Part shown: positions 1-64,000 of the stretch, piece by piece
How positions within the stretch are numbered: position 1 is the stretch's first letter
Layout: each line of letters starts with the position of its first letter
NCBI RefSeq assembly: GCF_003334765.1
Contig: NZ_QOWT01000022.1
Length of the DNA stretch: 64,000 nt
Source of the DNA: Escherichia coli
Lineage (GTDB): Bacteria > Pseudomonadota > Gammaproteobacteria > Enterobacterales > Enterobacteriaceae
Reading direction: 5' to 3' (one strand)
Notes under the pieces: model-generated
What the model was told of the DNA's origin: nothing
The model's database searches: none
The model's input: only the letters and a program-made list of their open reading frames with translations
Position numbers and translations under genes: made by a program

Positions 1-555
1 GCCGCCTTTCAGGACGCCAGTATGCTGATGCGCATCAACCACAATCCCGTTAGAGCTCATCGCTCCACCGCCCTGGGTAACGCCACCATTGATCACCACT
101 TCGCTGTTAATACGCGTGCGGTCAGCCTCCAGCATAAACTCACTGGTTTTCAGGGTGATATTGTCAGCGGCCTCAATGACCATTGATTTGATGCCCCTGA
201 CATACCAGCGCCCGGTGGCGGGTTCGTATTCAAACCAGCCGCCGTCAGGATGTTCTGTCACGCAGGCGTCCGCCGACGTCGAAGGTGGCGCGAACTGATT
301 CGAATAGATGGCGGGTAACGCAAAGGCGGTTTCCAGATTGCCGCCCAGACTCAGCAGCACCACCTGCTCACCTTCCGATGGTCGCCACCATGTGCGGGCA
401 TTACCCGCGCGCAGCGTCAGCCAGTTAATCCAGTTGGTTTCAAGGTCGCCCGTTTTCACCCGACAAAGCCAGTTTTCCCGGTCCACTTCGGTGACTACAC
501 CTATGCGGATCAGATTGGTGATAAGGCGCATGATTTCGGTTAGTTGTGCGTTCAT
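1..555 (-). CDS. Phage baseplate assembly protein V (gpV-like), N-terminal ~185 codons; 3' end lies beyond the window start
   Basis: Reverse-strand translation from ATG at 555-553 reads MNAQLTEIMRLITNLIRIGVVTEVDRENWLCRVKTGDLETNWINWLTLRAGNARTWWRPSEGEQVV..., typical of P2 gpV; absent from the ORF track because it has no stop in the window. Confidence 0.8.
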   Translation of the reverse strand, partial: MNAQLTEIMRLITNLIRIGVVTEVDRENWLCRVKTGDLETNWINWLTLRAGNARTWWRPSEGEQVVLLSLGGNLETAFALPAIYSNQFAPPSTSADACVTEHPDGGWFEYEPATGRWYVRGIKSMVIEAADNITLKTSEFMLEADRTRINSEVVINGGVTQGGGAMSSNGIVVDAHQHTGVLKGG

Positions 556-658
556 AGATATATGATGACAGCTGAAAACTTGTTTATAACTTCTTGCAAA
601 TTGTGGTATCGATGGTACAAATTGATAAAAGGATAAAAAACAACCAATAGGTGGATAA

Positions 659-1465
659 ATGAGTGTTATGAATCCAATAAGTTCTAATATATTTAATGCT
701 GAATTTTTAAACACCCCGGCAGCGGCACTTGCCGCATGGATTTCCATTATTGGAGCTGTTATAACTTTGGTGACGATAGTTATAAGAGCACTATTCAAAT
801 ATAGAAAATCTCATGATGTAATTTTGAAAAAATCAGGAATACCTGCGTTTATATTGAATTTTTTTCTTATACGAATATCATTAAAAAGGCTGCCTACTAT
901 CACATGGGCTGAAAAATCAATCACGGTTCTCTTTTCACTTCTTTTTTTGTGTGCAATTTATATTTTTGGTCCAGTTTTCATCCAAGCCATTAGAACCCCA
1001 CCAAATAGCACATTGCTTTATTGGATAAAATCCGGTGAATCATTTTATATGTCAAAAAAACTGGCGACTGCAGCTACAATATTAACCACTCCTGATTGGG
1101 AAATATCAAAGGATGATTGCGAAGAGTCATCCTCTGCCAGTACAGAGAAGTACAAATCATTAACTATCGAACATAAAGAAATTCTTTGTAAACTACTAAC
1201 CACTGATGAAGGGAATGCTTACATTGATGAAGAAGTCAAGAATTTCGTTAAAGACAAATTCTTTATCTATTCCTTTGCCCCAACAACCATATTTATTCTA
1301 TTATGGATTTCTTTGGGTTTTATACTGACCATTCACTATTCTAAAAAAGTTAGGAAATATATTCTGACTGAACAAAAAAATGCAATTCATTGGGCATATG
1401 GTGAATTCAAGACAGAAGGAATCTATTCAATATATCAAGAGTTAGAACGTAAGACTCACCATTAA
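659..1465 (+). CDS. Hypothetical polytopic membrane protein (268 aa), AT-rich cargo gene between S and V
   Basis: ORF with GGTGG Shine-Dalgarno 6 nt upstream; several hydrophobic helices; AT-rich; opposite strand to flanking tail genes. Confidence 0.5.
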   Translation: MSVMNPISSNIFNAEFLNTPAAALAAWISIIGAVITLVTIVIRALFKYRKSHDVILKKSGIPAFILNFFLIRISLKRLPTITWAEKSITVLFSLLFLCAIYIFGPVFIQAIRTPPNSTLLYWIKSGESFYMSKKLATAATILTTPDWEISKDDCEESSSASTEKYKSLTIEHKEILCKLLTTDEGNAYIDEEVKNFVKDKFFIYSFAPTTIFILLWISLGFILTIHYSKKVRKYILTEQKNAIHWAYGEFKTEGIYSIYQELERKTHH

Positions 1466-1853
1466 GACCCAACAAACGACGCTCTGCGTAACGCACTTCC
1501 GGTCCTTTGCGGCTGACGCGATCGCGCAGGCCATAATGGTGAACGCGGGCAATGCGCTGCACCTTACCTTCAAACTGCACGCTGGCAGAATCGGCGCTGG
1601 CGGCAGTTTTCAGGTATTTGGTGGTGCGCAGCTTTGCAAACATCTGACGTTTGATGCGGCCTTTTTTACTGCGCGCCGTGACCTTGCGCGGTTCATAACT
1701 GCTGCCATCTGGATTGCGCTGCATCCTGATATTCTGCTGCTGTGTCCGGCGCAGTTCCTGCGCCAGCTGGCGCATCATGCGGCTTCTTGCGACTGGTTCC
1801 AGATTCGCCAGTAAGGCACTAAGCCAGTCGTCCACCTTCTGCAGTTCAGCCAC
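1407..1853 (-). CDS. Phage tail completion / virion morphogenesis protein (gpS-like)
   Basis: 148-aa ORF with the sequence character of the phage virion morphogenesis family; lies between R-like and V as in P2. Confidence 0.7.
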   Translation of the reverse strand: MAELQKVDDWLSALLANLEPVARSRMMRQLAQELRRTQQQNIRMQRNPDGSSYEPRKVTARSKKGRIKRQMFAKLRTTKYLKTAASADSASVQFEGKVQRIARVHHYGLRDRVSRKGPEVRYAERRLLGLNGESYVLTLDILNRFLLS

Positions 1854-2304
1854 GTTTCACCGTCCACATTTCTTCAGGTTCATCGGGTTCTGCTACCGCT
1901 TCAACGCTCGACACACTGCCGTCAGTGCTGACCAGCACACGTTCCGTCAGTTGCAGGTTAAGGCTGATATCACAGACATCGTTGCGCAGAATATCCACCT
2001 CAAAGGTAAATAGTTTTTCCCGTAACGCCGGGTTATTGATGGCATCGGGCTGGTTATCCCGCAGCCACAGCAAAACCGGGGCCATCAGCAGATTCTGGTC
2101 GCCGCTGAAATCCTCAATCACCACGTTCAGGGTGTAACCACGCAGCCCTACGAGTTCACTAAAGGCAGTATCTTTCACCTGATGGAGCCGGACCTGAACC
2201 AGGAAATTTACGGCCTGCCGGAATATCTGTCCGCCATTCCGTCCGCCTTGCTGAACGAGTCCGCTACGCTGTTCCGGCGTAAATACTACATCAATGGCAG
2301 TCAT
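1846..2304 (-). CDS. Phage tail completion protein R-like; N-terminal portion probably not native (antisense to portal-derived sequence)
   Basis: 152-aa ORF; its stop overlaps the S start by 8 nt; its first ~40 codons overlap the portal fragment on the other strand. Confidence 0.5.
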   Translation of the reverse strand: MTAIDVVFTPEQRSGLVQQGGRNGGQIFRQAVNFLVQVRLHQVKDTAFSELVGLRGYTLNVVIEDFSGDQNLLMAPVLLWLRDNQPDAINNPALREKLFTFEVDILRNDVCDISLNLQLTERVLVSTDGSVSSVEAVAEPDEPEEMWTVKRG

Positions 2305-2712
2305 GCAGGGTTCATCATGTATATGACCGACGCCGCGCAGAACCAGGAGGACGTGAACAACATCCGCCAGGCCATGAAAAGCGCTAAAGGACCGGGCAAC
2401 TTCCGCAACCTGTTTATGTATTCACCCAACGGCAAAAAGGACGGGATTCAGATAATCCCGCTGTCAGAGGTAGCGGCAAAGGATGAGTTTCTGAACATTA
2501 AGAACGTGAGCCGAGACGACATGATGGCTGCACACCGCGTTCCGCCGCAGATGATGGGGATTATGCCGAGTAATGTTGGGGGATTTGGGGATGTGGAAAA
2601 GGCGAGTAAGGTGTTTGTCCGTAACGAATTGATACCGCTGCAAAAGCGAATTAAAGAAATTAATGAATGGTTGAGTGATGAAATAATTTCTTTCCAACCA
2701 TATGAATTATAA
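2182..2712 (+). pseudogene. Phage portal protein (gpQ-like) C-terminal fragment; 5' boundary uncertain
   Basis: Translation contains RRKYYINGSHAGF and MMAAHRVPPQMMGIMPSNVGGFGDVEKASKVFVRNELIPLQ, which I recognise as portal C-terminal sequence; far too short for a complete portal. Confidence 0.6.
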
Positions 2713-2733
2713 TAAAGTAGGGCAAATAATGCC

Positions 2734-3591
2734 CTACTTTAACCAAATATTATAATCCAATCTTCCTACGTATCTTGAAAAAACAGCCAGAGCAATTGCT
2801 TGCCCTACACTTGTTAATTCAATTCCTTGATAGTTGCTCTTTGAAAATTTTTCTAAAAATGCAGACACATGAGGGGCAACTAACTTAAGATTTGAAATAT
2901 ATGCACTCTTATCTTTTATATCAGTCGGATATTTACTCATAAAATAGTCTTCAACATCCATCCCTAAAAAAGTATTCCATGAACAAGCCCCTGCATATTG
3001 AATGTGATATATCTGGGCTTGAGACAAATTAAACCCATTAGTATACATTGATTCAAAGTTTCTAAAATTGTGCTCCAACAAATCCAATCGAACACCATTA
3101 ACAGGGTCTTTGATCTCAACATTCTTGAGAAGAAAAACTATCGTTATAAGTGATATTTGTTGCTGTGTTAACTTGGGAACGACGGTAACTGCCTCCGTTA
3201 AAACTATATCTCTAAAATCGTCATTGTTATTGGAGACTCGTTCAACTAACAACTGAGAAAGCACATCCATATTAGCTTTCTTTCCCTTCCTGGCTGATGA
3301 CTTTAATGCCTCAGTCAATGTAGCCTGAACGTCCGGATCGCAAAATTTATCAATAATCAATCTATCAACGTTTTTTGTTAAATCCGAAACGACACGCTCT
3401 TCAAAATCTTTTGCATTCTCTTGAGCTGCAGCATAAGCAACATCTTTCAATTTTGGAAACTGATTTTCGAAGAGAATGTTGAATAGTTCTCTAACCTCGG
3501 AAAACGACATCCCTGAAACATTTACATTATTTCCAGCTTGAATTGCATACGAATTATTACCTATTTGTTGCTTTTGCTTATCACTAAACAT
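2734..3591 (-). CDS. Hypothetical protein (285 aa), AT-rich cargo; second gene of a two-gene module
   Basis: Start is preceded by GGAGGA directly after the stop of the upstream small membrane protein gene; no family recognised. Confidence 0.6.
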   Translation of the reverse strand: MFSDKQKQQIGNNSYAIQAGNNVNVSGMSFSEVRELFNILFENQFPKLKDVAYAAAQENAKDFEERVVSDLTKNVDRLIIDKFCDPDVQATLTEALKSSARKGKKANMDVLSQLLVERVSNNNDDFRDIVLTEAVTVVPKLTQQQISLITIVFLLKNVEIKDPVNGVRLDLLEHNFRNFESMYTNGFNLSQAQIYHIQYAGACSWNTFLGMDVEDYFMSKYPTDIKDKSAYISNLKLVAPHVSAFLEKFSKSNYQGIELTSVGQAIALAVFSRYVGRLDYNIWLK

Positions 3592-3600
3592 ATATCCTCC

Positions 3601-3846
3601 TTATTTTTTATCACCTGTATTTATACAATCAATTTTAATATCACCTCTAGCCTGGACAGCAGTTGAATTATCACCAACTGATTGGCTCATAGAATTATAT
3701 TTATTTTTTGTAGTGATAAGTAATCCAGCTAAAGCGCTAACTGCAGCCAAAAATGCAACAATAGAATCAAAACCAGGATCCATATAAAGCCATAATCCTG
3801 CAATCGATGCCAGCATACATGTAATGACTATTGCAAAAATTTTCAT
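3601..3846 (-). CDS. Small membrane protein (81 aa, two predicted TM helices); first gene of the two-gene cargo module
   Basis: ORF with AGGAG upstream; hydrophobic N-terminal two-thirds, polar C-terminal tail. Confidence 0.55.
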   Translation of the reverse strand: MKIFAIVITCMLASIAGLWLYMDPGFDSIVAFLAAVSALAGLLITTKNKYNSMSQSVGDNSTAVQARGDIKIDCINTGDKK

Positions 3847-3914
3847 AAATTCTCCTTCTAATGGAAGTGGTTATACCGAAAACAATTTCCTTTTACAACC
3901 ACGCACAGCGCGCG

Positions 3915-3940
3915 CTCGTATCCCCGCCACGCCTGCCCGC
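3915..3940 (-). other. Candidate cohesive-end (cos)-like sequence of the P2/186 type
   Basis: Minus strand reads GGCAGGCGTGGCGGGGATA; the GGCGTGGCGGGGA core matches the 186/P2 cos overhang as I recall it, and it sits in a GC-rich island between AT-rich cargo. Confidence 0.3.
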
Positions 3941-3983
3941 TTTGTGTAGTGGTTTTCATGCACCTGCATGACATAAGTAAAAG

Positions 3984-4001
3984 CCCGCCAGAACTGGCGG
4001 G
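3984..4001 (-). terminator. Hairpin plus T-run on the minus strand (possible relic phage terminator beside cos)
   Basis: cccgcca-gaac-tggcggg stem-loop followed on the minus strand by CTTTTACTT. Confidence 0.35.
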
Positions 4002-4151
4002 ACTGAGCAAAAACGATCCTTTTGCGATCATTCATTTTCATGCGCTATAGTCATGCAACAAACGCATACGAACCATATGGTTAGATTACTCATCAAGTCA
4101 GATGGATTTTCAGGCAGATTGCCACAGCAATTGTAAAGGAGCGAGATTGAA

Positions 4152-5153
4152 ATGGGTGGAGAGACTTCGGCTATACAACGAGTCGCGGGTAAGATTTCTG
4201 ATGATATTTTCTCAGTGTTCAAATGGGATCGTGCCGCTAGAGCGGACATGAATTGGGATTGTTGCCAAGAGGCTCATTCCAAGAAAACACATCCAAGCGA
4301 TGTTGTATTTTTCTACATAGATCCATATGAGGAGGAAATGGTCTATCTCAACACAGACCTCAAAAGCTATGCAGAAGGTACTATTGGGAAAAAAATAGTC
4401 GAGGGAGCTTTAACATCGCTTGCTTTAGCTACCGAGTGTGCAAATGTCAGTGAAGAATGGCGATTGAAATATGTTCATGATGATTCTTTAGGTTATAACG
4501 TAAGAGGGTTATTATTCTTATATAACCATGATAATTTATATGATAAAGACTTCTATGAGAATATTACAAAAAAATTAGATCACTCATCTATAAATTGCCC
4601 TCCAAACATCAAACTACATTTGCTTGACCCTTATAAAATATCAGATTTGATAAACATATCTTCTGACATAACTAAGTTAATTGGTTCAGGCAAACTTCCT
4701 CAACCTGATAAGTTCACATATTATTATCCAGATCTTTCCCTAACAAGAATAAAGCACCCTATTAATCAGACAACACCTGCAACAATTGAATTATTAACAT
4801 CACCATACATTATAATAAAGCATGAGGCTTTCAGTTGGCTCAGGGATAAAAACCCTGAGGGATATGTTGTTTATTACAATCAACCGGGGGATTCAGTAGA
4901 CGAATTCGTTTACTTCTTTGATATGTTATCAACTTATCAGATATTAACCGAAGGTAAACCAATCGTATTACGCCATTGTCACATTCACCCAAATGAAAAT
5001 GCCATTCATCATTTTGAAAGAGCGAAAAAGAAATACAGCACAGACTGGCTCTTAGGCGAGGATGAAAGACTTTTTCTTAAAATTGACTTCGACAAGACAG
5101 ACAAAATTGTTGTTGAATATAATCTTGAACAAATCGGCATGGAGCAACGATAA
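4152..5153 (+). CDS. Hypothetical protein (333 aa), gene 1 of a three-gene cargo cassette; possible PD-(D/E)xK-like motif
   Basis: AGGAG upstream; AT-rich; FFYIDPYEEEMVYLNTDLK resembles a hhhD...(D/E)xK nuclease core; no Walker A. Confidence 0.7.
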   Translation: MGGETSAIQRVAGKISDDIFSVFKWDRAARADMNWDCCQEAHSKKTHPSDVVFFYIDPYEEEMVYLNTDLKSYAEGTIGKKIVEGALTSLALATECANVSEEWRLKYVHDDSLGYNVRGLLFLYNHDNLYDKDFYENITKKLDHSSINCPPNIKLHLLDPYKISDLINISSDITKLIGSGKLPQPDKFTYYYPDLSLTRIKHPINQTTPATIELLTSPYIIIKHEAFSWLRDKNPEGYVVYYNQPGDSVDEFVYFFDMLSTYQILTEGKPIVLRHCHIHPNENAIHHFERAKKKYSTDWLLGEDERLFLKIDFDKTDKIVVEYNLEQIGMEQR

Positions 5154-6232
5154 TGGCTAAAAAACTATATTTCGCAACTGATAAAAATATTTATGATGCA
5201 TTACATCATAAAAGGATAACCGCTGCAAAGTTGCATGAATTATTGTTGAATCGAGGTGTGTTTTTATCACCAGAACTCGACAAGGAAATACTAATCGAGG
5301 AAATATCCAAACTTCCTCACGGATTTAATGAATTAGAACACATAAAAAAACTGGTCAAAACATATGACCCAAGGGAAAGCACTACTAGTGTGAGCTTCCA
5401 AACCTCAACAAATCAGGCCGAATTAAAAAGTGCTGCTGAAGCACTAAAAAAAACATGCTCCCCTAGTAAAGGTCAAAGCCTGAATATTGTAGCTAAAAAA
5501 GATGGCTCGCTTACAGTAGAATACAAATATGAAGAAATAGACCTGTCTAAAACTGCATTACGTCAGATCGACAAGCGGAATGTTATAATAGAACTTCGCC
5601 CTGGAGCTGACAAAGTTGAAGTACGTATGCCTCAAAACCCCGAGGCAAAAAAAGTTATTGAGAGCTTGCAAAACGAGCTATCTAAAATCAAGTCCGAACC
5701 TATCGAGCGCTTCGAAATATCATTACTAGCAATAACTGATCCTACATTGCGAAGTCAGTTTTTTCAGGAATTAATGAATGGTCTACGCGGTTATGAGACT
5801 GATGACGTAACAAAAGTCGAATTAAATCGCAGTACTGATGCTAGTGAGGATGAAGACAAGGAAGAAACTATTGATACCGGATTTGTTAAGAAAGCCGTCC
5901 TTAATGGTGAAGGGGTAAATAGTTCAGCTATATTTTCTCAACTACATGAGAAAGGTTATTATATCGGGCGTATTGCATGGTCTTCAAAGCCGACAAGTGG
6001 AATTGGAGACAGAATCAACGTCGAAGCATTTTTCAAAGACTCAGAAAAATGCTGTGACTTTGCCTATCAAATTAAAGGTATAAACAATCAAAAAGAAGAC
6101 GGTTTCAATGTAACCATTCGCGCGGCAACGGCACAAGAGAAAAAACATATTAGTGAATTAATTGAGTCCGCCGCTGAAAATGCCTATAATATAATAATAG
6201 GATCAGAGGTGAACGAAGATGAAAAAGGTTAA
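5153..6232 (+). CDS. Hypothetical protein (359 aa), gene 2 of the three-gene cassette
   Basis: ATG overlaps the gene 1 stop (TAATG at 5151-5155); GGAG 8 nt upstream; acidic patch SEDEDKEE; no recognisable family. Confidence 0.7.
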   Translation: MAKKLYFATDKNIYDALHHKRITAAKLHELLLNRGVFLSPELDKEILIEEISKLPHGFNELEHIKKLVKTYDPRESTTSVSFQTSTNQAELKSAAEALKKTCSPSKGQSLNIVAKKDGSLTVEYKYEEIDLSKTALRQIDKRNVIIELRPGADKVEVRMPQNPEAKKVIESLQNELSKIKSEPIERFEISLLAITDPTLRSQFFQELMNGLRGYETDDVTKVELNRSTDASEDEDKEETIDTGFVKKAVLNGEGVNSSAIFSQLHEKGYYIGRIAWSSKPTSGIGDRINVEAFFKDSEKCCDFAYQIKGINNQKEDGFNVTIRAATAQEKKHISELIESAAENAYNIIIGSEVNEDEKG

Positions 6233-6902
6233 ATGGCTTAAGTTAAACATACGGCTTGAGTTTGAAACAGCCGTTAGACGTCTTTCTCTTGATTCTTTTA
6301 CAGAGGATAAAGGGAAAGGGTTCATTTTTGATAAAATACGCCATGATTTTGCAAATGGTCGCTTTGTCGAGCGTATTGTTTATCATGATAAAATATTAAG
6401 CTTTGACGGAAGCGAAACTACCGTTGAAAGAATCGAATATCGCACCACAAATTTTAGCGTGGCTTTAGACTCTCTTCCTGTAATGCAGATTACTAACCCA
6501 CCCAGAACTTTAAAGCCTTTTTCGCAGGCTTTGGTAAAAAATCTTGGCTTAGGTGTTAGTTTGGAAGAAATTGACATAAACCCTATAGACTGGCTTAATG
6601 AAATATCTTCAAGTGTAAATATCAATTTAACACAACTTGATATTTCAAGGGTTAGAGTTTCTGATTACGCCACAGCTAAAATGCAAATAATTGGCAGCAA
6701 TGATCTTAGGAAGTATTATAAAGAAGAATTAGAGGGTAAAAAAATAAGAATTGACAGGCTTGTTTGCTCTGTTAATTCATTAGAATATTCCGGTAAGCTC
6801 AAGATCACCAATAGCGGCCTTGCTTATATTGATGTTAGAAATGAGAATGAGTTTACGAAAATCGTTTTTGATACGTTAAAAAAAGTCACCCTTCAATCAT
6901 AG
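6219..6902 (+). CDS. Hypothetical protein (227 aa), gene 3 of the three-gene cassette
   Basis: Start lies 14 nt inside the end of gene 2 (translational coupling); GAGGTG upstream; no recognisable family. Confidence 0.65.
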   Translation: MKKVKWLKLNIRLEFETAVRRLSLDSFTEDKGKGFIFDKIRHDFANGRFVERIVYHDKILSFDGSETTVERIEYRTTNFSVALDSLPVMQITNPPRTLKPFSQALVKNLGLGVSLEEIDINPIDWLNEISSSVNINLTQLDISRVRVSDYATAKMQIIGSNDLRKYYKEELEGKKIRIDRLVCSVNSLEYSGKLKITNSGLAYIDVRNENEFTKIVFDTLKKVTLQS

Positions 6903-6958
6903 ATGGCTTATAAGGAGTTACTTCACCTAACGCCTCGCCTTACTCGTTGTTCAACCTC

Positions 6959-6989
6959 GTAGGCGTCAGAATCAAGTTCTGACGCCTAC
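6959..6989. terminator. Perfect 13-bp inverted repeat hairpin between the cassette and the convergent DinI-like gene
   Basis: gtaggcgtcagaa-tcaag-ttctgacgcctac; no strong T-run on either side, so function as a terminator is uncertain. Confidence 0.35.
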
Positions 6990-6997
6990 AATGTTTC

Positions 6998-7231
6998 TTA
7001 ATGCAGCCAGCTATCGTCCTCCCAGACCTGCTGCATTATTTCCATCACTCGCTTTTTGTCTTCATCCAGTTTTAACCCGCTCAGCTCAACGCCATTGGCG
7101 CTGCCCTTACGGATACGAATTGCTGTTTTGGGATACAGAGGGCGCAAATTACGGTAAAGCTCGGATTCAAGGGCGTCCAGGGTAGACTGGCTAATCTTCT
7201 GCTCTTTATCGATCATTATTTCAATGCGCAT
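6998..7231 (-). CDS. DinI-like protein (77 aa from the MRIEIM start), resembling the C-terminal part of a 186 Tum-type module
   Basis: MRIEIMIDKEQKISQSTLDALESELYRNLRPLYPKTAIRI...VWEDDSWLH resembles DinI; the track ORF (7303 start) is probably over-extended. Confidence 0.6.
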   Translation of the reverse strand: MRIEIMIDKEQKISQSTLDALESELYRNLRPLYPKTAIRIRKGSANGVELSGLKLDEDKKRVMEIMQQVWEDDSWLH

Positions 7232-7241
7232 AAAAGCCACC

Positions 7242-7430
7242 TCAGCTGATGACATCCATTGAGCGGTTGTATTCGTGGGTTCTGATTTTTGCCATGAGTT
7301 CATCTGTCAGTTCAGAAACCCACTGCAGAGCCAGCCCCTTCTCTTCATCACTACACTCACTAGCCGCTACAAGCTTAAGAAAAAAATCAATGCGCTGGAG
7401 CTTCAAAGACTCCAAAAAATAGTCCTGCAT
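7242..7430 (-). CDS. Small protein (62 aa), first gene after the LexA-controlled promoter; possible Tum-like antirepressor part
   Basis: AGGAGG 4 nt upstream of the ATG; directly downstream of the LexA box; different frame and overlapping the DinI-like ORF. Confidence 0.4.
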   Translation of the reverse strand: MQDYFLESLKLQRIDFFLKLVAASECSDEEKGLALQWVSELTDELMAKIRTHEYNRSMDVIS

Positions 7431-7471
7431 CTTTCCTCCTATGACACCAAAGCAACACTGTATACATAACC

Positions 7472-7489
7472 ACTGTTTGTATTTACAGT
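7472..7489 (-). promoter_or_regulatory. LexA operator (SOS box) overlapping the -10 of a strong promoter for the Tum/DinI-like genes
   Basis: aCTGT-ttgtattt-ACAGta, a perfect CTGT-N8-ACAG; on the minus strand TTTACA (-35) and TATACT (-10) flank it. Confidence 0.7.
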
Positions 7490-7581
7490 ATATAATAATA
7501 TTACTGATGTAAAACGTTTTTTACGTTCATCAGCCTGATATGCCTGGTATTATTAAGAGCACGAATTGTTAACCTGCGTAA

Positions 7582-17922: not shown

Positions 17923-18207
17923 ATGATTATGAAAAATTGTCTACTGTTGGGCGCGCTTTTAATGGGCTTTACTGGTGTGGCGATGGCGCAAAGTGTCACC
18001 GTCGATGTGCCGAGTGGATACAAAGTGGTTGTGGTTCCTGATTCAGTCAGCGTTCCACAAGCGGTCAGCGTCGCGACTGTGCCGCAAACCGTCTATGTGG
18101 CTCCTGCGCCAGCTCCGGCTTACCGCCCGCATCCTTATGTTCGCCATCTTGCCAGCGTAGGTGAAGGGATGGTTATCGAACACCAGATTGACGACCATCA
18201 CCATTAA
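17923..18207 (+). CDS. ybjH: Small secreted protein YbjH
   Basis: 94-aa ORF with signal peptide, in K-12 synteny. Confidence 0.7.
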   Translation: MIMKNCLLLGALLMGFTGVAMAQSVTVDVPSGYKVVVVPDSVSVPQAVSVATVPQTVYVAPAPAPAYRPHPYVRHLASVGEGMVIEHQIDDHHH

Positions 18208-18247
18208 TTCGAGAATGCCTGATCGCACAAAGCAGTCAGGCATTTTT

Positions 18248-19480
18248 TTACCCTTCGTGAGAATTTCCCATCTGTTTATCTTTTAAAAAGATAACCATCA
18301 GCGACAGCCACAAAATTCCGTTGACAAGGTTGAAGAGATTAAACAGTCCGTTGCCCCCGTTCAGCCAGGCATGTTTGCTGATTTCAATACCAACGGTAAA
18401 GATCAGCATTTGCAGCATTCCCATCGCGGCAGAAACCGTACCTTTACTCATATCGCTGGCAAACAGGGTTAATCGCACCAGTCCCGCATTCGCCAGACCA
18501 ATACCGAAAGCATAAATACTTAACCCGGCAGTCATCCATAAATACGCGTGCGATGAGATAACCGTTGCCGCAGCAGCGACCAATAGACCAATCATAATCG
18601 GCCAGCCGCCCATAATAATCAGCGAACGTACGGTGCGGCGCGAGGTCAGACGCGCTAACAGCAAGTTACCCGCAATTAACGCCCCGAAAATAGGCACTTG
18701 CAGCAAGCCATATTCATAGCTGCTCAACTGCTCGCCGGTAATGATGATAATCGGCGACTGGGCGATCCACGCCAGCAACGGCAGACTAACGAATCCCAGC
18801 GCCAGCGCCCCCGCCACAAAGCGGCCGTTCTTCAGCACCAGCTTATAGTCACGACCGAGTTCTTTCAGTGACAGTTTCTCGCCTATACGCGTGGCGGTTT
18901 CAGGCATGGCTCGTTGCAGACCGAAAAAGGAGATCGCTGCCAATGCGGCAAACAAAACAAACATCCCCTCCCAGGGCAGCACATGGATCCACGCCGCGCC
19001 CACCAGCGGACCAAGTAGCGGAGCAATCAGCGCCACGTTCGCCATCAGCGCGGTGATCTTGATACAAACCGCCTCTTCGAAGGATTCCTGAATTGCGGCG
19101 TATCCCACAGCGCCAATGAAACAGAGGCTTATGCCCTGCAAGAAGCGCAACAGGGTGAATTGTTCAATGTTTTGCGCCAGCAATATTGCCAGACAGGTGA
19201 CGATAAACCACACCACTCCCGCCAGCATCACCGGACGGCGACCAATACGATCCGACAGCGGCCCCAGCAGCCATTGTAAAAACATCCCGCCCGCCAGATA
19301 CGCGGTCATCGAAGTAGGAACCCAATCAATGCCCGCCTGATATTGTTCCACCACGGCCAACATACCGGGTTGAATCATATCGTTGCCGATATAGGTTGAA
19401 AATTCGTAAAGCACCAGACAGAGAGGGAAAAGTAACGCCTGACGTCCAAGCCTGGCACCGGAAGCTAATTTATTTTGCAT
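18248..19480 (-). CDS. mdfA: Multidrug efflux MFS transporter MdfA
   Basis: 410-aa ORF recognised as MdfA. Confidence 0.9.
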
Positions 19481-19764
19481 GCAATTTCTTCGCCAATAAT
19501 AATCGCGCAGAGTTTAATAAAAGCGCAGCTAACGAGAAAGCGAATTTTGTAGCTGAAACCACGGTTAAGCACATTCTTACATTATTACGAGTATAGCTAC
19601 GCTTTCTTTAAGTTTTATTTAACCTATGCCCGTTACAATCACCCACCGTAAACAGGCCGCTTGAGGGAAATAAGACGATGCCGCTTTACCCAGTTTAACC
19701 TGCACTTTATTCTCAACGACTTGCCTGTATTGGCTCCCTTTTAATCACTTTGCGTCGGGAAGTT

Positions 19765-20361
19765 ATGCTGGAAAATTTGAATCTCTCTCTATTCTCTCTT
19801 ATTAACGCGACGCCAGACTCGGCTCCGTGGATGATCTCGTTGGCGATTTTTATTGCTAAAGATTTGATTACCGTGGTGCCGTTGCTGGCCGTGGTACTTT
19901 GGTTGTGGGGGCTTACAGCACAACGGCAACTGGTGATAAAAATCGCTATCGCGCTGGCGGTCAGCCTGTTTGTGTCCTGGACGATGGGACATCTTTTTCC
20001 GCACGACCGACCCTTTGTCGAAAATATCGGCTATAACTTCCTGCATCATGCGGCGGATGACTCATTCCCAAGCGATCACGGTACGGTGATTTTCACCTTT
20101 GCACTGGCATTTTTATGCTGGCATCGCCTGTGGTCCGGCTCACTTTTAATGGTGCTGGCCGTCGTCATTGCCTGGTCGCGCGTTTATCTTGGCGTCCACT
20201 GGCCGCTGGATATGCTCGGTGGATTGCTGGCAGGTATGATTGGCTGCCTTAGTGCCCAGATTATCTGGCAAGCGATGGGGCATAAACTCTATCAACGTCT
20301 GCAATCGTGGTATCGCGTCTGTTTTGCATTACCGATCCGCAAAGGCTGGGTGCGTGACTGA
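19765..20361 (+). CDS. ybjG: Undecaprenyl-pyrophosphate phosphatase YbjG (PAP2 family)
   Basis: MLENLNLSLFSLINATPDSAPWM start; PAP2-type motifs. Confidence 0.85.
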   Translation: MLENLNLSLFSLINATPDSAPWMISLAIFIAKDLITVVPLLAVVLWLWGLTAQRQLVIKIAIALAVSLFVSWTMGHLFPHDRPFVENIGYNFLHHAADDSFPSDHGTVIFTFALAFLCWHRLWSGSLLMVLAVVIAWSRVYLGVHWPLDMLGGLLAGMIGCLSAQIIWQAMGHKLYQRLQSWYRVCFALPIRKGWVRD

Positions 20362-20418
20362 TCTCTGCTAAAAAGTGTAGTATTGAGCGGCTCGCTTCAA
20401 TAACTATTCAGAGGGATT

Positions 20419-21177
20419 ATGGAAACACGTCGCGAAGAGCGTATCGGGCAGCTGCTGCAAGAATTAAAACGCAGCGATAAGTTACATCTTAAAGACGCCG
20501 CCGCCCTGCTTGGGGTTTCGGAGATGACGATTCGTCGCGATCTGAACAACCACAGTGCGCCCGTCGTTTTGCTCGGCGGCTATATTGTTCTGGAACCGCG
20601 CAGTGCCAGCCATTACCTGTTAAGCGATCAAAAATCCCGCCTGGTGGAAGAAAAACGCCGGGCGGCAAAACTGGCTGCGACGCTGGTAGAACCCGATCAG
20701 ACCCTCTTTTTTGACTGTGGCACCACCACGCCGTGGATTATTGAAGCGATTGATAATGAAATCCCTTTTACCGCCGTTTGTTATTCGCTAAATACCTTTC
20801 TGGCGCTGAAAGAGAAACCCCATTGCCGCGCGTTTCTTTGCGGTGGTGAATTTCACGCCAGCAACGCCATTTTCAAACCCATCGATTTTCAGCAAACGCT
20901 GAATAATTTTTGCCCGGATATCGCTTTTTATTCTGCGGCGGGCGTGCATGTCAGTAAAGGCGCTACCTGTTTTAATCTTGAAGAGTTGCCGGTAAAACAC
21001 TGGGCCATGTCGATGGCGCAAAAGCATGTGCTGGTTGTCGACCACAGTAAATTTGGCAAGGTGCGTCCGGCGCGCATGGGTGACCTGAAACGCTTTGATA
21101 TTGTGGTGAGCGATTGTTGCCCGGAAGATGAGTATGTGAAGTACGCGCAGACGCAGCGCATTAAGTTGATGTATTAA
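20419..21177 (+). CDS. deoR: DeoR transcriptional repressor
   Basis: 252-aa DeoR sequence. Confidence 0.9.
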   Translation: METRREERIGQLLQELKRSDKLHLKDAAALLGVSEMTIRRDLNNHSAPVVLLGGYIVLEPRSASHYLLSDQKSRLVEEKRRAAKLAATLVEPDQTLFFDCGTTTPWIIEAIDNEIPFTAVCYSLNTFLALKEKPHCRAFLCGGEFHASNAIFKPIDFQQTLNNFCPDIAFYSAAGVHVSKGATCFNLEELPVKHWAMSMAQKHVLVVDHSKFGKVRPARMGDLKRFDIVVSDCCPEDEYVKYAQTQRIKLMY

Positions 21178-21223
21178 TGACGTATAACCGGATGACGTTT
21201 CGCGCCATCCGGTTATCAGAAGA

Positions 21224-22426
21224 TTAAGAGAACCAGCTGCCGAACCACTGATGGAATTTCATCATCACGAAATCCCACACCCGACCAAAGAATCCGCCCT
21301 CTTCCACATTTTCCATCACGATCAGCGGACGCTGCTCAATGGATTTACCGTTAAGCTGGAAATCAATGGTCCCGACAACCTGACCTTTTTTCAGCGGTGC
21401 GGTAAGCTGCGGTTCCGTTAACGTATAACTCGCTTTCAGGTTTTTCAGCTGCCCACGCGGTATGGTCACTGAGCCCGCTTCACCTGCCCCGAGATTCACT
21501 TCGCTCTTATCACCAAACCAGACGCGCTGAGTCACAAAGGTGGCATCAGGTTTAATTGGCGTCACGGTTTCAAAGAAGCGGAAACCCCAGGTCAATAATT
21601 TCTCAGACTCATTAAAACGGATACGGTCGGTTTTCGCCCCCAACACTACGGAGATTAAACGCATATCGCCCTGGGTAGCCGAAGCAACCAGATTATATCC
21701 CGCGCCTGCCGTGGTTCCTGTCTTCATGCCATCAACATTCAGATTGCTGCTCCACAGCAGACGGTTACGGTTAGGCTGACGAATTTTGTTGAAGGTGAAC
21801 TCTTTCTCTTTATGAATGGCGTACTCTTCCGGCACATCGTGGATCAATGCTTTACCCAGCAATGCCATATCGCGCGCGGTGCTGAACTGCCCCGGCGCAT
21901 CCAGGCCGTGCACCGTCTGGAAGGTAGTGTTGGTCAGACCCAGTTTTTTGGCATAACCATTCATCAGACCAATAAATGACTCCTGGCTCCCGGCAACGTA
22001 ATCAGCCAGCGCAATACAGGCGTCATTACCGGACTGGATAATCACACCTTTGTTCAAGTCTGCCACCGAAACCTGATCGCCCGGTTTGAGGAACATTACC
22101 GATGAACCACGCAGTGCCGGATTTCCCGTCGCCCAGGCATCTTTACCGACCGTCACCATATCGGTGAGTTTAATCTTATCGGCCTTAAGCGCCTGCCCAA
22201 CCACATAGCTGGTCATGATTTTAGTCAGGCTCGCGGGATCCAGTTTCTCATCCGCATTGCCTTCTGCCAGCACTTTACCGCTGGCGTAATCCATTAAAAT
22301 CCATGCACGCGCATCCACGCTCGGCGCTTCAACGGTTTGTTCCGCCGCGAATGCCGTTGGGGCAAAAAGGAATAAAAATGCAGAACCCGCTGCAAGACCA
22401 CGAAGGAGAGAGGAGTATTGCGTCAT
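21224..22426 (-). CDS. dacC: D-alanyl-D-alanine carboxypeptidase DacC (PBP6)
   Basis: Start at [19 protein letters not shown]; SxxK motif (ASLTKIM). Confidence 0.9.
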
Positions 22427-22672
22427 AAATGCCACCCGAGTATCCATTCAAAAAAAATACGTTATATCGCCGTATGATAAGTTTGGTGATTAATAACGCA
22501 CACACAAACTTAAAGAAACCGTAAGTTGGTAAAGTTTTTAAAGTTTATGCAATATCCTGCCGCTTCGCTGCTTCTGGTGTCATTTTTTTGCCAGCTGTTG
22601 CTTAAAAGTTAACTTTACTTCACCATCGGAGTCCTGTTCAGCCTGTGGCTGCCTGTCGGAAAAGGGGTGAGT

Positions 22673-23299
22673 ATGATTACGCTGTGGGGTCGGAATAATT
22701 CAACTAACGTAAAAAAAGTATTGCTGACGCTCGAAGAACTGGAACTACCTTATGAGCAAATTCTCGCGGGCCGTGAGTTTGGGATAAATCACGATGCTGA
22801 TTTTCTGGCGATGAACCCTAACGGGCTGGTGCCGTTGTTGCGTGACGACGAAAGTGATCTCATTCTTTGGGAATCAAACGCCATTGTCCGCTATCTGGCG
22901 GCACAGTACGGGCAAAAACGCCTGTGGATCGACTCACCGGCACGTCGTGCGGAAGCGGAAAAATGGATGGACTGGGCAAACCAGACGCTCAGTAATGCTC
23001 ATCGCGGGATCCTGATGGGATTAGTCAGAACACCACCGGAAGAGCGCGATCAGGCCGCCATTGATGCCAGTTGCAAAGAGTGCGACGCCCTGTTTGCCCT
23101 GCTCGATGCGGAACTGGCAAAAGTAAAATGGTTCTCTGGCGACGAGTTTGGTGTGGGCGATATCGCTATCGCACCGTTCATCTACAATTTGTTTAACGTT
23201 GGCCTGACCTGGACACCGCGTCCAAATCTGCAACGCTGGTATCAGCAACTCACTGAACGCCCCGCAGTGCGCAAAGTGGTGATGATTCCCGTTAGCTAA
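22673..23299 (+). CDS. gstB: Glutathione S-transferase GstB (YliJ)
   Basis: [16 protein letters not shown] start; GST fold. Confidence 0.85.
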
Positions 23300-24411
23300 T
23301 TGCGTGGGCTAACTTTAAGTAATTCCCCACTGGACTCGTCGGTGAGAACGTATAAATAACCGTCGGGTCCAGTGCGAACATCACGAATTCGCTGCCCTCT
23401 GTCCGTTAAAATACGGCCATCTTCTGTCACTTTGTCGCCGTTGACGCTCATCACAATGACATCTTTATCTTTCAGCGCGCCAATAAATAATTTTTGCTGC
23501 CACTGGGGGAATTTATCGCTGTTATAGAAGGCCATGCCGCTCACAGCGGGCGAATCTTTCCAGTAAAAAACAGGTTGCTCGGTCCCGGCGACGATCTCCC
23601 CTTTCGCTTCCGGTATCTTAAAGCCTGAATAGTTGATTCCCCAGGTTGCCAGCGGCCAGCCGTAGTTTTTGCCTTTTTGCGGGATATTAATTTCATCACC
23701 ACCGCGCGGGCCATGTTCATTCAGCCACAGTGCATTACTCCACGGATTCATCGCCATTCCTTGCGGATTACGAATGCCATAAGACCAGATCTCGGCGCGC
23801 GCACCGGATTCCTTTATAAAAGGATTATCATCCGGGATTTCGCCCTGGTCGGTCAGACGCACCAGTTTGCCCTGTAATTTATCCAGATCCTGCGCCGTCG
23901 GGCGCTGATTGTTTTCGCCCAGAGCAATAAAAAGATAACCTTTACCGTCGAATACCAGCCGCCCGCCAAAATGGTTGCCGGTAGACAGTTTTGGCATCTG
24001 GCGAAAGACGGTGCGGAAGTCGGTCACTTTTGAGAGATCATCACTTAAGCGGCCATAACCCACAGCAGTTCCGGCTTTGCCATCATCGCCAACTTCGGAA
24101 TAACTTAACCAGATGCGGCGAGACTGAGCAAAATCAGGCGCTAAAACCACGTCCAGCAGGCCGCCCTGCCCGTGCGCCCAAACGTCCGGAACTCCGGAAA
24201 GCGGCGCAGATAATCCTTTTCCTGCTTGCCAGTGACGCAACTCGCCGCCGCGCAGAGTGATTAACATACCGTGATTATCGGGTAAAAAGGCCAGTGCCCA
24301 GGGATGGTCGAGTTTGTCTTGCAGTACTTCGACATTTACCGTTGCAGGAGCCGCCCAGAGAGCGGAAGAAAGACAAATAAGGGGCACAAGGAAAAAGGAT
24401 TGTCGATGCAT
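23296..24411 (-). CDS. yliI: Soluble aldose sugar dehydrogenase YliI
   Basis: 371-aa secreted beta-propeller protein in K-12 synteny. Confidence 0.85.
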
Positions 24412-24521
24412 AACGCCTCCGGATTGACTCTGGCTTAAAGCGTAGTCAGTGGAGGAGATAACAAATTCATTTTTACAAAAACTTAAACATGAAGGGGGAG
24501 ACGCTTTCTCCCCCTTAGTTT

Positions 24522-24905
24522 TCAGGCCTTCTCAAGCATGGCGTGCTTCTGCAGGCTCTGGATACTCAGCGTTAAGCTCATCAGACAATTTTCAAGCTTA
24601 TCGGCGTTGACGGTAATAACAGTCGGGCAATCATGGTGCCCACTCATCAAACATACTGCGGCTGTCGCTAATGCTTCTTCAGCATGATGAAGAGCACTCC
24701 ACTCTTCCTGATCCAGATGAAGATTCAACCGCAGCGATTTATCGTGCAGTTCGCGATTCAGTTTAAAAAAGTTATCTCGTAGATGATTGCTTTCGCTGAC
24801 GGACATGTATCCTTTTGCCTTCCTCAGTTGCACGTATGCGGCGAGGTCAACGCGTGCGTCGATCAACCGGTTCAGCAGATCGATTCGCTGTCTGTCAACG
24901 AACAT
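24522..24905 (-). CDS. bssR: Biofilm regulator BssR (YliH)
   Basis: Start at MFVDRQRIDLLNRLIDARVDLAAY. Confidence 0.8.
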   Translation of the reverse strand: MFVDRQRIDLLNRLIDARVDLAAYVQLRKAKGYMSVSESNHLRDNFFKLNRELHDKSLRLNLHLDQEEWSALHHAEEALATAAVCLMSGHHDCPTVITVNADKLENCLMSLTLSIQSLQKHAMLEKA

Positions 24906-25117
24906 ACTTCGATCCTCCTCTTCCCAGCCTTGTTGCAATTAAATAGTATGGCTATTTTTTGAGCAAAATGCTGTCCAGGATCAATTCTTCACGCCGAATT
25001 AACAAAATTTACATTTCCTTCGCCTCCGCCAGCGAATGAGATTGCGATACAAATTTTATCCAGAACTCTGTAGAATCCCTGCCCTGACCTTTCCTGTAAC
25101 TGAATATTTTTTAAGCT

Positions 25118-26443
25118 ATGAGCAAAGTAACTCCCCAGCCGAAAATCGGCTTTGTTTCCCTTGGCTGTCCGAAAAACCTTGTTGATTCAGAGCGTATTCT
25201 CACCGAACTCCGCACTGAAGGTTATGACGTGGTACCGAGCTATGACGATGCGGACATGGTGATCGTCAACACCTGCGGCTTTATTGACAGCGCGGTACAA
25301 GAATCACTGGAAGCCATTGGTGAAGCGTTGAATGAAAACGGCAAGGTTATTGTGACCGGTTGTCTGGGGGCAAAAGAAGATCAGATCCGCGAAGTCCACC
25401 CGAAAGTGCTGGAAATCACCGGGCCTCATAGCTATGAGCAGGTTCTGGAGCACGTTCATCACTACGTGCCAAAACCGAAACACAACCCATTCCTGAGCCT
25501 GGTGCCAGAACAAGGTGTGAAACTGACGCCGCGTCATTATGCCTATCTGAAAATTTCTGAAGGCTGTAATCACCGCTGCACCTTCTGCATTATTCCGTCT
25601 ATGCGCGGCGACCTGGTGAGCCGTCCGATTGGCGAAGTGTTAAGTGAAGCGAAACGTCTGGTAGATGCGGGCGTTAAAGAGATTCTGGTGATCTCGCAGG
25701 ATACTTCCGCCTATGGCGTTGATGTTAAACATCGTACTGGCTTCCACAACGGCGAGCCGGTAAAAACCAGCATGGTCAGCCTGTGCGAACAGTTATCGAA
25801 ACTGGGGATCTGGACACGTCTGCACTACGTTTACCCTTATCCGCATGTGGACGACGTCATCCCACTGATGGCAGAAGGCAAAATCCTGCCGTATCTGGAC
25901 ATTCCGTTGCAGCACGCCAGCCCGCGCATTCTCAAACTGATGAAGCGTCCGGGTTCTGTAGATCGCCAACTGGCGCGCATCAAACAGTGGCGCGAAATCT
26001 GCCCGGAACTGACCCTACGCTCAACCTTTATTGTCGGCTTCCCTGGCGAGACAGAAGAAGATTTCCAGATGCTACTCGACTTCCTGAAAGAAGCGCGTCT
26101 GGATCGCGTTGGCTGCTTTAAATACAGCCCGGTTGAAGGTGCAGACGCCAATGCCCTGCCTGACCAGGTTCCGGAAGAAGTTAAAGAAGAACGCTGGAAC
26201 CGTTTCATGCAGCTGCAGCAGCAGATTTCCGCCGAGCGCCTGCAAGAGAAAGTGGGCCGTGAAATTCTGGTGATTATCGACGAAGTGGACGAAGAAGGCG
26301 CGATTGGTCGCAGCATGGCAGATGCACCGGAAATCGACGGCGCGGTTTATCTCAATGGTGAAACCAACGTTAAGCCGGGTGATATCCTGCGTGTGAAAGT
26401 CGAGCACGCCGATGAGTACGATTTGTGGGGTAGCCGGGTTTAA
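25118..26443 (+). CDS. rimO: Ribosomal protein S12 methylthiotransferase RimO
   Basis: Radical-SAM CxxxCxxC (CNHRCTFC) and TRAM domain; 441 aa. Confidence 0.9.
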
Positions 26444-26489
26444 TTAATTCAGGCCGGGCAAAATCATTTGTCCGGCCTGCGAATAATGA

Positions 26490-27818
26490 TTACTGCCAGC
26501 TAATCTGTGCCCTGCCGTTTTTCTTACTCTTATACAGCCGCTCATCCGCCAGCATTTTCAAGCGTTCGACGGTAGGACATTCATTTGAATGTGCTACACC
26601 GATACTGGTACTTAAATTAATGCTTCCCACCTGGAAATGAACGATTTCTTTTAGAATCGATAGCAACTCTTCCAGCGTTCCACCCGTATAAATCACCGCA
26701 AATTCGTCACCGCCGAAGCGGTAGACTTTACCTTTATCTACCGGGATCTGTGATTTAAGGATTTTCACCACTTTCATCAACACTTCATCGCCCAGCAAAT
26801 GACCGAAGGTGTCGTTAATGTTTTTGAATTTATCGACGTCAAACAGGCACAAATAACCGCCTTTTTCCGGCAGCGCTTTTAAATCTTCGTCAAAGGATTT
26901 TCTGCCCATTGCTTTGGTCAGGTCGTCCAGGAACGCCGAGTTATACATACTGTAGAGTTTTTTGACATCGGCAGCCGAAAAGAAAAGCCCGCCATCCAGT
27001 ACGCGTTCAAAATGGTTATTAATGATGGCTTCTTTCTCCACAATACCACGATTAATCACTCTGCGTACCAGATAGAGGCAACTGGCACCCGATATCACTG
27101 CCACCAATGCGGCAAAGAAAATAATCAATGTACAAACCCGCAAATAAACATCTTTTTTATACGCAAATACATACAATCCGGTCGGCAAATAGGCGAAGTG
27201 CTCCATCGCTTCCGAAACGGTGAAGATGGCGTTTTTAGCATTATATTCATCACCGGTCACCGGTTTACCGTTCTTAAATAGAGAGAACATCAGGTTCTCG
27301 CTGTCCATCGCCAGCGATTTTGACAGTAAAGAAAAACGCTCCAGACCAAGCAAAAATATCAGACTACGATTGTGAGTTACCGGATAGAGGTAATAGACGA
27401 AGGTTTTACCGTCAAAAGAGATAAACCCTGTATTTTTGACATGTCGATACTTCACAACCTGCATAATATCTGCACAATAATTTTTCTCGAACTCCTTTAC
27501 CTGAATACATTCGTCACTGGAAATCAGATAAGGACCGACATCGTACAAATAAGAGGGGGAAACCGAGTCGGCGTAAGCTGTGCGCAAACCAACCAACAGC
27601 TGTTCCTCCGTGGGATTTAGCGTGTTGATAAGATCAATTGCCACGCTACGCCGATATTCAGCAATATTTGCCACCGCAAAAGCAGTATCAATAACGGACT
27701 GTTTCAGGCTATACACCCGTTCCTTTACCATTTGAGTGTAGATCCCGCAGGCAACTGCTGAAATCATGATAAAAATCAGCAGACTGACTGTAAGTACGAA
27801 CTTATTGATTCTGGACAT
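26490..27818 (-). CDS. dgcI: Diguanylate cyclase DgcI (YliF)
   Basis: Membrane N-terminus and GGDEF domain (RFGGDEF). Confidence 0.85.
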
Positions 27819-27825
27819 ACGTAAA

Positions 27826-30174
27826 CTACTCTTTTACTAATTTTCCACTTTTATCCCAGGCGGAGAATGGCATGGGTTTCTGGTACAGATACCCCTGAGC
27901 CTGAACACATCCTAATTTGATTAATTCGCGCGCAACGTCTTCGCTCTCTACGCCTTCCGCAATCACCGGGATCCGGTTATAGCGTGCCAGGTCGAAAATA
28001 ATGCGCACAATTTTTCCCGCAGTACCGAAAATATCGCCGGTGAATTGCGAGTCCACCTTTATGCTGTCTGGATTAATTTCATAAAAACGTTTCAGGTTTG
28101 ACAAACCGGTGCCAAAGTCATCAATCGATATCCGTACCCCTTGTTTACGCAGTTGTTCAATATTGAGATAAAAATGTTCATTAATTCGCTCGATCACGGT
28201 TTCAGTGATCTCAACACAGAGGCTGTTCGCCTTCAGGCCATTTTCTTTCATGATGGTGGTAAAACGCTCATGAAAGTGTGGTTCGTTTAACTGCCAGGGC
28301 GAAACATTAATATGCAGTAAGAAATCATCCTTCAGCGACGCACGCTGACTAAAATGTCTGAATTCACCCATTGCCGTTTTAATAATCTGATAACCCAGCT
28401 CATTGATAAACCCGATATCTTCAGCAATGGTAATGAACTTCAGCGGTGAAATGATCCCCCGCTCCGCAGACACCCAACGGCACAACGCCTCCGCGCCCAG
28501 AATGGCGCGGGTGTTAATATCAACGATCGGTTGATAGACGAGGAATAGTTCGCCAATTTCCATTGCATGGCGAATATTACGCGCAATCCAGATATTCTCT
28601 TCTATTTCGTTGAGTTTCGCGTCATCACAGAAAATAAACTCTGAGAACATATGGTCACGGATACTGGAAATCGCCAGTTTCAGTTTTTCTGCGTAACTCC
28701 AGGCGTTTTCCCCCTGCAAAGGTTCACAAATGGCAGACTTATGGATGCGCAGATTGCGGTAGCCAAAGCTGCTGTCAAAATCGTTTACCATCGCTATTTT
28801 ACGGGTAAATGTCTGTACATTTTCCCGACACAGAAGTAAATAGAGATCGGCATTGAATGTCACGATATCGCAGCATTGCGCATATTTCTCGGCAATTCGC
28901 TGACACAATTTCCTGACGATTTTATTGCGCTCATCAACACCAAACACCGCTTCCACGGCTTCCAGACCACACAGTTTGATGATCCCCACAGCCAGATACT
29001 GATTATTGTTAGACTCAATAATCGCCATATTTTTAATAAAACCACTTTCCTGATCGTAAGAGATCAGTGAGAGCAATTTATTTGACCGTTCAATTTCGGC
29101 ATCTTTCATTTCCGCGATCGAATTTTTGATGCTGATAATCTCTTTCGCATCGCCTTCACGAATTTTCAGAGCCTCGATTTGATCCGTTGAGTCAGGCAAA
29201 AACGCCAGCGTATTAACCAGCTCTGTCATTTCAGAAAATTGCCGACGGAACACACGAGTGGTCATTAAATAAACCACCAGCAATACGATAATAATGAACG
29301 CAAACGGCAGATAAAAAAGTTTATCTGATGCGTTCAATAAATTACCGCCAGGATAATAAAAATAGATTTCGAATAATGCGTTGTTTGGCACCGCTGATGT
29401 TTTTTCGATATATTCAGTATCGACAGAATCAATAATATTATAATTACCTTCGCTATTATAAATAATCAGTTTTTCACGAGCGAGTTGATTCTTGGCAATG
29501 ATCTCATGGCCTTGTTTCAAAAATAGAACTTCATCATTAGCGCTGATTTGATCAAGATACTCGTTCAGATATCGCCAGTTTAAATCGACATGAATTTTAT
29601 CCACCGCTAACAAATCGTGATCTTTGCCGTTGATGTGTAGCGTAAAAGAGATACATTTTTTACCCGGACGATCAAAGCAATTGTATGCCGGATTCCAGCT
29701 GTTGTTAGAGTCATCTGAAGCCACCGACCACGGTCGTTTCGATGGGTTAAAATCGGCAAAAATAACCCGCCCTGACTCGTCGACAAGCGGTCCATTTACT
29801 TGTTCCTGATGATAAACAACGATTTTATCATTCGCCCTCCGCGAAAAAAGATAATATTTATTATCATCAAGTACCAGTCCCACCGAGTCTAAAAATGGCA
29901 TCATTTCCATTTTAAGAATCACGGCGCGTTGAATCTCCTCTGTATTTTTTAATAAATACAGTGAGTCCTTTAATGTCAGGGCCGAACGTTCAATATCTTT
30001 AAAGAAATAGCCAACGTTTTTCTGAATAAGTTCAAAGCGGCTATCGGCACGTTTTACCGCGCGCTCCGATACCAGTTGATAGTTAATGATGAAAAAAAGA
30101 CCAATAAATGACAGTGCTGCCAATAAAAATAAAATTATCAGCCTTATCTTTATCTTTTCGTATAAACTCAGCAT
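27826..30174 (-). CDS. pdeI: c-di-GMP phosphodiesterase PdeI (YliE)
   Basis: Start at [16 protein letters not shown]; EAL-domain C-terminus. Confidence 0.85.
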
Positions 30175-30351
30175 GTTAATACATTTAACAAAATAACTAT
30201 CTGAACGCTGTGCCGCTGCAAAAATTGTCCCTTGCTGCGGCTTTTTAACCAAATTACCCGATTCTACAAAATCAGCAGAAAGTTACAACACTTGCTTAGG
30301 GCAATAATTTCCTGTGAGGTGATTACCCTTTCAAGCAATATTCAAACGTAA

Positions 30352-31263
30352 CTATCCTTTAATTTTCGGATCCAGCGCATCGCGTAAACCATCGCCCAAC
30401 AAATTGAACGCCAGTACGGTCAGAAAAATAGCCAGGGCCGGAAAAACAGCGACATGCGGCGCGATAACCATATCCGCTCGAGCCTCATTGAGCATTGCTC
30501 CCCACTCTGGTGTCGGCGGCTGCGCACCGAGGCCGAGAAATGAGAGGCTGGCGGCAGAGATAATCGAGGTACCAATGCGCATGGTGAAAAACACCACGAT
30601 AGAAGAGACGGTCCCAGGCAGGATATGACGCAACAAAACGGTCATATCGCTGGCACCAATACTGCGTGCTGACTCAATAAAGGTTTGCTGTTTCAACACC
30701 AGCGTGTTGCCGCGCACCAGGCGGGCAAACGCGGGGATGGAAAAAATGGCGACTGCAATAATCACGTTAGCAATGCCGCTTCCCAACACCGCAACAACAG
30801 CGATCGCCAGTAAAATACCCGGGAAGGCAAACAGCACATCGCAAATGCGCATGATCAGCCGATCCCACCAGCCTTCATAATATCCAGTGAGCAAGCCCAG
30901 CAACGTCCCGATCGCCGCACCGATAAACACGGCAAACACGCCCGCCGCCAGCGAGATTTGCGCACCAACCAGGACACGGCTGAAAATGTCACGCCCCAGT
31001 GAATCGACGCCAAACCAGTGCTGCAAAGAAGGTCCGTTATTCAGATTGTCATAATCAAAATAATTTTCGGCGTCATAGGGAGCGATCCAGCGTGCAAAAA
31101 TGGCCACCACAATCAATAAAATAACGAATAATGCGGCGGTCATCGCCATATGCTGACGGCGAAATCGTCGCCAGAATTCATGCCACGGTGTACGTACCTG
31201 GTCAGGTTTGACCAGTGGCATGGCGTTTAACACCGCCTGACGTCGCCAGTTAAATAGTCGCAT
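30352..31263 (-). CDS. gsiD: Glutathione ABC transporter permease GsiD
   Basis: 303-aa permease in gsiABCD synteny. Confidence 0.85.
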
Positions 31264-31265
31264 CC

Positions 31266-32186
31266 TTACTTGTACCTGATAGCCGGGTTAATGGCGGCGT
31301 AAAGCACATCCACCACTAAGTTGATAAGAATAAATTCCAGCGAGAAAAGCAGAATTTCCGCCTGAATCACCGGGTAATCACGCATTTCTACGGAGTCAAC
31401 GAGTAAGCGTCCAAGTCCCGGCCAGTTGAAAACTTTCTCCACAACGATGGAACCACCGAGCAAAAAGCCAAACTGTAAGCCCATCATGGTCACTACCGGG
31501 ATCATCGCGTTACGTAGCCCGTGTTTGAGGACAACCCAGGTTTCGCTCACCCCTTTCGCCCTCGCGGTACGCATATAATCTTCGCTTAAAACATCGACAA
31601 ACGACGCGCGGGTAAAGCGCGCCATCACGGCGGCCACTGCCGCGCCGAGCGTCAGGGAGGGTAAAATGTAGTGCTGCCAACTGTCTGCTCCCACGGTAGG
31701 CAGCCAGCCCAGTTCAACGGAGAATACCTGAATTAAAAGCATCCCCAGAGCAAATGCCGGAAACGAGATCCCCGACACCGCAATGGTCATACTCAATCGA
31801 TCCGGCCAACGGTTACGCCAGACGGCGGCGATAATTCCCGCCGCCATACCAAATATAACCGCCCAGACCATACTGGTTATGGTCAGCCACAGCGTTGGCA
31901 TAAAGCGGCTGGCAATCTCATCGGCAACCGGACGACGCGACACCATCGACAGGCCAAAATCCCCCTGCACAGCATTGCTGATATAGTGCCAGAACTGGTG
32001 ATACAGCGGCTGATCCAACCCCAGCTGCTGACGCACCAGTTCTATAACCTGCGCATCAGCTTCGGGCCCGGCAATCAATCGCGCCGGATCGCCGGGCAGC
32101 ATATGGACAAATAAAAACACCAGCACCGAGACGATAAACAGCGTCGGAATCAACCCCAGTAAGCGTTTGATAACGTAATTAAGCAT
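31266..32186 (-). CDS. gsiC: Glutathione ABC transporter permease GsiC
   Basis: 306-aa permease. Confidence 0.85.
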
Positions 32187-32203
32187 TCCACTCCCTGCGT
32201 TGC

Positions 32204-33742
32204 TTATTGCAAATCCGCGTCTTCAAAGCTGAAGCCGGTGTCTGGCATGATCCAAAAACCGGTCAGGTTTTTACTGTGTGCCGACACCAGTTTTTCTACC
32301 ACCAGCGGGATCCACGGCGATTCTTGCCAGATGATATCCTGCGCCGCCTTATATAAGCGGGTCTTTTCCGCCGGATCATTAGTTTTCAGTGCCTGAGCCA
32401 GGAAGTCATCCACCTGTTTATTGCTGTAAAACGCGGTATTAAACAGCGTCGGTGGCCAGTTCTGCGAGGCAAACAGCGGCGATAGTGCCCAGTCCGCTTC
32501 GCCGGTTGAAGCCGACCAGCCAGTGTAGAACATCCGCACGCCGCTCTCTTTTTGCCCTTTACCTTCAACTTCTGCCGCCCGCTGTCCGGCATCCATCGCA
32601 GTCACCTGGGCTTTAATCCCGACCTGCGCTAACTGCTGCTGGGTAAATTGCAGCACTTTCTGCGCGGTGCTGTGGTTATGTGACGACCACAGCGTGGTAC
32701 TGAAACCGTTGGGATATCCCGCCTCTTTCAGTAATTCGCGCGCTTTCACTGGATCGTAAGGCCACGGTTTATAACTTTGCGCGTAGGCGATACTTGGCGG
32801 TACCACACCAGTAGCTGGCGTTGCATAGCCCGCAAAGGCAACTTTCACCAGCGCCGGACGGTTAATGGCGTAATTCAGCGCCTCACGGACCTTCGGGTTA
32901 TCGAACGGCTTTTGCGTCACGTTCATACTGATATAACGCTGCATAATTGACGGACTGGCCATCAACTCGATATTTTTGTTTTTCTCCAGCAGTGTGGCCT
33001 GCTCGTAAGGAATGGGGAAAGCAAACTGCGCTTCACCGGTTTGCAGCATTGCCGCGCGGGTGTTGTTATCCGCCACCGGACGCCAGGTTATGCTGTCCAG
33101 TTTGGGCAATCCTGGCTGCCAGTAACCCGCGAATTTTTTCACCTTCACAAAATCGGTCTGATTCCAGGTATCCAGTTCATACGGTCCGGTTCCCACCGGA
33201 TAAAAACCAATCTCCTTGCCATATTTTTCCAGCGCTGCCGGTGAAATCATCGCGGTCGCCGGATGGGCAAGAATATTAATAAACGCTGAGAACGGCTGTT
33301 TGAGGGTAATCTTTACCGTTGTCGGATCGATCGCTTCCGTTTTAGCAATATTCTTATACAGGTTATAGCGTTTAAGATGATTCGCCGGATCGCTGGCCCG
33401 GTCCAGATTCGCTTTCACCGCCGCGGCGTTGAAATCGGTGCCATCCTGGAATTTAATGCCTTCCCGCAATTTCACGGTGTAAGTAATGCCGTCATCGGAA
33501 ACGGTATAACTCTCCGCCAGCACGTTTTTCAGTTTCATCTCTTTATCCAGACCGAACAGCCCCTGGTAAAACGATTTCGCTACGGCCTGAGATAACGTGT
33601 CATTTGCGTCATACGGATCGAGCGTGGTGAAATTCGATCCTACCGCCACCACCACATCTTTGGCAGCGAATGCACAAGATGCCATCAACGCTGTCGCAAT
33701 GCCCAGCGCCACTAACCCACTACGGTGTACAGCTCTTGCCAT
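32204..33742 (-). CDS. gsiB: Glutathione-binding periplasmic protein GsiB
   Basis: Start at [26 protein letters not shown] (512 aa); track ORF is over-extended. Confidence 0.85.
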
Positions 33743-33761
33743 TTTATTCTCCGCCTGAATG

Positions 33762-35633
33762 TTATCTACGCATGAATGCGTATTCTGATTGTGGTTGTGC
33801 GACGTAATGCCCCGGCCCGACGCATTGCAACGAGACGGCTGCCACCTCTTCGCCACGCAGATGAATATTGCTGGGAAGATCGTCCGACAGCAGTACACGC
33901 TGCGGTCGTTGTCGGGACGGTTCAGCGACCGGAACTGCCGCCAGTAATTTACGCGTATAAGGATGCTGCGGGTTTTCGAAGACCGCGCGCCGTGGACCAA
34001 TTTCAACAATTTGCCCGAGATACATCACCGCCACACGATGACTAATCCGCTCTACCACCGCCATATCGTGGGAGATAAACAGATACGCAATGCCGAAATC
34101 ACGCTGGAGATCGAGCAACAAGTTGATAATCTGCCCGCGAATAGAAACATCCAGCGCCGAAACGGCTTCGTCGGCAATGATCACTTTTGGATTCAATGCC
34201 AACGCGCGAGCAATGCAGATGCGCTGGCGCTGACCGCCGGAAAACTCATGCGGGTAACGCCAGGCATGTTCAGGTAACAGGCCCACGCGCTCCAGCAACC
34301 ACGCAACGCGTGCAGCCGCGTCTTTACCTGGCAATAAACCGTGTACACGCAGCGGTTCGATAATCGAATCACCGATGGTCTGACGTGGGTCCAGCGAAGC
34401 GTAAGGGTCCTGAAAAATAAACTGAATATCCCGGCGTAATGCCTGAAGTTTGCCGGGTGACAAGGTATCGATTCGCTGACCGTTAAAGATAATTTCGCCG
34501 CCCTGCGATTCGACCAGGCGCAGCAACGCCCGCCCGGTAGTGGATTTACCGCTGCCAGACTCGCCCACCAGCGATAGCGTTTCGCCAGGCCAGAGATCAA
34601 AACTGACTTTCTCAACGGCATGCACTTCCCGCGTTACGCGATTCAACAAACCGCTGCGCAAAGGGAAACGGGTGACAAGATTACGCACTCGTAAAACAGG
34701 TTCGCCATCCACCACCGTTTTCTGCTCGATGGGGGGGGCCTGTTTCGCTGGATGTTCAAGCGATATCAACGGGAAACGTCGGGGATAATCTAACCCTTTC
34801 ATCGCACCAAGTTGCGGAACAGCAGCTAACAGCGCACGGGTGTAAGGATGTTGCGGTGCATGAAAAATCTGTTCGACGGTACCCGTTTCCACCGCCTCGC
34901 CCTGATACATCACCAGTACCCGATCGGCAATCTCTGCCACCACGCCCATATCGTGAGTGATAAAGATAACGCCCATCGACATCTCTTTTTGCAATACTTT
35001 GATTAATTGCAGGATCTGCGCCTGAATAGTGACATCCAGCGCGGTGGTTGGCTCATCGGCAATCAGCACCGCCGGGCGGCATGACAGCGCCATCGCAATC
35101 ATCACTCGCTGGCGCATCCCGCCAGAGAGTTGATGCGGATAACGTGAAAGAATGGTTTGTGCCTCAGGAATGCGTACCTGATCCAGCATCCGCTTCGCCT
35201 CGACCATCGCTTCTTCACGACTGGCGTTCTGATGCAGACGAATTGATTCGGCAATCTGTTCACCCACAGTAAATACCGGGTTCAGCGATGTCATCGGCTC
35301 CTGAAATATCATCGCCATATCCGCACCGCGAACATGGCGCATTTGTGCAGCGTTCTGCTCGCTAAGTTCAATCACTTCGCGACTGCGCCGCTGCAACAGC
35401 ATTTTATCGCACTGTACTAAACCGCCCGCCTGTTCCAACAGGCGCATCAATGCCAACGCAGTCACTGACTTACCGGAGCCGGATTCGCCAACAATTGCCA
35501 GCGTCTCACCGCGTTGCAGACTAAAAGAGAGATTGCGGACCGCAGCTATTTTCTGCTGGTCCTGCATAAAGGCAATATTCAGATTTTCAACCGCCAGCAC
35601 ATTACCGGCATCAAGTTCATCACTGTGTGGCAA
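33762..35633 (-). CDS. gsiA: Glutathione ABC transporter ATPase GsiA (two ABC domains), probable TTG start
   Basis: Two Walker A motifs (GESGSGKS); N-terminus [14 protein letters not shown] implies a TTG start at 35633. Confidence 0.85.
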
Positions 35634-36585
35634 CGGTGTCCCCTTTTTCACGGTAGATACCGGTGGTTGGCGTATCGCCTGCGTAGCCCCAGGCGCGATA
35701 CATTCCTTCGGTGTTAAACGGTAGCGCGACATTCCCTTCATGGTCGATAGCGATTAAGCCACCGCTACCGCCAAGCGCAGGGAGTTTTTCCATTACTACC
35801 CGCTCGCAGGCTTCCGCGAGACTTAATCCGCCGTAATCCATTAACGCGGCGATGTCATATGCCGCCAGCGCGCGGATGAAGACTTCGCCCGTGCCGGTAC
35901 AAGAAACCGCCACACTGGCGTTATTGGCGTAGCATCCGGCACCCACTAAGGGACTATCGCCAACTCGTCCGGGTAATTTATTGGTCATTCCGCCTGTGGA
36001 CGTGGCTGCCGCCAAATTGCCGTCTAAATCCAACGCCACGGCCCCCACGGTGCCCATTTTCTGTTTTTCATCCAGTGGCGCACCGCTATGGTCGAGGACG
36101 GTTGCCCCTTCCTTGCGCGCTGCCAGTAGTTGTTCATAACGCAAAGGCGTGGAGAAAATCTCCGGCGAGACGCGCTCCATGCCACGAGCAAACGCAAAAT
36201 TTTCTGCCCCTTCGCCAATCATCATCACATGCGGGCTTTGCTCCATCACCAGCCGGGCGGCAAGAACCGGATTACGCAGATGACTAACGCCCGCCACCGC
36301 ACCGGCTTTCAGGGTGTTACCATCCATCACACAGGCGTCCAGTTCATGGGTTTCATCACGCGTAAAGACAGCGCCAATTCCGGCGTTAAACAGTGGACAC
36401 TCTTCCAGCAGACGCACCGCTTCCGTCACCACATCCAGCGCACTTTCGCCCGCTTCCAGCATTTTCTGCCCGGTTTCAACAATGGCAGACAACGCCTCGA
36501 TGTAGCGTAATTCCTGTTGCAGACTCATCTGCGCGCGGCTAATTGCACCTGCGCCACCATGAATTGCAATGACTGCTTTGCCCAT
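35620..36585 (-). CDS. iaaA: Isoaspartyl dipeptidase / L-asparaginase IaaA
   Basis: 321-aa Ntn-hydrolase; overlaps the gsiA start. Confidence 0.85.
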
Positions 36586-36788
36586 AGTATTCGTCCATTA
36601 AGGGTGGTTCGCCACTTTTGCTATAAATATCAGAATTTTTATGAATTACTCATTCAATTTTTGAATATAGAAAGATGGATATGGCATGTAAAGGCAGGAC
36701 CCAGCGCTACGCCCGAGGTGGCATACAGTCTGTGGCGTTTTTCTGACATAATAGGCAAATTCGATTTTGCCTCCGCAGGAGTGTTTTC

Positions 36789-38024
36789 ATGGAATTTACC
36801 ACCGGATTGATGTCGCTCGACACCGCGCTTAATGAGATGCTTTCTCGCGTCACCCCACTGACCGCCCAGGAAACGCTGCCACTGGTACAGTGTTTTGGTC
36901 GTATTCTGGCGAGCGATGTCGTTTCGCCGCTTGATGTTCCGGGGTTTGATAACTCCGCAATGGACGGCTACGCGGTGCGTTTAGCCGATATTGCCTCCGG
37001 GCAACCGCTGCCCGTTGCCGGTAAATCCTTTGCCGGTCAGCCATACCATGGTGAATGGCCTGCGGGTACCTGCATTCGTATTATGACCGGTGCGCCGGTG
37101 CCGGAAGGCTGCGAAGCGGTGGTGATGCAGGAGCAGACTGAACAAATGGACAATGGCGTGCGTTTTACTGCTGAAGTGCGTAGCGGGCAAAATATTCGCC
37201 GTCGCGGTGAAGATATCTCTGCAGGTGCGGTTGTTTTCCCGGCGGGAACTCGCCTGACTACCGCAGAGCTGCCAGTAATTGCTTCACTGGGGATTGCCGA
37301 AGTTCCGGTGATTCGTAAAGTGCGTGTAGCGCTTTTTTCTACCGGTGATGAACTCCAGTTGCCCGGTCAGCCGCTGGGCGACGGCCAAATCTACGATACC
37401 AACCGTCTCGCCGTACACCTGATGTTAGAACAGTTGGGATGCGAGGTAATTAACTTAGGGATTATCCGCGACGATCCCCATGCCCTGCGCGCCGCATTTA
37501 TTGAAGCCGACAGCCAGGCGGATGTGGTGATCAGTTCCGGCGGTGTTTCAGTGGGTGAGGCGGATTACACCAAAACGATTCTTGAAGAGCTGGGGGAGAT
37601 CGCCTTCTGGAAGCTGGCGATTAAACCAGGTAAACCGTTCGCGTTCGGTAAACTCAGCAATAGCTGGTTCTGCGGCCTGCCGGGCAACCCGGTTTCAGCG
37701 ACGCTGACCTTCTATCAACTGGTACAGCCTTTGCTGGCAAAACTAAGCGGTAACACCGCCAGCGGCCTGCCCGCGCGCCAGCGCGTACGCACAGCGTCCC
37801 GCCTGAAAAAAACGCCAGGACGTCTTGATTTCCAGCGCGGCGTGCTGCAACGCAACGCCGATGGCGAACTGGAAGTGACGACCACCGGACATCAGGGTTC
37901 ACATATATTTAGCTCCTTTAGCCTCGGCAACTGCTTTATCGTGCTGGAACGCGATCGCGGCAATGTGGAAGTGGGCGAATGGGTGGAAGTAGAACCGTTT
38001 AACGCGTTGTTCGGAGGCCTGTAA
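36789..38024 (+). CDS. moeA: Molybdopterin molybdenumtransferase MoeA
   Basis: 411 aa, recognised. Confidence 0.9.
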
Positions 38025-38773
38025 TGGCGGAACTCAGCGATCAGGAGATGCTGCGCTACAACCGGCAAATCATTCTGCGCGGCTTTGATTTTGACGGCCA
38101 GGAGGCGCTGAAAGATTCTCGCGTGCTGATAGTGGGCCTGGGCGGCCTCGGCTGTGCAGCCTCGCAGTATCTGGCAAGCGCCGGTGTCGGTAACCTGACG
38201 CTGCTCGACTTCGACACGGTTTCGCTCTCGAATCTGCAACGCCAGACACTGCACAGTGATGCCACGGTCGGGCAACCGAAGGTGGAATCCGCCCGTGACG
38301 CCCTGACGCGGATCAACCCACATATCGCGATTACGCCAGTCAATGCACTGCTGGATGACGCAGAACTTGCAGCATTGATTGCTGAACACGATCTGGTGCT
38401 CGACTGTACGGATAACGTTGCGGTACGTAATCAACTGAACGCAGGCTGTTTTGCCGCGAAGGTACCGCTGGTTTCCGGCGCGGCAATTCGTATGGAAGGT
38501 CAAATCACCGTCTTTACTTATCAGGACGGTGAACCGTGCTATCGCTGCCTTAGCCGTTTGTTTGGTGAAAATGCATTAACCTGCGTGGAAGCAGGCGTAA
38601 TGGCACCGTTGATCGGCGTAATTGGTTCGTTGCAGGCAATGGAAGCGATCAAAATGCTGGCAGGTTATGGCAAACCGGCCAGCGGGAAAATCGTCATGTA
38701 CGATGCGATGACCTGTCAGTTTCGCGAAATGAAACTGATGCGTAATCCGGGGTGTGAGGTGTGTGGGCAGTAA
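38024..38773 (+). CDS. moeB: Molybdopterin-synthase adenylyltransferase MoeB
   Basis: ThiF-type GLGGLG motif, CxxC pairs. Confidence 0.9.
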   Translation: MAELSDQEMLRYNRQIILRGFDFDGQEALKDSRVLIVGLGGLGCAASQYLASAGVGNLTLLDFDTVSLSNLQRQTLHSDATVGQPKVESARDALTRINPHIAITPVNALLDDAELAALIAEHDLVLDCTDNVAVRNQLNAGCFAAKVPLVSGAAIRMEGQITVFTYQDGEPCYRCLSRLFGENALTCVEAGVMAPLIGVIGSLQAMEAIKMLAGYGKPASGKIVMYDAMTCQFREMKLMRNPGCEVCGQ

Positions 38774-38848
38774 TTGCCACCTCCAGGCCTGATAAGACGC
38801 GGCACTCCGCCACGTCATCAGCAATTTATGAGGATGCAGAACGTCCGG

Positions 38849-39511
38849 TTAAATCGACGTTCTGCCAAACGCTCCCTGCCAGTCCTGCTCAAACTTCGCC
38901 ACAGCGGCATCAACCGCCGGATAGCTAATCATCTGTTGTGCCACATCCAGTGGCAGAGTAATTGATTCACATCCTGCCAGTAAGCAGTCCAGCGCCTGAC
39001 GCGGGGTTTTGAAACTCGCTGCCAGCACTTTCGCCTGCGGCGCATGCATTTTCAATAACTGGTGTAAGTCGGTCACAGTCTGAATGCCGCTACCGCCCTG
39101 AGCATCAATACGATTAACGTAAGGCGCAACATATTCCGCACCTGCCAGCGCCGACAGCAGCCCTTGTGCTGCGCCATATACCGCGGTTCCCAGCGTCGGA
39201 ATCCCTTCCGCTTTTAACATCTTAATAGCTGCCAGCCCCTCGGCGGTCACCGGAACTTTCACCACGATATCCGCAATAATAGAACGCAGCTTAAGCGCGT
39301 CATTAACCATCCCTTCGGCAGTGGTAGCCATTACCTGGGCAAACAGACGCCCCTGACCGCCCATCGCTTCATGAAGTTGCGGAAGCACAACATCCAGCGG
39401 TTTTTTACCCGCGGCGATAATGCTTGGGTTAGTGGTCACACCCGCCAGCGGAAAAATACGTGACAGCGCCTTCACCGCAACAACGTCTGAAGTATCCAGA
39501 TACAGTTCCAT
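38849..39511 (-). CDS. fsaA: Fructose-6-phosphate aldolase 1
   Basis: Start at [17 protein letters not shown] (220 aa). Confidence 0.85.
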
Positions 39512-39641
39512 AACCATCCTCAAAATGTACTTTTTGTCTGAATGTAGACTATCACGGGAAAACTCTCTGAACAGTTGACGCACATCAATCTAACTTTCAT
39601 TCGAAAGTATTTTAATGCTTGAACGAAATAGAGAGGCAACT

Positions 39642-40541
39642 ATGATTTTCAATATTCAGCGCTACTCGACCCATGATGGCCCCGGTATCCGCACGGTCGT
39701 ATTTCTTAAAGGCTGTTCGCTGGGCTGCCGCTGGTGTCAGAACCCGGAAAGCCGCGCCCGCACGCAGGATCTGCTGTATGACGCACGACTGTGTCTGGAA
39801 GGCTGCGAGCTGTGCGCTAAGGCCGCGCCGGAAGTGATTGAGCGCGCGCTGAATGGTTTGCTTATTCATCGGGAAAAGTTAACCCCGGAGCATCTGACGG
39901 CGTTAACCGACTGCTGTCCGACACAGGCATTAACCGTGTGTGGTGAAGTGAAAAGCGTTGAGGAGATCATGACGACCGTTCTGCGCGATAAACCGTTTTA
40001 CGATCGCAGCGGCGGCGGTTTAACGCTTTCGGGTGGTGAGCCCTTTATGCAGCCGGAAATGGCGATGGCGCTACTGCAAGCCAGCCACGAGGCAGGCATT
40101 CATACTGCGGTAGAAACCTGTCTGCATGTGCCGTGGAAATATATCGCCCCTTCTCTGCCCTATATCGATCTGTTTCTTGCCGATTTAAAACACGTTGCCG
40201 ACGCGCCGTTTAAACAGTGGACCGACGGTAACGCCGCCAGAGTGCTGGATAACCTGAAAAAACTCGCCGCAGCGGGCAAAAAAATCATTATCCGCGTGCC
40301 GCTGATTCAGGGCTTTAATGCCGACGAAACCTCTGTAAAAGCCATTACCGATTTTGCCGCCGACGAGCTGCACGTTGGCGAAATTCATTTTCTGCCCTAC
40401 CACACGCTGGGCATCAACAAATATCACTTACTTAATCTGCCCTATGACGCCCCGGAAAAACCGCTTGATGCGCCAGAACTGCTCGACTTTGCCCAGCAGT
40501 ATGCCTGCCAGAAAGGGTTAACCGCGACCTTACGAGGATAA
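39642..40541 (+). CDS. pflE: Glycyl-radical enzyme activating protein PflE (YbiY)
   Basis: Start [18 protein letters not shown]; CxxxCxxC radical-SAM cluster. Confidence 0.8.
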
Positions 40542-40546
40542 CAACC

Positions 40547-42979
40547 ATGACCACACTGAAACTGGACACGCTCAGCGACCGCATTAAAGCGCACAAAAAT
40601 GCGCTGGTGCATATTGTGAAACCGCCAGTCTGTACCGAGCGCGCGCAGCACTATACCGAGATGTATCAACAACATCTCGATAAGCCGATCCCGGTACGTC
40701 GCGCGCTGGCACTGGCGCATCACCTGGCGAATCGCACCATCTGGATCAAACACGATGAGTTGATCATTGGCAACCAGGCAAGCGAAGTTCGCGCCGCGCC
40801 GATCTTCCCGGAATATACTGTCTCGTGGATCGAAAAAGAGATTGATGATCTGGCAGATCGTCCCGGTGCTGGCTTTGCGGTGAGCGAAGAGAACAAACGC
40901 GTTCTGCATGAAGTGTGCCCGTGGTGGCGCGGTCAGACCGTACAGGATCGCTGCTACGGCATGTTTACCGATGAGCAAAAAGGTCTGCTGGCGACCGGAA
41001 TCATTAAAGCGGAAGGCAATATGACCTCCGGCGATGCGCACCTGGCGGTGAATTTCCCGCTGCTGCTGGAAAAAGGGCTTGATGGTCTGCGCGAGAAAGT
41101 AGCGGAACGTCGCTCGCGCATCAACCTGACGGTGCTGGAAGATTTACACGGTGAGCAATTCCTGAAAGCGATTGATATCGTGCTGGTGGCAGTCAGTGAA
41201 CACATTGAACGTTTCGCTGCCCTGGCGCGTGAAATGGCCGCGACCGAAACCCGCGAAAGCCGTCGCGATGAACTGCTGGCGATGGCAGAAAACTGCGATC
41301 TTATCGCCCACCAGCCGCCGCAGACTTTCTGGCAGGCGCTGCAACTGTGTTACTTCATCCAGTTGATTTTGCAGATCGAATCTAACGGTCACTCAGTATC
41401 GTTTGGTCGTATGGACCAGTATCTCTACCCGTACTATCGCCGCGACGTTGAACTCAACCAGACGCTGGATCGCGAACACGCCATCGAGATGCTGCATAGC
41501 TGCTGGCTGAAACTGCTGGAAGTGAACAAGATCCGCTCCGGCTCACACTCAAAAGCCTCTGCGGGAAGTCCGCTGTATCAGAACGTCACTATTGGCGGGC
41601 AAAATCTGGTTGATGGTCAACCAATGGACGCGGTGAATCCACTCTCTTACGCGATCCTCGAATCCTGCGGTCGCCTGCGTTCCACTCAGCCTAACCTCAG
41701 CGTGCGTTACCATGCAGGAATGAGCAACGATTTCCTCGACGCCTGCGTACAGGTGATCCGTTGCGGCTTCGGGATGCCGGCGTTCAACAACGACGAAATC
41801 GTGATCCCGGAATTTATTAAACTCGGTATTGAACCGCAGGACGCTTATGACTACGCAGCGATTGGTTGTATAGAAACCGCCGTCGGTGGCAAATGGGGCT
41901 ATCGCTGTACCGGCATGAGCTTTATCAACTTCGCCCGCGTGATGCTGGCGGCGCTGGAAGGCGGGCATGATGCCACCAGCGGCAAAGTGTTCCTGCCACA
42001 AGAAAAAGCGTTGTCGGCAGGTAACTTCAACAACTTCGATGAAGTGATGGACGCGTGGGATACGCAAATCCGTTACTACACCCGCAAATCAATCGAAATC
42101 GAATATGTCGTCGACACCATGCTGGAAGAGAACGTGCACGATATTCTCTGCTCGGCGCTGGTGGATGACTGTATTGAGCGAGCGAAAAGTATCAAGCAAG
42201 GCGGCGCGAAATATGACTGGGTTTCTGGCCTGCAGGTCGGCATTGCCAACCTCGGCAACAGCCTGGCGGCAGTGAAGAAACTGGTGTTTGAACAAGGTGC
42301 GATTGGTCAGCAACAGCTTGCTGCCGCACTGGCAGATGACTTCGACGGCCTGACTCACGAGCAGCTGCGTCAGCGGCTGATTAACGGTGCGCCGAAGTAC
42401 GGCAACGACGATGATACTGTCGATACGCTGCTGGCTCGCGCTTATCAGACCTATATCGACGAACTGAAACAGTACCATAATCCGCGCTACGGTCGTGGTC
42501 CGGTTGGCGGCAACTATTACGCGGGTACGTCATCAATCTCCGCTAACGTACCGTTTGGCGCGCAGACTATGGCAACACCGGACGGGCGTAAAGCCCACAC
42601 CCCGCTGGCAGAAGGCGCAAGCCCGGCCTCCGGTACTGACCATCTTGGCCCTACTGCGGTCATTGGCTCAGTGGGTAAACTGCCTACGGCAGCGATTCTC
42701 GGCGGCGTGTTGCTCAACCAGAAACTGAATCCGGCAACGCTGGAGAACGAATCTGACAAGCAGAAACTGATGATCCTGCTGCGTACCTTCTTTGAAGTGC
42801 ATAAAGGCTGGCATATTCAGTACAACATCGTTTCCCGCGAAACGCTGCTGGATGCGAAAAAACATCCCGATCAGTATCGCGATCTGGTAGTGCGTGTCGC
42901 GGGCTATTCCGCGTTCTTCACCGCGCTCTCTCCAGACGCTCAGGACGATATCATCGCCCGTACTGAACATATGCTGTAA
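40547..42979 (+). CDS. pflF: Glycyl-radical enzyme PflF (YbiW), pyruvate formate-lyase-like
   Basis: 810 aa; C-terminal glycyl-radical motif RVAGYSA. Confidence 0.85.
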   Translation: MTTLKLDTLSDRIKAHKNALVHIVKPPVCTERAQHYTEMYQQHLDKPIPVRRALALAHHLANRTIWIKHDELIIGNQASEVRAAPIFPEYTVSWIEKEIDDLADRPGAGFAVSEENKRVLHEVCPWWRGQTVQDRCYGMFTDEQKGLLATGIIKAEGNMTSGDAHLAVNFPLLLEKGLDGLREKVAERRSRINLTVLEDLHGEQFLKAIDIVLVAVSEHIERFAALAREMAATETRESRRDELLAMAENCDLIAHQPPQTFWQALQLCYFIQLILQIESNGHSVSFGRMDQYLYPYYRRDVELNQTLDREHAIEMLHSCWLKLLEVNKIRSGSHSKASAGSPLYQNVTIGGQNLVDGQPMDAVNPLSYAILESCGRLRSTQPNLSVRYHAGMSNDFLDACVQVIRCGFGMPAFNNDEIVIPEFIKLGIEPQDAYDYAAIGCIETAVGGKWGYRCTGMSFINFARVMLAALEGGHDATSGKVFLPQEKALSAGNFNNFDEVMDAWDTQIRYYTRKSIEIEYVVDTMLEENVHDILCSALVDDCIERAKSIKQGGAKYDWVSGLQVGIANLGNSLAAVKKLVFEQGAIGQQQLAAALADDFDGLTHEQLRQRLINGAPKYGNDDDTVDTLLARAYQTYIDELKQYHNPRYGRGPVGGNYYAGTSSISANVPFGAQTMATPDGRKAHTPLAEGASPASGTDHLGPTAVIGSVGKLPTAAILGGVLLNQKLNPATLENESDKQKLMILLRTFFEVHKGWHIQYNIVSRETLLDAKKHPDQYRDLVVRVAGYSAFFTALSPDAQDDIIARTEHML

Positions 42980-43124
42980 TCTCCTCGGCCCGGCGGCGTC
43001 GTCGCCGGGCTAAATCATTCACATCATCAATTTCATCCTTACTTTCATTCGAAATATAATTTGTGCTCTGCGTCACATTGTTATTACACTGTTACGGTTT
43101 CATTTTCGAGCCAGGAGCACACCT

Positions 43125-43940
43125 ATGAGCGTAAAAGTTATCGTCACAGACATGGACGGTACTTTTCTTAACGACGCCAAAACGTACAACCAACCACGTT
43201 TTATGGCGCAATATCAGGAACTGAAAAAGCGCGGCATTAAGTTCGTTGTTGCCAGCGGTAATCAGTATTACCAGCTTATTTCATTCTTTCCTGAGCTAAA
43301 GGATGAGATCTCTTTTGTCGCGGAAAACGGCGCACTGGTTTACGAACATGGCAAGCAGTTGTTCCACGGCGAACTGACCCGACATGAATCGCGGATTGTT
43401 ATTGGCGAGTTGCTAAAAGATAAGCAACTCAATTTTGTCGCCTGCGGTCTGCAAAGTGCATATGTCAGCGAAAATGCCCCCGAAGCATTTGTCGCACTGA
43501 TGGCAAAACACTACCATCGCCTGAAACCTGTAAAAGATTATCAGGAGATTGACGACGTACTGTTCAAGTTTTCGCTCAACCTGCCGGATGAACAAATCCC
43601 GTTAGTGATCGACAAACTGCACGTAGCGCTCGATGGCATTATGAAACCCGTTACCAGTGGTTTTGGCTTTATCGACCTGATTATTCCCGGTCTACATAAA
43701 GCAAACGGTATTTCGCGGTTACTGAAACGCTGGGATCTGTCACCGCAAAATGTGGTAGCGATTGGCGACAGCGGTAACGATGCGGAGATGCTGAAAATGG
43801 CGCGTTATTCCTTTGCGATGGGCAATGCTGCGGAAAACATTAAACAAATCGCCCGTTACGCTACCGATGATAATAATCATGAAGGCGCGCTGAATGTGAT
43901 TCAGGCGGTGCTGGATAACACATCCCCTTTTAACAGCTGA
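43125..43940 (+). CDS. ybiV: HAD sugar phosphatase YbiV
   Basis: [12 protein letters not shown] motif; 271 aa. Confidence 0.85.
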
Positions 43941-44091
43941 CCTCTCTACCGGAGCCGTGCGCTCCGGTTTTCCCTTCTTTTTACATCCTGTACATCACAT
44001 CAAATCATTAAACTTGCATTAACTTATTTATAACTTATATTGTCACATGCAAATCAGAATGGTTTCGAATGAAAGTTAATGAGAGGTGGTT

Positions 44092-45357
44092 ATGGCTTCT
44101 ACTTTTACCAGCGACACATTGCCTGCCGATCACAAAGCAGCTATCCGTCAGATGAAGCACGCGCTGCGGGCGCAGCTTGGCGACGTCCAGCAGATCTTTA
44201 ATCAGCTAAGCGATGACATTGCCACGCGAGTGGCTGAAATCAACGCACTCAAAGCACAGGGCGATGCCGTCTGGCCGGTGCTGTCTTATGCCGATATCAA
44301 AGCAGGTCATGTTACTGCAGAGCAGCGCGAACAGATTAAACGTCGCGGTTGTGCGGTGATAAAAGGCCATTTCCCCCGCGAACAAGCGCTAGGCTGGGAT
44401 CAGTCGATGCTGGACTATCTGGACCGCAACCGCTTTGACGAGGTCTACAAAGGCCCCGGCGATAATTTCTTCGGGACGCTCAGCGCTTCACGTCCCGAGA
44501 TTTACCCCATCTACTGGTCGCAGGCGCAAATGCAGGCCCGCCAGAGTGAAGAAATGGCGAATGCGCAGTCGTTTCTCAATCGTCTGTGGACATTTGAAAG
44601 TGATGGAAAGCAATGGTTTAACCCGGATGTGAGCGTCATCTACCCTGACCGTATCCGCCGCCGTCCGCCCGGAACGACCTCCAAAGGTCTTGGAGCGCAT
44701 ACCGACTCCGGGGCACTGGAACGCTGGCTGCTTCCAGCGTATCAGCGCGTTTTCGCCAACGTCTTTAATGGCAATCTGGCGCAATATGATCCCTGGCATG
44801 CGGCACATCGTACGGAAGTTGAAGAGTACACGGTGGACAACACCACCAAATGTTCCGTGTTTCGGACATTCCAGGGCTGGACAGCGCTCTCTGATATGCT
44901 GCCTGGTCAGGGGCTGCTGCACGTCGTGCCCATTCCTGAAGCTATGGCGTACGTACTGTTACGTCCGCTGCTTGATGATGTGCCGGAGGATGAACTGTGC
45001 GGCGTAGCGCCCGGAAGAGTATTGCCGGTATCAGAGCAATGGCATCCACTGTTGATTGAGGCGTTAACCAGCATTCCAAAACTCGAAGCCGGAGACTCCG
45101 TCTGGTGGCACTGCGACGTCATCCATTCCGTTGCCCCCGTTGAAAATCAACAAGGTTGGGGCAACGTGATGTACATTCCTGCGGCACCGATGTGCGAGAA
45201 AAATCTTGCCTACGCGCACAAGGTGAAGGCCGCACTGGAAAAAGGCGCATCGCCGGGCGACTTCCCGCGCGAGGACTATGAAACAAACTGGGAAGGACGC
45301 TTTACGCTTGCCGACCTCAACATTCACGGTAAGCGAGCGTTGGGCATGGATGTTTGA
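44092..45357 (+). CDS. ybiU: DUF1479-family protein YbiU
   Basis: Start at MASTFTSDTLPADHKAAIRQ. Confidence 0.75.
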   Translation: MASTFTSDTLPADHKAAIRQMKHALRAQLGDVQQIFNQLSDDIATRVAEINALKAQGDAVWPVLSYADIKAGHVTAEQREQIKRRGCAVIKGHFPREQALGWDQSMLDYLDRNRFDEVYKGPGDNFFGTLSASRPEIYPIYWSQAQMQARQSEEMANAQSFLNRLWTFESDGKQWFNPDVSVIYPDRIRRRPPGTTSKGLGAHTDSGALERWLLPAYQRVFANVFNGNLAQYDPWHAAHRTEVEEYTVDNTTKCSVFRTFQGWTALSDMLPGQGLLHVVPIPEAMAYVLLRPLLDDVPEDELCGVAPGRVLPVSEQWHPLLIEALTSIPKLEAGDSVWWHCDVIHSVAPVENQQGWGNVMYIPAAPMCEKNLAYAHKVKAALEKGASPGDFPREDYETNWEGRFTLADLNIHGKRALGMDV

Positions 45358-45439
45358 GAATTAATGGAAGTGAATTGATGTGGGATTAAGAAAATCGATT
45401 CGACGTTACTCAGATTGCTGACAAATGCGCTTTGTTAAT

Positions 45440-45537
45440 GCCTGATGCGGCGTTAACGCCTTATCCGGCCTACAAAGTCCTGCAGATTCAATATATTGCA
45501 GGTACTGCGTAGGCCTGATAAGCGTAGCGCATCAGGC
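45440..45537. repeat. REP/BIME element (two inverted REP units) between ybiU and ybiT
   Basis: gcctgatgcggcgttaacgccttatccggcctac and the inverted copy gtaggcctgataagcgtagcgcatcaggc. Confidence 0.6.
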
Positions 45538-45597
45538 TATTTTGCATTTGTCATCAGCCGCCGTCACCCCGACAGTATCGGGGTGACGGATAATCAC

Positions 45598-47190
45598 TTA
45601 CTCGATCCCTTTACTACGCAGGTAATCTTCGTAATTACCGCTAAAGTCGATCACGCGTTCCGGGGTGATTTCCAGAATGCGGGTCGCCAGGGAGCTTACG
45701 AACTCACGGTCGTGTGAAACAAAGATCAGCGTGCCCTGATACAGTTCCAGTGCCATGTTCAGCGACTCAATGGATTCCATATCCAGGTGGTTGGTCGGTT
45801 CGTCCATGATCAGAATGTTCGGCTTCTGCATCATTAACTTACCAAACAGCATCCGCCCTTTTTCCCCACCGGAAAGCACTTTAGCTGGCTTTTTGATGTC
45901 GTCCTGGCTGAACAGCAAACGACCGAGAATACTGCGTACCGCCTGCTCGTCATCGCCTTCCTGCTTCCACTGGCTCATCCATTCGAACACGGTCAGATCA
46001 TTTTCAAACTCATATTCGTGGTCCTGAGCATAGTAACCAATGCGCGCGTTCTCAGACCATTTTACGGTGCCGCTGTCCGGTTGCAGATCGCCCACCAGCG
46101 TTTTCAGCAGCGTTGATTTACCGACGCCGTTGGTACCCAGTACCGCCAGTTTTTCACCCACTTCCAGCAGCAGGTTGAGATTTTTAAACAGCGGACCGTT
46201 ATCAAACCCTTTGGTCAGACCTTCCACTTCCAGCGCGTTACGGAACAGTTTCTTATCCTGTTCAAAACGGATGAACGGGTTCTGACGGCTGGAGGCTTTC
46301 ACCTCTTCCAGTTTGATTTTATCAATCTGGCGCGCGCGCGAAGTTGCCTGGCGAGATTTCGAGGCGTTGGCGCTAAAGCGGCTAACGAAAGATTGCAACT
46401 CAGCAATCTGCGCTTTCTTCTTGGCGTTATCGGCCAGCAGACGTTCACGCGCCTGGGTCGCCGCCGTCATGTACTCATCGTAGTTACCCGGATAAACGCG
46501 CAGCTCGCCGTAATCCAGATCCGCCATGTGGGTACAGACCATGTTAAGGAAGTGACGGTCGTGCGAGATGATGATCATGGTGCTGTCACGCTCGTTCAGC
46601 ACCTGTTCCAGCCAGCGAATGGTGTCGATGTCGAGGTTGTTGGTCGGTTCGTCGAGCAGGAGAATATCCGGATCAGCAAACAGCGCCTGCGCCAGAAGCA
46701 CACGCAGCTTCCAGCCAGGAGCAACTTCACTCATCGGGCCGTAGTGCTGTTCCACTGGAATTCCCACGCCAAGCAACAGTTCACCGGCGCGAGCTTCCGC
46801 AGAGTAACCGTCCATTTCGCCGTATTTAACTTCCAGATCGGCCACTTTATAGCCGTCTTCTTCACTCATTTCCGGCAAAGCATAGATGCGGTCGCGCTCC
46901 TGCTTCACTTCCCACAACTCTTTATGCCCCATGATCACCGTATCCAGCACAGTGAACTCTTCAAAGGCAAACTGATCCTGACGCAGTTTACCAATGCGCT
47001 CGTTGGGATCGAGGGAAACGTTACCCAGCGTCGGCTCAAGGTCGCCGCCGAGGATCTTCATAAAGGTGGATTTACCACTACCGTTCGCGCCAATCAGGCC
47101 GTAACGGTTGCCGCCGCCAAATTTGACGGAAATGTTTTCAAACAACGGCTTACTGCCGAACTGCATGGTGACGTTACTGGAAACTAACAC
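45598..47190 (-). CDS. ybiT: ABC-F family ATPase YbiT
   Basis: Two ABC domains ([18 protein letters not shown]); 530 aa. Confidence 0.85.
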
Positions 47191-47408
47191 AGGCGTATCC
47201 TGAAAAGAGATATGACAAACCGCGCATTATGCCATAAGTCTGAAAGAAGATCCTGCTCCTCGCTTAAGGTCTACACTCAAGCCAAAGGCAAAAAATGTGA
47301 TTTCGTACACATCTGATTTCACTGTGAGCTGGAATGAACTTATAATGCGCTTCCAATACTCTAATATTCTCAACCCAATGGCCTGCCAGGCACAAAATCT
47401 CGCTTAAC

Positions 47409-48329
47409 ATGAATATGAAATTGAAAACATTATTCGCAGCGGCCTTCGCTGTTGTCGGCTTTTGCAGTACCGCCTCTGCGGTAACTTATCCTCTGCCAAC
47501 CGACGGGAGTCGCCTGGTTGGTCAGAATCAGGTGATCACCATTCCTGAAGGTAACACTCAGCCGCTGGAGTATTTTGCCGCCGAGTACCAGATGGGGCTT
47601 TCCAATATGATGGAAGCGAACCCGGGTGTGGATACCTTCCTGCCGAAAGGCGGTACTGTACTGAACATTCCGCAGCAGCTGATCCTGCCGGATACCGTTC
47701 ATGAAGGCATCGTCATTAACAGTGCTGAGATGCGTCTTTATTACTATCCGAAAGGGACCAACACCGTTATCGTGCTGCCGATCGGCATTGGTCAGTTAGG
47801 CAAAGATACGCCTATCAACTGGACCACCAAAGTTGAGCGTAAAAAAGCAGGCCCGACCTGGACGCCGACCGCCAAAATGCACGCAGAGTACCGCGCTGCG
47901 GGCGAACCGCTTCCGGCTGTCGTTCCGGCAGGTCCGGATAACCCGATGGGGCTGTATGCACTCTATATCGGTCGCCTGTATGCTATCCATGGCACCAACG
48001 CCAACTTCGGTATCGGCCTGCGTGTAAGTCATGGTTGTGTGCGTCTGCGTAACGAAGACATCAAATTCCTGTTCGAGAAAGTACCGGTCGGTACCCGCGT
48101 ACAGTTTATTGATGAGCCGGTAAAAGCGACCACCGAGCCAGACGGCAGCCGTTATATTGAAGTCCATAACCCGCTGTCTACCACCGAAGCCCAGTTTGAA
48201 GGTCAGGAAATTGTGCCAATTACCCTGACGAAGAGCGTGCAGACAGTGACCGGTCAGCCAGATGTTGACCAGGTTGTTCTTGATGAAGCGATTAAAAACC
48301 GCTCCGGGATGCCGGTTCGTCTGAATTAA
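47409..48329 (+). CDS. ldtB: L,D-transpeptidase LdtB (YbiS)
   Basis: Signal peptide; catalytic HGT...SHGCVR motif. Confidence 0.85.
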
Positions 48330-48387
48330 TCTTCAAAACTTAAAGCAAAAGGCGGACTCATAATCCGCCTTTTTTATTTGCCAGACC

Positions 48388-49506
48388 CTAGTTGGCCGGG
48401 AGTATAACTAACAAAACATATCCCACCAACGCCGCCCACAACAGCATCGGTATTGAATAGAGATGGAAACGCCACCAGATGCGGCGATCGTTCGCCATAC
48501 GTAGCGCAATCAAATTTGCCAGCGATCCGGGTAATAACCCAAAGCCACCTACGTTTACCGCCCATACCAGTAATAAAGACGGCGGCACATAGTTCAGCAA
48601 CAATATGGTACTCGGCACGTTACTGATCACCTGCGATAAACCGATTGCCGTTAACCATAACCCGGGTTCAGATAGATGACTCACGTTACCCAACACGCCT
48701 TGCAACGCTGGAAGCTGGGTCAGTAAATGGACGTCGATAAACATCGCCATAAACACCAGCAGCAGCGTCCAGTCCACACTGAGCACCACGCGACGTGCCA
48801 GCAGCGCAAAGCCTGCCGCCACAATCACCAGTCCCCACAGCTCTTGTTTGAACTCCAGCGCCGTCAGAAAGACGATATACAGCCCCAGACAACTCCACAC
48901 CAGCCGCGGTTTCCACTCCGGTGTTTGCACCCCCGTATGGTATTGCATCGCCTTTCCAGGGAAACAACACCAGCACAGGAGCAGGAGCGTCAGCATCATT
49001 GCGCCAGCCAGCGGTGCCATTTGGGCAATAAATCCGGCAAACGAAAGACCAGAACGTCCCCAGATAAGAATATTTTGCGGGTTGCCAATTGGCGTCAGTA
49101 GCGAACCAGCGTTGACTGCCAGCGCCTCAAAAATAATCAGCCGATTAACCGGGATCTCACACAGTCTTTTTAGCGTGATAGTCAGCGGAACAACAATAAA
49201 CAGCGCGACATCGTTGGTCAGAAAGGTAGAAAGCAGCGCCGCCGCCAGCACCATAAACATCGCCAGCCGACGCTCCGTAGCAAAGCGGCGCACCATTTTG
49301 CGCCCCAGCACATCAAAATAACCGCTTAACTCCACACCTTTGGTCAGCAGCATCAGGCCGCTTAAGGTGATGATGGTGTGCCAGTCGATAGCAGCAGGCC
49401 AGGATTTCGGTGCAAAGGGCACGAAAAAGCTTAATCCGATACCAACAAGAATTAATAACTGAAAAAAACGATCGCCTTGCAGCGTGCGTAAAAAAGGCAG
49501 GCTCAT
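48388..49506 (-). CDS. ybiR: Putative transporter YbiR
   Basis: 372-aa polytopic membrane protein in K-12 synteny. Confidence 0.8.
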
Positions 49507-49970
49507 TTGGCACCGTGTTTCTGGGTAAACAAACGAAAAGCGTCGAGCGTCTCTTCACTAACATGGTGCTCCATGCCTTCCGCGTCGCGACGGGCGATTT
49601 CCGGACTGACGCCCAACACCAACAAGAAATTTTCGACTATCTGATGTCGCTCGCGGCTTTCCTGCGCCAGCTTCTCTCCTTCTGCCGTTAAAAACACGCC
49701 ACGCCAGGGGATCATTTCAATCAGCCCCATGGTTGCCAGCCGCTTAAGCATTTTAGCCACCGTCGGTTGCGAAACTCCCAGACGAGCAGCCATGTCCACC
49801 TGACGAGCTTCCCCCACTTCCCTGATCAAGTCAGAAATCAGCTCAACGTAATCATCAATAAGCTCGCGCCGATGCGCCTCTCTGACCTGGCGGAACCCTT
49901 CAACGTGCTCTTCCACGTTCACTAACTGCGTCACTTTTTTTGCTGTTGGCGTACCTGCGCGACGACTCAT
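49503..49970 (-). CDS. mntR: Manganese-responsive regulator MntR
   Basis: 155-aa DtxR-family sequence. Confidence 0.85.
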
Positions 49971-50063
49971 TGTGCTTCCTCATTATGGTGACGCATACAT
50001 AGCGTTCTCATTTCGTGCGCACATTGTAAACCAGAGTTGCGAAGGTACAAAAAATTAACGTTT

Positions 50064-50096
50064 TAGCAATAGCTATATAATATAGCCTGTGCTATA
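50064..50096. promoter_or_regulatory. Candidate MntR operator(s) in the mntS promoter
   Basis: tagcaATAGCtATAtaaTATAGCctgtGCTATA palindromic repeats upstream of mntS. Confidence 0.4.
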
Positions 50097-50155
50097 TCTG
50101 TATGTAATGCAATCATCCCTCAAGGATCGACGGGATTAGCAAGTCAGGAGGTCTT

Positions 50156-50284
50156 ATGAATGAGTTCAAGAGGTGTATGCGCGTGTTTAGTCATTCTCCC
50201 TTTAAAGTACGGTTAATGCTGCTCTCTATGTTGTGCGATATGGTCAACAACAAACCGCAGCAAGATAAACCTTCCGATAAATAG
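50156..50284 (+). CDS. mntS: Small protein MntS (42 aa)
   Basis: AGGAGG then ATG; translation MNEFKRCMRVFSHSPFKVRLMLLSMLCDMVNNKPQQDKPSDK; below the ORF-track size cut-off. Confidence 0.7.
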   Translation: MNEFKRCMRVFSHSPFKVRLMLLSMLCDMVNNKPQQDKPSDK

Positions 50285-50555
50285 CGGCGTCGCGGTACGC
50301 CGCTTCACTCCTGCTTTCATGCAGGCATAACGCGTTTTGGTCTGAAAAACCCCACTTTTTGTCGGATTTGCAATCCCCTTCGCAAAAGATTTGTTCGTCA
50401 GTAGTTGACCTGAACGGCGGCTCGCTCTATCTTCTTGCAGCCCTGCGTATATTGCGGCTCGCGGATGCGGACCCCTTTCCACTCTTCACGCACTCTTGCA
50501 GGTATTGACCCTTGACGCCAGGGTAAGCACATGGCGTTTGTTACGATAGTGGCAT

Positions 50556-52139
50556 ATGAATTTAACCCTCAAAGAATCGCTTGTTACCCGTAGCCGGGTA
50601 TTTAGCCCGTGGACTGCGTTCTACTTTTTACAGTCGCTATTAATTAACCTCGGCTTAGGTTACCCCTTCAGTTTGCTCTACACCGCTGCGTTTACGGCTA
50701 TTTTGCTTTTGCTATGGCGAACATTGCCTCGCGTACAAAAAGTTCTGGTCGGTGTCAGTTCGCTGGTGGCGGCTTGTTATTTCCCTTTTGCTCAGGCCTA
50801 CGGCGCGCCTAATTTCAATACATTGCTGGCATTGCACTCCACCAATATGGAAGAGTCGACCGAAATCCTGACGATTTTTCCGTGGTACAGCTACCTGGTC
50901 GGCTTATTTATTTTTGCGCTCGGCGTAATAGCAATCAGGCGAAAAAAAGAGAATGAAAAAGCGCGCTGGAATACCTTCGACAGCCTGTGTCTGGTATTCA
51001 GTGTGGCGACATTTTTTGTTGCTCCCGTGCAAAACCTGGCCTGGGGTGGCGTATTTAAACTGAAAGATACTGGCTATCCGGTATTTCGTTTTGCTAAGGA
51101 TGTCATCGTCAATAATAACGAGGTGATTGAAGAGCAAGAACGGATGGCAAAACTTTCCGGAATGAAAGATACCTGGACGGTCACTGCCGTTAAGCCGAAG
51201 TATCAGACCTATGTGGTGGTGATCGGTGAAAGCGCGCGTCGCGATGCCCTCGGTGCCTTTGGCGGTCACTGGGACAATACCCCGTTTGCCAGCAGCGTTA
51301 ACGGTTTGATATTTGCTGACTACATTGCCGCCAGTGGCTCCACGCAGAAATCGCTTGGCTTAACGCTCAATCGCGTTGTCGATGGCAAACCACAGTTTCA
51401 GGATAACTTTGTCACCCTGGCAAATCGCGCGGGCTTCCAGACCTGGTGGTTTTCCAACCAGGGTCAAATCGGCGAATACGATACCGCTATCGCCAGCATC
51501 GCCAAACGAGCAGATGAAGTGTACTTCCTGAAAGAAGGTAATTTTGAAGCAGATAAAAACACCAAAGACGAAGCGTTACTGGATATGACCGCTCAAGTGC
51601 TGGCGCAAGAGCACTCGCAACCGCAGCTGATTGTTCTACATCTGATGGGCTCACATCCGCAGGCCTGCGACAGGACACAAGGAAAATACGAAACCTTTGT
51701 GCAATCGAAAGAAACGTCGTGCTATCTCTATACCATGACGCAAACGGACGATTTACTGCGCAAGCTGTACGATCAGTTACGCAACAGCGGCAGCAGCTTC
51801 TCGCTGGTTTACTTTTCTGACCACGGTCTGGCCTTTAAAGAGCGCGGTAAAGACGTGCAATACCTTGCCCATGATGATAAATATCAGCAAAATTTCCAGG
51901 TGCCTTTTATGGTCATTTCCAGCGACGATAAAGCGCATCGTGTGATTAAAGCCCGCCGCTCAGCCAATGACTTCTTAGGCTTTTTCTCCCAGTGGACGGG
52001 GATTAAAGCGAAGGAAATTAACATCAAATACCCGTTTATATCTGAGAAGAAAGCCGGGCCGATATACATCACCAACTTCCAGTTACAGAAGGTGGATTAC
52101 AACCATCTCGGAACCGATATTTTCGACCCGAAACCTTAA
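50556..52139 (+). CDS. opgE: Phosphoethanolamine transferase OpgE (YbiP)
   Basis: 527 aa; membrane N-terminus plus sulfatase-like domain. Confidence 0.8.
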   Translation: MNLTLKESLVTRSRVFSPWTAFYFLQSLLINLGLGYPFSLLYTAAFTAILLLLWRTLPRVQKVLVGVSSLVAACYFPFAQAYGAPNFNTLLALHSTNMEESTEILTIFPWYSYLVGLFIFALGVIAIRRKKENEKARWNTFDSLCLVFSVATFFVAPVQNLAWGGVFKLKDTGYPVFRFAKDVIVNNNEVIEEQERMAKLSGMKDTWTVTAVKPKYQTYVVVIGESARRDALGAFGGHWDNTPFASSVNGLIFADYIAASGSTQKSLGLTLNRVVDGKPQFQDNFVTLANRAGFQTWWFSNQGQIGEYDTAIASIAKRADEVYFLKEGNFEADKNTKDEALLDMTAQVLAQEHSQPQLIVLHLMGSHPQACDRTQGKYETFVQSKETSCYLYTMTQTDDLLRKLYDQLRNSGSSFSLVYFSDHGLAFKERGKDVQYLAHDDKYQQNFQVPFMVISSDDKAHRVIKARRSANDFLGFFSQWTGIKAKEINIKYPFISEKKAGPIYITNFQLQKVDYNHLGTDIFDPKP

Positions 52140-52143
52140 AAAC

Positions 52144-52172
52144 AAAAATCCGCCCCGAGAGGCGGATTTTTT
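52144..52172. terminator. Bidirectional rho-independent terminator between opgE and ompX
   Basis: aaaaa-tccgcc-ccgagag-ggcgga-tttttt. Confidence 0.6.
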
Positions 52173-52187
52173 ATATCACCAAAGTGA

Positions 52188-52703
52188 TTAGAAGCGGTAA
52201 CCAACACCGGCAATCCAGGTGCCTACGTCAACGCTACGAATACGGCTCTGCTCGTAAGAGAAGTCCAGAGCAACGTTTTCCATCGGGTTGAACTGCAGAC
52301 CCGCACCGTAGGAGAAACCGTAGTCGCTGGTGTCGTGTTTGTAGGTCGGGTATTCAGTGGTCTGGAATTTACCATAACCCACACCCACTACACCGTAGAT
52401 GCTTGCCCAGTCGTTAATGCGGTAAGCCGGACCAGCAGTGATGCCGTAGTACTGGTTTTTGTTGTAGTCACCAGAGCTTGCAGTACGGCTTTTCTCGGTG
52501 TAAGTGAAAGAACCGATCACACCCAGCGGGCTGTTGTCTTCTTCATAGCGGTATTTCAGGTTGAAACCGCCCATTTTGTTCATTTGGCCCTGAGCGTCGC
52601 TCTGTGCGTAACCGCCAGTTACAGTAGAAGTCGCAGCTACGGAAGTACCTGCGGTGAAAGCCAGAACTGCGGCCAGTGCTGAAAGACATGCAATTTTTTT
52701 CAT
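52188..52703 (-). CDS. ompX: Outer membrane protein X
   Basis: MKKIACLSALAAVLAFTAGTSVA...GVGYRF, 171 aa. Confidence 0.9.
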   Translation of the reverse strand: MKKIACLSALAAVLAFTAGTSVAATSTVTGGYAQSDAQGQMNKMGGFNLKYRYEEDNSPLGVIGSFTYTEKSRTASSGDYNKNQYYGITAGPAYRINDWASIYGVVGVGYGKFQTTEYPTYKHDTSDYGFSYGAGLQFNPMENVALDFSYEQSRIRSVDVGTWIAGVGYRF

Positions 52704-53055
52704 AACCACCTCAAATGTGATTCAAATAAGTCCTAAGTTTTAAATATATCAAAAATTAATGGGAAACTCTTCGCGATTTGTGATGTCTAACGGGCCATTT
52801 CATGTAACAGAACGTTTCCATACACCGCTATCCATCTAAATTTAAATCACTTTTTCAGAGAACTGCGTAAGTATTACGCATGTTTTCCCTGTCATTCATC
52901 CAGATTATTCCTAATCACCAGACTAATGATTCCATCAATCCTGGCGCATTTTAGTCAAAACGGGGGAAAATTTTTTCAACAAATGCTCAACCAGCATTGG
53001 GTATATCCAGTACACTCCACGCTTTACTTAAGTCTAGATATTTGTGGGAGAAAGG

Positions 53056-53943
53056 ATGCCTGGTTCATTACGTAAAATGCCGGTCTGGTTACCAATAGTC
53101 ATATTGCTCGTTGCCATGGCGTCTATTCAGGGTGGAGCCTCGTTAGCTAAGTCACTTTTTCCTCTGGTGGGCGCACCGGGTGTCACTGCGCTGCGTCTGG
53201 CATTAGGAACGCTGATCCTCATCGCGTTCTTTAAGCCATGGCGACTGCGCTTTGCCAAAGAGCAACGGTTACCGCTGTTGTTTTACGGCGTTTCGCTGGG
53301 TGGGATGAATTATCTTTTTTATCTTTCTATTCAGACAGTACCGCTGGGTATTGCGGTGGCGCTGGAGTTCACCGGACCACTGGCGGTGGCGCTGTTCTCT
53401 TCTCGTCGCCCGGTAGATTTCGTCTGGGTTGTGCTGGCGGTTCTTGGTCTGTGGTTCCTGCTACCGCTGGGGCAAGACGTTTCCCATGTCGATTTAACCG
53501 GCTGTGCGCTGGCACTGGGGGCCGGGGCTTGTTGGGCTATTTACATTTTAAGTGGGCAACGCGCAGGAGCGGAACATGGCCCTGCGACGGTGGCAATTGG
53601 TTCGTTGATTGCAGCGTTAATTTTCGTGCCAATTGGAGCGCTTCAGGCTGGTGAAGCACTCTGGCACTGGTCGGTTATTCCATTGGGTCTGGCTGTCGCT
53701 ATTCTCTCGACCGCTCTGCCTTATTCGCTGGAAATGATTGCCCTCACCCGTTTGCCAACACGGACATTTGGTACGCTGATGAGCATGGAACCGGCGCTGG
53801 CTGCCGTTTCCGGGATGATTTTCCTCGGAGAAACACTGACACCCATACAGCTACTGGCGCTCGGCGCTATCATCGCCGCTTCAATGGGGTCTACGCTGAC
53901 AGTACGCAAAGAGAGCAAAATAAAAGAATTAGACATTAATTAA
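53056..53943 (+). CDS. rhtA: Threonine/homoserine exporter RhtA
   Basis: Start MPGSLRKMPVWLPIV; DMT-family membrane protein. Confidence 0.85.
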   Translation: MPGSLRKMPVWLPIVILLVAMASIQGGASLAKSLFPLVGAPGVTALRLALGTLILIAFFKPWRLRFAKEQRLPLLFYGVSLGGMNYLFYLSIQTVPLGIAVALEFTGPLAVALFSSRRPVDFVWVVLAVLGLWFLLPLGQDVSHVDLTGCALALGAGACWAIYILSGQRAGAEHGPATVAIGSLIAALIFVPIGALQAGEALWHWSVIPLGLAVAILSTALPYSLEMIALTRLPTRTFGTLMSMEPALAAVSGMIFLGETLTPIQLLALGAIIAASMGSTLTVRKESKIKELDIN

Positions 53944-54097
53944 ATTTACATTTCTGCATGGTTATGCATAACCATGCAGAATTTCTCGCTACTTTTCCTC
54001 TACACCGTCTTTATATATCGAATTATGCAAAAGCATATTTATTCCGAAAATTCCTGGCGAGCAGATAAATAAGAATTGTTCTTATCAATATATCTAA

Positions 54098-54745
<648 letters not shown>

Positions 54746-54976
54746 ATCCATCGCTGATGGTGCAGAACTTTAGTACCCGATAAAAGCGGCTTCCTGACAG
54801 GAGGCCGTTTTGTTTTGCAGCCCACCTCAACGCACTTATTTAGTGCATCCATCTGCTATCTCCAGCTGATTAAGTAAATTTTTTGTATCCACATCATCAC
54901 ACAATCGTTACATAAAGATTGTTTTTTCATCAGGTTTTACGCTAAATAATCACTGTGTTGAGTGCACAATTTTAGC

Positions 54977-55095
54977 GCACCAGATTGGTGCCCCAGAATG
55001 GTGCATCTTCAGGGTATTGCCCTATAAATCGTGCATCACGTTTTTGCCGCATCTCGAAAAATCAAGGAGTTGCAAAACTGGCACGATTTTTTCAT
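54977..55095 (+). promoter_or_regulatory. glnHPQ control region: two NtrC-like sites and a sigma-54 promoter
   Basis: GCACCAgattGGTGC and ccagaaTGGTGCAtc; TGGCACgatttTTTCA at 55079-55094. Confidence 0.45.
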
Positions 55096-55133
55096 ATATG
55101 TGAATGTCACGCAGGGGATCGTCCCGTGGATAG

Positions 55134-55895
<762 letters not shown>

Positions 55896-56033
55896 TAACG
55901 CTACACCTGTAAAACGCACTGGCAGTTCCCTCTCCCCTATGGGGAGAGGATTAGGGTGAGGGGCGCAAACCCGCTCCGGGGCCATTAATTACCCTGAATT
56001 TGATTATTTACACCACGGTAACAGGAACAACAT

Positions 56034-56693
56034 ATGCAGTTTGACTGGAGTGCCATCTGGCCTGCCATTCCGCTTCTGATTGAAGGTGCCAAAATGACCC
56101 TGTGGATTTCGGTCCTCGGTCTGGCAGGCGGTCTGGTAATCGGATTGCTGGCAGGTTTTGCACGCACCTTCGGAGGTTGGATAGCCAACCACGTCGCGCT
56201 GGTCTTTATTGAAGTGATCCGCGGCACACCTATCGTCGTCCAGGTGATGTTTATTTATTTCGCCCTGCCGATGGCGTTTAACGACTTACGCATCGACCCA
56301 TTTACTGCGGCGGTGGTCACCATCATGATCAACTCCGGCGCGTATATTGCGGAAATCACGCGTGGTGCGGTGCTGTCTATCCACAAAGGTTTTCGTGAAG
56401 CAGGACTGGCGCTCGGTCTTTCACGTTGGGAAACCATTCGCTACGTCATTTTACCGCTGGCACTGCGTCGTATGCTGCCGCCGCTGGGTAACCAGTGGAT
56501 CATCAGCATTAAAGACACCTCGCTGTTTATTGTGATCGGCGTGGCGGAACTGACCCGTCAGGGGCAAGAAATTATTGCCGGTAACTTCCGCGCCCTTGAG
56601 ATCTGGAGCGCCGTGGCGGTGTTCTATCTGATTATTACCCTGGTGCTGAGCTTTATTCTGCGTCGTCTGGAAAGAAGGATGAAAATCCTGTGA
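56034..56693 (+). CDS. glnP: Glutamine ABC transporter permease GlnP
   Basis: 219 aa. Confidence 0.9.
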
Positions 56694-57412
56694 TTGAATT
56701 TAAAAACGTCTCCAAGCACTTTGGCCCAACCCAGGTGCTGCACAATATCGATTTGAACATTGCCCAGGGCGAAGTCGTGGTGATTATCGGGCCGTCCGGT
56801 TCCGGTAAATCGACCCTGCTGCGCTGCATCAACAAACTGGAAGAAATCACCTCCGGCGATCTGATTGTCGATGGCCTGAAGGTTAACGATCCGAAAGTTG
56901 ACGAGCGCCTGATTCGCCAGGAAGCAGGTATGGTGTTCCAGCAGTTTTACCTCTTCCCGCATCTGACAGCGCTGGAAAACGTCATGTTTGGCCCGCTACG
57001 CGTGCGTGGCGCGAACAAAGAAGAGGCGGAAAAACTGGCACGTGAGCTGCTGGCGAAAGTCGGTCTGGCAGAACGTGCACATCACTACCCTTCCGAACTT
57101 TCTGGTGGTCAACAGCAGCGTGTGGCGATTGCCCGCGCGCTGGCGGTGAAGCCGAAAATGATGCTGTTTGATGAACCGACTTCCGCTCTTGACCCGGAAC
57201 TGCGCCATGAAGTGCTGAAGGTTATGCAGGATCTGGCTGAAGAAGGGATGACGATGGTGATCGTGACCCACGAAATCGGTTTTGCCGAGAAAGTAGCTTC
57301 GCGGCTGATCTTTATCGACAAAGGCCGGATTGCGGAAGATGGCAATCCGCAGGTGTTGATCAAGAACCCGCCGAGCCAGCGCTTGCAGGAATTTTTGCAG
57401 CACGTCTCTTAA
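56690..57412 (+). CDS. glnQ: Glutamine ABC transporter ATPase GlnQ
   Basis: Walker [10 protein letters not shown]; 240 aa. Confidence 0.9.
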
Positions 57413-57423
57413 TAAGACACATT

Positions 57424-57521
57424 GCCTGATGCGCTACGCTTATCAGGCCTACAGGATATCTGGCAACTTATTAAAATTGCATGAACTTGTAGGACGGATA
57501 AGGCGTTCACGCCGCATCCGG
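57424..57521. repeat. REP/BIME element downstream of glnQ
   Basis: gcctgatgcgctacgcttatcaggcctac and gtaggacggataaggcgttcacgccgcatccggc. Confidence 0.6.

Positions 57522-64000: not shown

Follow-up and report, generated by a model that had tools for sequence, protein, structure and literature searches.

We found that a gene near the start of the window (the whole stretch of Escherichia coli DNA analyzed here, 64,000 nucleotides of contig NZ_QOWT01000022.1) encodes a member of the DUF6216 protein family, and the evidence well supports its assignment as a single-gene accessory cassette, or moron, in the slot that separates tail genes S and V in a P2-like prophage. The slot itself is already known: the S-V interval is one of the three moron regions of P2-like phages (PMC6823313), and the DUF6216 gene, hereafter the cargo, adds an occupant to it. 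Drawing on location and architecture only, we favor a role for the cargo in superinfection exclusion, or in another form of anti-phage protection at the envelope; this reading is tentative, and we put its probability at roughly 40%. The features on which the argument draws are listed in Table 1.

Table 1. Features of the S-V slot and its surroundings in the window, followed by the other sampled occupants of the slot.
Feature	Coordinates	Strand	Description and basis
Baseplate assembly gene V	1..555	-	N-terminal 185 codons, the rest lying outside the window; heads the P_V operon
AT-rich cassette in place of the 68-bp S-V spacer	556..1465		Alignment with phage 500465-1 and G+C contrast
Candidate cargo promoter	594..621	+	TTGCAA (594-599), 16 nt, TGgTACAAA (613-621); extended -10-like; overlaps the activator box
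TGT-N12-ACA box, Ogr/Delta-type activator site of the P_V late promoter	602..619	-	Consensus per PMC3931495
Shine-Dalgarno AGGTGG	649..654	+	4 nt 5' of the cargo ATG; read from the sequence
DUF6216 family gene (cargo)	659..1465	+	ATG start, 268 aa; ORF list, Pfam PF19723, RefSeq name
Dual-coding stretch	1407..1465		Last 19 cargo codons (+) / last 19 S codons plus stop (-)
Tail completion / virion morphogenesis gene S	1407..1853	-	148 aa; RefSeq annotation and, in homologous loci, Pfam Phage_tail_S; last gene of the P_O late operon
Tail gene R, truncated	1846..2138	-	blastn versus the strain H3 locus L001
SIR2/ThsA-like protein	S-V slot	co-directional with tail genes	PADLOC
FRG-domain protein	S-V slot	reverse-oriented	PADLOC PDC-S15
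DUF2971 protein	S-V slot	reverse-oriented	PADLOC PDC-S31
DUF6602 protein, PD-DExK/NucC-like nuclease	S-V slot	reverse-oriented	PADLOC
429-aa protein	S-V slot	reverse-oriented	PADLOC PDC-S59

As the preliminary description had proposed, a frame of 268 codons runs on the strand opposite to the surrounding tail genes V, S and R and is AT-rich: the 807-bp ORF has a G+C content of 0.33 (GC3, 0.27), and the values are 0.30 at 556-658 and 0.32 in the overlap with S, versus 0.56 in V and 0.58 in S outside the overlap. At the composition of the cargo, a stop-free run of this length is expected by chance at only about 6e-10 per frame position. Pairwise comparison of six homologs from different hosts gave dN/dS values of 0.11-0.34, and dN/dS was below 1 in each region of the cargo examined. 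These data indicate that the cargo is under purifying selection and therefore is a real gene; a spurious ORF is ruled out by the dN/dS values and by the improbability of the stop-free run. In homologous loci, the position of the Shine-Dalgarno sequence is occupied by AGGAGG or GGAGG.

The prophage in the window is P2-like (Peduoviridae, Wadgaonvirus-like) and of a type integrated beside ybjL. The late genes of P2 are expressed from four Ogr-dependent promoters with TGT-N12-ACA; S closes the P_O operon and V opens the P_V operon (PMC3931495). This places the cargo precisely at the boundary of two late operons. The tail operon context first described thus stands with respect to the genes that surround the cargo, but the operon is not intact: R is truncated. 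A blastn comparison with the corresponding locus of strain H3 (L001) revealed a deletion joint at 2131-2138, with the 8-bp microhomology GGTGTAAC, that fuses R, devoid of its N-terminus, to the last 176 codons of the portal gene (2182-2712). Compared with strain H3, the window prophage has lost its lysis, head and terminase genes and is therefore defective. Despite this, the cargo ORF is intact.

Farther along the same prophage, three consecutive ORFs of 333, 359 and 227 aa (4152-6902, + strand) match the PADLOC models Hp1, Hp2 and Hp3 over their full length, with E values from 1e-239 to 2e-157. These make up 3HP, the three-hypothetical-protein defense system of the cos-adjacent P2 hotspot (Rousset et al. 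2022; PMC9122126). A gene for an LPO_1073/Vpar_1526 family protein (2734-3591, - strand) and an 81-aa membrane ORF (3601-3846, - strand) adjoin it. The same prophage type, with an intact DUF6216 gene (ECD_RS04470), lies beside ybjL in E. coli BL21(DE3) (NC_012971.2, 875441-895578); in E. coli B/BL21, the cos-adjacent hotspot holds a retron St85-family reverse transcriptase and its effector where the window has 3HP. A search of Rfam returned no RNA family in positions 1-8000 of the window.

Comparison with relatives defines the cassette and its empty site. The 68-bp S-V spacer that the cassette replaces is present in phage 500465-1, in many Klebsiella phages and in most related E. coli prophages, and alignment with phage 500465-1 places the right junction of the cassette at about 1450-1466, inside S. 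Among 5426 complete E. coli genomes, 1054-1190 hold these S/V flanks and 109-111 carry the cargo, which always adjoins S. About 45 of the 60 carriers listed are clonal laboratory derivatives of B/BL21/REL606, so the natural prevalence is near 1%. The same clonal derivatives dominate, and so render uninformative, our comparison of whether carriers have fewer co-resident related P2-like prophages; a natural carrier, RM10466, has a second related P2-like locus. A scan of IMG/VR with a narrower alignment returned only close relatives; at 17 of its 19 loci, the spacing from V is 100-104 nt and the overlap with S is of the same kind.

These comparisons bear out the proposal that the gene is a moron and not a structural gene: relatives have an empty 68-bp site, other single genes occupy the slot, and the interval is a published moron region. 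[quoted passage not shown] Nor does it show the conserved presence and position of virion structural and assembly genes, and it has no PHROG match. The cargo moves as a unit with its own AT-rich version of the P_V promoter region and with the last 19 codons of S.

The convergent overlap of the 3' ends of the cargo and S, noticed at the outset, spans 59 nt. In carriers, S ends with 19 residues that are coded by the AT-rich cassette (...GLNGESYVLTLDILNRFLLS); in the empty-site phage, S has the same length and ends with ...GVNDDVEAMTRDMILQWLAG, and T138, D140 and L146 are common to both versions of the tail. The carrier-type S tail also accompanies a cargo with no more than 50% identity (L008, with the same 59-nt overlap). 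Shorter overlaps, of 47 nt, were found in two loci (L006 and L009), and one of 33 nt was found in a distant, 296-aa family member (L014, E=4e-15) that occupies the V|X|S slot of another P2-like prophage. Synonymous divergence falls to 0.24 in the dual-coding stretch, versus about 0.6 elsewhere, as expected where two reading frames are under constraint. Outside the S-V slot, DUF6216 members stop near residue 246, and the last 19-22 residues of the cargo protein are specific to its subfamily; we accordingly interpret these last ~20 residues as an extension that arose when the frame ran into the antisense of S.

The persistence of this overlap in near and far members raises the question of whether the transcript, rather than the protein, is what matters: transcription reading through the cargo would produce RNA antisense to S and R, which would dampen leaky late-gene expression in lysogens. 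Consensus scans found no intrinsic terminator 3' of the cargo stop codon on the cargo strand, as such a role would predict. We nonetheless consider this explanation very improbable, given that the protein is under strong purifying selection along its whole length, that family members occur in other contexts without S, and that the four other reverse-oriented cargos sampled from the slot do not overlap S.

At the other end of the cassette, we aligned the V-to-cargo interval of all slot variants (empty, DUF6216, FRG, DUF2971, DUF6602, SIR2 and 429-aa). Only the V start codon and the TGT-N12-ACA box, at a fixed distance from each other, were common to all. Only about 55 nt separate the center of the box from the start codon of V, for which no Shine-Dalgarno sequence is visible; if the box is located near -55, as in P2, the leader of the V mRNA would be very short. 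On the cargo strand, a TGnTACAA(A/T)-like element is present in every slot variant, with some departures from the consensus, and the candidate cargo promoter, which lies 30-60 nt upstream, is kept in all carriers, including remnants that retain only the first codons of V. A consensus promoter scan called no promoter for the cargo, and in E. coli, AT-rich foreign DNA is often silenced by H-NS; both points weigh against the exclusion reading, which presumes expression in lysogens.

The candidate promoter overlaps the P_V activator box and the 3' end of the cargo overlaps S, and we therefore propose that expression of the cargo and expression of the late tail genes may be mutually exclusive. In a lysogen, or in a cell bearing a remnant, the cargo would be expressed from its own candidate promoter, and such an element, if active, would serve reverse-oriented cargos in general; during lytic growth, Ogr bound at the overlapping activator box, together with convergent P_O transcription through S, would shut the cargo off.

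RefSeq names the protein 'DUF6216 family protein' (WP_001573379.1), and Pfam DUF6216 (PF19723) matches residues 72-237 over positions 114-265 of the 270-position model (E=7e-12, 45.6 bits). A word-indexed search returned 32 close clusters from E. coli, Salmonella, Klebsiella, Citrobacter and Serratia; all of these but one, a 167-aa fragment, carry a precomputed PF19723 domain. The family is small: a profile search of 1.84 billion representative proteins recovered only 50 relatives, the near full-length ones being 225-296 aa long. No family in PHROGs or NCBIfam matches the protein, and none in PADLOC-DB 2.0 does so at E<=0.1; tblastn queries with the protein and two distant 246-aa family members found no relative in 50,697 phage records. 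The DUF6216 profile matched no PDB sequence, and no similar solved structure was found. A 231-aa E. coli entry in AFDB50 (A0A377K9R8), 98% identical to the protein, is named 'Ybl42', a name that we did not find in the literature; literature searches for DUF6216 and Ybl42 yielded no functional information.

The several hydrophobic helices of the preliminary description proved to be three. Kyte-Doolittle analysis gave hydrophobic segments at residues ~22-44, 87-110 and 203-226, plus a weakly hydrophobic stretch at 61-75. The loop at 45-86 contains 9 K/R versus 2 D/E, and the C-terminal tail contains 8 K/R, a positive-inside charge pattern. The protein is thus predicted to be an inner-membrane protein with three transmembrane helices, an N-out/C-in orientation and a ~95-aa periplasmic domain at residues ~111-205. 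Across 43 members (17-99% identity), F129, C154 and C177 alone are invariant, and the nearly invariant P114, L120, A136 and W147 lie in the same loop. The presence of an invariant cysteine pair in a loop predicted to face outward suggests a disulfide bond, and suggests that this domain is the functional core; the conservation of loop 111-205 fits an oxidized, disulfide-stabilized periplasmic domain. The AlphaFold model has a pLDDT of 78, and block means in the periplasmic domain are ~83-93, dipping to 68-72 at residues 151-170. Within the subfamily, the loop at 45-86 and the tail at 229-249 are the most conserved parts (pN/pS of 0.25 and 0.14, respectively).

We also considered whether the protein could be a holin. 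The first helix alone (30 residues) resembles Phage_holin_2_3 (HP1 type), at a sub-threshold E=0.098, and the gene is outside the lysis cassette and opposite to it; this candidate was rejected. The carrier phages have a HP1-type holin of their own.

The other occupants of the slot provide context for function. We sampled five other cargos (L015-L019, all from E. coli prophages of this lineage), and all five match PADLOC defense or candidate-defense models. From these five cargos, the S-V slot looks like a single-gene defense hotspot with fixed edges, the P_V activator box and the end of S. All five, however, are cytoplasmic enzymes and unlike the DUF6216 protein, which counts against the argument from location.

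Several of these neighbors, namely SIR2 proteins and nucleases, are enzymes typical of abortive infection, and the cargo could likewise act as an abortive-infection effector of the membrane kind: it would lie idle in the inner membrane, sense infection and collapse membrane integrity or energy, killing the infected cell before the phage cycle is complete. Encoding by a single-gene cassette and the presence of transmembrane helices fit such a role, as does the conservation within the subfamily of the predicted cytoplasmic loop and tail. We nevertheless judge it fairly unlikely. The residues invariant across the family are all in the predicted periplasmic domain and none is in a cytoplasmic sensor; moreover, the protein matches no PADLOC membrane effector and the cassette contains no partner gene.

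Family members outside the S-V slot offer further evidence. A 246-aa member in a lambdoid phage (L010 3492-6741, and L011) is located between an N6/N4 DNA methylase gene and the holin gene. It lies 3' of an HTH/ParE toxin pair and the methylase, just upstream of holin, endolysin and Rz, and is co-oriented with the late and lysis genes. This is the classical cargo position downstream of Q, and hence a second kind of phage slot for DUF6216. The co-orientation counts against exclusion, as it would fit a role in the lytic cycle too, for example in lysis timing or in the exclusion of secondary infection during lytic growth. The weak likeness of the first helix to HP1-type holins points the same way. 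We regard a lytic-cycle function as quite improbable even so, because in P2-like prophages the cargo opposes both late operons and would be countered by P_O transcription. In addition, most close relatives lack it and are presumably viable, it is kept in remnants that are unable to lyse, and the phages already possess a holin.

Intact members also persist without any surrounding tail genes (L003-L005 and L021/22). In Klebsiella aerogenes, a member adjoining an IS element near rpoD-mug has outlived its decayed prophage; a remnant adjoining ybjL retains a CI-type repressor and an AAA ATPase with its member, and another ybjL-adjoining member has no phage gene left around it. In all cases so far, the DUF6216 family occurs in phage accessory slots, in prophages or in their remnants. 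That members are retained once the virion genes are gone argues for a benefit to the host and not to the phage alone. The copy in E. coli B/BL21 is likewise intact and differs from the window protein by 2 aa. E. coli B is the classical permissive host of T1-T7; it also supports P2, and P2 Hy dis arose there. Since E. coli B carries an intact copy and yet is permissive, any exclusion must be narrow or conditional.

The same observations could indicate that the cargo is a lysogenic-conversion factor that acts in envelope physiology other than phage defense, for example in envelope-stress tolerance or in immunity to bacteriocins, tailocins or contact-dependent toxins. Retention in the fully decayed islands by ybjL and rpoD-mug implies a host benefit of whatever kind, the exposed domain is predicted to be periplasmic, and E. 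coli B is sensitive to the T phages with the gene in place. We consider this alternative unlikely, as the family has been found only in phage accessory slots or their remnants, and the neighboring slot cargos are defense-like.

We return to exclusion at the envelope as the favored reading; the preliminary description had raised superinfection exclusion or a membrane-acting function, and this part of it is plausible. Four considerations lead us to it: all five other sampled cargos match defense models and the prophage carries 3HP; the conserved core is predicted to face the periplasm, the compartment in which the tails and ejection proteins of incoming phages operate; decayed prophages retain the gene; and its layout, a three-helix gene placed backwards beside a virion gene, resembles that of sieA of phage P22. 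According to this model, the DUF6216 protein would reside in the inner membrane by means of three helices, with its disulfide-stabilized domain of ~95 aa facing the periplasm, and would act at the envelope to protect the carrier cell from incoming phages. Its most likely route would be interference with genome delivery across the inner membrane, i.e., superinfection exclusion. A more specific version joins this model to the proposed regulation: DUF6216 would be an unrecognized family of envelope-level phage-exclusion proteins that act via a periplasmic disulfide domain, and the S-V slot would be a switchable module, which would keep the cargo active in the lysogen and silent during tail building. 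Taken as a whole, we hold this version to be doubtful.

If exclusion is indeed the function, a new family would join the short list of understood exclusion mechanisms, with a periplasmic domain that makes DUF6216 tractable. The cargo is intact in E. coli B/BL21 and REL606, which rank with the laboratory strains in widest use, and its function is therefore cheap to test directly. The S-V interval, moreover, could be mined in the same manner as the cos-adjacent hotspot. Should the cargo prove to be without a phage phenotype, it would be one more uncharacterized moron.

Among known systems, gp15 of HK97 is a moron located among tail genes that reportedly blocks DNA entry at the inner membrane, as Cumby and colleagues are said to have described in 2012. 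Both HK97 gp15 and T4 Imm are inner-membrane exclusion proteins, but they are much smaller than the DUF6216 protein and have one or two helices. The closer parallel in layout is P22 SieA, which, like the DUF6216 protein, is a prophage-encoded inner-membrane protein with three predicted transmembrane helices. Similarly, sieA is placed backwards among virion genes and is convergent with gene 16, and it has its own promoter. SieA, however, is 162-164 aa long, lacks a large periplasmic domain and has its conserved motif in the cytoplasm (PMC10883804), whereas the DUF6216 protein has 268 aa and a conserved core consisting of a ~95-aa periplasmic domain with two cysteines. The DUF6216 protein has no sequence relation to P22 SieA, T4 Imm or HK97 gp15. 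We specifically rejected it as a homolog of SieA (types A-C, with the motif FxRYPxEAxxFNK): hhalign of the 43-sequence profile with P22 SieA gave a probability of 0.4%.

Within the P2-like phages, two genes are known from the same S-V slot, orf30 of P2 (261 bp) and ORF16 of R18C (741 bp); both are smaller than the 807-bp cargo, and their function is not known (PMC6823313). The old, tin and fun(Z) genes and the cos-adjacent hotspot are, like the cargo, P2-like accessory loci; these loci have a high turnover of cargo and protect the lysogen against other phages (PMC9122126), but they occupy other slots, and the S-V slot is distinct from the hotspot analyzed by Rousset et al. 2022 (PMC9122126). 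The defenses encoded at these P2 accessory loci and in the hotspot are cytoplasmic enzymes or multi-gene systems, in contrast to the DUF6216 gene, which is a single gene for a predicted membrane protein.

Follow-up and report, generated by a model that had tools for sequence, protein, structure and literature searches.

In phages of the P2/186 type, the late genes follow the order cos-Q-P / O-N-M-L-X-Y-K-lys-R-S-(orf30)-V-W-J-I-H-G...D-ogr, in which orf30 is a non-essential gene. The P2 map further contains the order int-C-...-A. According to the P2 record (NC_001895), P and Q form one operon (the P operon) and O through R and S another (the O operon); the two are divergent, and their promoters, together with a shared activator site, are found between P and O. 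Such phages are also encountered as defective prophages whose defence genes are intact, as described in a preprint (bioRxiv 10.64898/2026.02.27.708500).

The element at the left end of the window, i.e. of the whole 64-kb stretch of E. coli DNA analysed here, matches this gene order. It is collinear with P2 and with intact relatives, the order being interrupted only by deleted blocks, which places it among the P2-like (Peduoviridae) prophages. The likeness to the P2/186 type extends to the arrangement with divergent pP/pO late promoters, to cos and to the A replication protein, and the CI/CII/Fil-type early genes are as in 186, while the S, R and Q proteins share only 39-64% identity with those of P2. 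The integration site of the prophage lies between rcdA and ybjL, and from 15.2 to 64 kb the window consists of ordinary core chromosome with 99.9-100% identity to other E. coli. Compared with P2, the element lacks everything from the middle of Q to the middle of R and hence yields no viable phage. On the alignments given below, the region where Q and R now meet is almost certainly the scar of a single 7,066-bp deletion in a P2/186-like prophage of the E. coli chromosome.

The junction was mapped by nucleotide alignment with a near-identical intact prophage, that of Z1322HEC0001 (NZ_CP148585.1). Positions 1-2138 of the window correspond to positions 2918-5055 of this sibling at 100% identity, and positions 2131-15054 to positions 12114-25037 at 99.98% identity (3 mismatches); from the difference in offset, the two matched stretches are 7,066 bp apart in the sibling. 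Both flanks are thus collinear with an intact relative and the essential genes between them are gone, as in a cryptic prophage made defective by internal deletion. A reading of this DNA made from its letters alone (hereafter the sequence-only reading) had proposed a deletion junction here, and the alignment bears it out. The same reading had put the breakpoint between 2137 and 2182; the lower edge of that interval does touch the junction, and the alignment moves the junction itself to 2135-2138 (no strand), where the bases TAAC are common to both parental sides. In a megablast search of 5,426 complete E. coli genomes, the matches of many relatives end exactly at 2138.

At 2131-2138, 7 of the 8 bases match over GGTNTAAC (R side, GGTGTAAC; portal side, GGTCTAAC), and the exact microhomology is the 4-bp TAAC. 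Around the breakpoint the sibling has ...TTCAGGGTGTAAC/GGTACTCC on the R side and ...AATACGGTCTAAC/CACGCAGC on the portal side (the slash marks the breakpoint); the window reads ...TTCAGGGTGTAACCACGCAGC across the join, and the same junction bases occur in two relatives. It should be noted that the microhomology was judged from siblings. Exact microhomology of at least 4 bases is expected by chance at approximately 1.6% of random junctions. No insertion sequence, repeat, mobile element or recombinase site is present at the join. The TAAC at the crossover points to microhomology-mediated illegitimate recombination, and the deletion may have arisen by a RecA-independent event of this kind, via replication slippage or end-joining.

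According to the annotation of the sibling, the genes that are fully missing are lysC and lysB and, from the essential late gene set of a viable phage, those for the endolysin (lysozyme) and holin as well as X, L, M, N, O and P; Q and R have survived in part, with portal codons 1-152 and R codons 1-46 lost and R codon 47 split. When 12 proteins of the deleted block were compared with the 64 kb by tblastn, only R and Q matched, and none of the fully missing genes just named could be traced. The loss of the terminase, scaffold, capsid and lysis genes that the sequence-only reading had suspected is thereby established for the whole window. From its position on the P2 map, the Ogr-dependent divergent pP/pO late promoter region was probably deleted as well, and a consensus scan of 1853-2712 finds no promoter-like site on either strand. 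With that promoter region lost, the truncated R (R'), S and the truncated portal gene ('Q) would be promoterless relics, which are most simply regarded as silent debris. An element in this state would be unable to build heads, to package DNA or to lyse the cell.

R and Q belong to divergently transcribed late operons, and the two stumps therefore meet 5'-to-5'. The join is thus one of two oppositely transcribed, promoterless gene stumps, amounting to half of the portal gene and two-thirds of the tail gene, and it is not a protein fusion. On the minus strand, the R' stump (1846-2138) comprises codons 48-143 of the tail-terminator gene R and the stop codon. An open reading frame of 152 codons extends across the junction (1846-2304, minus strand), in which codons 1-56 are antisense portal sequence and the split junction codon, and codons 57-152 are R codons 48-143. 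Against the tail-terminator profile phrog_65, the 152-aa product aligns by residues 55-150 only, to profile positions 46-144 of 159; in the protein alignment with P2 gpR, real identity sets in at gpR Y48, and identity to the R protein of the sibling begins at residue 48 of 143. The product is thus not a full-length member of the gpR family (PF06891 / phrog_65): the N-terminus is the part that is absent, and the possibility that would have removed the case for a breakpoint, an R-like frame aligning with gpR along its entire length, does not apply. We infer that the 152-aa frame is an accidental chimera.

On the plus strand, the 'Q stump (2135-2712) comprises portal codons 153-343 of 343 and the stop codon, with the first in-frame ATG at 2182. 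The portal homology, which the sequence-only reading had left open to refutation, is strong: the frame 2131-2712 matches the P2-type portal profile phrog_68 with E = 4e-108, over positions 149-338 of 344 only, and is 64% identical to residues 151-339 of P2 gpQ and 99.5% identical to residues 151-343 of the sibling Q. It does not match the portal family (PF04860 / phrog_68) over its full length, and is a genuine yet non-functional fragment of a family member. The 176-aa open reading frame that starts at the ATG occupies 2182-2712, and the reading frame is open back to 2026. Thus the portal-like plus-strand sequence reaching 2712 and the minus-strand R-like frame, both reported earlier, are real and lie where they had been placed, and comparison with the P2 portal and R proteins, by profile and by protein alignment, finds only the C-terminal parts of both. 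Their overlap, previously put at about 40 codons, amounts to 41 codons when the ATG-started portal frame of 2182-2712 is considered; codons 1-56 of the R-like frame coincide with DNA that stems from the portal gene. By sequence check, no Shine-Dalgarno sequence precedes the ATG of the 152-aa frame or that of the portal stump. A hairpin with a 12-bp stem (2713-2741, no strand) is found between the convergent stops of the portal gene and the neighbouring Vpar_1526-family gene, at the position of the terminator tQ in the P2 annotation, and it would be expected to block minus-strand read-through into R'-S.

The genes to the left of the stumps belong to the tail region. The tail-completion gene S (1407-1853, minus strand) is full length (148 aa), and its operon promoter is now probably missing; its product aligns to residues 3-144 of the 150 of P2 gpS and matches phrog_26, and the same allele (WP_000829154.1) occurs in the intact ET350 prophage. 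Truncation of S by the adjacent DUF6216 gene was considered and rejected on the full-length alignment to P2 gpS and the presence of the same allele in intact prophages. The DUF6216 gene itself (659-1465, plus strand) is an AT-rich accessory gene (33% GC) that separates S from V and occupies the place of P2 orf30; intact relatives have it too, so that it does not belong to the damage. Neither PHROG nor PADLOC gave a match for it. Its 3' end shares 59 nt with the 3' end of S, on the opposite strand. The baseplate spike gene V (1-555, minus strand) is represented by its 5' part and continues past the left end of the window; at 100% identity it matches what is annotated as ‘phage baseplate assembly protein V’ in the Z1322HEC0001 and H3 prophages. 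An Ogr-type motif, TGT-N12-ACA, at 602-619 was evaluated as a V promoter and dropped, since at approximately 55 nt from the V start it is too close for a -55 element.

To the right of the portal stump, from 2734 to 13837, all genes of the sibling annotation have reading frames without interruption, in agreement with the earlier proposal that the regulatory, replication and cargo loci have been kept. Accessory cargo in the A-to-Q variable region occupies 2734-7430 and is intact, namely: a Vpar_1526-family gene, a gene for an 81-aa membrane protein, a GAPS4-like trio, a DinI-like gene and a 62-aa open reading frame. Between the portal stop and cos, at 2734-3846, there are two genes of 34% GC, which encode a Vpar_1526/LPO_1073-family protein (285 aa) and the predicted 81-aa membrane protein; they fall in PHROG families without known function, and no PADLOC match was found for either. 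The three-gene operon at 4152-6902 (36% GC) gives full-length matches to the PADLOC candidate-defence models Hp1, Hp2 and Hp3 and carries the Pfam families PDDEXK_GAPS4 and GAPS4b_N; it is predicted to be a GAPS4-like anti-phage system, situated intact in the P2 A-to-Q hotspot. The cos site (3916-3934, minus strand; GGCGTGGCGGGGATACGAG) aligns with the 19-nt cohesive end of P2 and its flanks, and many P2-like phages share the approximately 150 bp of conserved sequence that flank it.

The early, replication and integration module follows at 7582-15102, with A, dam, a traR-like gene, DUF2732 and DUF5347 genes, fil, cII, a small gene at the apl/cox position, cI and int, all of them open. The integrase gene had been counted among the retained functions; this stands in so far as its reading frame is open, with the reservation that an 11-bp tandem duplication (GTGGCGACAAA twice, at 15038-15059; a single copy in three relatives) rewrites its last 7 codons, which are frameshifted into 15 others. 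The catalytic region upstream is untouched. The window lacks an 18-bp repeat that flanks the ET350 prophage and is a candidate for the att core.

The window starts inside V, and the left flank of the element was therefore inferred from contigs that are 100% (ERZ28629515 and an IMG/VR contig) or 99.98% (L019) identical to the window over the overlap. Contig ERZ28629515 (ENA, 167 kb) is 100% identical to 1-5309 and extends leftward, and L019 agrees with it. In these relatives V is followed by W, J, I, H and G and then by an inverted fibre-assembly gene. Beyond this point there are two further deletions, both to the left of the window (ERZ28629515 9700-10700; L019 16650-17330). The first, of approximately 926 bp relative to strain H3, removed the DNA invertase and sheath codons 1-30, and the second, of 3,426 bp relative to ET350, took away the remainder of the sheath, along with the tube, E/E' and approximately the first 530 codons of the tape-measure gene. 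A 262-nt fragment of the sheath gene remains between the two; it is called as a 102-aa open reading frame, which is found in 97 blocks of public assemblies, and its junctions are in none of the complete E. coli genomes. Past the tail deletions come the 3' part of T, then U, D and ogr, and finally the host gene ybjL. The remaining tail genes that the earlier reading had suggested looking for to the left are thus present in a 100%-identical contig, yet the tail module is broken there too. With the sheath, the tube, E and half of T deleted in identical relatives, the element would also be tail-less in function. The whole remnant measures approximately 23.4 kb, against approximately 34.9 kb for the reconstructed parent.

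The retention of so many modules raises the question of whether the element is a helper-dependent, satellite-like hitch-hiker, a prophage in transition to a satellite with a possibly still active integrase, which would move its defence cargo by means of the capsids and tails of a co-resident or incoming P2-like phage. Consistent with this, a cos site that aligns with P2 cos is retained, the early, replication and integration genes are open, ogr is kept also, and the remnant is found in many samples. However, its copies are near-identical and, where the flanks are visible (the ybjL flank), lie at the same chromosomal site, which fits vertical descent; at approximately 23.4 kb it still holds about two-thirds of the parental genome; the tail of its integrase is frameshifted; and it keeps useless tail-gene debris, as expected from random decay. 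It has no gene for redirecting capsid size such as P4 sid, and no sid/psu-like gene is found among the annotated genes. We therefore regard a satellite-like way of life as quite improbable.

The state of the left flank likewise bears on whether the element could be a domesticated tailocin, i.e. a headless contractile tail of the P2 type kept as a bacteriocin, in the manner of R-type pyocins. The head genes are indeed absent, and V, W, J, I, H, G, U, D and ogr are still present. Nevertheless, the element has lost the lysis cassette that release would require, its tail terminator R is incomplete, the promoter serving R and S is probably gone, and in the identical contigs the sheath is reduced to the 262-nt fragment, with the tube, E and approximately the first 530 tape-measure codons missing. 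An R-type tailocin carries the full contractile-tail set and a lysis cassette without head genes, and the element has neither of the first two; this explanation has almost nothing left to commend it. What the genes that remain suggest is a grounded prophage, at most a fixed island of immunity and defence. Its host would be left with the repressor and immunity genes and those for replication, together with cos, an integrase changed only slightly and AT-rich cargo of the defence type; the host would retain immunity to related phages and possibly functions in excision and replication.

We also considered how widely the junction occurs. NCBI, Logan and ENA assemblies from different runs contain the exact chimeric frame on 29 contigs, indexed in 38 blocks. 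The 11 contigs that were compared are 99.88-100% identical to the window; 9 of the contigs were retrieved by exact-protein look-up, and these show 99.88-100% identity over 4.6-12.3 kb, with 0-8 SNPs. The IMG/VR contig IMGVR_UViG_3300045988_157682 likewise contains a 26-nt sequence spanning the junction, and over 6,346 nt it is 100% identical to the window. The R'-'Q junction occurs in 0 of the 5,426 complete E. coli genomes, so that no finished chromosome confirms the whole element, and the 26-nt junction was not found in a species-representative genome collection or in a JGI metagenome collection. It should be noted that gene callers split the stump frames differently, giving a portal product of 131 or 176 aa and an R' product of 152 or 110 aa. 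Exact-protein counts consequently underestimate the spread of the junction, and the 38 blocks of the R' chimera are not comparable with the 97 of the sheath-fragment frame.

Absence from the complete genomes and from the representative-genome and metagenome scans is what would be expected if R and the portal gene had been wrongly joined in assembly, for example by collapse at a short repeat. This can safely be set aside: the same junction or chimeric frame recurs on 29 contigs, which come from separate runs, projects and assemblers (Logan, ENA, NCBI, IMG/VR) and are a few SNPs apart, and a 4-bp repeat cannot mislead an assembler. The near-identity of the contigs that carry the junction argues for an inherited deletion and not for an assembly artefact, and the deletion appears to be one ancestral event, passed on in a lineage that is seen in many independent isolate and metagenome assemblies. 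A natural mosaic formed by recombination between different phages, with no deletion at all, has next to no probability, since, although P2-like phages do swap cargo modules at the A-to-Q hotspot (the cargo of ET350 and BL21 differs there), both flanks match one sibling genome at 99.98% identity or more up to the junction, and the junction interrupts two essential, conserved genes within their reading frames.

Taken together, the deletion reading describes ordinary prophage decay, a further instance of a long-known kind, and not a new system. With regard to annotation, the 152-aa ‘phage tail protein’ and the 131-176-aa ‘portal’ frames represent pseudogene stumps and call for that label, and the element does not belong in counts of inducible prophages.

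The closest relatives of the element are the two siblings already mentioned, Z1322HEC0001 and ET350 (NZ_CP100966.1). They share its cargo (the Vpar_1526-family gene and the GAPS4-like trio), its early genes and its integration site, and differ in retaining the 7,066 bp, from the 5' part of R through the 5' part of Q, that are missing from the window; the ET350 prophage looks intact. The record NZ_CP148585.1 is entered as ‘plasmid pZ1322HEC0001-3’ (55.6 kb, circular) and contains the prophage together with the core genes rcdA to ybiU. From this content, it looks like a mis-assigned chromosome fragment.

Damaged prophages are found at the same site in other lineages, where decay has been independent. 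The defective prophage of E. coli B (BL21(DE3) and REL606) belongs to the same family and is 98.5% identical to the element over V-DUF6216-S-R. Like the element of the window, it has lost head, lysis and tail genes by internal deletions, which in BL21(DE3) extend from the 5' end of the lysozyme gene to the 3' end of O (approximately 3.15 kb), from the invertase through D, and from the 5' end of A through CII. It differs in its hotspot cargo, a retron St85-family pair in place of the GAPS4-like trio, and in its replication gene A, which is truncated in E. coli B and intact in the window. In strain H3, also at the rcdA/ybjL site, the deletions comprise lysC through the 3' end of M (approximately 2.0 kb) and D through T. 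The holin-X-L segment and the 3' end of M are lost in all three damaged lineages (that of the window, H3 and E. coli B); such shared loss might reflect selection against a lethal late module rather than chance, these being three cases only.

The locus thus offers a case of decay in which deletions that differ from lineage to lineage have inactivated the same P2-like prophage at a single site in at least three E. coli lineages. Each of the three retains intact immunity genes and AT-rich defence-type cargo. In the portion of the preprint available to us (bioRxiv 10.64898/2026.02.27.708500), individual deletion junctions are not given and that of the window is not mentioned; the defective P2-like prophages described there show the same pattern, with structural genes broken and hotspot cargo intact, and the parallel decay reported here fits this published picture of such prophages as stabilised defence islands.

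Follow-up and report, generated by a model that had tools for sequence, protein, structure and literature searches.

Abortive infection driven by a motif common to the products of two adjacent genes has been described for Bab/Agp (BASS11) of E. coli ECOR25 (10.1101/2024.11.07.622273). This system is the one experimental anti-phage example of adjacent-gene amyloid signalling, which is held to be largely fungal or a property of multicellular bacteria. The amyloid motifs of the BASS, RHIM and PP groups have been described (Dyrka et al. 2020, 10.1101/2020.01.06.895854; PMC7885112), and BASS1-10 were reported chiefly from Actinobacteria and Cyanobacteria with multicellular growth. A further prophage-encoded system is Abi-alpha of E. 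faecalis V583 prophage 6, a 272-aa protein of uncharacterised biochemistry whose phenotype is premature lysis, a membrane event (PMC6356687). In lambda RexA/RexB, a two-component exclusion system of a prophage, a cytoplasmic sensor about 280 residues long is combined with a small polytopic, depolarising membrane protein. Among P2-like prophages, the region between gpA and gpQ is a published defence hotspot (Rousset et al. 2022, PMC9122126).

The window analysed here, a 64,000-nucleotide stretch of E. coli DNA, contains a defective P2-like prophage that hosts a two-gene cargo operon (2713-3898, minus strand) between cos and the portal gene. As in Bab/Agp, the genes are adjacent and are found in a prophage or defence-island setting; a small membrane-targeting protein carries a C-terminal motif of which its partner has an N-terminal copy; this motif spans about 22-25 aa, is rich in Q, N and G, and lacks order in the monomer; and, in the scheme proposed here, a sensor would activate a membrane executioner. 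However, the putative sensor is an all-alpha protein of 285 aa (LPO_1073) and not the 1094-aa TPR-GreAB-PIN protein of Bab/Agp, the putative effector is an integral two-helix hairpin in place of the soluble Babybell/Bell domain, and the motif is not BASS11, judged by the residues named for it (I87-G88-S89-V90, Q92 and D99-N100). The pair is not a member of Bab/Agp, because it has neither an NLR/TGP sensor nor a Bell domain. The likeness to RexA/RexB is a functional analogy only: no similarity of sequence or fold was detected between the two systems, RexB has four transmembrane helices, the Rex proteins have no common peptide motif, and their gene order is reversed.

The explanation favoured here, held with about even confidence, is that the cassette may be a new sensor-plus-membrane-effector module for abortive infection or exclusion, coupled by the common motif. 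It is just 1.2 kb long, resides in E. coli and allows sharp mutational predictions.

Location and boundaries of the cassette

The features of the cassette are listed in Table 1. Both ORFs, each of which starts with ATG, are exactly as given in a preliminary description of this DNA, which also correctly placed the pair between the portal remnant and cos and on the strand opposite to the portal fragment. The AT-richness reported there was confirmed: the GC content is 33-36% over 2601-3800 but 52-55% in the phage genes on either side. The tight operon was confirmed as well; its minus strand reads TAA (3603-3601), GGAGG, ATAT and ATG (3591-3589).

Table 1. Features of the two-gene cassette and its boundaries
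Feature	Position	Strand	Basis or remark
gpQ portal remnant (C-terminal 176 aa), cassette boundary	2182..2712	+	PHROG 68 / TIGR01540
Perfect 12-bp hairpin, TAAAGTAGGGCA / TGCCCTACTTTA	2713..2741		between convergent portal gene and gene 2
Gene 2, all-alpha cytoplasmic 285-aa protein (predicted)	2734..3591	-	NF045477; PF28206 on homologues; AF2
Motif, large-protein copy (aa 5-26), KQKQQIGNNSYAIQAGNNVNVS	3514..3579	-	in disordered N-terminus
Gene 2 Shine-Dalgarno GGAGG	3596..3600	-	abuts gene 1 TAA; 4 nt before ATG
Gene 1, 81-aa inner-membrane protein (predicted)	3601..3846	-	ORF, AF2 model, family profile
Motif, small-protein copy (aa 52-73), SMSQSVGDNSTAVQARGDIKID	3628..3693	-	in predicted cytoplasmic tail
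Gene 1 Shine-Dalgarno AAGGAG	3852..3857	-	5 nt 5' of ATG
Promoter-like site (-35 TTGTAA 3898-3893, 17-nt spacer, -10 TATAAC 3875-3870)	3870..3898	-	read from sequence
cos 19-nt cohesive end GGCGTGGCGGGGATACGAG, other cassette boundary	3915..3933	-	alignment to P2 cosL

The promoter-like site, 17 nt inside cos, may serve as the promoter of the cassette; it is not listed by a consensus scan because its -10 hexamer ends in C. At the other end, the perfect hairpin overlaps the stop codon of gene 2 and is probably a bidirectional terminator replacing P2 tQ. The cos-proximal DNA is kept across P2-like phages.

With gpA encoded at 7582-9996, the pair is flanked by the replication gene A on one side and the portal gene Q on the other and adjoins cos, and the same gene order is found in three intact prophages (L001-L003). 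In P2, only 167 bp separate cosL from the Q stop codon and there is no gene at the position of the cassette. The cassette is carried by 6 of 5426 complete E. coli genomes; in strain PEC422 it adjoins other hotspot cargo than in the window, and an allele of 42% identity occupies the same site in viral contigs L024 and L025. Together with the published gpA-gpQ hotspot, the short P2 spacer, the sporadic carriage and the different neighbours in PEC422 support the cargo status proposed in the preliminary description. The survey of the locus in related prophages that had been suggested there found the pair variably present and confirmed its placement in the hotspot. A tblastn search of isolated phages and plasmids gave almost no matches; isolated phages thus carry the cassette very rarely. 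PHROG, profiles and structure neighbours were used to look for homology to a morphogenesis protein that belongs natively at this position, and none was found; this identity is rejected because P2 has no gene at the site.

In the published survey of the hotspot, the pair is entered only as 'hypothetical' (Table S5A of PMC9122126), and the systems assayed from gpA-gpQ were others. The neighbouring genes at 4152-6902 are the Rst_3HP system, which was validated in that study (PMC9122126).

The two proteins, their families and genomic neighbourhoods

In the AF2 model of the gene 1 product two transmembrane helices (aa 2-22 and 26-44, pLDDT 75-87) are separated by a short loop, DPGFDS, predicted to be periplasmic, and followed by a predicted cytoplasmic C-terminal tail of about 35 aa. 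The positive-inside rule suggests an Nin-Cin topology. Class II holins have two transmembrane helices with both termini in the cytoplasm and a charged C-terminal tail; the gene 1 product fits their topology but has no match to holin families in PHROG or Pfam. Its profile gathers 320 clusters of 77-86 aa, and it belongs to PHROG 27656, of unknown function; no significant Pfam family was found. A holin of the phage's own lysis cassette was considered and rejected, because the position is wrong, no holin family is matched and such pairs are likewise present in elements other than phages. Identity with a CBASS 2TM effector was likewise discarded, the best PADLOC match (E = 0.017) being taken as compositional.

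The gene 2 product matches NF045477 with 243.4 bits (curated cut-off 45 bits), residues 27-284 aligning to positions 1-257 of the 257-position model. PF28206 is precomputed on all of its homologues, RefSeq names the protein as one of the LPO_1073/Vpar_1526 family, and the family comprises about 2330 representative clusters. The AF2 model of the protein has a pLDDT of 81, with a disordered N-terminus (aa 1-24). Pfam returned noise only (T4_Cef at E = 0.015, CBM64 and Arch_flagellin among the hits of both proteins), and the protein matched neither PADLOC models nor BFVD, nor did its sequence profile match the PDB; structure and profile searches likewise revealed neither an enzymatic fold nor a known binding fold in the LPO domain. 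A PHROG 'cef' match (E = 0.0012, aa 119-167) was set aside as too weak and too local. Thus the statement in the preliminary description that neither protein has a recognisable family does not hold for the 285-aa protein, whose family is curated, if uncharacterised; the small protein belongs to a conserved family that is unnamed. The NF045477 score, the 320 clusters of small proteins and the adjacency of the two genes at all 13 genome loci examined exclude chance ORFs.

Three of the best 50 AFDB50 neighbours of the model of the 285-aa protein are annotated as DUF4393 (TM-score 0.62-0.83, 20-26% identity, E 7e-15 to 4e-11), which suggested a relationship with Abi-alpha. No sequence method confirmed it: the Pfam model Abi_alpha (DUF4393) matched none of 136 LPO_1073 sequences (the window protein and 135 representatives), and there was no PHROG link to Abi-alpha and no BFVD match. 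The two have in common that they are prophage-encoded, of similar size and biochemically uncharacterised. However, Abi-alpha acts as a single gene for which no partner with a shared motif has been described, whereas the protein studied here has such a partner.

At about 20 separate loci, which represent five phyla or more, a gene of the LPO_1073 family lies directly 3' of a gene for a 63-93-aa membrane protein. At the 13 genome loci, which were retrieved via the large gene alone, the small gene is immediately upstream in every case, the spacing between the two ranging from -14 to +15 nt. The same pairing is found in viral contigs L024-L026, in L030, where it adjoins a holin and an amidase, in L033, L035 and L038, and in a Mu-like prophage. 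Homologous pairs reside in prophages, an ICE and an integrase island, and the neighbours of homologues include Shedu and ParDE, a DUF262/PDC-M55C gene, a relaxase and TraG, and an integrase; one homologue adjoins the housekeeping gene sbcC. Small genes that are not accompanied by a large partner are present in L036 and L037.

The LPO domain also occurs in two kinds of fusion. In P0239, P0186, P0220 and P0257, a transmembrane helix, one or more motifs and the LPO domain form a single chain. In P0218 and its relatives, an HNH nuclease domain is joined through a linker to the LPO domain, and its HNH part matches the models of CBASS/SAVED-HNH, SduA and PDC-M68A effectors with E values of 1e-25 to 1e-15. 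The HNH-LPO gene has no small membrane protein gene upstream and its product has no membrane part, which implies that the LPO domain does not need a membrane and points to a regulatory module placed on interchangeable effectors.

Motif-like linkers persist in the HNH fusions. These linkers and the single-chain fusions with a transmembrane helix fit a permanent structural or oligomerisation element equally well as a templating switch.

The contexts of the homologues (prophages, ICE, Shedu, ParDE and DUF262), together with the HNH fusion, strengthen the abortive-infection or exclusion reading of the pair, although they do not prove it. The same repeated association with prophages, ICEs, integrases and known defence genes argues against an accessory role unrelated to conflicts between mobile elements, such as an envelope or membrane stress factor or lysogenic conversion, for which the hotspot would be incidental. 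Such a role could be suggested by the lack of a match to any defence model, by the homologue next to sbcC and by the presence of non-defence cargo in the P2 hotspot, e.g. partition systems and cytolethal distending toxin; but the CBASS/Shedu-type HNH fusion is hard to reconcile with a physiological function, and this role is considered very improbable.

A toxin-antitoxin or addiction system, in which the hairpin would be a holin-like toxin and LPO_1073 would neutralise its tail via the common motif, stabilising the element with or without an anti-phage role, is consistent with the tight, translationally coupled operon, the topology shared with class II holins, the location of homologues in mobile elements and beside ParDE, and the maintenance of the cassette in a heavily deleted prophage. 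However, if the orphan small genes encoded a toxin that nothing opposes, they would be lethal, save where the toxin has no activity. Moreover, both kinds of fusion put the supposed toxin and antitoxin on one chain, and a conserved domain in a protein of 285 aa, with some 2330 representatives, is large for a simple antitoxin. An addiction system is judged distinctly improbable.

A motif common to both proteins

The most informative feature of the cassette, overlooked in the preliminary description, is a motif of 22 residues shared by the two proteins, which lies in the cytoplasmic C-terminal tail of the small partner, on the putative effector side, and in the disordered N-terminus of the large one. 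The motif is in register in both partners in 18 of the 18 pairs examined, with a mean identity of 45%, which falls inside the range of 43-56% reported for BASS pairs. The family consensus is xQSQxVSxxSxGIQAG(R/G)DVxI in the small proteins and KQxQxVxxGSTAIQAG(R/G)DVxI in the large ones, where alignment A1 shows no variation at Q18, A19 and G20. The core is G-I-Q-A-G for the small proteins and A-I-Q-A-G for the large: the G-phi-Q-phi-G signature is present in 15/18 small-protein tails and in 0/18 large-protein N-termini, 16/18 of which have A-phi-Q-phi-G instead. Glutamine is enriched 3.5-3.8 fold, glycine 1.8-2.4 fold and asparagine 1.4-1.8 fold, while proline is absent, leucine is reduced to 0.1-0.2 fold and lysine is not depleted. 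Motifs of BASS/FASS amyloid signalling pairs measure about 20-25 aa, are rich in Q/N/G/V/I and poor in P/L/K, and combine beta propensity with disorder in the monomer; lysine excepted, the composition found here agrees with descriptions of BASS, RHIM and PP motifs. The motif region has a pLDDT below 50 in AF2 models of the monomer and of a fusion in natural order; the fusion model contains strands at equivalent positions of both motifs, predicted with low confidence.

Several traits recall the RHIM, PP and BASS3 motifs, namely, the G-phi-Q-phi-G signature of the small partner, the N, G and D residues flanking the core, and an arrangement in which adjacent genes encode an effector with the motif in its C-terminal part and a receptor with it in its N-terminal part. 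The sequence STGIQ(A/V)G in several small-protein tails equals the RIPK1 RHIM sequence STGIQIG at the core. The large partner differs from these motifs by its A-phi-Q-phi-G, and the fourth position of the core is usually Ala. Neither the motif HMM nor the motif peptide retrieved RHIM chains or fibrils from the PDB, so that the likeness extends no further than 5-7 core residues. Compared with the known BASS gene pairs, the receptor is not an NLR (NB-ARC or NACHT) or a TPR-GreAB-PIN protein, the effector has no Bell/HeLo or other known death domain, and the pair occurs in unicellular Proteobacteria and phages, in contrast to the multicellular hosts from which BASS1-10 were mainly reported.

Similarity between the motifs of cognate partners (9.8 of 22 positions) and of non-cognate ones (9.3 of 22) hardly differed, with a permutation p value of 0.066, and so does not indicate that individual pairs have co-evolved. 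Covariation of R/G behind QAG was rejected as a sign of co-evolution, as it tracks the clades and amounts to one or two events.

The allele in the window has the core A-V-Q-A-R (TAVQAR, compared with IGVQAG in Salmonella alleles). Both core glycines are gone, so this allele could be attenuated.

Proposed mode of action

In the favoured sensor-plus-effector scheme, the prophage would express the cassette as an abortive-infection or exclusion system, with the LPO_1073 domain as a sensor or switch whose N-terminal motif becomes exposed or clustered upon infection. This motif could then pair with that of the membrane protein and propagate a beta-sheet assembly of the RHIM/BASS3 kind, possibly amyloid. 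Clustering of the two-helix hairpins may create a lesion like that of a holin and so depolarise or permeabilise the membrane while the phage cycle is still incomplete. The logic would resemble that of E. coli Bab/Agp and of fungal NWD2/HET-S, although both sensor and executioner differ from theirs.

The existence of single-chain TM-LPO fusions and the finding that the motif is common to the whole family and not pair-specific are also compatible with a static arrangement, in which the small protein is an anchor that tethers LPO_1073 through a stable beta-zipper and LPO_1073 acts at the membrane without triggered death or templating, e.g. in superinfection exclusion through a block of DNA entry or of lysis timing. 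The prophage-borne cassettes adjoining packaging or lysis genes, and the Abi-alpha-type annotations among the fold neighbours, given that Abi-alpha alters lysis timing, could be accommodated in the same way. Against it stand the HNH-LPO fusions, which have no membrane part, the occurrence of the pairs in ICEs and genomic islands and not in phages alone, and the failure to find an enzymatic or known binding fold in the LPO domain; this static arrangement appears unlikely.

An extension of the sensor-plus-effector reading, advanced tentatively and considered somewhat unlikely, is that the pair represents an immune module, widespread in unicellular bacteria and their phages but previously unrecognised, that signals through RHIM-like amyloid. 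In it, a non-NLR sensor would template a membrane executioner; the sensor domain would also have been connected to HNH nucleases, and in some loci a single effector would serve two sensors. If true, adjacent-gene amyloid signalling against phages would gain a second, unrelated and far more widespread family, as judged by its representative clusters, and RHIM-like motifs would reach phage-borne cassettes of common Proteobacteria. The executioner would be an integral-membrane hairpin and not a Bell/HeLo domain, a curated family of unknown function would obtain a role, and a new phage-sensing domain, also coupled by evolution to nucleases, would be recognised. Were the amyloid part wrong, the conserved pair would remain a strong new candidate for the defence catalogue of the P2 hotspot.

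The coupling of one regulatory domain to either a membrane-spanning effector or an HNH nuclease is also seen in Cap5-type SAVED-HNH effectors of CBASS, Shedu SduA and PADLOC PDC-M68A. However, unlike these systems and Rst_2TM_1TM_TIR, the cassette has no cyclase, SAVED or TIR component, and its coupling is apparently achieved by a peptide motif and not by a nucleotide messenger. The cassette has its P2 hotspot in common with Rst_2TM_1TM_TIR, which combines TIR and TM proteins in phage AC1.

Organisation of the cassette and its prophage setting

The cassette consists of two genes, recovered with ATG starts at the positions proposed in the preliminary description, which encode proteins of 81 and 285 aa (the small and the large protein). 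The tight operon suggested there is borne out by the coding-strand junction TAA-GGAGG-ATAT-ATG, and genes 1 and 2 are therefore translationally coupled. The GC content of 33-36% across 2601-3800, against 52-55% in the adjacent phage genes, and the convergent orientation of the pair and the portal fragment likewise agree with the AT-richness and opposite strands noted earlier. The hairpin separating the convergent genes occupies the place of the terminator tQ in P2. Upstream of the cassette, TTGTAA-17 nt-TATAAC is a plausible candidate promoter, judged by its sequence; a consensus promoter scan did not list this site. Alignment with P2 cosL resolved the suspected cos-like site into a 19-nt cohesive end, which places the start of the cassette about 17 nt from the virion DNA end. 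Overlapping the conserved cos region are short ORFs (56-57 aa), and several Klebsiella P2-like phage records label the matching stretch 'hypothetical protein'; these ORFs are probably conserved packaging-site DNA rather than genes. A terminator-like GC-rich hairpin with a T-rich tail, CCCGCCAGTTCTGGCGGG CTTTTAC, lies across cos from the cassette.

Features of the cassette and the surrounding prophage (window coordinates)
Feature	Coordinates	Strand	Remark
DUF6216 gene	659-1465	+	268 aa
gpS and gpR-type tail genes	1407-2304
gpR-type tail gene	1846-2304	-
Deletion	near 2138-2182
Deletion junction	~2138-2304
Portal C-terminus	2182-2712	+
Perfect 12-bp hairpin	2713-2741		between convergent portal fragment and gene 2
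Gene 2 (large protein)	2734-3591	-	285 aa
Gene 1 (small protein)	3601-3846	-	81 aa
Small-protein motif	3628-3693	-
Shine-Dalgarno of gene 1		-	AAGGAG, 5 nt 5' of ATG; from sequence
Short ORFs	3858-4041	-	probably packaging-site DNA
Candidate promoter	3898-3870	-	plausible
Cohesive end	3915-3933		19 nt
Terminator-like hairpin	3984-4001	-
Hp1, Hp2, Hp3 genes	4152-6902	+
DinI-like gene	6998-7303
gpA replication endonuclease	7582-9996

P2-like prophage genes surround the cassette. A survey of related prophages, proposed in the preliminary description, revealed intact relatives with the order terminase - portal / 285 aa / 81 aa / cos / cargo / DinI / gpA. The spacer between cosL and the Q stop in phage P2 is just 167 bp, indicating that the pair is an insertion. 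The gpA-gpQ interval is a P2 defence hotspot, and Table S5A of the same study lists the present pair merely as 'hypothetical + hypothetical' (PMC9122126). The cassette is rare: among 5426 complete E. coli genomes, 6 carry it. Beyond cos, the window carries three genes (333, 359 and 227 aa) that are full-length matches to PADLOC Hp1, Hp2 and Hp3. Following the PADLOC naming, we take them to be Rst_3HP, a three-gene P2-hotspot system that is reported to confer protection against P1. In strain PEC422 the pair is combined with other cargo across cos, and it is thus independent of the 3HP system.

The prophage in the window lacks head, terminase and lysis genes as a result of a deletion, despite which all three cargo modules are intact. 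The junction, found in none of the 5426 complete E. coli genomes, joins the gpR-type tail gene to the portal gene's C-terminal half. The DUF6216 gene (RefSeq name; 33% GC), whose product has predicted membrane-spanning segments and no match in PADLOC, PHROG or NCBIfam, is inserted among the late genes, between V (baseplate) and S (tail), and forms a moron of its own.

A mobile and conserved two-gene unit

Homologous loci were retrieved via the large gene alone. In all 13 genome loci the large gene is directly preceded, in the same orientation, by a gene for a protein of 64-93 aa with one or two transmembrane helices, and the intergenic distance lies between an overlap of 1 nt and a gap of +15 nt. 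These loci are labelled as Beta-, Gamma- and Alphaproteobacteria, Chlorobiaceae, Brocadiaceae and Desulfomonile. That the pair constitutes a toxin-antitoxin cassette appears distinctly unlikely.

The pair is also found on viral contigs, and in two other P2-like phages (L024 and L025) the cos-portal site is likewise occupied by an allele with 42% identity. Homologues occur in both defence and mobile-element contexts: a 351-aa family member in the same pair arrangement adjoins holin and amidase genes on a phage contig (L030), while the pair adjoins ParDE and Shedu in a Polaribacter island (L033), lies in a Roseateles prophage region (L035), and neighbours a protein with a weak TIR match in a Mu-like prophage. 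Further neighbours of homologues include a DUF262/PDC-M55C gene, a relaxase with TraG, and a P4-type integrase. A function outside biological conflict is considered very improbable.

Two exceptions to the pairing were observed. In two Rhodocyclaceae MAGs (L036 5001-5240 and L037 3471-3710) the small gene is an orphan with no downstream LPO_1073 gene; it has an intact motif and directly follows a Schlafen/AlbA_2 gene. At L013 5760-7893 (= L028 1237-3370), a locus adjoining a P4-type integrase, one small gene precedes a tandem pair of LPO_1073 paralogues that each carry the N-terminal motif, an arrangement that could represent two sensors with one common effector.

A membrane hairpin and an all-alpha protein with a common RHIM-like motif

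The large protein, for which no family had been recognised, belongs to NF045477 (243 bits against a cut-off of 45), and its homologues bear Pfam PF28206; the pair is a member of this family and of the P2-hotspot cargo class. The LPO_1073/Vpar_1526 family (NF045477, PF28206) is curated but uncharacterised. An exhaustive profile search returned 2330 family representatives at E <= 1e-3, mostly of 278-293 aa. The structure search advised earlier was performed with an AF2 model, in which the protein is confidently all-alpha (pLDDT 81, pTM 0.77) with residues 1-24 disordered; its structural neighbours in AFDB are all uncharacterised.

The small protein has no Pfam family, and a single-sequence search found near-identical copies only; a profile of the syntenic genes recovers 320 clusters of 77-86 aa, a conserved but unnamed family. 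AF2 predicts two helices (residues 2-22 and 26-44). By the positive-inside rule, the basic residues that follow helix 2 and the acidic DPGFDS loop suggest that both termini are cytoplasmic. The cassette is accordingly predicted to encode a hairpin membrane protein (Nin-Cin) and a cytoplasmic all-alpha protein.

Both carry the same motif, on ends that would meet in the cytoplasm; it occupies the last ~22 structured residues of the small protein (consensus xQSQxVSxxSxGIQAG(R/G)DVxI) and, in the same register, the first ~26 of the large protein (KQxQxVxxGSTAIQAG(R/G)DVxI). Partner identity averages 45% across 22 positions (18 pairs). Enrichment amounts to 3.5-3.8 fold for Q, about 2 fold for G and 1.4-1.8 fold for N; the motif contains no proline and almost no leucine, and is retained at the N-terminus of distant family members. 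Of the 18 small-protein tails, 15 contain the core G-phi-Q-phi-G; in the large protein the first core position is invariably Ala, and 16 of 18 read A-phi-Q-phi-G. RHIM, fungal PP and bacterial BASS3 are defined by a G-phi-Q-phi-G core; BASS motifs are ~25 aa, rich in Q/N/G/V/I and poor in P/L/K, and are located at the effector C-terminus and the N-terminus of an adjacent-gene receptor, with partners 43-56% identical (10.1101/2020.01.06.895854; PMC7885112). The small-protein core, composition and length, placement and partner identity tie the motif to known amyloid signalling motifs, and it may be described as RHIM-like. Several small-protein tails read STGIQAG or STGIQVG, the RIPK1 RHIM of solved fibrils being STGIQIG.

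In a PDB search the motif profile retrieved no RHIM chains, and the similarity between cognate motifs did not significantly exceed that between non-cognate ones (p = 0.066). When the proteins were joined in natural order, AF2 placed short strands at equivalent motif positions (55-57, 63-66 and 89-91, 97-100) with pLDDT <50. True amyloid templating between the partners is regarded as rather doubtful.

The E. coli allele of the small protein reads STAVQARGD, against SIGVQAGGD in Salmonella-type alleles (L022 5892-5991) that are otherwise 97% identical. The final 100 nt of the small gene contain six nucleotide differences, of which four are non-synonymous, all of these in the motif core; the large-protein motif is unchanged. 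Since these changes replace IGVQAG of the close Salmonella alleles by TAVQAR, the window allele may be altered or weakened.

Domain exchange and a possible role in defence

The LPO_1073 domain also occurs in single chains, fused either to a membrane element or to defence-type effectors. Some representatives (among them P0239, P0186, P0220 and P0257) comprise, in this order, one transmembrane helix, one or two motif copies and the LPO_1073 domain; P0239 bears two copies, GNQIQIGGDFNV and LITQAGRDVNY. Five others (P0218, P0235, P0253, P0254 and P0260) carry a ~110-aa N-terminal domain and a degenerate motif-like linker ahead of the LPO_1073 domain. The N-terminal domain matches PADLOC HNH effector models (PDC-M68A, 1e-25; Shedu SduA, 6e-18; CBASS endonuclease and SAVED-HNH, 1e-17 to 1e-15). 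The HNH-LPO_1073 proteins (399-471 aa) appear to be single-gene forms without the small membrane partner, and no gene for that partner lies upstream at the one locus examined (L031 3991-5391). The LPO_1073 domain, joined to either a membrane element or a nuclease, shows the arrangement typical of a sensor or regulator whose effectors are interchangeable. In P0205 and P0258 an N-terminal helical extension of 100-140 aa, starting MEIDEIL or MPIDSII and followed by a Q/N-rich stretch, has no Pfam, NCBIfam or PADLOC match.

In the proposed mechanism the large protein would sense infection, its N-terminal motif would co-assemble with the membrane protein tails, and the clustered hairpins would breach or depolarise the membrane, leading to abortive infection. 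We hold the chances of the pair being such a motif-coupled defence module to be about even; that the small protein is instead a passive membrane anchor seems unlikely.

In the E. coli Bab/Agp system, adjacent genes have a common BASS11 motif that assembles upon infection, and defence is abolished by beta-breaker mutations (bioRxiv 10.1101/2024.11.07.622273). This is the direct precedent for the mechanism proposed. The pair would work like Bab/Agp and the BASS/RHIM pairs, but is a member of neither, because it possesses neither an NLR or TGP receptor nor a Bell domain, and the initial glycine of the RHIM/BASS3 core is missing from its large partner.

The literature searched contained nothing on the shared motif or on a second anti-phage amyloid system, nor any study on LPO_1073; the one paper in it that names Vpar_1526 is a Veillonella proteome study. 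The prophage protein Abi-alpha (272 aa) causes premature lysis (PMC6356687). Kinship with Abi-alpha (DUF4393), hinted at by three AFDB annotations, received no support from sequence methods. RexAB is a functional analogue of the pair only.

Follow-up and report, generated by a model that had tools for sequence, protein, structure and literature searches.

A P2-family cos site between two cargo slots in a terminase-deleted prophage of Escherichia coli

The segment 3908–4058 of the window (the whole 64-kb stretch of Escherichia coli DNA that was analyzed) is, judging from its sequence, the cos site of a phage that belongs to the P2 family (Peduoviridae) and is of the Fels-2/186-like kind. The three-gene cassette and the two-gene module on its two sides are best read as exchangeable cargo occupying two slots. 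This explanation as a whole, which covers the identity of cos, the cargo slots, a putative terminator hairpin and the orphaned state of the site, is held with high confidence. Both the cos site and its cargo-flanked arrangement are already known and well documented.

Prophage layout and identity of the cos site

The first 15 kb of the window represent a P2-like E. coli prophage, which is reversed with respect to the standard P2 map. On the minus strand it carries the tail genes R and S (1407–2304), a dinI/tum-like gene (6998–7231; phrog_189, E = 3e-31), the gene for gpA (7582–9996) and that for a Dam methylase (9993–10910). The dinI annotation matches the RefSeq annotation of a 100%-identical prophage from E. 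coli H3, and in the early/SOS operon no further backbone gene lies between dinI and the three-gene cassette. The initial annotation had arranged the elements in the order cassette, cos, two-gene module and portal gene. This order was confirmed, except that the "portal gene" is only its 3′ half (2131–2712, plus strand; ORF 2182–2712), which encodes the C-terminal half of the protein (phrog_68, E = 9e-101, profile positions 164–338 of 344); the portal protein of an intact relative has 343 aa.

The homologue of the cohesive end, i.e., the cosN overhang, is the 19-nt sequence GGCGTGGCGGGGATACGAG at 3915–3933 of the minus strand, where the site reads ...AAAGCGGGCA GGCGTGGCGGGGATACGAG CGCGCGC.... 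The string GGCAGGCGTGGCGGGGATA, quoted from the sequence in the initial annotation, is present on the minus strand (3936→3918). Its core GGCGTGGCGGGGA, which the initial annotation matched to the 186/P2 cohesive ends, agrees with the public records in 13 of 13 positions for 186 and in 12 of 13 for P2. According to these records, cos is GGCGTGGCGGGGAAAGCAT in phage 186 and GGCGAGGCGGGGAAAGCAC in P2. Over the full length, GGCGTGGCGGGGATACGAG is identical to the 186 overhang in 15 of 19 positions, the first 13 included, and to the P2 and P4 overhangs in 14 of 19 positions each. The stretch 3915–3933(−) also conforms to GGCG(A/T)GGCGGGGA..., the pattern of the 19-nt GC-rich cohesive end of the P2 family.

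The closest counterpart is SEN8, a P2-like phage of Salmonella, for which a 19-nt cos sequence has been published (PMC5427200). This sequence, ggcgtggcggggatacgag, is identical to the 19-mer of the window in 19 of 19 positions. It should be noted that it was found by annotation and labelled "putative". The SEN8 record begins with the 19-mer, and its final base is the equivalent of window position 3934, i.e., the predicted cut.

One could object that the match to the P2/186 overhang is a chance resemblance between GC-rich sequences, and indeed, with two mismatches allowed, the 13-mer was found at three sites in the window, no more than in shuffled sequences. However, the exact 13-mer GGCGTGGCGGGGA has a single copy in the 64-kb window (3921–3933, minus strand), against a chance expectation of about 0.002 for both strands. 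Furthermore, 66-nt query cores of 186, P2 and P4, each consisting of 40 nt to the left of the overhang, the 19-nt overhang and 7 nt to the right, were slid along both strands. All three scored best at 3973→3908(−), with 51 (186), 48 (P2) and 48 (P4) ungapped matches of 66, whereas the next-best score anywhere in the window was 33–34 (z = 8.6–9.6). The region, in other words, aligns significantly with the cos regions of P2 and 186. The site also lies between gpA/dinI and the portal gene, in the same order as in P2 and 186, and the 151-bp module around it (see below) is kept in more than 100 phage contigs. The probability that the resemblance is fortuitous is thus vanishingly small.

A cos core of 55 bp is described as common to P2 and P4 (Ziermann and Calendar 1990, via PMC9594776 and PMC5694545). 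In a four-way alignment of the window with the circularized ends of 186, P2 and P4, this published core coincides with the stretch shared by P2 and P4 and ends at +7. The alignment revealed a common anatomy which, in the orientation of the P2 map, follows the order of three GCATG repeats, a hairpin, the palindrome TCATGCAnnTGCATGA, AAAGCGGGCR, the overhang and YGCGCGC.

With respect to the known systems, the site is nearest to those of the SEN8/Fels-2-like phages (Felsduovirus, Peduoviridae): apart from the identical 19-nt cos, the left arm is 84% identical to that of SEN8, and the gene order (dam, gpA, dinI, cargo, cos, cargo, portal) is the same. SEN8 differs in its cargo, which encodes an HNH endonuclease and a hypothetical protein in the portal-side slot and a DNA-binding protein in the dinI-side slot, and it is a complete, virion-forming phage, whereas the prophage of the window has no terminase. 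Phages 186, P2 and P4 share with the window the 19-nt length of the overhang, the YGCGCGC motif, the GCATG repeats, the proximal palindrome and the position between gpA and portal. They differ at the last six positions of the overhang (ATACGAG in the window, AAAGCAT or AAAGCAC in 186/P2/P4), and the clade of the window adds a T-run to the hairpin as well as a conserved GATC pair.

The cos site of phage lambda follows the same logic, with a partly two-fold-symmetric nick site and an adjacent repeat arm for the small terminase subunit, but shows no sequence similarity to the site described here and has a 12-nt overhang instead of a 19-nt one. Unlike in lambda, the recognition arm of the window cos, with its presumed repeat binding, is located on the future right end of the mature genome.

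The conserved 151-bp module and its hairpin

The extent of the site was established from a sample of at least 120 IMG/VR viral contigs containing the exact 19-mer, of which 114 unique sequences were used for column conservation. Conservation remained at a background of 0.3–0.45 beyond position −125, was high through the overhang and the following 7 nt, and then returned to background. This delimits a whole conserved cos module of 151 bp (3908–4058, minus strand), with limits at −125 and +26. The minimal functional cos probably comprises about 125 bp. BLAST against phage genomes retrieved only P2-like phages of Klebsiella, Yersinia, Escherichia and Salmonella, and the shared stretch was always about 3908–4057. 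The GC-rich island reported in the initial annotation was found here as well, with a GC content of 0.53 at 3900–4049 versus 0.29–0.41 in the flanks.

On the portal side, the module ends with the 7 nt CGCGCGC (3908–3914, minus strand), which are kept in 102 of about 118 contigs with a sufficient right flank and correspond to YGCGCGC common to 186, P2 and P4. Conservation ends after +7, and 102 distinct right flanks follow CGCGCGC among the contigs. The sharp boundary at +7 was also considered as evidence of a cargo exchange starting at the cos ends, and this was rejected because any homologous recombination gives the same edge. Directly 5′ of the overhang is the left nick half-site GCGGGCA^ (3934–3940, minus strand), which is at least 90% conserved among the 114 unique sequences and has the equivalents GTGGGCA in 186 and GCGGGCG in P2 and P4. 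The 7-nt stretches flanking the overhang mirror each other on opposite strands (GCGGGCA^ and GCGCGCG^, the latter being the complement of the right-side motif). Such mirrored half-sites are the pattern expected of two cosN nick sites, which makes these positions the predicted nicks in the clade.

Other elements of the module are candidates for terminase binding. The 16-bp palindrome TCATGCAggTGCATGA (3956–3971) consists of two inverted GCATG motifs; its arms show at least 90% conservation around a variable central dinucleotide (GG, CC, TG or GC), and it is partly kept in 186, P4 and P2. The small terminase subunit may bind to three direct GCATG repeats at distances of 10 and 13 nt from each other (4029–4056, minus strand). 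They are at least 90% conserved in the relatives and present in 186, P2 and P4; in the window, the third repeat is degenerate (GAATG). Four exact copies of GCATG were counted in the module, compared with about 0.3 expected per 5-mer on both strands of 151 bp. The left arm of cos also contains a pair of GATC (Dam) sites, GATCgcaaaagGATC (4015–4029), both at least 90% conserved around a variable spacer. An Rfam search of 2500–7400 at E ≤ 1 returned only the chance-level matches mir-290 and ZEB2_AS1_3 and no known RNA family. A promoter-like sequence in the cos arm (TTGCGA-18-TATAGT) was rejected, being no commoner than in shuffles and having a −35 element absent from the clade consensus.

The conservation of about 150 bp could alternatively be explained by a small encoded protein, since ORFs of 56–57 aa span the region (3871–4041 and 3858–4031, both on the minus strand) and "hypothetical proteins" (QBP08048.1 and XAF37142.1) are annotated there in the records of Klebsiella and Yersinia phages. 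The pattern of variation, however, has no codon periodicity (0.103, 0.102 and 0.109 for the first, second and third positions), and of the 114 unique sequences no more than 66 keep one frame open and 17 the other. Moreover, the ORF would enter the hypervariable flank and be split in the linear virion genome. A coding origin of the conservation is very improbable, and the small "hypothetical protein" ORFs annotated over cos in several public phage records are spurious.

A hairpin followed by a T-run had been noticed on the minus strand in the initial annotation, and both features are present at 3974–4001: the stem-loop CCCGCCA-GTTC-TGGCGGG (4001→3984), with a 7-bp stem including 6 G-C pairs and a 4-nt loop, precedes the T-run CTTTTACTTA (3974–3983). 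A stem-loop with a T-rich tract is the form of a rho-independent terminator on this strand. When 56 nt around the hairpin were folded and compared with shuffles, the energy was not exceptional (z = −1.4), so the hairpin is supported by its conservation in the relatives and not by its energy. In contigs with this type of cos, 54 unique sequences have a stem of at least 6 bp, and in 45 of these the 8 nt after the stem contain four or more T. The stem variants are mostly transitions which preserve G:U pairing, as would be expected of an RNA hairpin. The description of the terminator as a "relic" did not hold, as the hairpin lies within the conserved 151-bp module of nearly all relatives, whatever their cargo.

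It seems somewhat probable, on these grounds, that the hairpin is an intrinsic terminator closing the A-to-dinI unit before cos. Where a relative carries no dinI-side cargo, about 206 nt separate the end of dinI from the overhang, and the hairpin is downstream of this gene. In the window, the oppositely oriented three-gene cassette separates the hairpin from dinI, which lies 3 kb away and has a 13-bp-stem hairpin of its own at 6959–6989. The terminator would consequently have little to terminate here, and its local role may be small. A hairpin at the same position and without a T-run occurs in 186 (CGCCAGagCTGGCG) and P4 (CCGCGCC/GGCGCGG), 186-type contigs likewise having the shorter palindrome and no T-run, while in P2 it is weak or absent and most P2-type contigs have none, which fits a function other than termination or no essential role.

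A possible but clearly less favored alternative is that the hairpin, with its CCAG-N4-CTGG core, acts at the DNA level as a cos accessory, i.e., a palindromic site for binding or bending. By analogy with the IHF site of lambda cosB, such an element would have the distal GCATG repeats on one side and the proximal palindrome on the other. A GC-rich palindrome at an equal distance from the nick in 186 and P4, in both cases without a T-run, agrees with this alternative, as does the retention of the hairpin whatever gene lies upstream, with no co-oriented gene directly upstream of it in the window. On the other hand, the P2 terminase packages both P2, which has no hairpin, and P4, which has one; the hairpin is therefore dispensable for recognition by this terminase. 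In addition, the extension of the stem in the clade, the TTTT following 45 of 54 stems of at least 6 bp and the predominance of changes that keep G:U pairs speak for the terminator.

Cargo on both sides of cos

An insertion of cargo to either side of cos had been proposed in the initial annotation, and this was borne out by the variation of the gaps and by named relatives. The gaps were measured in the 120 contigs sharing the 19-mer. Between cos and the stop codon of the portal gene, 6 of 91 contigs have only 163–187 bp, whereas the other 85 have 277–4245 bp; the window has 1202 bp. Between the stop codon of dinI and cos, 19 of 80 contigs have a gap of about 206 bp and the rest one of up to 4199 bp, with 3064 bp in the window. 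The median cos-to-portal gap for this type of cos (ATACGAG) is 1536 bp, the short backbone form being found in 6/91 contigs, versus 177 bp for the 186 type (short form in 73/100) and 172 bp for the P2 type (88/97). Thus, about 170 bp of conserved backbone usually separate cos from portal in P2 and 186, and portal-side cargo is carried by most members of this clade (93%) and by a minority of the P2 and 186 types (9–27%).

The gene order A, dinI, [cargo], cos, [cargo], portal is identical in intact relatives, and only the contents of the slots vary. In Yersinia phage MLG42, which has no cargo on the dinI side, dinI leads directly into the cos arm. Klebsiella phage ST437-OXA245phi4.1 has the same cos and three-gene cassette as the window, with a SinR-like gene on the portal side. 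E. coli CH10508 has in common with the window all of the DNA to the right of a breakpoint at position 3909, cos and cassette included, and carries a different gene on the portal side. A TIR-domain gene occupies the portal-side slot of phage 500465-1, and SEN8 has cargo on both sides of cos.

The boundaries between backbone and cargo could be placed in the window as well. On the dinI side, the inserted DNA extends over about 4059–6926, and the backbone motif GGTTGAACAACGAG...GAGGCGTTAG ends at 6927. On the portal side, it extends over about 2673–3907; here, the homology to other portal genes ends 40–85 nt before the stop codon, and the GC content falls to 0.33.

The dinI-side cargo (4152–6902, plus strand) consists of three adjacent genes in the same orientation (4152–5153, 5153–6232 and 6219–6902), whose products correspond over the full length to PADLOC Hp1 (1–333/333, E = 1e-239), Hp2 (1–359/359, E = 3e-248) and Hp3 (1–227/227, E = 2e-157). 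We take this cassette to be the defense system named Rst_3HP. A three-gene, domain-less system of the P2 hotspot is described as protecting against P1 (Rousset et al. 2022), and the cassette is taken here to be this anti-P1 system.

The portal-side cargo (2734–3846, minus strand; NCBIfam NF045477, E = 3e-72; phrog_19542 and phrog_27656) comprises genes for a 285-aa protein of the LPO_1073/Vpar_1526 family and an 81-aa protein, which looks hydrophobic and membrane-like. No match to either protein was found in PADLOC, Pfam or PDB, and a literature search on the family name of the 285-aa LPO_1073-family protein was uninformative. In the relatives, other genes stand in for these two.

Variable genes at this place have been described before. 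The cos-proximal region between gpA and gpQ is a hotspot of anti-phage systems according to an analysis of 18,150 E. coli loci (Rousset et al. 2022), which is extended by a 2026 preprint. A cos-flanking hotspot was described earlier by Dodd and Egan (1996, via later papers), the gap between cosL and Q has been named a hotspot (PMC5694545), and retron Ec67 is reported between cos and a DNA-packaging gene of a Dam-encoding 186-related prophage. Like those of the gpA-gpQ hotspot (Rousset et al. 2022; Dodd and Egan 1996; Nakayama 1999), the genes considered here are variable accessory genes beside cos, with no essential difference in arrangement, and the dinI-side cassette is taken to be the validated three-gene system of this hotspot. 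Variable content between conserved gpA and gpQ was likewise observed in our 120 contigs, with gaps of 0.16–4.2 kb on the portal side and 0.2–4.2 kb on the dinI side. In the accessible text of the hotspot literature (Rousset et al. 2022 and the 2026 preprint), a split into two slots by a 151-bp cos island was not found.

Terminase deletion and proposed working of the site

An intact version of the element is present on pZ1322HEC0001-3. Positions 1–2138 and 2131–8000 of the window match sites that are 7,058 bp apart on it, and the deletion junction (2131–2138) is an imperfect 8-bp repeat, GGTGTAAC/GGTCTAAC. In the window, this deletion has cost the prophage the start of R, the genes lysC, lysB, X and L and those for lysozyme, holin, the small terminase subunit (M), capsid (N), scaffold (O) and the large terminase subunit (P), together with codons 1–150 of portal. 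The cognate terminase genes (gpM and gpP homologues) are accordingly absent from the element in the window and present on pZ1322HEC0001-3. As both terminase subunits were taken by the deletion, cos is intact but orphaned. This 7.06-kb deletion had been missed in the initial annotation. It should be noted that the loss of the terminase bears on the present usability of cos and not on the identity of the site.

Given that the terminase, capsid and lysis genes and half of portal are gone, and that the third GCATG repeat reads GAATG, cos could be regarded as a decayed, non-functional relic of a dead prophage, with its likeness to 186 due to ancestry only. We consider this unlikely. Over 12.9 kb, the prophage and the intact element on pZ1322HEC0001-3 differ at just 3 positions, all of which lie outside cos; GAATG is shared with this intact element and with Klebsiella phage ST437-OXA245phi4.1; and the 19-mer and both half-sites are those of the clade consensus. 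For these reasons, the deletion looks recent and cos undecayed, i.e., the prophage is a recent terminase-deletion derivative.

We suggest the following scheme for the working of the site. In the intact phage, terminase (the gpM and gpP homologues) would recognize the arm of about 125 bp on the gpA/dinI side, with its three GCATG direct repeats and, closer to the cut, the palindrome TCATGCAnnTGCATGA. It would then nick the strands 19 nt apart, beside GCGGGCA^ and GCGCGCG^, leaving the 5′ ends GGCGTGGCGGGGATACGAG, and the portal side would need to supply no more than 7 nt. The hairpin with its T-run probably stops transcription of the early/SOS operon (A to dinI) before cos. All DNA outside the 151-bp island would be dispensable, so that both flanks could serve as slots for exchangeable cargo. 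The orphaned cos of the window would be cleavable solely by a related helper phage acting in trans.

The GATC pair of the left arm was found in 112 of 117 contigs with this type of cos, versus 17 of 118 of the 186 type and 2 of 119 of the P2 type, and a phage Dam gene beside gpA in 36 of 54 versus 0 of 57 and 0 of 44, respectively. By analogy with pac of P1, cos packaging might be sensitive to adenine methylation, with the phage Dam timing or licensing the cleavage. It should be noted that this is a single association at the level of the clade and that the hosts possess their own Dam. We give this reading little credence, and only slightly more when it is considered jointly with the separate one of a helper-mobilized prophage.

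The cos site and the backbone/cargo boundaries of the prophage are now fixed, which is mainly a gain in annotation. The comparative figures, namely the 151-bp island, the 7 nt on the portal side and the frequency of portal-side cargo (93% vs. 9–27%), add detail and leave the general picture unchanged. The two-gene module on the portal side is the only open biological lead; this slot usually holds anti-phage genes. If mobilization by a helper is true, the orphaned cos together with int, gpA and the defense cargo would let a terminase-less prophage hitch-hike in the manner of P4.

Late-gene deletion, and a possible accessory gene between S and V

Compared with the near-identical intact element in the E. 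coli plasmid record NZ_CP148585.1, the prophage lacks 7,058 bp. The deletion junction lies at window 2131-2138 (region affected, 1-2712), and the deletion is flanked by an imperfect 8-bp repeat, GGTGTAAC/GGTCTAAC. Both terminase subunits and the capsid, scaffold and lysis genes were lost; R is missing its start, and the portal gene its first 150 codons. The same prophage was found in E. coli H3 with a different, smaller deletion, which extends from the C-terminus of gpM to lysC.

Between the tail genes S and V, and on the strand opposite to them, lies a gene for a 268-aa protein (window 659-1465 (+)). The product is assigned to the DUF6216 family in RefSeq and looks hydrophobic and membrane-like; no match was found in PHROG, PADLOC or NCBIfam. 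The S-V interval looks like a further accessory-gene slot within the late operon.

Edges of the cargo on the two sides of cos

The portal-side cargo slot (window 2734-3846 (-)) is occupied by an uncharacterised, AT-rich two-gene module (GC about 0.33), which encodes a 285-aa protein of the LPO_1073/Vpar_1526 family and an 81-aa hydrophobic, membrane-like protein. PADLOC, Pfam and PDB gave no match for this module, and its position in the cargo slot makes it a candidate anti-phage or exclusion module. Nucleotide homology with other P2-like portal genes stops 40-85 nt upstream of the portal stop codon (window 2628-2733), where GC falls to 0.33. The boundary of cargo exchange therefore falls within the portal gene, in its 3′ end. 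The portal gene and the gene for the 285-aa protein converge, with a hairpin, AGTAGGGCA-aataa-TGCCCTACT (window 2719-2741), between them.

On the other side of cos, a hairpin with a 13-bp stem is located downstream of dinI (window 6959-6989 (-)), and after it comes a backbone motif, GGTTGAACAACGAG...GAGGCGTTAG (window 6927-6956 (-)), that 186, Yersinia MLG42 and E. coli phage 500465-1 also carry. The insertion with the three-gene 3HP defence cassette has its dinI-side edge at this motif.

Small ORFs, GATC sites and Dam methylase

Small ORFs run across cos in the window (3858-4041 (-)) and in phage records of Klebsiella (L005, 6003-6152) and Yersinia (L006, 1153-1296), and public phage entries list such ORFs under the label 'hypothetical protein' (QBP08048.1, XAF37142.1). 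Since the comparative test gave no coding signal in them, they are probably mis-annotations.

A promoter-like TTGCGA-18-TATAGT (window 4022-4051 (+)) in the left arm of cos is directed at the 3HP cassette. Its -35 element arises from the spacer variant GATCGCAAAAGGATC and not from the clade consensus, and promoter-like sites in the region are no more numerous than in shuffles.

The recognition arm of cos contains two conserved GATC sites separated by a variable spacer (window 4015-4029). The pair is present in 112 of the 117 contigs with the cos type of the window, versus 17/118 of the 186 type and 2/119 of the P2 type. A Dam methylase gene (window 9993-10910 (-)) adjoins gpA in 36/54 cases of this cos type, versus 0/57 (186 type) and 0/44 (P2 type). 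The GATC pair and the Dam gene may hint at methylation-sensitive packaging, with P1 pac as a parallel, but they amount to a single clade-level association.

What the first reader, a model, noticed from the sequence alone, without database searches (positions are those of the whole stretch)
4152..6902. Three-gene, translationally coupled cassette of unknown function in the cos-proximal variable locus of a 186-like prophage: candidate undescribed anti-phage system
Three co-directional ORFs (333, 359 and 227 aa) are packed with a 1-nt overlap (TAATG at 5151-5155) and a 14-nt overlap (6219-6232), each with its own Shine-Dalgarno. They lie on the opposite strand to the flanking phage backbone genes and are visibly AT-rich against a GC-balanced backbone. 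None has a Walker A motif, methyltransferase motifs, or any family I can name. The cassette sits between a cos-like sequence and the LexA-controlled Tum/DinI-like module, which corresponds to the tin/old position of P2, a known hotspot for defence cargo.
Basis: partly seen in the sequence, partly recalled or inferred. Interest (0 to 1): 0.85.

Follow-up and report, generated by a model that had tools for sequence, protein, structure and literature searches.

The report
Known 3HP anti-phage system in prophage
The three-gene cassette is real, but it is the already published and validated "3HP" anti-phage defence system of P2-like prophages, so it is not new; my analysis adds only a testable idea of how it works (a DNA-cutting enzyme paired with two DNA-ring-like proteins).

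Summary
There are three co-directional, overlapping, AT-rich ORFs at 4152-6902, lying between a P2-type cos site and a LexA-box/DinI module, in the gpA-gpQ hotspot of a 186/P2-like prophage.

The interpretation "undescribed" is wrong. All three proteins are 100% identical to the "hp + hp + hp" system (plasmid pFR109, E. coli E1114) that Rousset et al. 2022 cloned from this hotspot and showed to protect against phage P1. It is catalogued as 3HP / Rst_3HP, and the PADLOC models Hp1, Hp2 and Hp3 match full-length (E 1e-157 to 1e-248).

No published mechanism was found in the held library. My inference is as follows:
- **Hp1** is a PD-(D/E)xK nuclease of the GAPS4a type, with E4, H47-P-x-D50 and D69-L-K71 near-invariant.
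- **Hp2** is a remote GapS4b relative, with a helical N-domain and an RdgC-fold core.
- **Hp3** is a basic, stand-alone RdgC-fold protein.

The trio is essentially inseparable: 75 of 80 viral loci carry all three, and four of the five exceptions are cut by contig ends. The likely mechanism is a DNA-sensing RdgC-fold module that licenses a DNase, by analogy with GAPS4, which is triggered by DNA breaks and is abortive.

Novelty: already known. Interest: low.

The parts
3905..3975 (.). P2-family cos-like packaging site that bounds the hotspot
   Evidence: The sequence resembles the P2 cos in Rousset's clones. This ~150-bp stretch alone matches about 1,250 E. coli genomes at 82-88% identity.
4022..4051 (+). 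Candidate sigma-70 promoter of the cassette (TTGCGA-18-TATAGT)
   Evidence: Consensus scan, 9 of 12 matches. It lies in the 3917-4125 stretch that is identical to the pFR109 clone. That clone included the native upstream region.
4152..5153 (+). hp1: 333-aa predicted PD-(D/E)xK nuclease (PADLOC Hp1; Pfam PDDEXK_GAPS4), the likely effector
   Evidence: - 100% identical to pFR109 protein 1.
- PADLOC Hp1, E 1e-239.
- Precomputed PF26115 on the identical protein P0001.
- E4, H47, D50, D69 and K71 are invariant or near-invariant in 150 representatives clustered at 50% identity.
- Relatives hit NCBIfam GapS4a at 36-46 bits.
5153..6232 (+). hp2: 359-aa GapS4b-like protein with an N-terminal helical domain (about residues 10-68) and an RdgC-fold core
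   Evidence: - 100% identical to pFR109 protein 2.
- PADLOC Hp2, E 3e-248.
- NCBIfam GapS4b E 2e-5 over residues 14-314.
- PF26110 GAPS4b_N on homologues.
- AF2 model pLDDT 85.7.
6219..6902 (+). hp3: 227-aa basic (pI 9.0) stand-alone RdgC-fold protein
   Evidence: - 100% identical to pFR109 protein 3.
- PADLOC Hp3, E 2e-157.
- AF2 model pLDDT 92.6.
- pI.
6959..6989 (.). 14-bp-stem hairpin terminator between the convergent hp3 and DinI-like genes
   Evidence: Terminator scan and the sequence itself. The 3' primer of pFR109 maps to 6990-7009.

Best explanation
**Shown.** The cassette is the 3HP (Rst_3HP) anti-phage defence system. It is carried as accessory cargo in the cos-proximal gpA-gpQ hotspot of a defective 186/P2-like prophage. 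Its three proteins are identical to the ones experimentally shown to protect E. coli against phage P1.

**Inferred mechanism.**
- Hp1 is the effector. It is a PD-(D/E)xK DNase of the GAPS4a type, with catalytic residues E4, D50, D69 and K71.
- Hp2 is a remote GapS4b relative. Its N-terminal helical domain probably docks Hp1, and its RdgC-fold core probably forms a DNA-encircling ring or horseshoe.
- Hp3 is a second, basic, RdgC-fold protein. It either pairs with Hp2 (as Chl4/CENP-N pairs with Iml3/CENP-L) or forms its own ring.
- Together Hp2 and Hp3 sense abnormal DNA made during infection, such as free ends, breaks or recombination/replication intermediates. An example is the linear, terminally redundant P1 genome before it circularises.
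- Sensing then unleashes Hp1 on DNA. By analogy with GAPS4 this probably kills the infected cell.
- The translational coupling of the three genes fits a stoichiometric complex.

**Confidence by part.** I put about 0.98 on the identity with 3HP. I put about 0.7 on 'nuclease effector plus DNA-binding RdgC-fold partners'. I put about 0.4 on the specific DNA-end/break trigger and abortive outcome.
For: **Identity with 3HP**
- The proteins are 100% identical to pFR109 proteins 1-3, and the upstream region is identical from 3917.
- The paper states that the three-gene system protects against P1.
- PADLOC Hp1/2/3 match full-length.

**Nuclease (Hp1)**
- PF26115 PDDEXK_GAPS4 is recorded on the identical protein.
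- The motif E4...H47-P-x-D50...D69-L-K71 is conserved in 149-150 of 150 representatives; E4 is in 137, the other 13 having a gap there.
- Three of 14 family members tested hit NCBIfam GapS4a at E 5e-9 to 5e-12, one over nearly the full model.

**Hp2**
- GapS4b hits come from three family members, at E 1e-4 to 2.5e-9.
- PF26110 GAPS4b_N is recorded on homologues.

**Hp3**
- Its pI is 9.0.

**Co-inheritance**
- 75 of 80 IMG/VR loci have the trio in the same order. Four of the five exceptions are cut by contig ends, and the fifth has an ORF of the right size in the right place.
- The trio also occurs in Pseudoalteromonas, Delftia, Ralstonia and metagenomic contigs.

**Literature on the relatives**
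- GAPS4 is an a2b2 complex in which GAPS4b forms a ring and GAPS4a docks on its helical domain. It is a DNase triggered by DNA breaks and causes cell death.
- RdgC, RexA and Iml3-Chl4 are non-specific DNA binders that form rings or horseshoes as homo- or heterodimers.
Against: - The GAPS4 link is remote. Window Hp1 gives no NCBIfam GapS4a hit at all, Hp2 scores 23.5 bits against a cutoff of 300, and most family members tested give no hit.
- The local Pfam library did not contain or hit PF26115 or PF26110, so those assignments rest on precomputed annotations.
- I could not model Hp1, or any complex.
- Hp2 and Hp3 show no sequence-level homology to each other (hhalign probability 0.1), so a heterodimer is conjecture.
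- 3HP protected only against P1 in an eight-phage panel, whereas GAPS4 is broad. The trigger may therefore differ.
- No experiment in the held library addresses nuclease activity, complex formation, DNA binding or the need for Hp3.
Confidence: 0.7

Rival explanations
1. The parts are the same, but the system acts as a direct, non-suicidal restriction-like nuclease. The Hp2/Hp3 clamp loads on the free ends of incoming linear phage DNA, and Hp1 degrades only that DNA. The host chromosome is spared.
For: - The activity is narrow (P1 only), which fits a phage whose linear DNA must recombine to circularise (plus general knowledge of P1).
- RdgC-type rings thread or encircle DNA.
- GAPS4 also degrades incoming lambda DNA.
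Against: GAPS4, the closest characterised relative, degrades host DNA too and lowers viability at high MOI. There are no data on 3HP itself.
Confidence: 0.2
2. Toxin-antitoxin-like logic. Hp1 is a toxic nuclease held inactive by Hp2 and/or Hp3. Infection releases it through shut-off or degradation of the inhibitor, not through DNA sensing.
For: - The genes are tightly coupled.
- The nuclease is acidic and one partner is basic.
- Many defence nucleases work this way (general knowledge).
Against: - Hp2 and Hp3 have a DNA-binding ring fold, not a typical antitoxin fold.
- GAPS4a alone is not reported as toxic, and both GAPS4 subunits are required for defence rather than one neutralising the other.
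Confidence: 0.08
3. The cassette mainly serves prophage biology, and P1 exclusion is a side effect. RdgC inhibits RecA and RexA biases the lambda switch, so Hp2 and Hp3 might modulate RecA/SOS or prophage induction next to the LexA-controlled tum/DinI module.
For: - Both proteins have the RdgC fold.
- RexA and RdgC have the roles described.
- The cassette is adjacent to the LexA box and the DinI-like gene.
Against: - The cassette occurs in either orientation in the hotspot and also outside P2-like phages, for example in Pseudoalteromonas next to Abi_2 and in an L010 contig next to a BsuBI/PstI-type restriction enzyme gene.
- It always includes a conserved nuclease.
- It gives defence when cloned alone on a plasmid.
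Confidence: 0.04
4. One reading: a previously undescribed anti-phage system.
For: RefSeq still annotates all three proteins as 'hypothetical protein'.
Against: - The proteins are identical to the validated pFR109 system of Rousset et al. 2022.
- PADLOC has Hp1/2/3 models.
- Rst_3HP appears in DefenseFinder-based surveys.
Confidence: 0.01

Closest known systems
3HP / Rst_3HP ('hp + hp + hp', pFR109; Rousset et al. 2022, Cell Host Microbe, PMC9122126)
   Same: Everything matches. The three protein sequences are identical, the hotspot between gpA and gpQ next to cos is the same, and the upstream promoter region is identical from 3917. The published phenotype is protection against P1.
   Different: - The flanking cargo on the portal side of cos differs from strain E1114. 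The first 190 nt of the clone do not match the window.
- The host prophage here is a deletion derivative.
GAPS4 (GAPS4a + GAPS4b; Mahata et al., bioRxiv 10.1101/2023.03.28.534373 and 10.1101/2025.09.07.674715)
   Same: - An N-terminal PD-(D/E)xK nuclease subunit of about 330 aa (Pfam PDDEXK_GAPS4) is followed by a partner of about 360 aa with a GAPS4b_N helical domain and a ring-forming body.
- The genes are coupled.
- It is an anti-phage system on mobile elements.
- GAPS4 therefore offers a mechanistic template: an a2b2 complex and a DNase triggered by DNA breaks.
   Different: - 3HP has an obligatory third gene (Hp3).
- NCBIfam GapS4a/GapS4b scores are 0-46 bits against cutoffs of 270 and 300.
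- The motif is HPxD...DLK rather than HGxD...SxK.
- Only P1 is known to be affected, against a broad range for GAPS4.
- Neither GAPS4 paper mentions 3HP.
E. coli RdgC (PDB 2OWL) and the RdgC/RexA/Iml3-Chl4 (CENP-L/CENP-N) fold
   Different: - There is no detectable sequence similarity.
- RdgC is a housekeeping regulator of recombination.
P2 old and tin (the classical cargo of this locus)
   Same: They occupy the same cos-proximal position between gene A and the portal gene, and they have the same biological role, excluding other phages.
   Different: The proteins are unrelated: Old is an ATPase-TOPRIM nuclease, and Tin acts against T-even phages.

Membership tests
3HP / Rst_3HP defence system | Three proteins, each matching the Hp1, Hp2 and Hp3 profile models | tested here: met
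   PADLOC PDLC03004/5/6 all match full-length, at E 1e-239, 3e-248 and 2e-157.
3HP / Rst_3HP defence system | Genes adjacent, co-directional and in the order hp1-hp2-hp3 | tested here: met
   Coordinates 4152-5153, 5153-6232 and 6219-6902, all on +. The same order is found in 75 of 80 viral loci.
3HP / Rst_3HP defence system | Sequence identity to the experimentally validated system (pFR109, E. coli E1114) | tested here: met
   There are 0 mismatches in 333, 359 and 227 residues.
3HP / Rst_3HP defence system | Anti-phage phenotype (protection against P1) | not testable with these tools
   Reported for the identical proteins in PMC9122126, section 7. It was not re-tested here.
GAPS4 (GapS4a/GapS4b) | GapS4a NCBIfam NF047933 at or above the curated cutoff of 270 bits | tested here: not met
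   Window Hp1 gives no hit even at E <= 10. Relatives reach only 36-46 bits.
GAPS4 (GapS4a/GapS4b) | GapS4b NCBIfam NF047934 at or above the curated cutoff of 300 bits | tested here: not met
   Window Hp2 scores 23.5 bits, E 2e-5, aligned over residues 14-314. Relatives score 21-36 bits.
GAPS4 (GapS4a/GapS4b) | Pfam domains PDDEXK_GAPS4 (PF26115) and GAPS4b_N (PF26110) | tested here: met
   - Precomputed PF26115 is on P0001 (identical to Hp1) and on all 120 listed homologues.
- PF26110 is on P0121 (99% identical to Hp2) and on about 10 of 43 homologues.
- The local Pfam copy does not reproduce these hits.
GAPS4 (GapS4a/GapS4b) | N-terminal non-canonical PD-(D/E)xK motif HGxD-SxK with an essential Asp | tested here: inconclusive
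   Hp1 has H47-P-S-D50 ... D69-L-K71, which is the canonical DxK rather than SxK. It is invariant across the family and sits at a similar position to that described. No direct alignment to GAPS4a was possible.
GAPS4 (GapS4a/GapS4b) | Two-gene system, with a and b sufficient for defence | tested here: not met
   A third conserved gene is always present. Whether Hp3 is required was not tested.
GAPS4 (GapS4a/GapS4b) | a2b2 heterotetramer; DNase triggered by DNA breaks; cell death | not testable with these tools
   Known for GAPS4 only.
RdgC-fold DNA-binding proteins (RdgC/RexA/Iml3/Chl4) | Three-dimensional fold | tested here: met
RdgC-fold DNA-binding proteins (RdgC/RexA/Iml3/Chl4) | Sequence membership of the RdgC family | tested here: not met
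   There are no Pfam or NCBIfam RdgC hits and no PDB sequence relatives.
RdgC-fold DNA-binding proteins (RdgC/RexA/Iml3/Chl4) | Ring or horseshoe dimer that binds DNA non-specifically | not testable with these tools
   No multimer modelling or biochemistry was available. The basic pI of Hp3, 9.0, is only suggestive.
P2-like cos-proximal defence hotspot cargo | Located between replication gene A and portal gene Q, next to cos | tested here: met
   - In the window, gpA is at 7582-9996(-), cos at about 3905-3975 and the portal remnant at 2182-2712.
- 44 of 80 viral loci have both gpA and the portal within 6 kb of the trio.

The most novel reading that the evidence does not exclude
3HP is a three-subunit offshoot of the GAPS4 superfamily. 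In it, two different RdgC-fold proteins form a heterodimeric DNA clamp analogous to Chl4/Iml3 (CENP-N/CENP-L). Hp2 carries the nuclease-docking domain and Hp3 is the bare, basic partner. The clamp recognises DNA ends or recombination intermediates and gates a PD-(D/E)xK nuclease.

I found no paper in the held library that links 3HP to GAPS4 or to RdgC. A 2024 survey still lists Rst_3HP as unclassifiable by domain.
Probability: 0.35. Interest if true: 0.45.

Novelty: already known. Interest (0 to 1): 0.2.

Why it matters
As a discovery it does not matter. The system was found, cloned and validated in 2022 and is in both major defence-system catalogues.

Two things have residual value. First, the blind first-stage read correctly picked out a real defence system from raw sequence. 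Second, 3HP has had no mechanism or domain assignment, and the analysis here gives one that can be tested directly:
- a GAPS4-type nuclease with named catalytic residues (E4, D50, D69, K71);
- two RdgC-fold, probably DNA-encircling partners.

This would tie 3HP, GAPS4 and RexA together under one theme: an RdgC-fold DNA sensor coupled to an effector.

Tried and rejected
- **Local Pfam-A scans** of all three proteins gave nothing significant. The library evidently predates PF26115 and PF26110.
- **NCBIfam on window Hp1 and Hp3** gave nothing even at E 10.
- **hhalign of the Hp3 profile against the Hp2 profile**, to test paralogy, found no sequence homology (probability 0.1). The 'duplicated gene' idea stays structural only.
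- **HMM searches of the three alignments against all PDB sequences** found no relatives. No solved structure of 3HP or of a close GAPS4 relative exists in that copy.
- **Obtaining a bona fide GAPS4a/b sequence** for a direct profile-profile comparison failed. The GAPS4 papers give accessions only. Only the best 150 hits of the representative search are returned, and all are Hp1-type. A tblastn of the most GapS4a-like relative against plasmids returned only 'hypothetical protein' features.
- **Literature searches for a 3HP mechanism** found only survey papers.
- **Considered and rejected:**
  - A phage structural or replication function: no such homology, and PHROGs lists all three as unknown.
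  - A methyltransferase or ATPase system: no motifs.
  - Chance ORFs: conserved across classes of bacteria.
Full report
**1. The observation**

The window holds three + strand ORFs at 4152-5153 (333 aa), 5153-6232 (359 aa) and 6219-6902 (227 aa).
- The first junction is TAATG at 5151-5155.
- The third gene starts 14 nt before the second ends.
- Each start is preceded by a purine-rich Shine-Dalgarno sequence.
- The cassette is 36.4% GC, against 52.8% for replication gene A next door.
- A 14-bp-stem hairpin at 6959-6989 separates it from the convergent DinI-like gene.
- Upstream lies a P2-family cos-like sequence at about 3905-3975 (compare the P2 cos).
- Downstream on the other strand lie a DinI-family gene, a 62-aa ORF preceded by a perfect LexA box at 7473-7488, the replication endonuclease gene A and a Dam methylase.
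- No Walker A or DPPY-type methyltransferase motifs are present, and the local Pfam scan finds nothing.

The description is accurate in every respect.

**2. What it is**

- PADLOC-DB gives full-length matches of the three proteins to the models Hp1, Hp2 and Hp3, at E 1e-239, 3e-248 and 2e-157. These are the components of the '3HP' system.
- Rousset et al. 2022 (PMC9122126) defined the region between gpA and gpQ, next to cos, as a hotspot of anti-phage systems in P2-like phages. [quoted passage not shown]
- Their Table S2A lists it as pFR109, 'hp + hp + hp', from E. coli E1114.
- The three window proteins are identical to those three sequences, residue for residue. The clone's 3' primer maps to window 6990-7009. 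The clone's upstream part is identical to the window from 3917 onward, which covers cos and the promoter region.
- The system appears as Rst_3HP in DefenseFinder-based surveys.

The finding is therefore a known, experimentally validated defence system.

**3. Distribution and linkage**

- The whole cassette occurs in 17 of 5,426 complete E. coli genomes, one of them (strain H3) at 100% identity. It also occurs at 96% identity in Klebsiella prophages such as ST437-OXA245phi4.1.
- The Hp1 family has 557 representative clusters at E <= 0.001 in a 1.84-billion-protein library.
- In IMG/VR, 80 loci encode an Hp1 relative at 31-100% identity. Of these, 75 carry Hp1-Hp2-Hp3 in the same order and strand. 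Four of the five exceptions are cut by the end of the contig. The fifth (L069) has an ORF of the right size in the right place that the HMM does not reach.
- The trio also occurs in Pseudoalteromonas (next to an Abi_2 gene), Delftia (next to an integrase), Ralstonia (where the third gene starts at TTG and was under-called) and other contigs.
- 44 of the 80 viral loci have both a P2-type gpA and a portal gene within 6 kb. These include very diverged P2-like phages, and the cassette occurs there in either orientation.
- The three genes do not occur separately, so they behave as one mobile unit.

**4. What the proteins are**

*Hp1.*
- The identical protein and all 120 listed homologues carry a precomputed hit to Pfam PF26115, named PDDEXK_GAPS4.
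- Across 150 representatives clustered at 50% identity, H47, D50, D69 and K71 are conserved in 149-150. E4 is conserved in 137, the other 13 having a gap there. C96 is conserved in all 150, and N125-H-D127 is nearly as conserved, in 142-149.
- The order E...D...D-x-K is the classical PD-(D/E)xK signature.
- Three of 14 family members tested hit NCBIfam GapS4a at E 5e-9 to 5e-12, one across almost the whole model. All are far below the 270-bit cutoff, and the window protein itself gives no hit.

*Hp2.*
- It hits NCBIfam GapS4b weakly but over nearly its full length: 23.5 bits, E 2e-5, residues 14-314. Two relatives do likewise.
- Some homologues carry PF26110, GAPS4b_N.
- Its AlphaFold2 model (pLDDT 85.7) has a helical N-domain (about residues 10-68) followed by an alpha/beta body.

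*Hp3.*
- It has no sequence family outside the 3HP-specific PADLOC and PHROGs models. Its model is very confident (pLDDT 92.6).
- Hp3 is basic (pI 9.0), while Hp1 and Hp2 are acidic.
- Hp2 and Hp3 show no sequence-level relationship to each other.
- Foldseek finds hundreds of uncharacterised bacterial proteins of about 225 aa with the Hp3 fold.
- None of the three has a solved relative detectable by sequence.

**5. How it most likely works**

The closest characterised relative is GAPS4.
- It is a two-gene system whose GAPS4a is a PD-(D/E)xK DNase.
- Its GAPS4b dimer is predicted to form a ring, with GAPS4a docked on its helical domains.
- It forms an a2b2 complex, is triggered by DNA breaks (nalidixic acid, a T6SS DNase), degrades phage and host DNA, and lowers viability at high MOI.

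RdgC is a ring-shaped dimer that binds DNA non-specifically through its pore. RexA, the sensor of the lambda Rex exclusion system, shares the fold. Iml3 and Chl4 share it too and act as a heterodimer on DNA.

Putting these together:
- Hp1 is the DNase effector.
- Hp2 is the scaffold. Its N-domain holds Hp1, and its RdgC-fold body contacts DNA.
- Hp3 is a second RdgC-fold DNA-binding subunit. It either pairs with Hp2 or forms its own ring.
- The trigger would be an abnormal DNA structure made during infection. The P1-only phenotype fits a phage that enters as linear, terminally redundant DNA and must recombine to circularise. That last point rests on my general knowledge, not on a test.

What is shown and what is inferred:
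- Shown: identity with 3HP, the published phenotype, the motif conservation, the folds and the linkage.
- Inferred: nuclease activity, complex architecture, DNA sensing and an abortive outcome.

**6. Comparison with what is known, and membership**

- The cassette is a member of 3HP. All testable criteria are met.
- It works like GAPS4 and shares its two Pfam domains, but it is not a member of the NCBIfam GapS4a/GapS4b subfamilies. The scores are an order of magnitude below the cutoffs, there is an extra obligatory gene, and the motif variant differs.
- Hp2 and Hp3 are members of the RdgC fold class, but not of the RdgC sequence family.
- Neither GAPS4 paper mentions 3HP. [quoted passage not shown] I found no mechanistic paper.

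**7. Verdict**

Novelty: already known. Interest: 0.2.

The most novel reading still open is that 3HP is a three-subunit GAPS4 offshoot with a heterodimeric RdgC-fold clamp. I give it probability about 0.35. It would be moderately interesting to people working on defence-system mechanisms.

**8. Context noticed on the way**

The prophage in the window is defective. Relative to E. coli H3 it lacks 5,065 bp, from inside the portal gene to inside tail gene R, with an 8-bp microhomology at the junction (window 2131-2138). H3 itself already lacks part of gpM through the lysis genes. The defence cassette is nonetheless intact.

Noticed in passing
window 2131-2712 (junction at 2131-2138): The prophage is a deletion derivative. 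Relative to E. coli H3 it lacks 5,065 bp, comprising the N-terminal two-thirds of the portal gene, terminase ATPase, scaffold, capsid, the gpM remnant, the lysC remnant and the 5' end of the R-like tail gene. The junction has an 8-bp microhomology. Only the C-terminal 176 codons of the portal gene remain (2182-2712). IMG/VR contig L017 shows the same 531-bp portal remnant. H3 itself is already degraded, with gpM truncated and L through lysB missing.
   Followed up: yes
window 2734-3846 (- strand): A second AT-rich (34% GC) cargo pair lies on the portal side of cos. It consists of a 285-aa LPO_1073/Vpar_1526 family protein (NCBIfam NF045477, E 3e-72; PHROG 19542, unknown function; weak T4 Cef-like stretch) and an 81-aa protein with hydrophobic segments (not checked with a transmembrane predictor). 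There are no PADLOC hits. It sits inside the same gpA-gpQ hotspot, so it is a candidate accessory or defence module of unknown function. The E1114 clone has a different neighbour at this position.
   Followed up: partly
window 659-1465 (+ strand): An AT-rich (33% GC) 268-aa protein with hydrophobic segments (not checked with a transmembrane predictor) is annotated DUF6216 in RefSeq. It is inserted on the opposite strand between the virion-morphogenesis (S-like) and baseplate V genes. By my recollection this is the position of the P2 orf30 moron. It has no PADLOC, PHROGs or NCBIfam hit.
   Followed up: no
window 7473-7488, with ORFs 7242-7430(-) and 6998-7232(-): A perfect LexA box (CTGTTTGTATTTACAG) sits upstream of a 62-aa ORF and a DinI-family gene. 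This supports a 186-type, SOS-controlled Tum-like module. A second CTGT-N8-ACAG match at 7123-7138 lies inside the DinI-like gene and is probably chance (2 matches found, 0.5 expected).
   Followed up: partly
L047, L055, L077, L083 and others (IMG/VR loci): Diverged versions of the same trio (33-40% Hp1 identity) sit in the gpA-portal hotspot of diverged P2-like phages, in either orientation relative to gpA and the portal gene. This implies repeated independent insertion or inversion of the cassette in the hotspot.
   Followed up: partly
L078 7086-8447 and relatives; window Hp2 residues about 227-240: In diverged lineages Hp2 grows to 410-453 aa through an acidic, serine/aspartate-rich low-complexity insert, which gives spurious hits to MSCRAMM SD-repeat adhesins. 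The insert sits at the position of the short acidic, low-confidence loop of window Hp2.
   Followed up: no
Foldseek hits of the Hp3 model (AFDB50): The Hp3 fold is common among uncharacterised bacterial proteins of about 225 aa, with 380 hits at E <= 0.001. A few are annotated RdgC, DUF4747 or TIGR04255. This may be a large, unrecognised family of small RdgC-fold proteins, some of them possibly defence-associated.
   Followed up: no
NZ_CP148400.1 and NZ_CP148585.1 (55-kb E. coli records labelled as plasmids, from single-cell samples): These records match window 1-2138 at 100% identity and also contain an Hp1-family gene. The same P2-like element may therefore exist, or have been assembled, as an extrachromosomal record.
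   Followed up: no

Follow-up and report, generated by a model that had tools for sequence, protein, structure and literature searches.

Two described anti-phage systems are pertinent to the locus analysed here. The first is 3HP, a three-gene system without clear predicted domains from a P2 hotspot, whose cloned allele protects against P1, the only phage restricted in a panel of eight (Rousset et al. 2022, Cell Host Microbe). In supplementary file 6, that study assigns seven proteins to a single P2 hotspot: WP_000508501, WP_001085272, and WP_000756244, together with WP_000490525, WP_000687980, WP_001154434, and the DinI protein WP_001217570. A survey published in 2024 was still unable to assign Rst_3HP to any known domain family, and the literature searched contained no biochemical study of 3HP. 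The second system is GAPS4, whose two proteins, GAPS4a and GAPS4b, are both needed for defence and form a 2:2 heterotetramer (bioRxiv 10.1101/2025.09.07.674715). GAPS4a carries a divergent PD-(D/E)xK motif, HGxD...SxK, and defence is abolished by the D59A substitution in the protein of Vibrio MAVP-R and by D49A in that of E. coli RiKo (bioRxiv 10.1101/2025.09.07.674715). GAPS4 is triggered by DNA breaks, for instance after nalidixic acid or a T6SS DNase, and then degrades DNA non-selectively, that of the host as well as that of the phage (bioRxiv 10.1101/2025.09.07.674715). It protects against many phages (GAPS4 preprint; the system also appears in Mahata et al. 2024), and, in light of the comparison below, it is the only characterised relative of 3HP.

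The stretch of E. coli DNA analysed here (the window, 64,000 nucleotides) contains three adjacent, co-oriented reading frames on the plus strand that together span positions 4152-6902 (Table 1). Gene 1 encodes Hp1, probably the nuclease subunit of the three-gene 3HP system, and the cassette occupies the P2-like prophage hotspot flanked by the portal gene and the DinI/replication genes. The products match the full-length PADLOC models of Hp1 (E = 1.1e-239), Hp2 (E = 2.7e-248), and Hp3 (E = 2e-157) in the order Hp1-Hp2-Hp3, and the cassette corresponds to the published 3HP, sharing its RefSeq proteins with the hotspot table of that study and its hotspot position with the published system; in RefSeq, all three products are named hypothetical proteins. 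The genes are tightly packed, the start of gene 2 overlapping the stop of gene 1 and genes 2 and 3 overlapping by 14 nt. The 333-aa frame was retained for gene 1 over the shorter starts found in public records because of the Shine-Dalgarno sequence upstream of it and because the N-terminus is conserved and includes an invariant glutamate, E4. In Klebsiella phage ST437-OXA245phi4.1 (NC_049448.1, 5244-6149), the Hp1 orthologue is annotated 32 codons late, as a protein of 301 aa, and helix α1 with E4 is thereby cut off; other shorter forms, of 232 aa and 319 aa, have also been deposited.

Table 1. Features of the 3HP cassette and of the surrounding prophage, with positions in the window.
Feature	Position	Strand	Basis or remark
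Promoter-like site TTGCGA-18-TATAGT, upstream of gene 1	4022..4051	+	Consensus scan alone, 9/12 matches; weak
Shine-Dalgarno sequence AAGGAG, 10 nt 5' of ATG 4152	4136..4141	+	Direct sequence reading
Gene 1, Hp1 of 3HP, predicted GAPS4a-like PD-(D/E)xK nuclease subunit	4152..5153	+	333 aa, WP_000508501
Nuclease core of Hp1, residues 1-130	4152..4541	+	DSSP on AF2 model
Putative structural metal site of Hp1: C37 (4260-4262), H42 (4275-4277), H47 (4290-4292), C96 (4437-4439)	4260..4439	+	Conservation; AF3 models of homologues
Catalytic-candidate codons of Hp1	D50 4299-4301; D69 4356-4358; K71 4362-4364	+	Invariant or near-invariant residues
Segment VVFFYIDPYEEEMVYLNTDLK, residues 51-71, in the β2-β3 hairpin	4302..4364	+	DSSP; D69/K71 a genuine (D/E)xK
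Segment LRHCHIHPNENAIHH, residues 273-287: strand end, loop, helix start	4968..5012	+	DSSP, conservation; not a HEPN motif
Gene 2, Hp2, distant GAPS4b-like partner (putative)	5153..6232	+	359 aa, WP_001085272
Gene 3, Hp3, protein of predicted RdgC/RexA/Iml3 fold	6219..6902	+	227 aa, WP_000756244
Terminator-like hairpin, 14 bp stem, 3' of gene 3	6959..6989	+	Pattern scan
Replication endonuclease	7582-9996	-	P2-like prophage
Integrase	13870-15102		P2-like prophage

An earlier note on this DNA had singled out two peptides of gene 1, VVFFYIDPYEEEMVYLNTDLK and LRHCHIHPNENAIHH, as a possible PD-(D/E)xK nuclease core and as an R-x4-H arrangement reminiscent of HEPN proteins, respectively, either of which would make gene 1 the effector. 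Both peptides exist in the reading frame, and neither motif exceeds chance as a bare pattern: Rx4H occurs in 34% of shuffled versions of Hp1 and the looser Rx4-6H in 72%, while [DE]xK is observed twice against 4.0 occurrences expected. Since the bare patterns carry no weight, any test of them must rest on conservation and on fold. Homologues of Hp1 were collected with a word-indexed search (185 sequences) and with an exhaustive phmmer search (375 cluster representatives, E up to 0.001), and conservation was examined in 66 closer homologues and in 143 representatives at no more than 50% identity.

The AF2 model of Hp1, built from the alignment of the 66 sequences, has a pLDDT of 89.6 and a pTM of 0.88. 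In this model, the N-terminal 130 residues or so form a restriction-endonuclease-like PD-(D/E)xK domain with an α-β-β-β-α-β core, which DSSP divides into α1 (residues 2-22, with E4), β1 (26-36), β2 (46-57, with D50), β3 (62-73, with D69-L-K71), α2 (80-99), and β4 (115-125), the latter followed by N125-H126-D127. The features that mark the PD-(D/E)xK superfamily, namely the core fold, a conserved aspartate on β2, and a (D/E)xK on β3, are thus all present. The best Foldseek match is HamA of the Hachiman system (E = 5e-4). HamA and SduA of Shedu are PD-(D/E)xK effectors that respond to DNA ends or aberrant DNA, yet neither has sequence homology to Hp1, and the partners differ too, HamB of Hachiman being a helicase whereas Hp2 and Hp3 have no detected ATPase motif. 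Searches at the level of sequence families returned little: at E up to 10, NCBIfam had no model for either Hp1 or Hp3, PHROGs placed the cassette proteins only in families of unknown function, and profile searches against PDB sequences gave nothing meaningful for Hp1, Hp2, or Hp3.

Conservation identifies which residues of this core matter. E4, W25, H47, D50, K71, S72, and C96 are invariant among the 143 representatives wherever the residue is present, and E4, H47, D50, D69, K71, and S72 are invariant in the 66 closer homologues too. D50 and K71 are found in 143 of 143 representatives, and position 69 is an aspartate in 142 and a glutamate in the remaining one; C37, H42, P48 (140/143), and N125 are near-invariant, at 140-142 of 143. 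D50, D69, and K71, with E4 on α1, are therefore likely to be the metal-binding and catalytic residues. The earlier note had recognised D69 and K71, and it had taken D57 of the string FYID as the first aspartate of the motif. This assignment has in its favour a 12-residue spacing that fits a loose PD...(D/E)xK pattern, but position 57 is variable among the 143 representatives (D 93, E 26, H 10, N 7), and the invariant D50 lies just upstream of the quoted peptide, within H47-P48-S49-D50. From the register of the hairpin formed by residues 46-57 and 62-73, we infer that residues 50 and 69 lie opposite each other, whereas D57 sits at the tip and pairs with about residue 62. In the PD-(D/E)xK superfamily, the two metal-binding acidic residues face each other in the same way. 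Moreover, the counterpart of D49 in RiKo GAPS4a, a residue shown by experiment to be essential, is D50 and not D57. An active site built on D57 with D69-x-K71 is thus very improbable, and the residues that matter for Hp1 are D50, D69, and K71. The proposed PD-(D/E)xK core was accordingly right as to the fold and the (D/E)xK half of the motif, and wrong as to its first aspartate.

The HEPN reading fared differently. Many defence systems use HEPN effectors, and the string R-H-C-H-I-H is indeed present at residues 274-279, so that Hp1 could in principle be a HEPN-type RNase using R274-x4-H279. The residues are not conserved, however: position 274 is an arginine in 100 and a lysine in 18 of the 143 representatives, H275, H277, H286, and H287 show no conservation in the same set, and most of the 143 have a gap at I278 (113) and at H279 (116). 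In the AF2 model, R274 belongs to a β-strand (271-275), which is followed by a loop and a helix (284-299) within a mixed α/β domain rather than the all-α fold of HEPN proteins, and no HEPN match to Hp1 was found among the fold comparisons. Judged by what the earlier note itself would have taken as a refutation, namely unconserved residues or an unrelated fold, this possibility can practically be dismissed, and structure prediction with Foldseek bears out only the restriction-endonuclease-like half of the original proposal. The broader suggestion that gene 1 is the effector was well judged, a nuclease role being predicted from the PD-(D/E)xK fold, the invariant residues, and the homology to GAPS4a. 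The idea is thus correct in part and already known, for both the 3HP system and the assignment of the nuclease domain exist in public resources, and little in the original observation is new.

The relation to GAPS4a can be traced along several lines. Pfam PF26115 (PDDEXK_GAPS4) is precomputed on all listed homologues of Hp1, including a representative with 100% identity, as well as on RiKo GAPS4a, and the UniRef name of the exact Hp1 sequence is "GAPS4 PD-(D/E)XK nuclease domain-containing protein". A local Pfam-A scan of Hp1 yielded nothing even at E = 10, and the PF26115 assignment is drawn from the precomputed annotation together with a profile comparison by hhalign. For this comparison, the RiKo GAPS4a and GAPS4b sequences were recovered from the authors' AF3 file, and public contigs that encode the identical GAPS4a sequence confirm that it was transcribed correctly from that file. 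The Hp1 family profile aligns with RiKo GAPS4a over 195 columns at a probability of 95.2% (E = 2.6e-8). BLASTP aligns residues 1-55 of Hp1 with residues 1-54 of GAPS4a (E = 3e-7, about 30% identity, over those residues only) and superimposes KKTHPSD50 on KKTHGID49. By sequence comparison, Hp1 and GAPS4a are thus distant homologues, and the GAPS4a aspartate that corresponds to D50 is needed for defence. The two proteins share PF26115, the N-terminal nuclease core, a C-x4-H-x4-H...C set, and the essential aspartate.

The overall similarity is nevertheless remote, and the motifs differ. The published signature HGxD...SxK of GAPS4 is absent from Hp1, which has H47-P-S-D50 and D69-L-K71: the histidine, aspartate, and lysine are kept, and the glycine and serine are replaced. 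An alignment by eye pairs D69-L-K71-S-Y of Hp1 with S69-A-K71-Y-S of GAPS4a, so that Hp1 keeps the canonical acidic residue that is a serine in the characterised GAPS4a proteins, with a canonical HPSD...DxK in 3HP as opposed to the HGxD...SxK of GAPS4. Among the entries listed in the GAPS4 authors' homologue FASTA, THGID occurs at least 689 times and HPSDV not once; judged from these entries, the 3HP clade seems not to be part of their survey.

The conserved cysteines and histidines of the core may have a role of their own. C37 is found in 142 of the 143 representatives (the remaining one being a gap), H42 in 141, and H47 and C96 in all 143, and their counterparts in RiKo GAPS4a are C36, H41, H46, and C97. 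In the published AF3 model of the latter, distances computed from the coordinates place C36 SG, H41 ND1, H46 NE2, and C97 SG at 3.1-3.9 Å from one another, and the carboxylate of D49 at about 13 Å from H46 NE2; in the AF3 model of the Vibrio GAPS4a, C37 SG and H56 NE2 are 3.1 Å apart. The geometry of these ligand atoms, taken from the GAPS4 authors' models, looks like that of a putative tetrahedral Cys2His2 metal site. We infer from the models that C37, H42, H47, and C96 form a structural metal site that adjoins the active site of Hp1 and is not part of it. If so, the "H" of the published HGxD motif would be structural and not catalytic. The main text of the GAPS4 preprint makes no mention of zinc, cysteine, or metal (bioRxiv 10.1101/2025.09.07.674715).

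The second gene of the cassette has a fainter counterpart in GAPS4. Hp2 matches the NCBIfam model GapS4b over residues 14-314 with an E-value of 2.2e-5, but its 23.5 bits fall well short of the cut-off of 300; the Pfam family PF26110 (GAPS4b_N), seen only as a precomputed annotation, is present on an Hp2 homologue with 29% identity. The hhalign comparison with RiKo GAPS4b is weak (17% probability, E = 1.4e-3), and BLASTP between the two is not significant. These matches, much weaker than that between Hp1 and GAPS4a, hint that Hp2 is a distant GAPS4b-like protein. As for Hp3, its predicted fold is RdgC/RexA-like. RdgC and RexA bind DNA non-specifically, and because Hp3 has no invariant residue, it is the fold that points to DNA binding by this subunit. 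Hp3 has no sequence similarity to RdgC, lambda RexA, or Iml3-Chl4 (no match to a PDB sequence at E up to 10), and at 227 residues it is shorter than RdgC, which has about 300. Nor did hhalign, at a probability of 1.5%, relate Hp3 to Hp2, which leaves an origin of Hp3 by partial duplication of Hp2 without support. These fold assignments go beyond both the 3HP publication and the 2024 survey.

It could also be argued that the restriction-endonuclease-like domain of Hp1 is real but has RNA as its substrate, or acts as a sensor that binds nucleic acid, with toxicity residing in Hp2 or Hp3. That the full set of acidic residues and lysine is invariant argues for catalysis instead, and the homologous aspartate of GAPS4a is required for defence by a system that degrades DNA in vivo. 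Nor do the partners offer an obvious effector: local Pfam-A scans of Hp2 and Hp3 gave only noise, no recognisable catalytic domain was detected in either of them, and the invariant columns of Hp2 number five, against none in Hp3. Such an arrangement appears unlikely, and a DNase role of Hp1 is the preferred reading.

Comparison of 73 viral loci and several genomic ones indicates that the three genes travel together. The order Hp1-Hp2-Hp3 is kept in about 70 loci; wherever enough downstream sequence is available, the three genes follow one another, down to about 32% identity of Hp1, and the hosts range as far as Pseudoalteromonas and Ralstonia. The exceptions are contig ends and one locus, L051. 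In L051 (viral contig, 6047-9079), Hp3 follows a short Hp2 of 336 aa at a distance of 1.3 kb, which suggests that this operon was disrupted by an insertion between the short Hp2 and Hp3. GAPS4, by contrast, has two genes or a single fused one; the RiKo type consists strictly of two genes, with the phage sheath gene immediately downstream, whereas 3HP always comes with its third gene. In both systems, the nuclease gene stands first and is overlapped by the gene of its partner, and both are found on E. coli P2-like prophages. The RiKo GAPS4 is cargo of a P2-like prophage at a different hotspot, between the tail-fibre-assembly and sheath genes (loci L082-L084, 4001-6074). P2-like phages thus carry two related nuclease systems, 3HP and GAPS4, at two separate hotspots. 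The two also differ in the phages restricted, P1 only of eight for 3HP and many for GAPS4.

It is quite possible, if somewhat short of probable, that 3HP is a constant three-gene offshoot of GAPS4 that combines an Hp1 with a canonical D...DxK, a GAPS4b-like scaffold (Hp2), and a DNA-binding Hp3 of RdgC/RexA fold that senses DNA or gates access to it, the histidine of HGxD being a structural ligand of a Cys-His-His-Cys site in both families. By analogy with GAPS4, Hp1 would dock on Hp2 and stay inactive until infection yields an aberrant DNA state; once activated, it would act as a metal-dependent DNase, and the degradation of DNA would lead to abortive infection with killing of the infected cell. 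Hp3, to judge from the fold that it shares with the ring-forming RdgC and RexA, may bind DNA and supply or gate its recognition, and the RdgC-like fold of this third subunit is the feature that separates 3HP from GAPS4. With this scheme, a system listed as unclassifiable as late as 2024 gains a concrete mechanism proposal. In the literature searched, 3HP is not described as a constant three-gene relative of GAPS4, nor is the RdgC/RexA-like fold of Hp3 or the HGxD histidine as a possible metal ligand; these three points are modest new leads.

The setting of the cassette is that of a phage cargo locus. The first 14 kb of the window are the end of a P2-like prophage, with baseplate and tail genes, a portal remnant, a DNA adenine methylase, and regulators in addition to the replication endonuclease and integrase (Table 1). 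The region 4001-6000 is AT-rich, with a GC content of 0.37 against 0.41-0.53 in its surroundings. In both an intact relative, NZ_CP148585.1, and Klebsiella phage ST437-OXA245phi4.1, these three genes are likewise flanked by the portal gene on one side and the DinI/replication genes on the other. Compared with the former, which is 100% identical, the prophage of the window has undergone an internal deletion of about 7.06 kb (2139-9196 of the relative, with the junction at 2131-2138 of the window), the flanks of which overlap by 8 bp. Lost with it are the 5' end of tail gene R, the genes for lysis, head completion, terminase, capsid, and scaffold, and the first 150 or so portal codons. Although this leaves the prophage defective, its 3HP cassette is intact.

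Other cargo is found nearby. The same hotspot holds a second pair of genes on the minus strand, divergent from 3HP (2734-3846), that encode proteins of 285 aa and 81 aa. The larger one belongs to the LPO_1073/Vpar_1526 family (NCBIfam, E = 3e-72), and its partner looks membrane-spanning by eye; PADLOC has no match for either, and the pair is listed together with 3HP in the hotspot table of Rousset et al. It may be another uncharacterised defence candidate. Finally, a 268-aa hydrophobic protein (659-1465, plus strand), annotated as DUF6216 in RefSeq and without a match in PADLOC, PHROGs, or NCBIfam, is encoded by an opposite-strand insert between the baseplate V and virion morphogenesis genes, and resembles a moron placed at a third position in the P2 backbone.

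Follow-up and report, generated by a model that had tools for sequence, protein, structure and literature searches.

Organization of the locus

The window, i.e. the whole 64-kb stretch of E. coli DNA that was analyzed, is 100% identical to the prophage of E. coli strain H3, which is of the P2/186 type. The prophage genes follow each other in the order terminase and portal, two accessory genes (2734-3846), a cos-like 19-mer, a plus-strand cassette of three genes, a hairpin, and then a series of minus-strand genes consisting of dinI, orf62, gpA (7582-9996), Dam, and TraR. The features on either side of the hairpin are as follows.

4063-6926, plus strand: 3HP defense cassette including its own upstream region (Hp1 4152-5153, Hp2 5153-6232, Hp3 6219-6902)
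6998-7231, minus strand: DinI-like gene, 77 aa, taken from the RefSeq annotation of the identical H3 locus (phrog_189)
7242-7430, minus strand: orf62 (phrog_698), first gene of the SOS operon
7471-7490, minus strand: LexA-box-like site tACTGTaaatacaaACAGTg, CTGT-N8-ACAG, upstream of orf62-dinI, read from the sequence

PADLOC assigns the cassette genes as full-length matches to Hp1, Hp2, and Hp3 (E 1e-157 to 1e-248). The cargo is thus the known 3HP system, whose three genes have unknown domains and which Rousset et al. 2022 (PMC9122126) described from the P2 hotspot as protective against P1. Beyond the hairpin, the DinI-like protein is 41% identical (E 1e-24) to residues 71-145, the C-terminal half, of 186 Tum, and the arrangement of the LexA-box-like site matches the annotated p95/LexA site of phage 186, as well as that of the viral contig L169. 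The LexA-box-like site and the DinI/Tum homology together indicate that orf62-dinI is an SOS operon like p95-tum of 186, which bears out an earlier suggestion that an SOS module converges on the cassette. The function of tum is apparently split here into orf62 and the 77-aa DinI-like protein. Orf62 itself has no match in Pfam or NCBIfam, and the idea that it is the N-terminal half of Tum was dropped because there is no BLASTP similarity. Between the gpA stop and the LexA box, the sequence ctgatgaacgtaaaaaacgttttacatcag forms an imperfect hairpin with a T-rich run behind it (7500-7545, minus strand) and may end the early replication operon, in which case the SOS operon would be a separate transcription unit.

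The record of phage 186 (NC_001317) shows the order p95 with its LexA site, tum, t95a, orf97, and t95b, in which t95a is annotated as "partial termination of p95 transcript" and t95b as "p95 transcript terminator".

A second accessory locus lies at 2734-3846 on the minus strand, between the portal gene and cos. It encodes a 285-aa protein of the LPO_1073/Vpar_1526 family (NCBIfam NF045477, 243 bits) and an apparently hydrophobic protein of 81 aa, with no PADLOC match, and together they could make up an uncharacterized defense or exclusion pair, occupying a second insertion point beyond cos. A perfect 12-bp hairpin, TAAAGTAGGGCA..TGCCCTACTTTA (2713-2741), which separates the portal stop from the convergent LPO_1073-family gene, looks like a bidirectional terminator.

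The hairpin between Hp3 and dinI is far above a chance palindrome

The hairpin is flanked by the stop codons of Hp3 (6900-6902) and of the DinI-like gene (6998-7000, minus strand).

6959-6989: perfect inverted repeat of 13 bp, with arm gtaggcgtcagaa (6959-6971), loop tcaag (6972-6976), and arm ttctgacgcctac (6977-6989)
6957-6991, minus strand (dinI-sense): stem-loop of 15 bp, with the 13 perfect pairs, two basal pairs, and the loop CUUGA

The two additional basal pairs, U6990.G6958 and U6991-A6957, extend the stem from 13 to 15 bp on the minus strand. Folded as a 71-nt RNA, the hairpin has an energy of -27.1 kcal/mol on the plus strand (z -6.6) and of -27.9 kcal/mol on the minus strand (z -5.2), a stability that was matched by none of 200 shuffles. 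Only four distinct perfect stems of at least 12 bp with loops of 3-8 nt exist in the whole window, and a scripted census of stems of at least 10 bp found 14 registers versus a mean of 0.25 in mononucleotide shuffles. The hairpin is therefore real and far above a chance palindrome. The preliminary description of this DNA, made from the sequence alone, had the 13-bp stem, the tcaag loop, and the placement between the two stop codons exactly. It had also stated that there are no flanking T-runs, which is essentially right. Directly 3' of the stem, the minus strand reads GAGGUUGAACAACGAG, with no U-tract, and the plus strand reads AAUGUUUCUU, in which no canonical U run directly adjoins the stem, although AAUGUUUCUU passes a lenient terminator consensus scan.

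Three further palindromes are found outside the prophage region studied. One has perfect 15-nt arms, TTCTGCATGGTTATG/CATAACCATGCAGAA (53952-53981), another pairs perfectly over 12 bp around a 5-nt loop (~45561-45590), and the third, GCCTGATGCGGCGTTAAC.. (45440-45469), is REP-like by look.

The hairpin forms the folded core of a 76-nt phage module

Alignments of related loci and a covariance model show that conservation extends well past the stem, over the following elements.

6927-7002, minus strand: complete conserved module of 76 nt
6943-6958, minus strand: block 1, GAGGTTGAACAACGAG (consensus AAGGTTGAACAACGAG), the single-stranded 3' flank of the hairpin
6927-6938, minus strand: block 2, GCGAGGCGTTAG, the final conserved backbone bases

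Read in the dinI-sense direction, the module consists of the stop codon, (g/c)AAACG.., the 15-bp hairpin with its variable arms, block 1, a variable spacer of 6-8 nt, and block 2, after which the sequence becomes locus-specific. The version of the window between stop codon and hairpin is (g)AAAC(g)UUG. Loci were sampled in two ways (80 via the DinI protein, to which were added the true modules among 120 found via a conserved 14-mer), and the covariance model was built from 70 distinct modules. In the window, this model finds a single copy, at 6927-7002 on the minus strand (93.6 bits, E 3e-27). SopEPhi of S. Typhimurium 4/74 (L003) carries the module with a score of 74.9 bits. The model also recovers diverged copies in the loci L005, L006, L117, and L161, and finds no module in the right-end region of P2 (A to cos) or in three DinI loci without the tail.

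The distribution of the module is that of a phage component. As assessed by BLAST, 1072 complete E. coli genomes match window positions 6903-7303, and 701 of 5426 E. coli genomes have a match that starts at ~6924-6927 and runs through the hairpin into dinI, at 85-88% identity and with other cargo. Loci that carry DarTG, a KAP NTPase, DprA/PRTase, an AAA ATPase, or small hypothetical genes share a common tail from the dinI stop to GAGGCGTTAG, and the same tail is present in Klebsiella, Salmonella (including SopEPhi), and Yersinia phages of the phage collection. Phage 186 itself carries the whole module, unannotated, between orf97 and t95b (~30337-30412 of the record), as CCGGTGCTGAAActcgcTTTCAGTGCTGG c GGGGTTGAACAACGAG ccccgc GAGGCGTTAG, with three G-U pairs on the p95-sense strand. 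The hairpin is thus phage backbone, not cargo, and makes up the folded core of a larger 76-nt module that is conserved in 186-type prophages from four genera, Escherichia, Salmonella, Klebsiella, and Yersinia.

Whatever the last gene of the SOS operon is, the module follows it and closes the operon. It starts 0-3 nt past the stop of that gene (about 8 nt past the stop in the case of 186 orf97). Among 161 module-bearing loci, the architecture is DinI/Tum-module in 129, DinI-module-orf69-module in 4, Tum-orf69-module in 4, Tum-orf97-module in 2, and orf69-module-orf97-module in 1, and there are a few others. Five viral contigs carry two copies (L169, at 3704-4184, L147, L183, L186, and L194), either as DinI-module-orf69-module or as orf69-module-orf97-module, a cassette-like repeat of a gene plus 3' module. 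The module can be duplicated when material with its own copy joins after GTTAG. The module is found together with the SOS operon, and the A-cos region of P2, a non-inducible phage, lacks it. P2 Orf91, considered as a possible DinI homologue, is a DUF3850 protein in a region without module. Nor is the hairpin a homologue of 186 t95a, which has an unrelated sequence (accccatg..catggggt followed by tgttttgt), and the 186 module comes after orf97 instead. A search of Rfam 15 gave no match overlapping 6927-7002, even at E <= 10. No Rfam family thus covers the module, even the heavily annotated 186 record leaves it out, and the papers on the hotspot discussed below are silent about it.

The two single-stranded blocks are conserved in sequence, unlike the arms. 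Nucleotide diversity, computed on loci found independently of the blocks, is 0.067 in block 1 and 0.054 in block 2, versus 0.21 at third-codon positions of dinI and 0.61 in the first four bases of the spacer. The blocks are thus 3-4 times more conserved than neighboring synonymous sites. A coding explanation is ruled out by the length of the spacer, which varies between 5 and 7 nt, and by the covarying arms. A second conserved hairpin (GGUU..AGCC near GAACAACG) was also rejected, as it appears only in the folds of 186 and L012, is weak or absent in the window and in Cartapus, and is not predicted by RNAalifold. Conservation of the blocks would not be explained by a stabilizing role of the stem, and suggests a sequence-specific partner. 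A search for such a partner in the sequence returned none. Neither block recurs in the window, directly or as its complement, more often than chance would give, and 5'-3' pairing of the blocks with the operon leader is weaker than in shuffled controls.

Several known classes of elements were considered and set aside. The module is not a REP/RAYT palindrome, which would be imperfect, headed by GTAG, and repeated many times in a genome, since the arm starts with GTAG in the window and with GCTG, GCGG, GCCA, CCGG, and others in relatives, and there is a single copy in the window. The RfaH ops (JUMPstart) element has the consensus GGCGGTAGnnTG. Block 2 reads GGCGTTAG in nearly all 70 modules, never GGCGGTAG, and is followed by variable bases. 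The boxA consensus is CGCTCTTTA / TGCTCTTTAACAA. Block 1 matches its AACAA half only (7/13 by eye), with an unrelated 5' half, which argues against a nut-like boxA/boxB. LexA and IHF motifs were rejected as the identity of the module.

The stem is conserved by compensatory change and favors the dinI-sense strand

The structure of the hairpin is conserved by compensatory change. In 36 tails from the DinI-ascertained loci, 92.2% of cells are paired versus 39-51% with slid partners, and both sides have changed in 10 of the 15 pairs. In the 70 distinct modules, these values are 94.0% versus 33-49%, with both sides changed in 13 of the 15 pairs. In these 70 modules, the covariation score is 0.647 versus 0.312 in column shuffles, none of 500 of which scored as high, and RNAalifold independently predicts the same helix.

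Wobble pairs are distributed unevenly between the two strands. Pairs that are G-U only on the dinI-sense strand (A.C on the plus strand) account for 102 cells at 13 of the 15 pair positions, versus 20 cells for the reverse case, 11 of which are at one single pair position. The folding energies of the sense and antisense RNA are -25.7 and -15.4 kcal/mol for the 186 stem, and -19.8 and -10.0 or -25.0 and -16.5 kcal/mol in two other clades. The stem of the window is equally stable on both strands, and one large clade is slightly reversed, with an A.C mismatch on the sense strand and G-U on the antisense strand. Considering the wobble asymmetry and the energies of the two strands, selection favors the dinI-sense (minus) strand rather than the strand that encodes the cargo. 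With DNA parameters, the advantage of the sense strand is in the same direction, and RNA cannot be told apart from single-stranded DNA on these grounds.

Read-through in relatives argues against a strong terminator

The stem has the composition of an intrinsic terminator, being a G+C-rich stem-loop of 13-15 bp with 7 G-C pairs and an energy of -24 to -28 kcal/mol. It is not followed by a U run. The sense strand continues with GAGGUUGAACAA, and in 64 of 70 modules GGTTGAACAA is directly 3' of the sense-strand stem, with no U-tract. In addition, transcription has to cross the hairpin in many relatives. In 38 of the 161 loci, which fall into 10 diverged junction classes, a phrog_2100 gene always begins 2-3 nt past the module, with the GAGG of block 2 as its Shine-Dalgarno sequence, and this leaves no room for a promoter. 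Phrog_2100, which is probably co-induced with the SOS operon, is a family of 85-88 aa proteins (MGxKDSNYQVVYRG..., e.g. L002 789-1049, Cartapus CARTA_46) with no Pfam or NCBIfam match. The 186 annotation places the end of the p95 transcript at t95b, past the module. The missing sense-strand U-tract and the obligate read-through in 38 relatives indicate that the hairpin is not a classical terminator, and a strong terminator is disfavored. Because relatives require read-through, read-through transcription with no 3' ends at the hairpin, named in the preliminary description as a refutation, would not speak against the element. Two loci that lack the module, L076 and L007, have by eye a terminator-like stem and T-run after dinI instead, which suggests that this slot needs a defined 3' end.

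Could the hairpin nevertheless be an intrinsic terminator, possibly bidirectional, that ends the convergent 3HP operon and prevents antisense transcription into dinI and gpA? It is the top match of the consensus scan (14 pairs, tail AATGTTTCTT), no other terminator-like structure exists between the Hp3 stop (6902) and dinI, and the stem is near-perfect on both strands in 3HP-bearing relatives. However, the U-rich tail of the plus strand, AAUGUUUCUU, begins 3-4 nt past the stem and is interrupted, and in relatives it is not conserved (2-6 T in 10 nt), and the stop codon and C terminus of dinI limit how it can vary. Moreover, the 102 wobble cells are A.C mismatches on that strand, so that selection favors the other one, and in three clades the antisense stem falls short of the sense stem by 9-10 kcal/mol. 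Finally, the element predates the insertion of 3HP and is present with co-directional cargo or with none. We consider this explanation unlikely. Termination on the plus strand would be at most a secondary role, co-opted in the 3HP phage, and not the selected function.

A cis-regulatory leader, in which the hairpin and blocks control translation of, or read-through into, phrog_2100 or other co-directional cargo, is similarly doubtful. Ribosomes would bind at block 2, and the conserved blocks would be recognized by a protein or small RNA. Both blocks are indeed constrained in sequence, and the spacing between GAGG and the ATG, 2-3 nt past GTTAG, is that of a Shine-Dalgarno sequence across all 10 junction classes. 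The blocks are, however, equally conserved where no ORF follows (the ~50 loci with an empty site, 186, and the window, which has no downstream co-directional gene), and neither anti-Shine-Dalgarno pairing nor a conserved alternative helix was found in the module.

The module forms the left edge of the cos-proximal hotspot

The window is an instance of the P2-like cos-proximal hotspot (PMC9122126), i.e. the gpA-gpQ interval beside cos. Rousset et al. 2022 and a 2026 preprint (10.64898/2026.02.27.708500) delimit this hotspot by core genes, and neither mentions a hairpin, a terminator, or DinI, whereas here the edge is resolved to a 76-nt element. The cos side of the interval contains the following features.

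3934-4062, minus strand: cos-proximal conserved block with GCATG repeats, which directly follows the module in empty-site relatives
4001-3984, minus strand: canonical terminator, CCCGCCAGTTCTGGCGGG and then CTTTTAC, equivalent in position to 186 t95b
3915-3933, minus strand: cos-like 19-mer GGCGTGGCGGGGATACGAG, identical in every checked related locus that has it

The first 13 nt of GGCGTGGCGGGGATACGAG presumably match the cohesive end of 186. Since the real cos-like 19-mer is at 3915-3933, GGCGAGGCG in the tail was rejected as a relative of the cos cohesive end.

Comparison of occupied and empty loci locates the junctions. On the module side, there are 63 distinct 18-nt junction sequences, all beginning 0-3 nt past GTTAG. 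In the window, the boundary is at 6926/6927, right after GAGGCGTTAG and 32 nt from the hairpin on the cargo side. The preliminary description had proposed that the hairpin itself may mark the insertion boundary, and comparison with relatives lacking the cassette moves that boundary away from it. The hairpin is kept with other cargo or with an empty site. In the ~50 empty loci, GTTAG is followed by TGCTGTT, by GTGCATG..GCATG..GCATG, and by the terminator CCCGCCAGAACTGGCGGG and CTTTTG, with the cos-like 19-mer 132 nt away. The three GCATG repeats of the empty-site reference could be terminase-binding sites. In 61 of 71 occupied loci, homology on the cos side resumes within a few nt of the start of the empty-site block, ~7 nt past the module in the empty-site reference. 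In the other 10, it resumes deeper in the block. The presence of the same block in the window, at 4062-3934, indicates that 3HP occupies ~4063-6926. The module and its flanking blocks form the left edge of the cos-proximal defense hotspot and, as read from these alignments, the hotspot is a ~7-nt unconstrained gap between the module and the cos-proximal block.

Such precise junctions raise the question whether the module directs the insertion of cargo after GTTAG, as a docking signal acting as single-stranded DNA or RNA-templated, i.e. an integrase-independent counterpart of the attC/attI sites of integrons. How cargo integrates at the hotspot is stated to be unknown (preprint 10.64898/2026.02.27.708500), and five loci carry the gene plus module unit twice. 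In the consensus of attC, R''(RYYYAAC) and R'(GTTRRRY) boxes and extrahelical bases go with a linked IntI integrase. Like attC, the module folds from an inverted repeat at the point where a gene ends, beside a precise junction of unrelated cassettes, it forms occasional tandem gene plus element units, and its GTTAG resembles the GTTRRRY core. However, the defining features of attC are absent. The module has no R''/R' boxes (its 5' end is (g/c)AAACG, not RYYYAAC), a perfect or near-perfect stem with no conserved extrahelical bases, conserved sequence outside the stem, bases past GTTAG that are not restricted to RRY, and no integron integrase nearby or any other linked recombinase gene. Eight cos-side junctions inspected by eye gave no target-site duplication; GCGTT, which is at both ends of the cargo in the window, is not repeated in the seven others. 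The scatter of the cos-side junctions in 10 of 71 loci is as expected for illegitimate joining trimmed by selection, and strand-asymmetric wobbles are unexpected for a double-stranded DNA site. Constraint on both flanks and homologous swapping would suffice without a dedicated site, and recombination has been argued to swap functional defense systems rapidly at the hotspot (preprint 10.64898/2026.02.27.708500). We regard a docking signal as quite improbable. If true, it would explain the fast swapping of cargo by P2/186-like phages at a fixed point.

A candidate stabilizer of the SOS message

The reading that we favor, and to which we give about an even chance, is that the hairpin is a stem-loop in the 3'-UTR or between cistrons, on the SOS-sense strand, that stabilizes or insulates the orf62-dinI/tum message. 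Action at the level of RNA and a stabilizer/insulator mechanism are the most likely interpretation of the anatomy of the module. The stem, 9 nt past the dinI stop, shows covariation and a wobble bias toward the sense strand, as expected for this class. The preliminary description had thus been correct in discounting a classical terminator, and the stabilizing or insulating role that it proposed is the best-supported reading, at the strength given here.

The stem-loop would stop exonucleases that degrade the message from its 3' end, or would set the position of a processed end, while some polymerase would still pass it. The antirepressor/DinI message would thereby gain a fixed stable end whatever cargo sits downstream, and this end would be the same with a terminator 100 nt away, with a co-directional gene, or with 2.9 kb of convergent cargo. 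In the latter case, Rho would probably terminate the read-through RNA, which is not translated, and this RNA would then be trimmed back. Rho-terminated transcripts are reportedly typically trimmed back to a protective stem-loop. On the other hand, empty-site phages and 186 have a canonical terminator hairpin only ~100 nt downstream, so that a separate protective hairpin looks redundant there.

Stem-loops that stabilize mRNA include the REP element in malE-malF and the protective ends of Rho-terminated transcripts. The hairpin resembles these in being a stable stem-loop a few nt past a stop codon, without U-tract, compatible with read-through, and conserved in structure rather than in the sequence of its arms. 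It differs from them in being single-copy and phage-specific, and in having two conserved single-stranded blocks that are not needed there. With the t95a/t95b region of 186, it shares the logic of a LexA-controlled promoter, a tum/dinI-like gene, and a structure on the 3' side, ahead of the next gene or of cos. The annotated partial terminator t95a allows read-through to orf97, as we infer for the hairpin, but t95a and t95b are canonical stems with T-runs and of unrelated sequence, whereas the module has no U-tract. In BTP5, a 186-like prophage of Salmonella, tum ranks first in abundance among the prophage transcripts, and the authors suspected post-transcriptional control (PMC7067206). This abundance is compatible with a stabilizer, without being specific to it.

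A signal in the single-stranded DNA displaced by gpA rolling-circle replication, such as a site for priming or primosome assembly about 0.8-1.8 kb downstream of ori, is very improbable. In its favor, the preferred strand is gpA-sense (by analogy with phiX174 gpA, presumably the strand that is nicked and displaced), G.T destabilizes DNA less than any other mismatch (with the sense advantage persisting under DNA parameters), and such sites look similar, with a hairpin and then a conserved single-stranded stretch on its 3' side. However, P2 replicates likewise without a module in its right-end region, the module tracks the SOS operon and not ori, RNA accommodates the three G.T pairs of the 186 stem better (-25.7 kcal/mol) than DNA does (-13.6 kcal/mol), and there is no resemblance to the nick sites of P2 or 186. 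A gpA nick site or second ori was rejected likewise, the ori sequences of both phages being unlike the module.

Taken together, these findings make the hairpin part of the phage's own SOS-induction operon, not an element brought with the defense genes, and it is among the few non-coding elements in such phages with clear covariation support. The module provides a nucleotide-precise anchor for the edge of the hotspot (0-3 nt past GAGGCGTTAG), which aids in delimiting and mining cargo. If the element does control the stability of, or read-through from, the tum message, this would bear on the tightness of prophage induction and on the co-induction of cargo with the SOS response.

Follow-up and report, generated by a model that had tools for sequence, protein, structure and literature searches.

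A colicin-like candidate LexA operator upstream of split tumA/tumB genes in a Fels-2/PSP3-type prophage of Escherichia coli that lacks head and lysis genes

INTRODUCTION

The SOS control of prophage induction by an antirepressor is textbook knowledge for phage 186. The Tum protein of 186 is a LexA-controlled anti-CI factor that sequesters the CI repressor (PMC7708051), and its anti-CI activity is also described by Lemire et al. (PMC3121763). In the 186 record the p95 promoter of tum reads TTCACA-18-TACTGT, with a LexA site beginning at the -10 hexamer. 186 Tum is a single protein of 146 aa with a DinI-like C-terminal half. In other members of the family the two parts are carried by two genes, and this split into an antirepressor and a DinI-like protein is described explicitly by Lemire et al. 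(PMC3121763). The PSP3 record gives tumA as 'similar to 5' end 186 tum; UV induction of prophage' and tumB as 'similar to dinI and 3' end of 186 tum'. The switch has also been validated genetically in E. coli. In the Phollow study the tum gene of DuoHS, a prophage of E. coli HS, was deleted in frame, and delta-tum and lexA(Ind-) each abolish mitomycin C-induced lysis and viral foci (PMC12055606). [quoted passage not shown]

Here we analyse a 64,000-nt stretch of Escherichia coli DNA (the window). It contains the SOS operon of a phage of the Fels-2/PSP3 type, within the P2/186 family (Peduoviridae). An SOS-controlled tum operon in this family is already known and ordinary. What is new here is a second LexA box that overlaps the first to form a tandem operator, and a cos site that persists in a prophage without head genes. 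A description of a tandem operator at tum was not found in the literature searched.

RESULTS

The module carries a tumA-type antirepressor gene and a DinI-like gene

The module is on the minus strand at the end of the early region, before cos, in the order gene A (9996–7582), tum module (7513–6998) and cos (3933–3915). Its genes and ribosome-binding sites are as follows.

7582–9996, minus strand: replication gene A (804 aa), directly upstream of the module; called 'replication endonuclease' in strains H3 and HS
7435–7440, minus strand: Shine-Dalgarno sequence AGGAGG of tumA, near-invariant in 68 distinct relatives
7242–7430, minus strand: tumA-type antirepressor gene (ORF62, 62 aa), assigned by orthology to DuoHS Tum and Fels-2 STM2728
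7237–7243, minus strand: Shine-Dalgarno sequence GAGGTGG for the DinI-like gene; it overlaps the stop codon of tumA
6998–7231, minus strand: tumB, DinI-family gene (77 aa), assigned by Pfam PF06183

The 62-aa ORF with a strong Shine-Dalgarno sequence that an earlier note on this DNA had reported is found as ORF62, read from 7430 to 7242 with AGGAGG at 7440–7435. Its product is identical in 61 of 62 residues to Tum of DuoHS (ECHS_RS04495 / EcHS_A0919) and is 98% identical to Fels-2 STM2728. The primers published for the delta-tum deletion, ATAGGAGGAAAGATG and TGAGGTGACTTTTATGCGCATTG, fit the same gene; the match is exact at the ORF62 start and has one mismatch at the stop and DinI-like start, where deletion primer NHR28 (PMC11195241) matches 7222–7244. 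On these grounds we assign ORF62 as the orthologue of the experimentally validated Tum antirepressor.

The relationship to 186 Tum is more distant. Pairwise BLASTP gives no alignment between ORF62 and 186 Tum, so the link between them rests on profiles, synteny and literature. ORF62 belongs to phrog_698, and residues 7–44 of 186 Tum also match phrog_698 (E=2.7e-5); phrog_8554 and phrog_1993 are matched by both proteins as well. Alignment of the ORF62 family with 186 Tum(1–70) and PSP3 TumA by hhalign pairs residues 5–46 with 5–47 (E=4.5e-5), and in the aligned profiles a Cys is invariant and the motif (I/L)A(L/I) is conserved. ORF62 falls in no Pfam family, and NCBIfam returns noise only. The AlphaFold2 model of ORF62 is a two-helix hairpin with pLDDT 89; a Foldseek search of the PDB with this model returns generic helical hairpins only, all with E>1. 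In RefSeq and phage records this 62-aa gene is labelled 'hypothetical protein' and occasionally 'levan regulatory protein', yet it is a Tum antirepressor by the above assignment, which is of use for annotation.

The neighbouring DinI-like ORF was correctly recognized in the earlier reading. Residues 14–76 of TumB cover positions 1–63 of the 63-position PF06183 model with E=3.9e-24. TumB is 41% identical to residues 71–145 of 186 Tum and matches E. coli DinI (PDB 1ghh) with E=6.6e-9. Against NF007893, the NCBIfam equivalog model of DinI, it scores 51.6 bits where the cut-off is 111, and since it is under the equivalog cut-off TumB is a phage DinI-like paralogue and not dinI itself. From this family membership, TumB most likely modulates RecA.

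The two-gene layout is conserved and does not result from a frameshift

The two ORFs had been described as lying in different frames and overlapping. The frames are indeed different; the overlap exists only with the longest DinI-like ORF, which starts at ATG 7303. In all annotated relatives the start of the DinI-like gene corresponds to ATG 7231, which in the window follows the ORF62 stop by 10 nt, and from this start the two genes are adjacent. We considered whether a frameshift has cut a 186-like tum gene into these two ORFs, leaving a pseudogene in a decaying prophage. The single 146-aa Tum of 186, the different frames in the window and the degradation elsewhere in this prophage are in line with this reading. 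However, the split layout, with a gap of 10–12 nt and a separate Shine-Dalgarno sequence, is annotated in Fels-2, SopEPhi, Yersinia phage MLG42, Klebsiella phage ST437-OXA245phi4.1 (phi4.1), E. coli HS and E. coli H3, and PSP3 has the same arrangement with a gap of 3 nt. The 701-nt module is present in 1125 of 5426 complete E. coli genomes and in 67 phage records; 1077 of these genomes carry the two-gene layout at a query coverage of at least 80%. DuoHS, with its split layout, can be fully induced, and the small ORF is required for this (PMC12055606), and even the 186 record annotates the DinI-like part with a separate internal start.

Protein families give the same picture. Among the 120 database proteins closest to ORF62, all are short. 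The ORF62 family has 66 members among the 1.8 billion representative proteins of one library, mostly short (35–133 aa) with two longer outliers, and a fusion of about 146 aa that matches ORF62 from its N-terminus does not occur in this library. Only close relatives of 186 have the fused Tum. Together with the published account of the split (PMC3121763), these comparisons refute a single frameshifted tum gene, a possibility that the earlier note had raised and to which we give next to no credence. The two ORFs are a conserved tumA/tumB arrangement, shared by PSP3, Fels-2, SopEPhi, DuoHS and about 1100 E. coli genomes.

Two overlapping LexA boxes lie at the tum promoter

On the minus strand, 151 nt separate the stop of the 804-aa ORF (7582–9996) from the next ATG, and this gap holds the promoter and the LexA box.

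7508–7513, minus strand: -35 hexamer TTTACA, placed by sequence and conservation in the tum promoter, which corresponds to p95 of 186
7485–7492, minus strand: -10 region, TATACTGT, read as TATACT (7492–7487, 15-nt spacer) or TACTGT (7490–7485, 17-nt spacer)
7473–7488, read on the minus strand from 7488 to 7473: LexA box 1, CTGTAAATACAAACAG, a perfect CTGT-N8-ACAG
7458–7473, directly after box 1: LexA box 2, GTGGTTATGTATACAG, degenerate, with G7473 common to both boxes

A perfect CTGT-N8-ACAG box that overlaps the -10 element had been proposed at 7473–7488, and it is present there. We give the quality of a LexA box as the number of mismatches to the 20-mer consensus, and box 1, as the 20-mer TACTGTAAATACAAACAGTG, has 4. 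The motif by itself carries little information. The window has two copies of the bare CTGT-N8-ACAG where chance predicts 0.52, and at least as many were seen in 8 of 100 shuffles, so that the count alone is non-significant. The other copy is at 7123–7138 inside the DinI-like gene. It is absent in E. coli HS, Fels-2, phi4.1, PSP3 and 186, and we rejected it as a second operator since it is unconserved in relatives; because of this loss we regard it as a by-product of the coding sequence.

Conservation is much more informative. Per-column conservation among 68 close relatives is too uniform to act as a footprint; the informative set is one of nine diverged phages. It consists of the window, Fels-2, SopEPhi, MLG42, phi4.1, ESSI2_ev015, Cronobacter phage ESSI-2, PSP3 and 186, and from each we extracted the sequence upstream of the homologous small ORF. 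A perfect CTGT-N8-ACAG is found at the same place upstream of the tum homologue in all nine, preceded by TATA or GCTA, while the flanks of the box have diverged beyond recognition or alignment. TTTACA or TTCACA is located 15–16 nt upstream of TATACT or GCTACT in eight of the nine phages, and PSP3 has TTCCCA.

Box 2 starts on the last base pair of box 1. The exact 31-nt double-box pattern occurs once in the window, with 0.01 expected by chance, and 76 of 91 fetched loci have it at the corresponding position, among them Fels-2, SopEPhi, MLG42, phi4.1 and HS. Only a single LexA box is present in 186, PSP3 and the ESSI-2 group. As judged from sequence, boxes 1 and 2 form a colicin-type tandem operator in which two 16-bp boxes overlap by one bp. 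LexA is predicted to bind at exactly these two boxes. By analogy with the colicins, we expect two LexA dimers to repress the tum promoter tightly and cooperatively.

The two promoter hexamers that had been proposed, TATACT and TTTACA, are also present on the minus strand, and their pairing is less certain than was supposed. A consensus promoter scan gave no call at tum. The spacer of the TTTACA/TATACT pair is 15 nt, and the scanner demands 16–18 nt. If the annotated p95 promoter of 186 is taken as a guide, TTTACA-17-TACTGT is equally likely, and the choice between TATACT and TACTGT is ambiguous. LexA box 1 covers either candidate hexamer.

The LexA box could in principle be a chance match in AT-rich intergenic DNA, with both ORFs expressed constitutively or by read-through from gene A. 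The unremarkable motif count, the fortuitous copy inside the DinI-like gene and the promoter missed by the scan would all fit with this. It is not easily reconciled with a box position kept in nine phages with unalignable flanks, nor with an expectation of 0.01 for the double-box pattern. Furthermore, the orthologous DuoHS prophage shows LexA-dependent induction (PMC12055606), and in 186 the p95 promoter is annotated as LexA-repressed (PMC7708051). We consider a chance match exceedingly improbable, and keep to a LexA-controlled tum promoter.

The prophage keeps its repressor, early operon and cos site and has lost its head and lysis genes

The features of the prophage that bear on the switch are listed below.

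12974–13630, plus strand: 186-type CI repressor, presumed target of Tum; probable start near 13061, giving 189 aa
3915–3933, minus strand: cos site, GGCGTGGCGGGGATACGAG, identical to the annotated 186 cos at 15 of 19 positions; the same 19-mer is present in DuoHS, and the flanks align
2131–2138: deletion junction, from blastn of the window against strains H3 and HS

The window prophage had been described as one without head genes that keeps CI, integrase and gene A, and this description holds. A deletion runs from gene Q to gene R. Compared with H3, the closest complete genome, the 5' part of portal gene Q, the terminase, scaffold, capsid and small terminase genes and the 5' part of tail gene R are missing; compared with intact DuoHS, the holin, lysozyme and spanin genes are missing in addition. 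Still open are the reading frames for integrase, CI and the early operon, as are those of the Dam methylase gene and gene A. DuoHS is integrated at the same site as the window prophage, between rcdA and ybjL. The deletion junction was found in none of 5426 complete E. coli genomes, which argues that the deletion is private and probably recent.

The CI protein is a full-length homologue of 186 CI, 33% identical over 175 residues (E=3e-38). It is 87% identical to the CI of DuoHS, and the differences are in the N-terminal half. Because of these two values, 33% to 186 and 87% to DuoHS, the specificity of Tum for CI in this element is assumed. We located cos by aligning the window with the HS prophage and with the cos annotated in 186; a P2 cos sequence gave no match within 3 mismatches. 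A search of positions 1–16000 against Rfam returned nothing.

The neighbouring cassette is convergent to the tum operon

Between the tum operon and cos lies a cassette on the opposite strand.

4152–6902, plus strand: three-gene candidate anti-phage system Hp1, Hp2 and Hp3, cargo in the gpA-gpQ hotspot, called by PADLOC
6959–6989: hairpin with a 14-bp stem between the convergent tum and Hp1–Hp3 operons, with a T-run on the plus-strand side only

The PADLOC matches are full-length for Hp1, Hp2 and Hp3, with E=1e-239, 3e-248 and 2e-157, respectively. We take Hp1–Hp3 to be the '3HP' candidate defence system. The hairpin is probably a terminator, and the tum transcript presumably ends there. The hotspot in which the cassette lies was defined by Rousset et al. 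(PMC9122126).

The earlier note had suggested that the SOS promoter may derepress this adjacent cargo, so that DNA damage would switch accessory genes on. There is a precedent in 186, where, according to its record, the p95 transcript partly reads through terminator t95a into the accessory gene orf97, and orf97 expressed from a plasmid blocks 186 infection. The arrangement in the window is against it. Hp1–Hp3 are on the opposite strand, convergent and separated from tum by the hairpin, and for these reasons they are not an output of the tum promoter. The minus-strand ORFs at 3846–2734 are beyond both the Hp operon and cos, and read-through from tum would at most be antisense to Hp3. We regard SOS control of the cargo as very unlikely; the operon that we assign to this promoter is tumA–tumB.

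DISCUSSION

A proposed SOS switch acting on the 186-type CI repressor

The earlier proposal of a LexA-controlled SOS module with Tum-like and DinI-like genes in a 186-like prophage is borne out by the near-identity of ORF62 to DuoHS Tum and by a LexA box conserved in nine phages. On sequence grounds the identity of the module is secure; that it operates in this element is extrapolated from near-identical, genetically tested relatives. Very probably, a LexA-repressed tandem operator controls a TumA/TumB switch that acts on the 186-type CI of this prophage. In an undamaged cell LexA would occupy the tandem operator, box 1 covering the -10 region and box 2 the transcript start, and both boxes together would shut the promoter just after replication gene A. 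After DNA damage, RecA-stimulated self-cleavage of LexA would allow the promoter to fire and produce a bicistronic message. TumA, predicted to be a helical hairpin of 62 aa, would bind the 186-type CI and hold it off its operators, and loss of CI from the operators would turn on the early lytic operon from the Apl/Cox-like gene through gene A. TumB would most likely affect the strength or duration of the SOS signal through its effect on RecA. For this element, Tum–CI binding, the function of TumB and the way in which induction would end after the deletion are all expectations drawn from relatives and gene content. Induction of this prophage would lead to excision, replication and early-gene expression with no virions and no lysis; such an abortive induction is expected because the portal, terminase, capsid and lysis genes are missing.

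For the strain, the prediction is that DNA damage still derepresses a prophage that is incapable of lysis or of making particles. Its excision and replication, together with expression of Fil-type early genes, may influence the fitness of the strain after exposure to a genotoxic antibiotic. The colicin-like double operator points to a switch that is firmly closed and opens only under a sustained SOS signal.

Could the module have been co-opted?

The module is intact in sequence although the head and lysis genes are gone, and cos, int, the early operon and gene A are kept as well. This may indicate co-option, in which TumB tunes the host SOS response as a DinI protein, or TumA works in trans on Fels-2-type phages that share the cell or enter it, or triggers helper-dependent mobilisation of the cos-bearing element. 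There is some support from elsewhere. Trans-acting LexA-controlled antirepressors are documented in Salmonella (PMC3121763), and tum is the most highly expressed transcript of BTP5, a P2-like prophage that yielded no infectious phage (PMC7067206). However, with the junction absent from all 5426 complete genomes the deletion is probably recent and private, and retention of the module then needs no selective explanation. We consider co-option unlikely.

A broader and speculative proposal is that the operator shared by tum and the colicins is a portable 'tight-off, late-on' SOS cassette of Col plasmids and P2-family phages, and that the prophage is an SOS-triggered, helper-dependent mobilisable unit or a trans-inducer of co-resident Fels-2-type prophages. 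We think that this is rather unlikely. If true, the headless and lysis-less element would be no dead relic.

Comparison with known systems

The p95-tum region of 186 resembles the window in most respects. In both, the operon comes directly after gene A, the LexA box begins at the -10 TACTGT and the repressor is a 186-type CI. The N-terminal antirepressor segment is homologous at profile level, and the DinI-like C-terminal part shows the 41% identity given above. There are three differences. 186 has one fused Tum of 146 aa, for which internal starts are also annotated, whereas the window has two genes in different frames; 186 has one LexA box, whereas the window has two that overlap; and the 186 operon runs on into orf97, whereas that of the window meets a convergent defence cassette.

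The closest layouts are those of PSP3 tumA/tumB, Fels-2 STM2728/STM2726.1 and DuoHS tum, all with the split pair of an antirepressor and a DinI-like protein. Fels-2 and DuoHS have the same tandem operator as the window, whereas PSP3 has a single LexA box and a gap of only 3 nt between the genes. The phage genome in the Fels-2 record is complete, and PSP3 and DuoHS are both complete and inducible; unlike these, the window prophage lacks the Q-to-R genes, including those for lysis. The cargo in the gpA-gpQ hotspot differs among the window, PSP3, Fels-2 and DuoHS.

The operator itself resembles those of colicin and klebicin operons on ColE1-type plasmids, in which two 16-bp boxes also share one G and box 2 begins with GTGG, not CTGT. 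The operator of the pCKO3 bacteriocin is identical to that of the window at 33 of 39 positions and to that of Fels-2 at 36 of 39, and a 40-mer of the Fels-2 operator matches 1187 plasmid records. In pCKO3 the match is 43 nt upstream of a colicin-like tRNase bacteriocin gene, which is followed by immunity and lysis genes. Unlike the tum operator, the colicin operators drive bacteriocin, immunity and lysis genes, and the colicin -10 element is upstream of the boxes.

The logic of the switch is shared with the antirepressor operons of the Gifsy and Fels-1 prophages (GfoA/GftA) and with AntC of N15, in which LexA represses an antirepressor of a repressor that is not cleaved and a dinI homologue is in the same operon (PMC3121763). 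In those operons dinI comes first, so the gene order is reversed, and they belong to lambdoid phages with a repressor of another family. The chromosomal DinI of E. coli (PDB 1ghh) and TumB are in the same Pfam family and have a similar length and an acidic C-terminus; they differ in that TumB, below the equivalog cut-off, is a phage paralogue.

Deletion junction and cos site

The prophage lacks its head genes through a deletion that reaches from the portal gene into the tail genes.
~2131-2138, deletion junction, where the surviving 3' part of portal gene Q meets a remnant of tail gene R
3915-3933, minus strand, cos, GGCGTGGCGGGGATACGAG, located by comparison with DuoHS and the annotated 186 cos

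A search of 5426 complete E. coli genomes found the Q-R junction in none. In the nearest relatives, strain H3 for example, the deletion is smaller and nested, and extends from gpM to lysC. The headless prophage still has its cos, which is the same as that of the functional DuoHS prophage of strain HS and identical to the annotated 186 cos at 15 of 19 positions; conserved flanks span about 150 nt (3908-4056).

Accessory genes

659-1465, plus strand, 268-aa ORF (DUF6216 in the H3 annotation), inserted between tail genes S and V
2734-3846, minus strand, 81-aa ORF and LPO_1073/Vpar_1526-family protein, between cos and the portal remnant
4152-6902, plus strand, Hp1/Hp2/Hp3 three-gene operon, matched full-length by PADLOC

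The Hp1/Hp2/Hp3 operon, a candidate anti-phage system, sits in the gpA-gpQ hotspot; Hp2 also matches the NCBIfam antiphage family GapS4b weakly (E=2e-5, far below the cut-off). The genes at 2734-3846 have no PADLOC match and are a second accessory cassette of unassigned function. The 268-aa ORF, on the strand opposite to the flanking tail genes and absent from DuoHS, looks like a moron.

Immunity region

11716-13088, N-terminal half of the CI repressor, Apl/Cox-like gene and cII

Compared with strains H3 and HS, this region is only 88-90% identical while its flanks reach 95-99%, and the prophage and DuoHS have identical C-terminal halves of CI. This pattern suggests that the prophage differs in immunity or operator specificity.

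Tum family and tum operator

Public records name homologues of the Tum orthologue ORF62 (7242-7430) "hypothetical protein", and a few say "levan regulatory (domain) protein". The latter name is backed by no profile library, and the Tum family is therefore systematically under-annotated. Two Peduoviridae phages, ESSI2_ev015 (L087) and ESSI-2 (L088), carry a LexA box and a Tum-like ORF of 70-74 aa with 37-43% identity to ORF62. Judged from these sequences, the DinI moiety would be dispensable for the tum architecture, since neither phage has a DinI-like gene downstream of the Tum-like ORF.

A second exact CTGT-N8-ACAG lies within the DinI-like gene, where it arises from codons for L-Y-P-K-T.
7123-7138, minus strand, CTGTATCCCAAAACAG

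It is common to the window, SopEPhi and MLG42, and is probably fortuitous because it is lost in HS, Fels-2, phi4.1, PSP3 and 186.

The tum operator itself (7458-7488) consists of two candidate LexA boxes in tandem, overlapping by 1 base, whereas the LexA box is single in 186, PSP3 and ESSI-2-type phages. Colicin and klebicin promoters on >1000 ColE1-type plasmids carry a nearly identical double SOS box, which matches the tum operator of the window at 33 of 39 positions and that of Fels-2 at 36 of 39.
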